The notes beneath the pieces were generated by a model. The model searched no databases and was not told the origin of the DNA. It was given only the letters and a program-made list of their open reading frames with translations. Source: Candidatus Sumerlaeia bacterium (GTDB lineage Bacteria; Sumerlaeota; Sumerlaeia; SLMS01). From it: a stretch of 26,040 nt of DNA. Both the position numbers and the translations under genes were made by a program. The stretch spans positions 1 through 26,040 of the forward strand of contig JBBQYG010000046.1 of NCBI GenBank assembly GCA_038208905.1, written 5' to 3'. This document shows positions 1 to 26,040 of this stretch, in pieces (position 1 is the stretch's first letter; each line of letters starts with the position of its first letter).

Positions 1-9
1 AGGAGCCCC

Positions 10-804
10 GTGGCCTCCGCCGAATGGCTCAAGAAAGCAAAGGCCAAAGCCAAGGCGCCCATCCAGCGCCGCCGCCGGGCCGCGCCCGCCCGAAAGCCCC
101 CGGCGCCCGGGGCCGACGCCCTGCCGCCGGTGATCCTGCTGCATGGCATCCTGCTGACGCGGCACACGCTGTGGCCGCTGATGTGGAGGCTGCGCCGGCG
201 CGGGCGCCGCGTGTGGACGATCCCCTACCAGAGCACGCTCCACGATATTCCCGAGTGCGCCCATCGCGTGGCGCTGCGTCTCAAGGCGCTGGGCATCCGG
301 GAATTCGACGCCGTCACGTTTTCCATGGGGGGCATCGTCCTGAGGTGGGCCATGAACAACGAGGCGATGCCGCGCCTTCGCCGCGTGGTGATGATCGGCC
401 CGCCCAACTCGGGTTCCCACACGGCCGATACGCTGCACCGCTGGCTGGGCCCCGTATTCCCGCTGGTATGGGGCGCCGCGGGGCTCCAGTTGCGCCGCAA
501 CCCGAAGGGGGTTGCCGGGCGGGCGGGGCTGCTCCCGGGGGCGGAGCTCGGCATCCTCGTCGGCGGCAGCGGCACCCCACGCGGGCTCCCCAATCCCTTC
601 CGCATCCCCGGCGACAACGATGGCATTGTGGGCGTGGAGGAATCCATCATCCGCGGGATGAAGGACATCGTCCAGGTAAACGCCAGCCACCGCACGATCT
701 ACCTGCGCGGCCGCACCGCCGAGTTGGCCCACACCTTTCTGGAGCACGGCGTCTTCCGGCCCGACGCGGCCAACGATACCGACGGAGAGAAGGAGGAGGG
801 GTAG
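10..804 (+). CDS. alpha/beta-hydrolase fold protein (lipase/esterase-like)
   Basis: GTG start after AGGAG (1-5); oxyanion motif VILLHG; nucleophile elbow variant TFSMGG; GPPNSGS; putative catalytic Asp (NDGIV) and His (ASH); basic N-terminal extension. Confidence 0.85.
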   Translation: MASAEWLKKAKAKAKAPIQRRRRAAPARKPPAPGADALPPVILLHGILLTRHTLWPLMWRLRRRGRRVWTIPYQSTLHDIPECAHRVALRLKALGIREFDAVTFSMGGIVLRWAMNNEAMPRLRRVVMIGPPNSGSHTADTLHRWLGPVFPLVWGAAGLQLRRNPKGVAGRAGLLPGAELGILVGGSGTPRGLPNPFRIPGDNDGIVGVEESIIRGMKDIVQVNASHRTIYLRGRTAELAHTFLEHGVFRPDAANDTDGEKEEG

Positions 805-921
805 GGCGCTGCAATACGCGCCGCCCTGTCCGTTTTCGCTCGCCACACCGGCCCGGGTCATGCGGCATGGCGCCCACTCGCAACACATCAGAAAGGCCCT
901 CGCGCGCTTTAGACCGTCCGG

Positions 922-3900
922 ATGCTTCCATTCCTCCTCCTGCTTCCATTCTTCGGCGCCGCGCTGCTGATGCTGCTGCCTCGCGAGAGGCTCAGCCCGC
1001 TGATTCCGGCCCAGGCCACCGTCATGGTGACGCTGGGGTGCCTGGCGCTGCTGGGCGTCGCGACATTCCTTCCGCCATCGCTTGAGTTGCAGGAAATCAC
1101 CGGCGAGCGATTCCATCACTTCCACGCGGATTGGATGCCGTCGATCGGGCTGACGTTCTCGCTGTGGCTCGATGGGCCGGCGCTGTTCTTCTGCTGGATG
1201 GTGCTTGGGATCGGGCTGCTGATCTTTGTCTATGCCGGCTTCTATATGGACCCGGCGGATTCGCCGTGGCGGTTTTTTGGCACGATGATGCTGTTCATGG
1301 GATCGATGCTTGGCGTGGTGATGTCGCGCAACGCCCTGTTGATGTTTGTGTTCTGGGAGCTCACGTCGCTCACTTCGTTCATCCTGATCGGCCACTGGCA
1401 CCACAAGGAATCGGCGCGCAAGGGTGCTATGCGCGCCCTGGTGGTGACGGGGCTTGGCGGGCTGTGCCTGATGGCGGGGATCGCGGGGTACTTCTGGATC
1501 CTCTCCACGGCGTCGGCGCCGGGATACGTTTTCGATCCATCGACGGCGCTGAACTGGGACAGCCTGTGGGCGAACCGCGAGTTGCTGCTGAACCACCCGG
1601 CGTCGGTGGCGTGCCTGATGTTGGTGCTGCTGGGGGCGTTCACCAAGAGCGCCCAGTTCCCCTTTCACTTCTGGCTGCCGGGCGCCATGGAGGCCCCCAC
1701 GCCGGTGTCGGCGTTCCTGCACGCGGCGACGATGGTCAAGGCGGGCATCTATCTGCTGGGGCGGCTGTATCCGATCTATTGGAGCTGGGAACTGTGGCTG
1801 ATCCTGGTGGGATCGGCGGGCGTGATCACGATGCTGGTGGGCGGGTTCATGGCGATGACGAGCCGCGACCTGAAGCAGTTGCTTGCGCACTCCACGGTGA
1901 GCCAACTTGGCCTGCTGACCGCGTACTATGGTTTCGGTTTCGACCGCGCGGGCGGCGATAAGCCGTTGCCGATGGACCTGCTGCTGGTGCTGAGCCATGC
2001 GATGTTCAAGGGCGCGCTGTTCATGATCGTGGGCGTCATCGACCACGGCGCCCACACACGGGAATGGACGCGTCTGGGCGGCCTGCGCAAGTACATGCCC
2101 GTGACCACGGTGCTGACGATCGTCGCGTGTGCCTCGATGGCGGGGTTCCCGCTGACGTTTGGCTTCGTTGCGAAGGAACTCTTCCTGAAGACGGCGCTGT
2201 CGCTGCACGCGTCGAGCCCGTTGCTGGCCTATGGGCTTCCCGCGGTGGCAATCATCGCCAGCCTGTTCACGGTTGCCTATTCGCTGCGCATGGCGGTCTC
2301 CCCGTTCTTTGGCAAGCCGCGCGATCCGAGCATCCACGAGCATGACATCTACAGCATTGAGGAACGAGGCGATGCGGAGGACGACGCCCACGATGGCTCC
2401 GATGGCGCGGCGTCGCACGCCCATGCGGCCGGCGTTCACGAGGGCGGTCCGGGACTGCTTATTCCGCCAGGGATTCTGGTGCTGGCGTGCCTGGTGGCTG
2501 GATTTTGGTCACCGTTTCTGGGCGACCTTCTATCGCCGCTGGTGAACGCGCCTTTCTATGGAACCGAGAGCGGGTTCACCGTGGCGTTCTTCCACCATGC
2601 CGACAAGTTGCTCTGGACCGCGGTGTTCCTGTTTGGCGTGGGCGTCCTCGTCTTCCTGGCGGGGAAGCGCATCATGGAATCCTATGAGCGCGCGGGGAGC
2701 CCGGCGATTTTCCGGCACGCCTACGAGGCGATCTTCGACCGAGCGATTCCCTCGCTGGCGGCGTGGACCGCGCGGACGAGCCAGACGCCGTCGCTCCGGC
2801 GCAGCATCGCGGTCTTTTTTGCGGCGGCGTTCGGAATCGTGGTGGCGGCGATGGGCTATTCGGGCTTTGGCCTGCCGGGCGCGATCGCGATACCGGCGGG
2901 CTTGTGGATGGCGACGCTCCCCATCGCGCTGACGCTGCCGTGCCTGTGGGTGGCGGCCACGCATCGCGTGCTGCTGGTGCGCGTGCTGGCGATGGCGCCG
3001 ATTGGATTCTTTGTCGCCATGTTCTTTGTGTTCTTTCGCGCGCCGGACTTGGCGCTGACGCAGATCCTGGTGGAAGTGGTTATTCTGATCGTGCTGCTGA
3101 TGGTGCTGTTCCGCCTGCCCCAGCGCTTCGAGCCGCGTCAGTTGCGCTTCGATCCGACGGCGGGGGCGATTGCGCTGGTGGGCGCGCTGGTCATGGCCGC
3201 GCTGACGTACTCCGCGATGGGAAGCCCGTGGCGCCATGCGCCAACGCTGGAGGGCCAGCCGTCCGTCCGAGACTACTATCTTGGCAATGCGAAATACCCC
3301 GCGATGACCAGCGAGGAAGCCGCCGCGATCGGCTATCCCGGCGCCAGCAACATGCGGTCGGGCGGCGGCACCAACGTGGTCAACGTGACGCTGGTGGACT
3401 TTCGCGGGATCGACACCTTTGGCGAGATCATCGTGCTTGGCATCTCCGCCATCGGCGTCCTGTGCCTGTTGACGGTTAATCGGCGCCGCCGATCGGACAA
3501 CTGGCGCGGGGGAGCCCTGGACGATGTGGGCCATGTGAGCGATATCGTGAATCCCGAGACGCACCGGCAACTGGAAATGCCCTATCGCGCGTGGCCGTCG
3601 CCGTCGCTCCTGCTGTCGGAGATCGGCCGCCTGGCGCCGGGCTTTGTGCTGATCTTCGCGGCGGTGCTTTTCTTTGCGGGCCACAACGCGCCCGGCGGCG
3701 GATTCATCGCCGGCCTGATGGTGAGCGTTGGCCTCGCGATGGTGCTGATCGCGGTCAGCTGGACGCGGTCGCGGCATCTGGAGCGCTTCGACTTTGTGCG
3801 GCTGATCGGCGTGGGTCTGCTGGTGGCCCTGCTGACGGTGGTGGTGCCGGAACTCTTTGGCCTGCCGTTCCTGACCAGCGGCCACTGGCATTTCCACCTG

Positions 3901-4011
3901 CCGCTGCTGGGCGGGGGCGAGTTTGCGACGGCGGCAATCTTCGACCTGGGCGTGTTCCTGCTGGTGGTGGGCGCCACGATGCTCGTGGTCCAGAAGCTGG
4001 GGAAGGAATAG
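922..4011 (+). CDS. mrpA: Mrp Na+/H+ antiporter subunit A' (MrpA-MrpB fusion)
   Basis: NuoL/MrpA motifs FWELTS, TKSAQFPFHFWLPGAMEAPTPVSAFLHAATMVKAG, HSTVSQLG, APDLALTQ, NVVNVTLVDFRGIDTFGE; C-terminal MrpB motifs GHNAPGGGFIAGL and FDLGVFLLVVG. Confidence 0.95.
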   Translation: MLPFLLLLPFFGAALLMLLPRERLSPLIPAQATVMVTLGCLALLGVATFLPPSLELQEITGERFHHFHADWMPSIGLTFSLWLDGPALFFCWMVLGIGLLIFVYAGFYMDPADSPWRFFGTMMLFMGSMLGVVMSRNALLMFVFWELTSLTSFILIGHWHHKESARKGAMRALVVTGLGGLCLMAGIAGYFWILSTASAPGYVFDPSTALNWDSLWANRELLLNHPASVACLMLVLLGAFTKSAQFPFHFWLPGAMEAPTPVSAFLHAATMVKAGIYLLGRLYPIYWSWELWLILVGSAGVITMLVGGFMAMTSRDLKQLLAHSTVSQLGLLTAYYGFGFDRAGGDKPLPMDLLLVLSHAMFKGALFMIVGVIDHGAHTREWTRLGGLRKYMPVTTVLTIVACASMAGFPLTFGFVAKELFLKTALSLHASSPLLAYGLPAVAIIASLFTVAYSLRMAVSPFFGKPRDPSIHEHDIYSIEERGDAEDDAHDGSDGAASHAHAAGVHEGGPGLLIPPGILVLACLVAGFWSPFLGDLLSPLVNAPFYGTESGFTVAFFHHADKLLWTAVFLFGVGVLVFLAGKRIMESYERAGSPAIFRHAYEAIFDRAIPSLAAWTARTSQTPSLRRSIAVFFAAAFGIVVAAMGYSGFGLPGAIAIPAGLWMATLPIALTLPCLWVAATHRVLLVRVLAMAPIGFFVAMFFVFFRAPDLALTQILVEVVILIVLLMVLFRLPQRFEPRQLRFDPTAGAIALVGALVMAALTYSAMGSPWRHAPTLEGQPSVRDYYLGNAKYPAMTSEEAAAIGYPGASNMRSGGGTNVVNVTLVDFRGIDTFGEIIVLGISAIGVLCLLTVNRRRRSDNWRGGALDDVGHVSDIVNPETHRQLEMPYRAWPSPSLLLSEIGRLAPGFVLIFAAVLFFAGHNAPGGGFIAGLMVSVGLAMVLIAVSWTRSRHLERFDFVRLIGVGLLVALLTVVVPELFGLPFLTSGHWHFHLPLLGGGEFATAAIFDLGVFLLVVGATMLVVQKLGKE

Positions 4012-4014
4012 CCC

Positions 4015-4371
4015 ATGGAACTGCTCATCACGCTCTTCGTCTTTGTGCTCTATTTCGGCGGTTTCTATCTGATGATGCGGCGCCATGTGTTCGAGGTGTT
4101 GCTGGGCACGCTGTTGCTGACGCACGCGACCAGCATGCTCCTGATCGCGATGGGCGGATGGAAGCCGGAGGAGAGGCCGCCGATCCTGGTGCCCTCCGCG
4201 GAACTGCCGCTTTCCGCCTATGCGGACCCGGTGCCGCAGGCGCTGATCCTGACGGCGATCGTGATCGGGTTCGGCGTTACCGCGTATCTGGTGGTGCTGA
4301 TCATGCGCGGCAACGAGGAGATGAACGATATGGAGATGACGGAGCGCCCGCGCGAGGAGGACGAGGCGTGA
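4015..4371 (+). CDS. mrpC: Mrp antiporter subunit C
   Basis: DPVPQALILTAIVIGFG signature; three hydrophobic segments; follows mrpA'. Confidence 0.95.
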   Translation: MELLITLFVFVLYFGGFYLMMRRHVFEVLLGTLLLTHATSMLLIAMGGWKPEERPPILVPSAELPLSAYADPVPQALILTAIVIGFGVTAYLVVLIMRGNEEMNDMEMTERPREEDEA

Positions 4372-5906
4372 CGAATCTGATCCTGACTCCAATCCTGCTG
4401 CCGATGGCGGGCGCCGTGGCGTGCCTTTTTCTGCGCGGGTCGCTGGGCGCCCAGCGCACCGTGGCGGGCGCCATCGCGACAGCGATGGTTCCGCTGGCGC
4501 TGTACCTGCTCTCGCTCGTGTGGCGGGACGGCATCCAGGTCGTCCGCGCCAGCATGTGGCCCGGCGGATACGGGATCGTTTTCGCGCTGGATCTGCTGGG
4601 GGCCGTGATGCTGTGCCTGGCCGCGGTCACCTTTGCCGCGTCGTGGTGGTTTGTGGCGGCGGGCGCCATGCCGCGCGCCCAGGAAAAGGCACTCGTGCAC
4701 CCGCTTTTCCTTCTTCTGGGCGCGGGCGTGAACTGGGCATTTACCACGGGCGATTTGTTCAATTTGTTTGTCAGCTTCGAGATCATCCTGCTTTCGAGCT
4801 ACGTCCTGCTGGCGCACGAGAACGGGCGCGGCCAAACGCGCGAAGGCTTGAAGTTCATGTTACTGAACATGATCGCCAGCATCTTCTTCCTGGCGTCGGC
4901 GGGGCTTGCCTACGGCATGTTCGGGGCGCTGAACATGGCCGATTTGGCCGTCCGGATCGCCCAGGCCGGCCAGCCCGCCGCCGCCACGGTACTGGGCACG
5001 ATGCTGTTCCTGACCTTCGGCGCCAAGGCCGCGGTTTTTCCACTCTTCTTCTGGATGCCCGACGCCTATCCCAAGGCGCCGCGCGGCATCGTGGCCTATT
5101 TCAGCGGCATCCTGACGAAGGTGGGCGTGTATTGTCTATACAGGATGTTCCCGCTGATGTTCCCCGCCGCCGAGACATTCGCGGGGTGGTTCCAGCCGTT
5201 GATCCTGGCGGTGGGCGCGGGGACGATGCTGGTGGGCGTGCTCTGCGCGCTGAGCCAGATGACGATGAAGCGCATCCTCTCCTTCCATATCATCAGCCAG
5301 ATTGGCTACATGATCTTTGCGCTCGGCATTTTCACCAAGCTGGGCCTCGCCGCCGGCATCTTCTTTATCATCCACCAGATCATCGTGAAGGCCTCGATGT
5401 TTCTGGTCGCCGATGCGGTCGAGGTGAACGAGGGAAGCCAGGAACTAAGCAAGGTCGGCGGCTTGGTGGCGGTGTATCCCGGCCTCGCAGTGATCTTTCT
5501 CTTCGCATCGCTTTCGCTCGCGGGGATTCCTCCGCTTAGCGGCTTCTATGGCAAGTACGCCCTGGTGGTGGAGGGCCTCGTGCGCGGCCACACGTTCTAT
5601 GTGGTGGTGTCGCTGGTGACGAGCATCCTGACGCTGATGAGCATGATGAAGATATGGCGCTATGCCTTCTGGCGCGACCGCATACGCCCGGCCAACGCGC
5701 CCGTGCACGGCAACCGCGGCGTGATCGTGGCCACCGGCGCGTTGGTGGCTGTGTCGATCGTCGTGGCCGTGTTCAGCGGGCCAATCATGCGCCTTTCCAC
5801 CGCCACGGCGGAGCAGATGATCGACCGCGAGCAGTATGTCTTCGCGGTGCTGGGCGATCGCGGGCTTGCGGCCCTGCGCGCGGCGGAGGAGGCATCGAAG
5901 CCATGA
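4368..5906 (+). CDS. mrpD: Mrp antiporter subunit D
   Basis: GTG start overlaps the mrpC stop (GTGA), in frame with ORF 3591..5906; motifs TGDLFNLFVSFEI, KAAVFPLFFWMPDAY, KRILSFHIISQIGYM, GIPPLSGFYGK. Confidence 0.95.
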   Translation: MTNLILTPILLPMAGAVACLFLRGSLGAQRTVAGAIATAMVPLALYLLSLVWRDGIQVVRASMWPGGYGIVFALDLLGAVMLCLAAVTFAASWWFVAAGAMPRAQEKALVHPLFLLLGAGVNWAFTTGDLFNLFVSFEIILLSSYVLLAHENGRGQTREGLKFMLLNMIASIFFLASAGLAYGMFGALNMADLAVRIAQAGQPAAATVLGTMLFLTFGAKAAVFPLFFWMPDAYPKAPRGIVAYFSGILTKVGVYCLYRMFPLMFPAAETFAGWFQPLILAVGAGTMLVGVLCALSQMTMKRILSFHIISQIGYMIFALGIFTKLGLAAGIFFIIHQIIVKASMFLVADAVEVNEGSQELSKVGGLVAVYPGLAVIFLFASLSLAGIPPLSGFYGKYALVVEGLVRGHTFYVVVSLVTSILTLMSMMKIWRYAFWRDRIRPANAPVHGNRGVIVATGALVAVSIVVAVFSGPIMRLSTATAEQMIDREQYVFAVLGDRGLAALRAAEEASKP

Positions 5907-6394
5907 AGGGCTACCTCTACCTCCTCATCCTCGTCGTCGGGTATGTCCTGGTCGCCGGGGTCACGCCGATGAACGCCCTGTTTGCCGCGGTGATCGCCGT
6001 GGCGATCATCAAGGCGATGCCCCAGTTTCCGGGCCACGAGAAGCTCTCGCTTCCCGGGATCGCCAGTCCTGCCCGGATGGGCCGGATCGCGGCAAACCTC
6101 GCTGCCTTCTCGTGGGATTTCATCGTGGATCTCACCATGGCCAACCTGGTGATCGCATGGGAAGTTTGGACACCGCGGGATCGCTATAGGCCGCGGCTGG
6201 TGGAGGTGAAGGTGGATGACCTCTCGGATTTCGAGACCGCCATGCTCGCCTCGCGCATCACCCTGACGCCGGGCACGCTGAGCATCGACGTCACGGAGGA
6301 CCGCCAGACGCTGATCGTTCACGCGATGTATCCCGGCGAGGACACCGAGGCGTCGCTTCGGCGCCCCATCGACCTCCTCAGGAAGGGACTCTAA
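5903..6394 (+). CDS. mrpE: Mrp antiporter subunit E
   Basis: ATGA overlap with the mrpD stop; ITLTPGTLSIDV and LIVHAM motifs. Confidence 0.92.
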   Translation: MKGYLYLLILVVGYVLVAGVTPMNALFAAVIAVAIIKAMPQFPGHEKLSLPGIASPARMGRIAANLAAFSWDFIVDLTMANLVIAWEVWTPRDRYRPRLVEVKVDDLSDFETAMLASRITLTPGTLSIDVTEDRQTLIVHAMYPGEDTEASLRRPIDLLRKGL

Positions 6395-6398
6395 CCCG

Positions 6399-6677
6399 AT
6401 GGAATACTTCACCCTTCCCCTGCAACTGGCCGCGCTGGCCATCCTGGGCCTGTCGCTGGTCCTTGTCATGTACCGAGTGCTTCACGGGCCCCACATCCTG
6501 GACCGCGTCATGTGTATAGACGGCGTCGCGCTGATCGTGGTGTGCCTGATCGCGGTGTGGAATGTCCGCTCTGGCACCACGTTCTTCTTCGACTCGATCC
6601 TGCTGCTTGCGATCGCGGGCTTTGTGAGCACAGTGGCGGTGTGCAAGTACCTGGAGCGCGGCGATGTCATTGAGTGA
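6399..6677 (+). CDS. mrpF: Mrp antiporter subunit F
   Basis: GPHILDRVMCID motif; GFVSTVA; three hydrophobic segments. Confidence 0.93.
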   Translation: MEYFTLPLQLAALAILGLSLVLVMYRVLHGPHILDRVMCIDGVALIVVCLIAVWNVRSGTTFFFDSILLLAIAGFVSTVAVCKYLERGDVIE

Positions 6678-7032
6678 CGCCCTCTCCATCCTGTGCATCG
6701 CGCTGATCTTCGCGGGTCTGTTCTTCGTGCTGACGGGAACCATCGGCGTGCTGAAGTTCAAGGACCTCTATACGCGCATGCACGCGATCAGCAAGGGGAC
6801 CACCTTTGGCTTCATGTTTGTGCTGATCGGATGCGCCGGGCTGATGGGGACGCCGATGGACATGGGCAAGGCGCTTCTGGCGATCCTGTTCCAGTTCCTG
6901 ACCGCCCCCATCGCCAGCCACATGGTCGGGCGCGTGGCGATGAAGAAGGGCATTCGCCCCATCTCCAGCCCCGACGACGAGGCGCCGGGCGTGCCCGCCA
7001 GCACCGTGATCCGCGCGCCCGGCGCCGAGTAG
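6664..7032 (+). CDS. mrpG: Mrp antiporter subunit G
   Basis: FKDLYTRMHAISKGTTFG and LTAPIASH motifs. Confidence 0.93.
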   Translation: MSLSDALSILCIALIFAGLFFVLTGTIGVLKFKDLYTRMHAISKGTTFGFMFVLIGCAGLMGTPMDMGKALLAILFQFLTAPIASHMVGRVAMKKGIRPISSPDDEAPGVPASTVIRAPGAE

Positions 7033-7041
7033 CGCCCGCGC

Positions 7042-7210
7042 CTGGGCTGTGTTTGATAAATGGCTTCGAGCTGGTCCGTTGAGCGAGAACGAGTCACGAC
7101 GATGGCGCCGGTGACGAGGCGATGTGGTTCATCGCTGGGGAATCGCGACGCGTCGGGAGGAAGGTTCGCAGCCATCGCAAAGCCGAATGCAATTGTCAAA
7201 CACAGCCTAG
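7042..7210. mobile_element. MITE-like non-autonomous element (~169 bp)
   Basis: Terminal inverted repeats CTGGGCTGTGTTTGATAAATG (7042-7062) and CAATTGTCAAACACAGCCTAG (7190-7210), 18/21 matching; fills the gap between convergent genes; no transposase. Confidence 0.65.
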
Positions 7211-8700
7211 CGCACCATCCACACATCCAACGGCGGCACGCCGGGGAGGCTCTCGTTGCCGAGCCGGTCCACCGCCGTCACCGTCGCGAATTCCGGCGCC
7301 GCCCCCGTGATCAGGAAGCTGCCCGCCGTGGCGGGAAGGATCTGGTACTCCCACGCGCCCTGTCTATAAATATAGACGACAAAGGCAAACAGCGGATCGG
7401 CGCCGGCGGTGCTCCACTCCAGCGTCGTCCCGCCTCCGCCGGCGGTCGTCGAAAGCGTCGGCGCGGCGGGCGGGACGTTGTCCAGCCACGTGCTGGCGGG
7501 GATCAGCGCGCGGCTTGCGTACTCCGCCGCGATCAGGCCTCGCGAGCCAAGGGTGTTGTCCGATAGCTGGCTCATGCTGAAGAACACGTTCCCCGTGGCA
7601 CCCGGCCTGAGCCGCGTCGCCGCGATCTGGTCGGTGATTTCGGTCGCCAGCCCGCCGCCATAGCTGGTTTGGCCAATGCGGTAGAGCCCCAGGCCGGGCC
7701 AGATGTGGCGGCCCCGGGTATTCTGGCTGATCCACCAGTCGAGGAGCGCCGTGTAGCTCTGCTGGGGCGGCGAGATCGACCAGTAGAGCTGGGGCGTGAA
7801 GTAGTCCACCCAGCCGCTGTTCAGCCACAGCTTGGAATCCCCATAGATCGCGTTGTAGGCATCGAGTCCCGTGACGCCCGGCGGGTTGCCGGGTCGCCAG
7901 ATACCAAAGGGGCTTAGCCCAAACTTCACGCCGGGCTTCACCTCCTTGATCATCGCATGGCAGTCGCGGATGAAGTCGCTGACATTCTTGCGGCGCCAGT
8001 TGGCGAGGCTCAGCGAGCCGCCGCCGTCGAGGTACGTCTGGTACGTGGCCTCGTCTGGGAATGTCAGGCCGGTCTCGGGATAGGGATAAAAGTAATCGTC
8101 GAAATGGATGCCATCGACATCGTAGCGCTCGATCACGTCGCGGACGACGGAGAGGAGATAGGCGGGGACCTCGGGCTCACCCGGGTCGAGGATCTTGCGG
8201 GTGCCGTAATCGCGGACAAGGTCGGGCCTCTCCGCGATAATATGGGTGGAGTGGATCGTGTAGGCGGTGGGGTTGCGCGCGCGATAGGGGTTCATCCACG
8301 CGTGCAGCTCCATGTTGCGCGCATGGGCCGCGTCGATGGCGAACTGCAACGGGTCCCAGATGGGATTGGGCGCGCGGCCCTGCTGACCCGTGAGCCAGTG
8401 GGACCACGGCTCGATGGTCGAGGGATAGAGCGCGTCGCATTCCGGCCGAATCTGCAGGATGGCTGCGTTCAGGCCCGCGTTCTTCAGCGTGTCCAGGATC
8501 GCGATCAGCTCGGCCTGCTGCTGGGCCGTGGTGCGATTGCGGCTGCTGGGCCAGTCGATGTTGGAGACCGTGGCGACCCACGCGGCGCGGAACTCCCGGG
8601 GCACCAGGTCCGGCGGCGGCACCGGCTGGGCCGAGCCCAATCCCGACAGGCAAAGCGCCAAGGCCAACGCGGCGAGCTGACGAAACAACGACTTGAACAT
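7207..8700 (-). CDS. secreted glycoside hydrolase, GHL10 / YddW(DigH)-like family
   Basis: Signal peptide MFKSLFRQLAALALALCLSGLGSA; EFRAAWVATVSNIDWPS, HAWMNPYRA, DGIHFDDYFYPY, SPFGIWR, WVDYFTPQLYW; short C-terminal beta-rich domain. Start at ATG 8700 (upstream GAGGG) rather than ORF start 8847. Confidence 0.9.
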   Translation of the reverse strand: MFKSLFRQLAALALALCLSGLGSAQPVPPPDLVPREFRAAWVATVSNIDWPSSRNRTTAQQQAELIAILDTLKNAGLNAAILQIRPECDALYPSTIEPWSHWLTGQQGRAPNPIWDPLQFAIDAAHARNMELHAWMNPYRARNPTAYTIHSTHIIAERPDLVRDYGTRKILDPGEPEVPAYLLSVVRDVIERYDVDGIHFDDYFYPYPETGLTFPDEATYQTYLDGGGSLSLANWRRKNVSDFIRDCHAMIKEVKPGVKFGLSPFGIWRPGNPPGVTGLDAYNAIYGDSKLWLNSGWVDYFTPQLYWSISPPQQSYTALLDWWISQNTRGRHIWPGLGLYRIGQTSYGGGLATEITDQIAATRLRPGATGNVFFSMSQLSDNTLGSRGLIAAEYASRALIPASTWLDNVPPAAPTLSTTAGGGGTTLEWSTAGADPLFAFVVYIYRQGAWEYQILPATAGSFLITGAAPEFATVTAVDRLGNESLPGVPPLDVWMVR

Positions 8701-8733
8701 GCGAGCCCTCTTCCCCAATCCGAAGTGGGTCGC

Positions 8734-8763
8734 ATGCTGTGGCAGGCGCGGGGGATAGGTCAA
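8734..8763 (-). promoter_or_regulatory. putative sigma70 promoter of the glycoside hydrolase
   Basis: Minus strand TTGACC-N18-CAGCAT, ending ~33 bp upstream of ATG 8700. Confidence 0.35.
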
Positions 8764-8858
8764 GCCGCGGATGGCGGCTAGGTTGGCCCGGGGCGATGCC
8801 CATTGCTCCGCCGGGGCTGGGTGGCTTTCCTTGCCATTTGGTATCAACGGGGACCGTA

Positions 8859-10154
8859 ATGCCGCTCTATGTTGTTGTTCCCTTTGCCTGTTTACTGATC
8901 CTTATCGCCACGGGGCCGCTGTTCTTCGCCCGTTTCTGGGAACGCCACTATCCCAAGATATCCATCGGGCTGGGCGCCGTTGTGGCCATCTGGCTGCTGG
9001 TTGCCTTGCGGGAGGATCACCGCGGCGCGCGGATGCTCACGGCGTCGGCGGTGGAGTATTTCAGCTTCATCGCCTTGATCGGCTCGCTCTTCACGGTGTC
9101 CGGCGGAGTGCTGATTCGGATGCATAGGCGGCCATCCGCGCTCGGCAACGTGGCGATTCTGCTCTTCGGGTCGGTGCTGGCGGGCTTCGTCGGGACAACG
9201 GGTGCCTCGATGCTGCTGATCCGCCCGTTCCTGCGCTTCAACAAGCATCGGCTGCGGCCATATCTGGTCGTCTTTTTCATTTTCACCGTCAGCAATGTGG
9301 GCGGCGCGCTGACGCCGATCGGCGACCCGCCGCTCTTTCTGGGATACCTGCACGGCGTGCCGTTCTTCTGGATGCTGCAGCATGGCTTTGCGCCGTGGCT
9401 GTTTACGCTGGCGGCGATCCTGATCGTGTTCTTTTTCGTGGATCGACGACACCCCCACGCCCCAGACACGGTGTCCGACGAGGGAATCTCGATCCGGGGC
9501 ATCGAGCAGTTCGTATTTCTGGCCATCATCCTTGGCCTGATGCTTGTCCAGAAGGCCGACGTATTCAGGTCCCTCGACAACCAGGTGGTGATGGTGGCCT
9601 CCGCCGCCCTGATGATCGCTGCCGCATGGCTATCGCATCGATTCGCCAACCGCCGAATTCTGGAGGAGAACCAATTCGGCTTTGGCCCGCTGAAGGAAGT
9701 CGCGATCCTGTTCGGTGGAATCTTCCTCACGATGGCGCCGGCACTGCACTACCTGGGCGAAAAGGCGCCCGCGCTGGGCATCTCGGAACCCTGGCAGTTC
9801 TATCTGGCGAGCGGATCGCTCTCCAGCGTGCTGGACAATGCGCCAACCTACCTGACGTTCCTGAGCGTGGCACTCGGCCTGCAAGGGATCCAACTCGATT
9901 CTCCCGACGCCGTCGCCACCTTCCTGGCAGGCACCGGCTCCGCCGCCCAGTTGCTCGCAATATCGCTTGGGTCGGTGTTCTGGGGCGCGATGACCTACAT
10001 CGGCAACGGGCCCAACTTCATGGTCAAGAACATCGCCGACGGCCTCGGGGTAAAGACGCCGTCCTTCATCGAGTACGTGGTCAAGTACTCGATCCCCGTC
10101 CTGCTGCCGATTCTGCTGGCGACGATGGCGTTGATGGAAATGGGGATTCTGTAG
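8859..10154 (+). CDS. IT-superfamily membrane transporter (putative sodium:proton antiporter / CitMHS-like)
   Basis: Many hydrophobic helices; GTTGASMLLIRP, NVGGALTPIGDPPLFLGYL, SSVLDNAPTY, GAMTYIGNGPNFMVK; start at ATG 8859 (MPLY). Confidence 0.85.
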   Translation: MPLYVVVPFACLLILIATGPLFFARFWERHYPKISIGLGAVVAIWLLVALREDHRGARMLTASAVEYFSFIALIGSLFTVSGGVLIRMHRRPSALGNVAILLFGSVLAGFVGTTGASMLLIRPFLRFNKHRLRPYLVVFFIFTVSNVGGALTPIGDPPLFLGYLHGVPFFWMLQHGFAPWLFTLAAILIVFFFVDRRHPHAPDTVSDEGISIRGIEQFVFLAIILGLMLVQKADVFRSLDNQVVMVASAALMIAAAWLSHRFANRRILEENQFGFGPLKEVAILFGGIFLTMAPALHYLGEKAPALGISEPWQFYLASGSLSSVLDNAPTYLTFLSVALGLQGIQLDSPDAVATFLAGTGSAAQLLAISLGSVFWGAMTYIGNGPNFMVKNIADGLGVKTPSFIEYVVKYSIPVLLPILLATMALMEMGIL

Positions 10155-10165
10155 CTGCTCCCACG

Positions 10166-13100
10166 CTAGTTCGCGAAGTACTTGTCCACCAGCGCGTTCG
10201 CCGTCCGCGCCGACAGTTCGTCGTTGCAGAGTTCGTGCTGGGTCATGAGCTGGTTGAAAGCGCCCTTGAGTTCGCGCACGTTCCAGTTCACGCGCTCGGC
10301 GATGACGGCGACAGCCTCGTTGGGGACGTCGATGCGGCGGCGCTGGGCCTCGGCGCGGAGGATCGCCATGCGCGTCTCCAGGTCGGGGGGCTGGATGTCC
10401 ACGATCACCCCCTGGCCAAAGCGCGAGCGGATGCGCATGTCCAGGTGGGCGATGTCCTTGGGCGGGCGGTCGCTGGTCACAACGATCTGGTGGCCGTCCT
10501 GGTGGAGGATGTTGAAGATGTGGAAGAACTCCTCCTGGCTGCGCTCCTTGCCGGCCAGGAATTGCACGTCGTCCAGCAGCAACACATCCGACTGGCGGTG
10601 GCGGTTGCGGAAGGCGGTGATGGTGTTGTTCTGTATCGCGTCGATCAAGGCACTGGTGAAGTATTCCGTGCTGGTGTAGAAGATGCGGATGCTGGGGCGC
10701 TTGGCCTTGAGGGCGTTGGCGATGGCGTGGAGCAGGTGGGTCTTGCCGAGGCCGACCTCCGAGTAGAGGAAGAGCGGGTTGTGGGCCTTGCCCGGCAGGT
10801 CGGCGACGGCCTTGGCGGTGGCGTAGGCGAAGTTGTTCTTACTGCCGACGATGTAGTTGTCGAAGACGTATTCGGGCATGAGGGAGAGCCCGGGAAAGGT
10901 GTCCTCTTCCTCCTCCGCCGGGCGCGACGCGGAAGACGGTGGCGGCGCCAGCATCTGGACGCCGCCGCGCGTGCCGGTACCAGTGCCGGAGGAGAGGTAT
11001 CGATGCATCTCGCGATACTCGGCCAGCGCGCGCTTCTCGTCTCCCATGCCGTCGTAGATGGACGCGCGAAGCCGCCGCGCTGCCAGATTGCCGGGATGTT
11101 CCTTCAGGAGTTCCTCGAGCACGGCGTGGGCGCGCTGGGGCTGGCCAACGCGGGAGAGAACCTCGGCCACGACCAGGCGCTCCTCGTTCGCTTCGGCATG
11201 CATCCCATCGGAGTCGAGTGCCTCGATCAGGACCTGGCGCTGCTCGGGGTCGTCGGGGGTGATGGCGGCGGCCTCGCGAAGCGCGGCAAGGGAGGCGGCG
11301 GAGTCGCCGGTCCCGCGCAGCACCTCGGCGATGGCGTTCAGCTCGCGCGCGGCGTCGGCAAAGCGCTGGGCGTGGCGCAGCAAATCCACGGCGGAGCGGC
11401 GGACGGCAATGTTGCCGGGGTCCTCCGCTGCGAGGCCGCGGATGAGTTCCAGCGCCTCGTCGCGGCGGCCACGCTCGGCCAGCATCCCGGCCAAGTGGCG
11501 GGAGCGGCGGCGCGCGGCCTCCACCTTGCCCGTGGCGCGGAGCATCGTGGAGAATGCGCGGAGAGCCTCCTCGTGGTCGGGCTCCTCCTGCAGAATCTGC
11601 TCGTAGACTTCCTCGGCGCGCTCGGGGGCTTTCTCGTCCTCGTGGTGCTTGGCGAGAAGGAGGAGCTGTGTCGCGGCGTCGCGCGTCTTGCCCGCCGCGC
11701 GGTACAGCTCCACCAGGCGCCCGCGGGCGATGGTGTTGTCGGGGGTCGCGCCCAGCAGTTCGCGATAGAGATCGACCAGGCGGTCCTTTTCCTGGCGCGC
11801 CTCCAGCACCTCGATGGCGGCCTGCAATTCCGCAGCATAGGCGACCGGATCTCCACTGGCCTTGAGGAGTTCTGCCAGGCGGAGGCGGGCTTCCACCTCC
11901 TGAGGCCACGCATCGGCCACGCGGCGCATGGCGGCGATGGCGCGCTGGGGGTTCTTGGAGAGGGCCTGGGCAAGGCGCTCGCAGAGCGGATGAAGCTCCC
12001 CGGCGTTGCGCTCGAGCGCCGCCATTTCGGCCATGCGCTCCAGAGCGTCGGAATTCGCAGGATCCACCTTCAGGATTTCGGCGAGGACGGCCTTCTCCTC
12101 GGCGGGCTTGTTCTCCGCGCGGAGGGCCTGGGCGAGGCGCATGCGGACGGCGCGCTGCTCGGCGGGCTTTGCGAGGCGGCCATAGAGGTCGGAGAGCGTC
12201 CTGAGGATCGGCGTGTGGCCGGGGCGCTGCTCCGCCACCATGTTCGCGCGGGAAAGGGCTCCCTTGAAGTTGGCGCTGACAATCAGGAGTTCGATCTGGT
12301 GCTCGGAGGCGATCAGGAAGTTGTCCATGTCACCCGACGCGAGGAGCGCGTCGCAGAGCGCCTCCACCACGGGGAGATCGGTGGGGAACTCGTGGGCGAC
12401 CTCGTCGAGGAGCGCCGCCGCGCGGGCGTGCTCGCGGTGCTTGGCCATCATGGACGCCAGCTCCAGAAAGGCAACGCGGGCATCGTTGCGGCGCCCGAGG
12501 CGGAGGAGGAGCCGGGCCTGTTCCTCGCGGACGGCGAGGTCGTTGGAATCGCGGGCGACCAGTGTGCCGAGCCAGTGCTCCAACTCGGCCTGGCGCCCGA
12601 TCGCGGAGAGCGTCGCCTGGGCCTCCGCGCGAAGCGCGGCGCAGCCAGGGAGGTCGCCGCGCGATGCAAGCAGCGCGTGGAGGGCGGTGATCGAGGGGAG
12701 GTGGGAGGGATCGCGCTCCAGATGGGCGCGCAAGAGCGGCTCCTGGCGCGTGGACTCCCCCGCCGCGCGCAGGTCGGCGAGGAGGGTCTCCATGCGCACC
12801 TCGGATTCCTCCACGCGCCCGGTGGCCCACAGGAGTTCCACCTCGCGCTCGCGGTCGCCCCACTCGGTGGGCGCCAGCTCGCAGATTTTCTGCACCGCGG
12901 CAAGGGCCGCGCCTTCCTCGAATTCTTCCAGATAGAGGTCGATGGCCTCGCGCAGGAGCACCACGGCCTGCGCCGTGTTTCCCGCTGCCGCGCGGACCTG
13001 TGCCAGCGAGTCCACGGCGCGGCCGGTCCGCGGTCCCGTGTCGAGCCGCTCGTTCAGGATCGCCGTCGCCGCGGCAAGGTCGCCCTTTTCGCAATACAGG

Positions 13101-14299
13101 TCGGAGAGCCGATAGCTGAGTTCGGTGGCGACCTCCTCCTGGCCGAGCTTGGTCTGAATGCGGATGAGAAGTCCCAGGATCGCCGTGTCGGACGGGCGTT
13201 CCCCCACCAGATAGCTCAGCGCCTCCGCGGCCTTTTCCAAACGCCCGGCGGTGGTCATCTCCTCGACCATGTTGAGGCAGTGCTTGAGGTCCTCGGCGGT
13301 GAGGCCGGCGAGGATCGCCAGCTCGATGACCTGAATCCGGGTGTCGTCGTCGCCGCCGTTGATGCGCAGCTTGCGGGCGGCTTCCTTGCTGGCCTCCTGA
13401 TAGCGGCCCTTGGCCTTGAGCCAATCGACGCGGGTCTGGATTTCCTTGCGAGCCTCGTCGCGCAGGCCGCGCTTGAGCATCAGGTCCACCAGCCGCTTGT
13501 GGGCGCCCAGATGATCGCCGCTGACGGAGCGGGCGCGGCGCAGGGCGTCGATGGCCTCGTTTTCCTGCGATGACTCAAGGGCGATATCGGCGGAGCGCAG
13601 CCACTCCGCGATGGACTCGTCTGGGCGGCCGCCAAGGCGGAGGATCTCGGCGAGCTCACGGCGGATCGCTGTGTCGTTCGGCGAGGCGCCCAGATACTCG
13701 CGCGCAACCTCCGCCGCGGCGGCGTAGTCGCGCTCGCGCTTTTCGATCTCCACGAGCCGCCGGACGGCGAGGGCCAGGGTCAGCGGATTGCGCTCGATCA
13801 GGCGGATGCGCAGGATGCCGCGCAGGGCGTCGCGATTTTCGGGCTCGGTGCGCAGAATGCGGAGATAGCGCTTCTCCGCCTCCGACAGCTTCACCTGCCG
13901 GGCGGGACCGGGGGCCTCCGCGTCGCGGAGGAACGTCTCCGCCTCCGTCAGCAGCACCACGCCGTCGCTGCTGCCGGTGTCGCCGACGAGGTGGATGCCG
14001 AACTCCTCCGCCAGATCGGTCGCCGCCTGGTCAAGACTCGTCGCGCGCGCCCGCGCCACCAGATCCAGCAAGTTCCCCATCTGGGTCGGCATGTGGGGCG
14101 GCTCCGACTTGAAGTACTTCGTCTTCAAGTCGATCGTCAGAAAGCGGTCGGTCAGGTCCTGGCAGAGCGGGCAATAGGCGTGCACCGTGTCGCCATCGCG
14201 CTGGATGGACTCGGGGTGATAATCGAGGAACTCGAGCACGTCGAGAGCGTCGAGATTCTCGATCAGCCGGTGCAGTTCGTCTTCCGAATACTTGCCCAT
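10166..14299 (-). CDS. fusion protein: DnaG zinc-binding-like domain + TPR-like repeats + DnaA AAA+ domain (no domain IV)
   Basis: aa ~1-104 follow the zf-CHC2 pattern (YCPLC...GNLLDLV...SLDQAATDLAEEFGI); aa ~110-1100 TPR-like helical repeats; aa ~1140-1377 DnaA domain III (YVFDNYIVG, NPLFLYSEVGLGKTHLL, LLLDDVQF, QEEFFHIFN, TSDRPP, RSRF, PPDLETRMAIL, NVREL); stops before the helix-turn-helix. Confidence 0.88.
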   Translation of the reverse strand: MGKYSEDELHRLIENLDALDVLEFLDYHPESIQRDGDTVHAYCPLCQDLTDRFLTIDLKTKYFKSEPPHMPTQMGNLLDLVARARATSLDQAATDLAEEFGIHLVGDTGSSDGVVLLTEAETFLRDAEAPGPARQVKLSEAEKRYLRILRTEPENRDALRGILRIRLIERNPLTLALAVRRLVEIEKRERDYAAAAEVAREYLGASPNDTAIRRELAEILRLGGRPDESIAEWLRSADIALESSQENEAIDALRRARSVSGDHLGAHKRLVDLMLKRGLRDEARKEIQTRVDWLKAKGRYQEASKEAARKLRINGGDDDTRIQVIELAILAGLTAEDLKHCLNMVEEMTTAGRLEKAAEALSYLVGERPSDTAILGLLIRIQTKLGQEEVATELSYRLSDLYCEKGDLAAATAILNERLDTGPRTGRAVDSLAQVRAAAGNTAQAVVLLREAIDLYLEEFEEGAALAAVQKICELAPTEWGDREREVELLWATGRVEESEVRMETLLADLRAAGESTRQEPLLRAHLERDPSHLPSITALHALLASRGDLPGCAALRAEAQATLSAIGRQAELEHWLGTLVARDSNDLAVREEQARLLLRLGRRNDARVAFLELASMMAKHREHARAAALLDEVAHEFPTDLPVVEALCDALLASGDMDNFLIASEHQIELLIVSANFKGALSRANMVAEQRPGHTPILRTLSDLYGRLAKPAEQRAVRMRLAQALRAENKPAEEKAVLAEILKVDPANSDALERMAEMAALERNAGELHPLCERLAQALSKNPQRAIAAMRRVADAWPQEVEARLRLAELLKASGDPVAYAAELQAAIEVLEARQEKDRLVDLYRELLGATPDNTIARGRLVELYRAAGKTRDAATQLLLLAKHHEDEKAPERAEEVYEQILQEEPDHEEALRAFSTMLRATGKVEAARRRSRHLAGMLAERGRRDEALELIRGLAAEDPGNIAVRRSAVDLLRHAQRFADAARELNAIAEVLRGTGDSAASLAALREAAAITPDDPEQRQVLIEALDSDGMHAEANEERLVVAEVLSRVGQPQRAHAVLEELLKEHPGNLAARRLRASIYDGMGDEKRALAEYREMHRYLSSGTGTGTRGGVQMLAPPPSSASRPAEEEEDTFPGLSLMPEYVFDNYIVGSKNNFAYATAKAVADLPGKAHNPLFLYSEVGLGKTHLLHAIANALKAKRPSIRIFYTSTEYFTSALIDAIQNNTITAFRNRHRQSDVLLLDDVQFLAGKERSQEEFFHIFNILHQDGHQIVVTSDRPPKDIAHLDMRIRSRFGQGVIVDIQPPDLETRMAILRAEAQRRRIDVPNEAVAVIAERVNWNVRELKGAFNQLMTQHELCNDELSARTANALVDKYFAN

Positions 14300-14357
14300 G
14301 GCCTCAATGGCGGGATCCTCACCTCAAGCGGCAAGGCCCCGGGGTCGTTTGGGGGAC

Positions 14358-14407
14358 TTATCCAGATACCTGAAGCCATGAAACTCCGGCGGCAAAGACG
14401 GTGTCAA
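14358..14407 (-). promoter_or_regulatory. putative sigma70 promoter with adjacent DnaA-box-like 9-mer
   Basis: Minus strand TTGACA (14402-14407)-N18-TTTCAT (14378-14383); TTATCCAGA on + at 14358-14366, one mismatch to TTATCCACA. Confidence 0.4.
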
Positions 14408-14757
14408 GAACGGCGCGCCCCGGGGGTCGGGGGGAAATGCGTGGCAATCGGGTGAAGGGATGGACGATGGGGGGAAATTGGGTGCTAAATGCGGTTTGGA
14501 ACGGGGGAGTGGGGCGATCCCGGACAAGAAGCCCACCCCGTCCTCGGCCCTTCCGGATCGCCGCTCGGACTGTCCACCCACGAAATCGCTTGGATTGCAC
14601 CAAGCGGCGGGTACCCGGCGCCCCGATTTTCGTTGGCATAGGACCGCCGCCCCTGACACGGTCGGTTTATTGAGCCGAACCGGCCCGCCCGCGGCGCCGG
14701 GGAGTCTGCGATCCCGCCCCCCCGGGGGGCCCTTTGGAGAGAATTCCCGTGTCCGTC

Positions 14758-16017
14758 ATGACGAGCCCCATGCCGATCAGCGCGCGTTCGCGCCGCACCA
14801 CCGATTCGCCGATCTCCTGGCTGATGAAGCTGGCGATCGACGATCCCAAGATCATTTCGCTGGCCGCGGGATTCGTGGATACGCAGGTCCTGCCTGAGGA
14901 TCTCCTGCGCGAAGCGGTGGCCAAGGTTTTCGCGACGCCGGAGTCGGGGAAGTCGGCGCTCCAGTATGGCGGCACGTCGGGGCTGAAGGAGCTTCGGCGG
15001 GAGGTGGCCAAGTCCCTTGAATCACAGGGGCTTTCCAACGTGGATCCCGAGTTGATCTGCATCTCCAACGGTGGCCAGCAGGCCCTCTATACCGTGACCG
15101 AGGTGATGGCGGATCCCGGTGACATCGTGCTGGTGGAGGACCCGACCTATTTCGTGTACATGGACGTGCTGCGCTCGGCGGGGATTCGCGTGCTGGGCGT
15201 GACGACCGACGACGAGGGGATGATCCCCGAGGCGCTGGAGCGCCGGCTGGAGGAGCTGCGCGAGTCGGGCCAGCGCGCGCGCCTCAAGATCCTCTACATC
15301 ATGAGCTATTTTTCCAATCCGAAGGGCTGCAACATGTCGCAGGAGCGGCGCGGGCGGCTGTTCGAGATCTATCGCCGCGAGGTCGAGCGCGAGGGGTCGT
15401 TCCTGCTGCTGGAGGACGCCTGTTACCGCGACCTGGCGTTGCAGGGCACACCGGAGCCGTACATGAAGTCGCTGGATCCCGAGAACGAGTTCATCTTTCT
15501 TTCAGGCACGTTCAGCAAGGCTTTCGCCCCGGGCCTGCGCCTTGGGTGGAGCTACATGCCCCCGGCGATCCACCGCGAGCTGTGCCGGCTGAAGGGGAAC
15601 CAGGACTTCGGTTCCTCCAACATGAACCAGCGCATCATGGCGGAGTTGCTGAAGTCGGGCGCCTATGACGTGGCGGCGGACCGCTTCCGCGCCCGCTACC
15701 TCCAGAAGCGCGACGCACTCGTCCGCGCGATCGAGGAATTCTGGCCTTCGGACATCGATATCCTGCATCCCAAGGGCGGCCTGTATGTGTGGGCGCGGCT
15801 TCCCGGCATCAATACCGATCCGGGTTCGCCGTTCTTCGAGGCCGTCACGGCGGAGAAAGTCCTTTATGTTCCCGGCTTCTATTGCTTCTGCGACGAAACA
15901 CAGGAGCCGAAGCCGACGGACACGATGCGGCTGTGCTACAGCTATGTGGACTTCGAGCCGATGCGCGAGGGCGTCCGCCGCATGGGACGCGTGATCGAGC
16001 GGATGCGGGGAAGCTGA
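14758..16017 (+). CDS. PLP-dependent aminotransferase class I/II (LysN/Aro8-like)
   Basis: ISLAAG, ALQYG, NGGQQAL, VEDPTY, FSNPKG, EDACY, GTFSKAFAPGLRLGW (PLP lysine), PKGGLYVW, MRLCYS; the start could also be GTG 14749. Confidence 0.9.
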   Translation: MTSPMPISARSRRTTDSPISWLMKLAIDDPKIISLAAGFVDTQVLPEDLLREAVAKVFATPESGKSALQYGGTSGLKELRREVAKSLESQGLSNVDPELICISNGGQQALYTVTEVMADPGDIVLVEDPTYFVYMDVLRSAGIRVLGVTTDDEGMIPEALERRLEELRESGQRARLKILYIMSYFSNPKGCNMSQERRGRLFEIYRREVEREGSFLLLEDACYRDLALQGTPEPYMKSLDPENEFIFLSGTFSKAFAPGLRLGWSYMPPAIHRELCRLKGNQDFGSSNMNQRIMAELLKSGAYDVAADRFRARYLQKRDALVRAIEEFWPSDIDILHPKGGLYVWARLPGINTDPGSPFFEAVTAEKVLYVPGFYCFCDETQEPKPTDTMRLCYSYVDFEPMREGVRRMGRVIERMRGS

Positions 16018-16034
16018 CGTAACCTCGGGGGCGC

Positions 16035-16823
16035 ATGGATCGCATTTTCAACATCTTCGCCGGAATCGGTGCCGACGACGCCCTCGATATCCTGGCCGTT
16101 TCGCTCATTTTCCTGGCGGCCTTCAGCCTCCTGCGGGAGTCGCGATCCTTTACAGCGCTCCGCGGGCTGGTGGCGGTTATCCTCACGGGTGTCCTCCTGT
16201 GGATTGTCTCCACGATGGGAAACCTGACGGCGACGCGGGCGCTGCTGGAGAAGTCGCTGACCCTGATCGTCATTACCTTCGTGATCCTTTTCCAGAATGA
16301 GTTGAAGAAGGCGCTGACGGACTTCGGCCAGACGTCCTTCTTCCGCCCGTTCCTGCAGGCGACCCAGTTCGAGGCCGACGAGATCGTGAAGGCCGTGATG
16401 CGCATGGCGGAGCGCAAGGTGGGCGCGCTGATCGCCATCGAGCGCCGCAACAGCCTAAAGCCCTATATCGAGGTTGGCACGAGCATCGACTCGGAGGTGA
16501 GCGCGGAGCTGCTGCGCACGATCTTCCAGCTCGGGACGCCGCTGCACGATGGCGCGGTAATCATCAGGAACAATCGCATCGCGGCGGCGGCGTGCCTGTT
16601 CCCGCTGTCGGAAAGCCCGCGCCTTTCCAAGGACCTTGGGACCCGCCACCGCGCGGGGATCGGCCTGACGGAGGAGACCGACGCCGTGACGATCATGTGC
16701 TCCGAGGAGACGGGGATCGTCTCCATCGCCTACGAGGGGCGGCTGGAGCGCAACGAGACGGCGGATTCGCTTCGCGCCAAGCTGAAGATGCTCTTCGAAT
16801 CGCAGGAGGAGTCCGATGTTTAG
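16035..16823 (+). CDS. cdaA: diadenylate cyclase CdaA/DacA
   Basis: Three N-terminal hydrophobic helices; GALIAIER, PLHDGA (DGA motif), GTRHRAGIG (RHR motif), SEETG. Confidence 0.95.
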   Translation: MDRIFNIFAGIGADDALDILAVSLIFLAAFSLLRESRSFTALRGLVAVILTGVLLWIVSTMGNLTATRALLEKSLTLIVITFVILFQNELKKALTDFGQTSFFRPFLQATQFEADEIVKAVMRMAERKVGALIAIERRNSLKPYIEVGTSIDSEVSAELLRTIFQLGTPLHDGAVIIRNNRIAAAACLFPLSESPRLSKDLGTRHRAGIGLTEETDAVTIMCSEETGIVSIAYEGRLERNETADSLRAKLKMLFESQEESDV

Positions 16824-17913
16824 CGGGCAGTCGGCGCCACGCAGCGGGCTGGAGCGGCTCTTGATGGTCCTTGCCGCGCTGTGCTGTGGCACGGGGGTGT
16901 GGCTGGTTGTGCAGATGATCCAGCGCAGCGAGAGCACCCTGGAAGTTCAGGTGGAATCGATGGGGGCCGTCGACACGCGCATCGAAATGGAGCTTGGGCG
17001 GCGGGTGGTTCCCGTGCGATTTTCGTTTCCCTCCACCGAGCTAAACAAGATGAGTTCGGAGAATTTTCGGATTCGCTTCCCCTTTAGCCAGATCCGCGAC
17101 GCCCTGGGCGACAAGCTGGAGGCGAACGGACTTCTGCCGCTTTCCAAGGACATGGTGGTGCCGCTGAATCAGGCGGCGATGGACCTGAGCCGGAACAACA
17201 TCAGCGTGGTGGAGATCCTGGTGCCTCAGGTGAGCTGGACGGCGCGGCTGCGCTATATCCCCGCCCAGATTCGCCCCCGCCTGCAAGGGACGGCGAAGGA
17301 GGGCTTCACCTATGACCCATCGAGCGCGGAGATCGAGGAGTTTGGCGACACCATCGCCGTTCTGACGGAGGAGCGCGAGCGCGAGTACCGCGAGCAGGGC
17401 CTGACGCTGCTGGTCATCCAGACGCTTCCGCTGGACGTGGCGGGGCGTTCGGGTGTGATCCGCGAGGCCGTGGGAGTTGACTTGCCGGAGGGGGTGACCC
17501 TGCTCCCCAACGACCCGGCGCGCCGGACCGTCGTGGTCGAGATCGTGGAGCAGTCGATCACCCGCGTCGTCCGCGATGTGCCTGTGGTCTATACGCCGGT
17601 GACGGCGACGCTGAGGGCCCAGATCATGCCCGACCGCGTGGACGTGGTTCTTCAGGGCCCCGCAAGCGCGGTGAATGCCATCGGGCCCGGAGACATCGTG
17701 TTCAGCTTTCTGGACGTGAGCGAGCGCTCTGGCGAGCGCCGCGAGGTGGCCTTGGTCGCGAGACCCAAGGACGACGCGATCGCGGAGCGCATCCCGAGCA
17801 TCGAGACCCTCCCGCGCAGCGTGACCATCCTGTTCACCGACCTCGCCACCCCGGCGCCGCCCGAACCCGCGCCATCGCCGGCGCTCAAGGTGGATGACCA
17901 GCCGACCAGTTAG
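16816..17913 (+). CDS. cdaR: CdaR/YbbR-like diadenylate cyclase regulator
   Basis: Overlaps the cdaA stop; single N-terminal membrane anchor followed by Val-rich beta repeats (PDRVDVVLQGP, PRSVTI). Confidence 0.75.
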   Translation: MFSGQSAPRSGLERLLMVLAALCCGTGVWLVVQMIQRSESTLEVQVESMGAVDTRIEMELGRRVVPVRFSFPSTELNKMSSENFRIRFPFSQIRDALGDKLEANGLLPLSKDMVVPLNQAAMDLSRNNISVVEILVPQVSWTARLRYIPAQIRPRLQGTAKEGFTYDPSSAEIEEFGDTIAVLTEEREREYREQGLTLLVIQTLPLDVAGRSGVIREAVGVDLPEGVTLLPNDPARRTVVVEIVEQSITRVVRDVPVVYTPVTATLRAQIMPDRVDVVLQGPASAVNAIGPGDIVFSFLDVSERSGERREVALVARPKDDAIAERIPSIETLPRSVTILFTDLATPAPPEPAPSPALKVDDQPTS

Positions 17914-17961
17914 CGCCCGCCGACGAATCGTCTTCCGCCCTTCATCCCCCCCGGAGTCATC

Positions 17962-18726
17962 ATGGCAACCCTCTGTGTGAACATCGACCATGTCGCCACC
18001 GTCCGCAACGCGCGGGGCGAATCGGAGCCCGACCCCCTTCACGCGGCGGTGATCTGCGAATTGGCGGGGGCCGTGGGGATCACGTTTCACCTCCGCGAGG
18101 ACCGCCGCCACATCCGCGACGAGGACGCCTTTGCGCTGCGCCGCGTGGTCAAGGGTCTGCTGAACATGGAGATGGCCTGCACCGACGAAATGGTCAAGAT
18201 CGCCATCGAGTTGCACCCGGACCAAGTGACCTTGGTGCCGGAAAAGCGCGCGGAGCTAACCACCGAGGGCGGCCTTGATGTCGTCGGCAACCGGGTCGCC
18301 GTGGCCTCCGCCACGCGCAAGCTGCTAGAGGCGGGTGTCAAAGTCAGCCACTTTATCGACCCGGATGCCGCGCAAGTTTCTGCATCGGTGGAAACGGGGG
18401 CCACGCATGTGGAGTTCCATACGGGGACGTATGCCCGGCACTTCGACCGGGAACGCGCTCTCGCCATGAGGGAGTGCGACCGCTTGGAGGTGGCGTGCCT
18501 TCAGGCCCACGGCAATGGCATCGTGGTGAACGCGGGCCACGGGCTGAACTACCGTAACGCGATTCCGGTGGCGCACCTCCCGTTTATGAACGAACTGAAC
18601 ATCGGCCATGCCATAGTGGGCCGTGCCCTGATGACAGGGCTCGACCGCGCCGTCCGGGATATGGTCGAGTTGATCAGGAACAGCAGGAATGAGACGGCAG
18701 GGATAAGGATGAGGGATGAGGGATGA
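17962..18726 (+). CDS. pdxJ: pyridoxine 5'-phosphate synthase
   Basis: VNIDHVATVRNAR, HLREDRRHI, VTLVPEKRAELTTEGGLDV, EFHTG, NAGHGLNY, ELNIGH; RBS GGAG. Confidence 0.97.
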   Translation: MATLCVNIDHVATVRNARGESEPDPLHAAVICELAGAVGITFHLREDRRHIRDEDAFALRRVVKGLLNMEMACTDEMVKIAIELHPDQVTLVPEKRAELTTEGGLDVVGNRVAVASATRKLLEAGVKVSHFIDPDAAQVSASVETGATHVEFHTGTYARHFDRERALAMRECDRLEVACLQAHGNGIVVNAGHGLNYRNAIPVAHLPFMNELNIGHAIVGRALMTGLDRAVRDMVELIRNSRNETAGIRMRDEG

Positions 18727-18844
18727 AAAGGGGAGCGGGGGCGGATGGTATACGCGCGCCGTCCCTCGATTCAATCCATCACCCCTTCTTGTTCATCCCT
18801 CATACCTCATCCTTATCCCTGCTTTATCCCTCATCCCTATTCCT
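18697..18844. repeat. 31-bp inverted repeat built from 7-mer units (GGGATGA/TCATCCC)
   Basis: 18697-18727 versus 18792-18822 match 30/31 as inverted repeats with a 64-nt spacer; further degenerate heptamers run to ~18844. Confidence 0.85.
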
Positions 18845-18885
18845 CTTAGGAGACCCCCGCGGGCCCCGCGCCCCCGAAATCGCCG

Positions 18886-20064
18886 ATGAGAATTCTGTAC
18901 CTCTGTGGAGACCAGGGTATCCCGGCCTTTGGCCGGAAGGGCGCCTCGACGCATATGCGCGAGATGATCGGCGCGTTCAGGGGGTTGGGGCACGAGGTGT
19001 GTCTTGCCTGTGCCGACATCGCCGGCGACAGGCGGCCGGAAGAGGATTTCCCGCTGGTCAAGCTGCCGCGGCCGGCGTCGCGGTTGCTGGGCACGGATGG
19101 GCGCTATCTGCTGGCCAACCATTTGGCGAAGTCGGTCCTCAAGCGCGTGGTGTATGATTTTCAGCCCGATGCGGTCTACGAGCGCTCGGCCCTGTATTTC
19201 TCCGCGGGGGAATGGCTCAGCAACCGGTTCAAGCTCCCCCGGGTGCTGGAAGTGAACTCGATCCTTTCACACGAGCAGAATCAGCGCCTGCACCTTTCGA
19301 GCTTCGCATGGAAGGCGGAGTTGAGCCTGCTCCGCAACTCGATGGCGACTGCCGCGATTTCGGGCTATATGTCGCGCCAGCTCGATGCGCTTGGCTGTGA
19401 TCCCCAGCGCATCCGGGCGTTTCCGATGGCGGTCGATCCCAAGCGCTTTCGCCTTCCTGTGGATCCCGAGCACCGGCGGCACGAGCTTCAGTGGCCCGAC
19501 GGCGATATCGTGCTGGGCTACGTTGGCTCAATGAACTCCTACCACCGGCCCAACTGGTTCATGGACCTTGCGGAGAAGGTACTCCGCCGAAGCGAGAAGG
19601 GCGTCCGGTTCCTGATCGTCGGCGGCACGGCCCTCAAGGTCCAGCGACACCGCAGCCGACTCCTTCGCTGGGTGGAGCAGGGGCTTGTTCACTTTACCGG
19701 CAGCGTTCCCCAAGCCGAAATGACTGGATGGATGGCTGCCATGAACGTGGTGTTGGTCCCCGGCGCCGCGCCGCAATCCACCCCCACCAAGATCTTCGAG
19801 GCCGCCGCGGTGGGGCGCCCCGTGATCCTTCCCGCGACCGAGCCAATTAAGGAGCTCTGTGGCCAGGAGGCGCACTTCCTGTTCCGGCCCAACGATTTCC
19901 GATCGTTCGAGAAGAAGGTCCGCGAATTCATCACCGACCCCGATGACTTCACCCGCCCCGCCGCCGTCCTCCAGCGGAAAATCATCGCGGAGCACACCTG
20001 GGAACGACACGCCCGGGACATCGTCCACTGGCTGACCGAGCTTCAGGGGGAGCGTCGGAAGTAG
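18886..20064 (+). CDS. glycosyltransferase family 4 (GT-B fold)
   Basis: MRILYL, GASTH, GHEV, PDAVYER, VLGYVGS, FLIVGG, FTGSVP, PTKIFEAAAVGRPVI, HTWE. Confidence 0.9.
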   Translation: MRILYLCGDQGIPAFGRKGASTHMREMIGAFRGLGHEVCLACADIAGDRRPEEDFPLVKLPRPASRLLGTDGRYLLANHLAKSVLKRVVYDFQPDAVYERSALYFSAGEWLSNRFKLPRVLEVNSILSHEQNQRLHLSSFAWKAELSLLRNSMATAAISGYMSRQLDALGCDPQRIRAFPMAVDPKRFRLPVDPEHRRHELQWPDGDIVLGYVGSMNSYHRPNWFMDLAEKVLRRSEKGVRFLIVGGTALKVQRHRSRLLRWVEQGLVHFTGSVPQAEMTGWMAAMNVVLVPGAAPQSTPTKIFEAAAVGRPVILPATEPIKELCGQEAHFLFRPNDFRSFEKKVREFITDPDDFTRPAAVLQRKIIAEHTWERHARDIVHWLTELQGERRK

Positions 20065-20118
20065 CGGCGGCCCCGCCCTGCGATATCGACAGAACCGGCA
20101 CCCGACTGCGAAAAGGGC

Positions 20119-20172
20119 TTGACGGCCCGTCTCGTTTGGATAGATAAGTATATCCAGATGAGACAAAGGAGG
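20119..20172 (+). promoter_or_regulatory. TA operon promoter with palindromic operator and RBS
   Basis: TTGACG at 20119-20124; inverted repeat GTCTCGTTTGGATA (20129-20142) / TATCCAGATGAGAC (20151-20164), 12/14 matching, around an AT-rich -10 region; AAAGGAGG at 20165-20172. Confidence 0.65.
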
Positions 20173-20179
20173 TCTGGCC

Positions 20180-20731
20180 ATGACCCCAAAAGACGAAAAC
20201 ACCAAGAAGCCCCGCCAATACGAGATCATCGAGGATGAGCCGGCAATGGTGGTCAGCGAGGCAGCCCCGGTCTATGGCGCCTACGCCCGCCAGAATTCCG
20301 CTCGCGGCACGGTGCGCTCGATGATTTATCGCCTCGACGATTCCGGCCTCGTGGGGGAACTCAACCCCTCGGAGCTGATTCGCACCATCGAGGTAGGGCT
20401 ACCGGTCAGCGAGTTCGAGGATTTGCAGGAGAGCCTTGGCGTGCCAGCGGATCGTCTCGCCCCGCTGCTTGCGATCTCCAAGGCCACGTTGCATCGCCGC
20501 AAGGCGGGGGGCGTGCTGAGCCCCGGCGAATCGGATCGCGTGCTGCGCTATGCCCAGCTCATGGGTCTGGCAATCGATGTGTTTGAATCGGAGGATGCCG
20601 CCCGCGCGTGGCTGAAGGCGCCGCAGGTGGGCCTCGGCGGGGAGGTTCCCCTGAACTATGCCCGCACGGAAGTGGGCGCGCGCGAGGTGGAGGACCTCCT
20701 TGGCCGCATCGAGCATGGAGTCTATTCCTGA
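20180..20731 (+). CDS. Xre/MbcA/ParS-family antitoxin
   Basis: HTH region LLAISKATLHRRK; LSPGESDRVLR; C-terminal ARAWLKAPQVGLGGEVPL...GAREVEDLLGRIEHGVYS. Confidence 0.92.
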   Translation: MTPKDENTKKPRQYEIIEDEPAMVVSEAAPVYGAYARQNSARGTVRSMIYRLDDSGLVGELNPSELIRTIEVGLPVSEFEDLQESLGVPADRLAPLLAISKATLHRRKAGGVLSPGESDRVLRYAQLMGLAIDVFESEDAARAWLKAPQVGLGGEVPLNYARTEVGAREVEDLLGRIEHGVYS

Positions 20732-21198
20732 TGCCGGAGGCTTGGCGGCTGACGCGCGCGAAGTATGCCGCGACTGCCTTTGACGGGGAGGGCGCCCGGA
20801 TGCACGGCGGGCGCTGGAACTCCCGGGGTGTGGGGGTCGTCTATGCGAGCGCGGCGATATCCCTGGCCGCGCTGGAGATGCTGGTCCACATCGACCCCAT
20901 GCTGCCGATTCGCTATGTCACCATCGCCGTGGAATTCGACGACGACATGGTGGAGGAGTTGCCAGTAGGCAGGCTGACCCCGGCTTGGCGAGGCGAGCCT
21001 CCGGGACCCGCCACCAAATCAATTGGGGACGCATGGGCGCGGCGGGCTCGCTCGGCGATTCTCAAGCTTCCCAGCGTGATCGTCCCGAGCGAGTTCAACT
21101 ACCTGATCAATCCCTCGCATCCTGACTTCGCCCGCCTCAGGATCGGAATTCCGGTGGCCTTCGCCTTCGATTCCCGGCTTCTGAAGACGAGGCCGTAA
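20731..21198 (+). CDS. RES-domain toxin (NAD+-targeting, ParT/MbcT-like)
   Basis: TGATG coupling to the antitoxin; GEGARMHGGRWN (R), LAALEMLVH (E), LPSVIVP (S), NYLINPSHPDF. Confidence 0.93.
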   Translation: MPEAWRLTRAKYAATAFDGEGARMHGGRWNSRGVGVVYASAAISLAALEMLVHIDPMLPIRYVTIAVEFDDDMVEELPVGRLTPAWRGEPPGPATKSIGDAWARRARSAILKLPSVIVPSEFNYLINPSHPDFARLRIGIPVAFAFDSRLLKTRP

Positions 21199-21204
21199 GC
21201 GTGG

Positions 21205-21516
21205 CTATTGGAAGTTCCGCCGGGCCTTATCCTCGTAGGCGCGGACCTCGCCCGATAGCATCGAAAGCACCAAGGCCACCAAACCCAGATCGTCCACGAC
21301 GCCGATCAGCGGCAGAAAGTCGGGGATAATGTCGATCGGCGAAATCACGTAGATCAGCGCCACCACGCCAAGCACCTTGAAGCGGGTCGGAAACCTGTAG
21401 CGCGGATCTCTTAGCATTCGCATGAACGTGCCGAACATGCCTAAGGCCGCCTGGGCGAACCCTCTCGCCGGGCGCTCCCGGGGATAGACCACATGGGGGA
21501 CCTCAGAGTTCGCCAT
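21205..21516 (-). CDS. YkvA/DUF1232 family membrane protein
   Basis: YVISPIDIIPDFLPLIGVVDD signature; upstream AGGAG. Confidence 0.9.
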   Translation of the reverse strand: MANSEVPHVVYPRERPARGFAQAALGMFGTFMRMLRDPRYRFPTRFKVLGVVALIYVISPIDIIPDFLPLIGVVDDLGLVALVLSMLSGEVRAYEDKARRNFQ

Positions 21517-21557
21517 GGCGCGTCATGCTCCTTTTGGGATCGCTTTGCCTGACTATG

Positions 21558-21573
21558 TACAAGGATCGTGCCA
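21558..21573 (-). promoter_or_regulatory. sigma54 (-24/-12)-like promoter
   Basis: Minus strand TGGCACGATCCTTGTA versus consensus TGGCAC-N5-TTGCW, one mismatch, ~41 bp upstream of the DUF1232 start. Confidence 0.45.
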
Positions 21574-21627
21574 GCGTTATGGGCACGTCAATCTCCGTAT
21601 TGGCGCCGTTTCCGGGGCCCAGGATGA

Positions 21628-22446
21628 CTACCGGCTGGCTAGTCGTGGAGCCAGCCGATCGGGAGATCGGCGTTCCCAGGACACCAACACGCGCCACGCC
21701 CAGCGCCGCTGGAGGCGGGCGCCTTTCAGCCCCGCGCGCGCAACCATCGAGCGCCATTCGGCGGGAGTGTAAGCGCGCCGCACGGACAGAGGCGCATCGT
21801 GATGGAAGACACGGTTGCGCGTGACGAGCCCGCCGATGGCCTTGATGCCGAGCCACGCGGCGATGTGGCGCTCGAGATCATTGACCACCACGCCGTGGGT
21901 GGCCGCGCCCGCCATGAGGGAGAGCCAGTCCACCACCTCGCCCGCGGGAAAGTGGTGGAGGAAGAGCGAGCAATAGACGGCGTGAAACGGCTCGGCGACG
22001 GCGGGAAGCGGGGCGCGCGAGGGCGCGCCCGAAGTTGCGCGCCCGCGGCCCGAGGATGCGGAGCGGAGGACATCGCGCGCGTCGGCGTGGAGGACGATGA
22101 TCTCCGGAAATCGCGCGGTCGCGCGGCGGGCCTCCGCCGCGAGGTCGCCGTTGAGCTCCACGGCGACGATGCAAATGGGGAGGCGCCGACGACGAGCGGA
22201 CTTGACGATGCCGATGGCGACATCGCCTGCGCCGCACCCTACATCGCAGAGGCGCAATGTAGCTGGCCGGTCGGCCATCGCGCGCCGGAGGATGGGTTCC
22301 AGAGCGGCGACCGTTGGCCCTATTCCGCCCAGCCAGCGGTTGACGCGGCGGAGCCCGGTCAGCGCGCCGACCATCTCCTCGCGCGAAACGCGTTCCGGTT
22401 GGTCCATCAGTTCCAGCGCCGGGGATCGCCGCCGAAAAGAGATCAT
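21628..22446 (-). CDS. class I SAM-dependent methyltransferase
   Basis: ATG 22446 overlaps the peptidase stop (ATGA); ELMD, LRRVNRWLGG, DVGCGAGD (motif I), SLFLHHF, VNDLER, HDAPLSVRRAYT. Confidence 0.88.
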   Translation of the reverse strand: MISFRRRSPALELMDQPERVSREEMVGALTGLRRVNRWLGGIGPTVAALEPILRRAMADRPATLRLCDVGCGAGDVAIGIVKSARRRRLPICIVAVELNGDLAAEARRATARFPEIIVLHADARDVLRSASSGRGRATSGAPSRAPLPAVAEPFHAVYCSLFLHHFPAGEVVDWLSLMAGAATHGVVVNDLERHIAAWLGIKAIGGLVTRNRVFHHDAPLSVRRAYTPAEWRSMVARAGLKGARLQRRWAWRVLVSWERRSPDRLAPRLASR

Positions 22447-24143
22447 CGCGGCGGCAATGCGGAACCCAGCAGGAGCCAGGCATCGCCCACGTTGGTTGTA
22501 TCGTTGAGGATCGGAACGCCAGTCAGTGCATCGACGCCGCCCGCGTCCCAGCCTGTCCACCCGGTCACGGACCAGTCGGCGACGGTGCGGGGATCTGCAT
22601 CAAGCGCGGTGCCCGCGAGATCGGTGCCGGAGAGTTCCAGTGTATAGACACCGTTGGGAACGACCGACTGGCGCAGATCGAAATCAGCGACCGCCGTGTC
22701 GCCCCCGTAGCGATCCCAGCCAAAGATCGAGCCGCCGCCGTCCACCACGAACACGGGTACCGCGCCATTTGCCACGTTGGCGAGCGAGATGCCCGGCGCC
22801 GCCGTGGTGGAAACGCCGGGGAACGCGCGCAGGATTCCAGAACCCGTGTCGCGTTCCCGCATCGGCTTGGTGAAGCGAATCACCGCGGTGTACCTGCGCG
22901 TGGTGCGCAACGGGCCGTTTGCGATCGTCACCAGAATTCGCGTGGCGCCGCCCACCTGTGTTGTTCGCGCCTGGCGGAAGACGAGCGGAGAGGATTCCGA
23001 TCGGCCATCCGTCGTGTCGTAGATCAGCACCTCGCGGACGGACGCAGGCCCCGCCGAGTAGTACAAGCCGGCGGCAATCGCGGGCTCAAGCTCGCGACGC
23101 GTCGCGTCCACCTGGGAATCGGGAAGAATAAAGCCGTTGAAGAGTTCGCCGCTCGGCGGGCGCGCCTCCAGCGTATAGGACATCGCCCGGTAGGTTCCGG
23201 CGAAGTACTCGTCCGTGGCGCCGATCGATTCCGTCTCCACGCGCGTCGGGAGGTTTCCGTATATACGCCCCGAAATGCCAATCGTCACGGAGCGCATGAT
23301 GCCATAGGCATCGATGACGGCGGCGCTGCGCGCGGCGCTCGCGTCGGTGATCGAGTAATACACCTGCTGGTGGCTGTGCACATCGACATAGAAGCGCAAT
23401 CGCGATTCGTTCAGCAGCGCCGCGGCCGCATAGAGCGCCTGGCTCTCGGGCTCGCTCCCCGCGGAGGGGCCACGATATGTTTCGCCCGTGGTGCTTCCGG
23501 AACCGCCGCCGAATCCGAAGCTGTGATTGCGATTCAGATCCACGCCGTTGAACGCGTCGCCCGTGGTCGAGAGAAAATCGTCGGCGTTCAGCATGCTCTT
23601 TCGCCGCATCCGGCCATCCGCCCCGCCACCGCCGCTGGCGCTGCCGCCGACGGTCTGCGCGGGGAAGAGCTGGGTCACCGCAAAGCCATCGGGATTCGCG
23701 ATGGGAAGGATCACGATCTCCAGATTATCCACCAGAAAGCGCGCCGTGGCATCCTCGCCCGCGGCGAGTCGCTCGAAGACGGCGGTGACGACCTCCGGGC
23801 TGATCCACTCGCGCGGGTGGATCGTCCCCTGCAGCATCGCGGCGCCTTTGGCTGTGCCATCGGGCGTGGTGGTTCCCGCGGTGGCAAACCGATAGGCGAC
23901 GATGTTGGTTCCGCGGATCGAAGTGCCCACGGCGTGCATCGTGATAAAATCCTTCTCCAGCGCCAGCGCCATGTGCCGCGAGTTAAGAGCGGACTGGGAA
24001 CGAAAACCCGCAACCGGCGTCAGCGAGTTCACCGGCATCGGCACCGCATAGCCAAGCCCGCCACTGGTGATGGCGTTTACGGTCTGCCCACCCGCCATCG
24101 AGGAAAGCGCGGCTGCGATGACGATTGCAGAGAGCGCCTTCAT
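22443..24143 (-). CDS. secreted M14 zinc carboxypeptidase with C-terminal beta-rich domain
   Basis: Signal peptide MKALSAIVIAAALSSMAGG; zinc motif IHPREW (HxxE), NPDG, RMRRK, GVDLNRN, SEPE, DVHS, TLE; start overlaps the upstream stop (ATGA). Confidence 0.9.
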   Translation of the reverse strand: MKALSAIVIAAALSSMAGGQTVNAITSGGLGYAVPMPVNSLTPVAGFRSQSALNSRHMALALEKDFITMHAVGTSIRGTNIVAYRFATAGTTTPDGTAKGAAMLQGTIHPREWISPEVVTAVFERLAAGEDATARFLVDNLEIVILPIANPDGFAVTQLFPAQTVGGSASGGGGADGRMRRKSMLNADDFLSTTGDAFNGVDLNRNHSFGFGGGSGSTTGETYRGPSAGSEPESQALYAAAALLNESRLRFYVDVHSHQQVYYSITDASAARSAAVIDAYGIMRSVTIGISGRIYGNLPTRVETESIGATDEYFAGTYRAMSYTLEARPPSGELFNGFILPDSQVDATRRELEPAIAAGLYYSAGPASVREVLIYDTTDGRSESSPLVFRQARTTQVGGATRILVTIANGPLRTTRRYTAVIRFTKPMRERDTGSGILRAFPGVSTTAAPGISLANVANGAVPVFVVDGGGSIFGWDRYGGDTAVADFDLRQSVVPNGVYTLELSGTDLAGTALDADPRTVADWSVTGWTGWDAGGVDALTGVPILNDTTNVGDAWLLLGSALPPR

Positions 24144-25234
24144 CGGCCGAGCCACCCCTCGATGTCTATACGGAGCGCTTCGTCCAGCGCCACGTTCGAC
24201 GCCGCTTCGTCAAGCGCTGCTCGTGCCTCCGCAGTGGCTTGCAGCATCAGCGCCAGGGCCGCATGCCGAGCCGTCGCCGCGTCGCCGAGCGCCGCCGCCA
24301 GTTCCGCCGTCATCGCCGGTGATCCGTCGCTTGCCAACACCGCTGCCGCCGTCGCGCCATCGCGTGCCAGGTATGCGGAAACCGCCAGCCCGCCGGGACG
24401 GCCCTCCGCGAATGCCGCCGCCGAGGCGATGCCCGCGTGTGACCGCGCGGCGGCCAGGAGGCGCGCGCGTTCGGCGGCGGGAAACTTTTCGGAAAGCCTC
24501 AGCAGATACAGGGCGCCCGCGTCGCTCAGCAACGCGAGTTCCGGTGCGTTGGGTGCAATACCCGCCGTCGCCCACGCCTCCGCCAGCAGCAGGCTGCGCG
24601 TGTTGCCGTGGGGAGCGTTGGGCGCTCCGCCCGTCAAATCTCCGGCCGCCTTCGCCGCCGTCCCGGTGCCGGACTTCGCTATCGCCGCGAGCGCGGCGGA
24701 AACTTCGGGAGCCGAGCTGTCCAGCGCCGCGACCTCCTCCAGAAACCCAAGGTCGTCGCGCGCTGTATAGACGTCGAGCGCCGCGCGCTGCCGAATGTGC
24801 CAGGCCGCCTTGGCTGCTTCCTGATCGAAGGGATACACCGCGCGGTCAAACCACGCGCGGCATCCCAGTTCCTTCACCGTGACCGTGGGCGACTGCTTAG
24901 CCGCGGCGTCCAGCCACGCGAGCGAAGCCGCCGTTCCTATCTCCCCCAGCTTTGCCGCCACGTCGCGCTTCAACTCCTCGACAGGTGCCACGTCGCCCGA
25001 CTTGGCATCGGCCGCGACCACCATCGCCAGCAAGGCCGCCTCGGAATCGGGGAGCGGCTGGCCCGCCCGCGATTCCGCCGCAACCGCCAGCAAGGCGGCG
25101 GCGCAGGCGAGGCGAAGAAGTGAACGGAATGGAAGCAAGCGGCGCGGGGTCCAGTGGTCGCAGTCAAGCGGCAACCAAGCATGGGACACTTTCGCGCCGA
25201 TGGCAAGCAGGGAGAACGATGCGGGGCGCGCCAC
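24140..25234 (-). CDS. hypothetical Ala-rich alpha-helical protein, probably secreted
   Basis: Stop is coupled to the peptidase start; signal-peptide-like LLRLACAAALLAVAAESRA; start uncertain (GTG 25234 or TTG 25138). Confidence 0.65.
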   Translation of the reverse strand: MARPASFSLLAIGAKVSHAWLPLDCDHWTPRRLLPFRSLLRLACAAALLAVAAESRAGQPLPDSEAALLAMVVAADAKSGDVAPVEELKRDVAAKLGEIGTAASLAWLDAAAKQSPTVTVKELGCRAWFDRAVYPFDQEAAKAAWHIRQRAALDVYTARDDLGFLEEVAALDSSAPEVSAALAAIAKSGTGTAAKAAGDLTGGAPNAPHGNTRSLLLAEAWATAGIAPNAPELALLSDAGALYLLRLSEKFPAAERARLLAAARSHAGIASAAAFAEGRPGGLAVSAYLARDGATAAAVLASDGSPAMTAELAAALGDAATARHAALALMLQATAEARAALDEAASNVALDEALRIDIEGWLGR

Positions 25235-25386
25235 ACAGCGTCCTTATGTTCCCTCCCATCAACTTCGCGGTACATCTGCCGCCATCGCGGGTGTGAGCCT
25301 TCCCCTTGCCGAGCCCCCGGCTCTGGAACACAACAAGCCTGCTGGCCGCACCCGCCCGCGCGGCGGCCTGCCATCGAGGCGACACG

Positions 25387-25665
25387 ATGAAGACCATCAA
25401 GGCCATCCATGAAAACGGCGTCTTTCGGCCAATGGAGCCGGTGGATCTGCCGGAGCATAGCGAAGTATAGGTGGATTGCACACCCTCGGCATTGGAGAAT
25501 ACCGAATCCGTGACCGAACCGGACAAGAGGTTCGCGGCGCTCCGGGGGGTTATGCCATGGCCGAAGGCACCAAGCCGGGGCATCGACCTAGACAAGTATC
25601 GAGGGACAGTCAACTGGCCAGAGGATGGTGTGGCATATCGGCGCCGTATTCGAGATGAGGAGTAG
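25387..25665 (+). pseudogene. DUF104/AF2212-like antitoxin with internal stop
   Basis: MKTIKAIHENGVFRPMEPVDLPEHSEV, then in-frame TAG at 25468-25470, then continues in frame to ...WPEDGVAYRRRIRDEE*. Confidence 0.8.
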
Positions 25666-25667
25666 TC

Positions 25668-25703
25668 GTGAGAATCGTACTCGATAGGAACGCCGTCATC
25701 TAG
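25668..25703 (+). pseudogene. truncated PIN-domain (VapC-like) toxin fragment
   Basis: GTG 2 nt after the antitoxin stop with GAGGAG RBS; reads MRIVLDRNAVI*, matching the PIN beta1 LDTN pattern; ends exactly where the repeat array begins. Confidence 0.65.
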
Positions 25704-26040
25704 AGTGACTCTCGAAAGTCCTGTCGTATTCCAACGTAGCTTGGGCGTCTCGCCCGAGCCTCGTCGCCCCCACACGCGGGCAAGATGCCCACGATACTCT
25801 TTTACGGCGCCCTCCATCGCGACAAGACTTTCGAGAACCGCTCTAAAGTGACTCTCGAAAGCCCTGTCGTATTCCAACGTAGCCTGGGCGTCTCGCCCGA
25901 GCCCCGTCGCCCCCACGCGCGGGCAAGATGCCCACGATACTCTTTTACGGCGTCCTCCATCGCGACAAGACTTTCGAGAACCGCTCTAAAGTGACTCTCG
26001 AAAGCCCTGTCGTATTCCAACGTAGCCTGGGCGTCTCGCC
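25701..26040. repeat. 143-bp tandem array of nested inverted-repeat (MITE/REPIN-like) units, running off the window
   Basis: Units start at 25701, 25844 and 25987; units 1 and 2 differ at about 6 positions; outer IR 25701-25726/25820-25845 (22/26); inner IR 25736-25756/25777-25797 (17/21); adjacent units share a TA. Confidence 0.92.

Follow-up and report, generated by a model that had tools for sequence, protein, structure and literature searches.

Sumerlaeota, an uncultured phylum, carry a real and conserved gene for a protein in which domain I of DnaA is replaced by a head derived from the primase zinc-binding domain (ZBD) and a rigid solenoid of about 1000 residues, and in which a flexible linker stands in place of DnaA domain II. 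Head, long solenoid and DnaA ATPase core together make an architecture without a described function. DnaA is the near-universal bacterial initiator, and its known relatives Hda, HdaB and DnaC/DnaI are small and much diverged. A sequence-only reading of the window (the whole stretch of 26,040 nucleotides analysed) had proposed a primase-like head, a TPR-like middle and DnaA domain III in one protein and knew of no characterised protein so built; the three parts are borne out, and no characterised protein with this architecture was found in literature and database searches. A literature search for Sumerlaeota DnaA or replication initiation found no paper on the fusion, and PMC8092238 mentions none of DnaA, TPR and primase in its main text. 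The gene and its parts are as follows.

10166..14299, minus strand: whole gene, 1377 codons plus stop (ORF, codon GC, full-length relatives)
14302..14305, minus strand: Shine-Dalgarno-like GAGG, 3-6 nt upstream of the ATG (read directly)
13982..14299, minus strand: head, aa 1-106, homologous to the zinc-binding domain of DnaG primase (zf-CHC2) but degenerate (profiles, AF2, Foldseek)
14162..14173, minus strand: CPLC, aa 43-46, left over from the first zinc knuckle (C43 invariant across the family)
10988..13963, minus strand: all-helical TPR-like solenoid, aa 113-1104 (Pfam TPR, AF2, autocorrelation, Foldseek)
10889..10987, minus strand: low-complexity flexible linker, aa 1105-1137 (pLDDT < 50; length varies across relatives)
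10169..10888, minus strand: DnaA domain III, AAA+ core and lid, aa 1138-1377 (Pfam, TIGR00362, structure-chain match, alignments)

The uninterrupted 1377-aa ORF was confirmed at 10166-14299 and lies on the minus strand, with its stop codon at 10166-10168. GC at its three codon positions (GC1/2/3 = 0.73/0.43/0.88) has the values of a real gene, and the start codon matches the aligned starts of relatives. Full-length database relatives share 27-47% identity with the fusion; 58 of the 73 are 1356-1386 aa long, on contigs of up to 6 Mb. That length is held over this range of identity points to a defined scaffold geometry. An assembly chimera, which the sequence-only reading had named as a way to refute the fusion, is ruled out by these length-matched relatives and by contigs from other public runs that bridge the domain junctions (X1, 10587-14500, with 16 differences; X4, 10742-11360; X2, 10847-11603). 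Among 20 runs listed, none that holds the sequence is of RNA.

The DnaA-type ATPase

The C-terminus had been taken for DnaA domain III without domain IV, and the profiles agree. Bac_DnaA (PF00308) matches aa 1141-1301 (E 8.6e-63), and the TIGR00362 DnaA model matches aa 1123-1374 with a score of 312.8 bits, below its cut-off of 343.9; the match is confined to profile positions 87-338 of 437, so that only domain III is covered. The protein terminates right after the lid helix of domain III. In a six-frame search of the whole genome, the sole match to domain IV (Bac_DnaA_C, PF08299) is the canonical dnaA of contig C22; none lies in the window. Domain I is likewise absent, as had been claimed, its place at the N-terminus being taken by the ZBD-like fold; canonical Sumerlaeota DnaA proteins, unlike the fusion, have the usual N-terminus. 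With domain IV gone, the fusion should be unable to read DnaA boxes itself.

Within domain III the likeness to DnaA is close. The alignment with DnaA chain 8btg_A runs without internal gaps at E 1.3e-80, as compared to E 2.5e-10 for Hda and 8.6e-6 for DnaI, and identity to domain III of the genome's own DnaA is about 50%. With the DnaA structures compared (8btg/8bv3, 2z4r and 1l8q/3r8f/2hcb) the fusion shares the complete AAA+ core and lid and every hallmark residue: across 98 fusions, conservation reaches 99-100% at Walker A and B, the sensor I Asp, the box VII Arg, the arginine finger and sensor II. Four of these sites are located here.

10739..10753, minus strand: Walker A GLGKT, aa 1183-1187 (invariant in 37/37; K and T 100% in 98 fusions)
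10565..10582, minus strand: Walker B LLLDDV, aa 1240-1245 (D1243 99% and D1244 100% in 98 fusions)
10421..10423, minus strand: R1293, at the position of the DnaA arginine finger (Arg in all 98 fusions and all 60 canonical DnaA)
10274..10276, minus strand: R1342, the sensor II arginine in NVRELKG (100% in 98 fusions)

R1293 aligns to R264 of 8btg_A, a position that we take to be the DnaA arginine finger. By these alignments the fusion's domain III is complete and appears catalytically competent. Three family-wide substitutions set the fusions apart from DnaA, including a Glu to Lys change beside sensor II (K1345, Lys in 98% of fusions versus Glu in 98% of canonical DnaA). The position aligned with I190 of 8btg_A, presumably the Ile that contacts single-stranded DNA, is Ile in this fusion, and in 57% of fusions as compared to 85% of DnaA; the Ile itself is a point for a DnaA-like reading, its lower conservation a point against it. 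Conservation in the fusion is highest in the ATPase (3.2-3.6 bits per column) and lowest in the linker (1.05 bits). In the ATPase tree the fusions form their own clade inside the DnaA radiation, separate from the phylum's own DnaA, with branch lengths similar to those of canonical DnaA.

We tentatively favour, with confidence just short of even, a reading in which the fusion oligomerises in the manner of DnaA, driven by ATP and blind to the origin, assembling with itself and/or with DnaA and carrying a scaffold. The fusion would bind and hydrolyse ATP and would oligomerise head to tail through its arginine finger, as DnaA does, with itself and/or DnaA-ATP, on DNA already selected or opened by something else. 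The tethered scaffold and head would bring or hold other factors at the assembly, and the net effect would be a control of replication initiation, positive or negative. We list as points for this reading the nearly unaltered and highly conserved domain III, the missing domains I and IV, the spread over 66/75 genomes with housekeeping neighbours, the fixed length and the missing Hda and YabA; as points against it, the lack of a replication operon partner, the ATPase-less paralogues, genome G013 (below) and the absences from 9/75 genomes. The tree, which does not place the paralogue's point of origin, also counts against it.

The same residues bear on a role like that of Hda, in which the arginine finger docks DnaA-ATP and triggers its hydrolysis (RIDA-type) and the scaffold couples this to a cellular cue. 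Like the fusion, Hda/HdaA is a DnaA-family AAA+ protein without origin reading that keeps the arginine finger, here invariant in a protein without domains I and IV. Only three proteins in the genome match PF00308 (DnaA, the fusion and a weak DnaC-like one); Hda was not found by this search, nor was YabA in the 94%-complete genome. Such an inactivator is nevertheless unlikely. The fusion's Hda score (TIGR03420) is 96.5 bits against a cut-off of 194.8; its ATPase is much closer to DnaA and groups with DnaA, not Hda; it has about 1100 extra N-terminal residues, and no conserved clamp-binding-like motif was seen by eye in the aligned linker or N-terminus. A role of the Hda type is not known to need full conservation of the protein's own ATP site, as is found in the fusion.

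The head and the solenoid

At the N-terminus the match to the DnaG zinc-binding domain is clearest at the family level. PF01807 matches the fusion alone weakly (E 0.042, 14.1 bits versus a cut-off of 24.9) and matches 16/18 relatives at E <= 0.01. A PDB profile search with the head returned only two matches, both primases (2au3 and 1d0q), and Foldseek with the AF2 model of the head (pLDDT 81) returned the same two as its only matches at E <= 0.001 (1d0q with TM 0.75 on the target and rmsd 2.5). The head thus has the primase ZBD fold in the AF2 model, as had been expected, and family profiles together with this model support its homology to the DnaG domain. Against the genome's real DnaG ZBD, the head-family profile reaches no better than E 1.7e-4. 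An ESM Atlas search was of no help, its best match (0.75) being to an unrelated AAA family.

The earlier assignment to zf-CHC2 stands for fold and homology but not for the four-ligand zinc site. The ligand series C-H-C-C has become C-C-S-M in the fusion (C43, C46 at the His position, S65 and M70), and this clade keeps just one of the four zinc ligands. The same loss is seen in 24/94 family members; all four are kept in 70/94. In the fusion's clade the head probably does its work zinc-free, and this speaks for a structural role or one in contacting proteins. Unlike DnaG, the fusion has no TOPRIM RNA-polymerase catalytic domain and no helicase-binding (DnaB-binding) C-terminal domain among the 25 listed of 34 Pfam families. 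A complex prediction for the head with the catalytic domain of the genome's DnaG scored 0.00, a 'no answer' that counts neither way.

The long TPR-like array placed in the middle of the protein is supported by many TPR models that match aa ~190-1100 (TPR_19 at 1.7e-42, TPR_14 at 4e-33) and by 55 predicted helices (AF2 pLDDT 86.7), arranged as about 17 repeats of 54 residues with three helices each. Autocorrelation of the solenoid sequence peaks at an offset of 54 rather than at the 34 of long TPR scaffolds. Its Foldseek neighbours are such scaffolds, namely the IFT-A protein TTC21B/IFT139, Ski3 and Ctr9, all-helical and TPR-class like the solenoid, with overall TM-scores of only 0.08-0.15. A 2132-aa protein of Candidatus Sumerlaea chitinivorans (AXA36875.1, UniRef100_A0A2Z4Y8X2) belongs to the same family and has its parts in the same order, differing from the fusion in about 750 more solenoid residues and an intact CHC2 zinc site; its name, 'Chromosomal replication initiator protein DnaA', is an automatic label and not a characterisation. 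A precedent for joining a replication-initiation factor to TPRs is the DciA-TPR fusions of Nitrospinae and Rokubacteria (bioRxiv 10.1101/2022.01.24.477630), in which the partner of the TPRs differs from the DnaA domain III found here.

Distribution, genomic context and function

The fusion was read in 66/75 Sumerlaeota genomes. Genomes that have it also have canonical DnaA, DnaG and DnaB and a DnaC/DnaI-like protein; in the genome studied here the separate DnaA (contig C22) and DnaG (contig C77) that had been called for are both present. Identity among fusions drops with taxonomic distance, and judged from the sequences the fusion is a vertically inherited, Sumerlaeota-specific DnaA paralogue. 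With the queries used, it was not found in 9/75 genomes, three of which are at least 90% complete (two of these three are also without any head domain), so the gene is not indispensable.

The head-plus-TPR module is more widespread, with 1-5 copies in 72/75 genomes. The head tops 2-5 further TPR proteins per genome that have no AAA+ domain, and the ATPase-less forms measure ~140-230, 490-650 and 2600-3130 aa. In genome G013 a syntenic orthologue of the fusion is retained with its ATPase deleted. The idea that modules from two replication-initiation proteins had been joined does not fit well with these AAA+-less relatives, which mark the head as a lineage-specific module and not a direct loan from the replisome. 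Together with the deletion in G013, they also indicate that the module may do work that has nothing to do with DnaA. On this rests a possible, though rather doubtful, alternative that is independent of DnaA and oriC: the AAA+ domain would be no more than a switch for self-assembly, driven by ATP, through which ZBD-headed TPR scaffolds are polymerised or gated in, for example, a structural, envelope or RNA/protein-complex role outside replication. The lineage-expanded head-plus-TPR family, the G013 orthologue, the generic complex-assembly scaffolds (TTC21B, Ski3, Ctr9) among the solenoid's structural neighbours and adjoining genes other than replication genes all agree with it. Such a switch, however, has no need for ~50% identity to DnaA domain III throughout the phylum with every hallmark intact, and within the head family no other member is as widely retained or as well conserved as the fusion.

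The neighbours of the fusion are housekeeping genes, not replication genes, and among 21 loci there is no conserved operon partner that ties it to replication. Upstream of the gene only NadC and PanB recur (6 loci); the only recurrent genes downstream encode a small membrane protein (7), a 690-aa secreted protein that matches no Pfam family (7), DUF374 and RsmD. None of them adjoins the fusion in the window. One DnaA box with 1 mismatch lies 59-67 nt upstream of the gene. Control of the fusion by DnaA boxes was considered and rejected: the window holds 3 such boxes versus 1.29 expected, a number reached by 11/100 shuffles, and only 2/19 fusion loci have a DnaA box within 300 bp upstream.

The phylum's complement of loaders bears on whether the fusion is a helicase loader or a primosome or restart factor that stands in for a missing DciA, its head resembling the zinc domain of DnaI or primase. 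DnaI-type loaders join an N-terminal zinc domain to an initiator-clade AAA+ module, a module type that the fusion shares with DnaC/DnaI, and DciA (PF05258) passes its cut-off in only 1/75 genomes. That scarcity is already explained by a DnaC/DnaI-like protein that 72/75 genomes encode in a single copy (~240-270 aa, CxxC...CxC at its N-terminus), and its presence weakens the loader idea of the sequence-only reading. The fusion's matches to this group are weak (IstB_IS21 30.5 bits; DnaI 40 versus a cut-off of 228; IstB NF038214 43 versus 200), its ATPase is far closer to DnaA than to DnaI or DnaC, and we consider a loader very unlikely.

It is typical of STAND-like sensors to join TPR arrays to NTPases that oligomerise, and the fusion could be pictured as an anti-phage protein with the TPRs as sensor and the AAA+ domain as oligomerising switch; PMC12803255 offers a comparison for TPR-NTPase sensors. 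This is extremely improbable. A PADLOC-DB 2.0 search gave 0 matches, and the fusion does not sit in a defence island. No effector domain is present among the Pfam matches listed, the NTPase, which lies at the C-terminus, is DnaA-like rather than NACHT or NB-ARC, and the gene is single-copy, inherited vertically throughout the phylum and set among housekeeping neighbours.

The DnaA-type oligomeriser that we favour can be carried further, at the price of considerable doubt. Two DnaA-type ATPases might run initiation in the Sumerlaeota: the canonical one would read the origin, and the box-blind fusion would copolymerise on the unwound strand, its rigid, fixed-length solenoid with the primase-derived head as cap positioning or metering replisome parts. 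If this were true, the fusion would be a new class of co-initiator, and the headed scaffolds that lack an AAA+ domain would belong to this machinery as accessory members.

The primase zinc-binding fold has been reused in this phylum as a general head domain, a zinc-free derivative included, and a recurring database mislabel, by which relatives of the fusion are annotated 'chromosomal replication initiator protein DnaA', is corrected. The Sumerlaeota retain a second, almost unaltered DnaA ATPase, predicted to be blind to DnaA boxes and tethered to a 1000-aa scaffold. If the fusion co-assembles with DnaA, it would represent a novel means by which the initiator filament is regulated or extended, and would provide a natural 'domain III only' tool with which to study how DnaA oligomerises on single-stranded DNA.

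The fusion gene and its DnaA-type ATPase

The fusion encodes a genuine, uncharacterised paralogue of DnaA with a new architecture, limited to Sumerlaeota as far as seen, in which a primase-like head (aa 1-106) is followed by a TPR-like solenoid (aa 113-1104) and a DnaA domain III (aa 1138-1377).

10166-14299, minus strand: fusion gene, convergent with a CitMHS transporter gene and divergent from an aminotransferase-cdaA-pdxJ cluster

The sequence-only reading of this stretch as one uninterrupted ORF of 1377 codons is borne out: the codon-position GC (0.73/0.43/0.88) matches that of real genes nearby, a GAGG lies 3-6 nt 5' of the ATG, and the start codon aligns in register with the starts of relatives. 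A DnaA-box-like nonamer with one mismatch (14358-14366) is found 59-67 nt 5' of the start codon; its occurrence does not exceed chance, and relatives do not conserve it. Literature searches returned no paper describing the protein and, as had been supposed, no characterised protein with this architecture. The terms DnaA, TPR and primase are absent from the main text of a comparative genomics study of Sumerlaeota (PMC8092238) in a term search.

The Bac_DnaA model (PF00308) matches aa 1141-1301 (E 8.6e-63), and the match of the NCBIfam DnaA equivalog TIGR00362 (437 positions) runs over aa 1123-1374 and profile positions 87-338, domain III alone, with a score of 312.8 bits that lies below the cut-off of 343.9. 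In a six-frame search of the whole assembly (4.24 Mb, 94% complete) the canonical dnaA, on contig C22, was the sole carrier of domain IV (PF08299), and the relatives of the fusion all terminate just past the lid helix, in agreement with the earlier claim that the protein ends in domain III with domain IV missing. The last 287 aa matched the DnaA chains 8btg_A (E 1.3e-80) and 8bv3_A first, then 2z4r (5.8e-57) and 1l8q, 3r8f and 2hcb (9e-47), and were far weaker against Hda (2.5e-10) and DnaI (8.6e-6); the ATPase is much closer to DnaA than to either.

We compared the ATPases of 98 fusions to those of 60 canonical DnaA proteins. In both groups the Lys and Thr of Walker A, the two Asp of Walker B, the Asp of sensor I, the Arg residues of box VII and sensor II, and R1293 each show 99-100% conservation. 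R1293 is aligned to R264 of the DnaA chain 8btg_A, a residue that we take to be the arginine finger. At the position aligned to I190 of the same chain, a contact to ssDNA, the window protein and 57% of fusions have Ile, compared with 85% of DnaA. Systematic differences between fusions and DnaA occur at three positions only, T1161 (Ala in DnaA), A1194 (Gly) and K1345 (Glu), the last of which is a charge reversal adjoining sensor II. The fusion shares the hallmark residues of DnaA domain III, catalytic and oligomerisation residues included, but has lost origin reading with domain IV as well as the functions of domain I.

In a quick, unrooted LG+G4 tree of domain III (89 rows, 225 columns), 27 fusions, the window protein and one 530-aa fragment form one clade (SH-aLRT 99), and 20 of 21 canonical Sumerlaeota DnaA proteins fall in another (SH-aLRT 100), which is embedded among DnaA of other bacteria. 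The deeper nodes lack resolution. The tree establishes a distinct, old paralogue, without showing its source.

A library scan of 1.84 billion proteins returned, among the best 150 matches, about 25 proteins with two tandem DnaA domain III modules (e.g., P0075-P0079, P0081 and P0082); these are 570-700 aa long, with two of 1876-1990 aa. Three other listed proteins of 1248-1420 aa (P0146, P0155 and P0195) carry the DnaA module mid-protein.

The primase-like head and the solenoid

The N-terminus had been described as following the DnaG zf-CHC2 pattern. The first 173 aa on their own give a weak match to the primase zinc-ribbon model PF01807 (E 0.042; 14.1 bits, cut-off 24.9), while 16 of 18 aligned heads reach E ≤ 0.01 with it, 1.2e-6 being the best value. 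When these 18 heads were made into a profile and run against the PDB at E ≤ 1, exactly two sequences came up, both primases (2au3, E 0.0028; 1d0q, E 0.012). The same two were the only Foldseek matches at E ≤ 0.001 to an AF2 model of the fusion's own head (pLDDT 81, pTM 0.70), with 1d0q at a target TM of 0.75 and an rmsd of 2.5 Å. Because family members, profile and structure all lead to primases, the head is a DnaG zinc-binding domain by fold and ancestry. The part of the earlier description that did not stand is the zinc site: the usual family motif is CP[IV]H...RC[ST]xxxC, the window protein has CPLC...KSEPPHM instead, and with these residues its zinc site is lost. Of 94 collected family members that bear the knuckle, 70 combine the His with the second Cys pair; in the remaining 24 a Cys or Ser replaces the His, and the second pair is missing from all of them. 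Among the loci studied here, the degenerate type occurs in the four genomes examined from the window's own family (G000, which is the window's genome, G044, G046 and G047).

The long TPR-like middle was confirmed. Many Pfam TPR models match between about aa 190 and 1100. Modelled by AF2 from 19 sequences (pLDDT 86.7), aa 100-1137 are all-helical; 55 helices span aa 113-1104, and every 52-55 residues a long-short-short set of them begins anew. The model's pTM of 0.41 is as would be expected for a long rod of uncertain overall curvature. BLOSUM62 autocorrelation over aa 201-1105 peaks at an offset of 54 (0.206; mean −0.712, sd 0.179) and again at the harmonics 108, 162 and 216, whereas the offset of 34 that is classical for TPRs gives just −0.363. 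The top Foldseek neighbours in the PDB are long TPR scaffolds (TTC21B of IFT-A, Ski3, Ctr9, TTC7B and the TPR of OGT), with low global TM-scores of 0.08-0.15. The model, the autocorrelation and these neighbours together indicate a TPR-class solenoid of about 17 copies of a three-helix, 54-residue sequence repeat. The solenoid shows little conservation of sequence (1.6-2.3 bits per column, with local maxima at aa 211-300 and 841-1110), but its length is kept tightly across relatives. The stretch aa 1105-1137 is disordered in the model, the least conserved of all and variable in length, suggesting a tether like domain II of DnaA.

Distribution of the fusion and of heads without an ATPase

The fusion is conserved vertically across the phylum. 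A word-indexed search found 73 relatives, 58 of which are 1356-1386 aa long, most of these with near end-to-end query coverage and 27-47% identity; others measure about 1700-1750 or 2120-2195 aa. A relative labelled 'Hydrogenedentota' shares a 90% cluster with Candidatus Sumerlaea chitinivorans AXA36875.1. When the ATPase by itself was used in a full HMMER scan, fusion representatives (50-79% identical) ranked above ordinary DnaA (46-52%). Some match occurs in 74 of 75 phylum genomes; among the matches listed, by our own reading, 66/75 genomes have a fusion-type match (an ATPase continuous with a solenoid or inside a long frame), and nearly all also have a canonical DnaA of 450-600 aa. A head-motif scan of 185,579 species genomes gave 19 loci, 18 of them named BRC1, Sumerlaeota, Sumerlaeia or Sumerlaeaceae and one 'bacterium'; the pattern is narrow, so this range is a lower bound. 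Freshwater, sediments and mats are habitats of the organism from which the window comes.

We re-examined the nine genomes without a fusion using closer queries. One of them, G013, has a complete head-plus-solenoid gene without the ATPase at the syntenic site (dnaE-panB-nadC-gene-M61 peptidase).

G013, contig C46, locus L070:7636-10458, minus strand: ATPase-less syntenic orthologue, 940 aa, after dnaE-panB-nadC

The canonical dnaA of this genome lies about 2.2 kb away on the opposite strand. G009 and G062 encode head-plus-solenoid giants of 3090 and 2967 aa without an ATPase, the frames of G019 and G074 end at contig edges, and G018 has a head fragment only. Nothing besides DnaA was found with these queries in G014, G064 and G058 (91, 92 and 66% complete).

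At E ≤ 1e-8 the head profile finds three copies in the window's own genome: the fusion and two further proteins.

G000, contig C19:30769-31029, plus strand: head of a 538-aa head-plus-TPR protein
G000, contig C11:10439-10723, minus strand: head of a 187-aa head-only protein

The zinc ligands of these two heads (loci L078 and L079) are intact. The genome's real DnaG finger reaches only E 1.7e-4 against the profile. Head copies number 1-5 per genome in 72 of the 75 genomes, the same ranges of protein length recur, at about 140-230, 490-650, 1360-2160 (the fusion) and 2600-3130 aa, and their genes adjoin unrelated metabolic genes. Headed scaffolds that lack an AAA+ module, together with the ATPase-less orthologue of G013, keep alive the reading that replication is not the point of the fusion or of its headed relatives; we consider this reading unlikely.

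Replication genes, neighbours and possible role

The window's genome encodes the separate canonical proteins that the sequence-only reading had asked after: dnaA on C22 and, on C77, a normal DnaG whose CHC2 finger is intact. DnaB is on C189. DciA is above cut-off in only 1 of 75 phylum genomes, and 72 of them encode a DnaC/DnaI-like protein whose N-terminus bears CxxC...CxC.

G000, contig C69:16298-17026 (locus L038:1210-1941), plus strand: DnaC/DnaI-like ATPase, 243 aa, N-terminal CxxC...CxC

This gene is flanked by a membrane protein gene on one side and a deoC-like ORF on the other, and is not part of an IS21 element. Neither an Hda-like third PF00308 protein nor YabA was found in the genome, and PADLOC gave no match. 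Hda-like, loader and defence variants of the fusion's role are rated below both the DnaA-partner reading and the non-replication reading.

Downstream of the fusion and on its strand, 7 of 21 loci encode a protein of roughly 200 aa that has a single membrane helix and carries two SHOCT-like 'GLLSEEEY' motifs. A 690-aa protein that bears a signal peptide and lacks a Pfam match is encoded downstream in 7 of the 21, a partly different set (loci with downstream neighbours: L018-L020, L022, L024, L032 and L033). Neither adjoins the fusion in the window. Elsewhere on the plus strand of the window, 20180-21198 holds a type II toxin-antitoxin pair, an Xre-like antitoxin gene (PF20432, PF09722) and, next, a RES-domain toxin gene that overlaps it. 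On the same strand, the stretch 16035-17913 holds the c-di-AMP synthase gene cdaA (DAC domain) and after it an overlapping 365-aa ORF without a Pfam match, in the position where we would expect a CdaR-type regulator. An Mrp-type cation/proton antiporter operon (922-7032, plus strand) begins with a fused MrpA/MrpB-like gene of 1029 aa; its ORF at 4421-5539 has no Pfam match, so an MrpD-like gene probably lies in another frame.

That the fusion is an ATP-driven, DnaA-type oligomeriser that does not read origins and acts as a partner of DnaA is, in our view, plausible if somewhat short of probable. Such a protein would bind and hydrolyse ATP and form head-to-tail contacts of the DnaA type. Because the module stays so DnaA-like, these contacts would likely involve DnaA itself or the same ssDNA substrate as DnaA, and the solenoid and head would then serve as a positioned platform.
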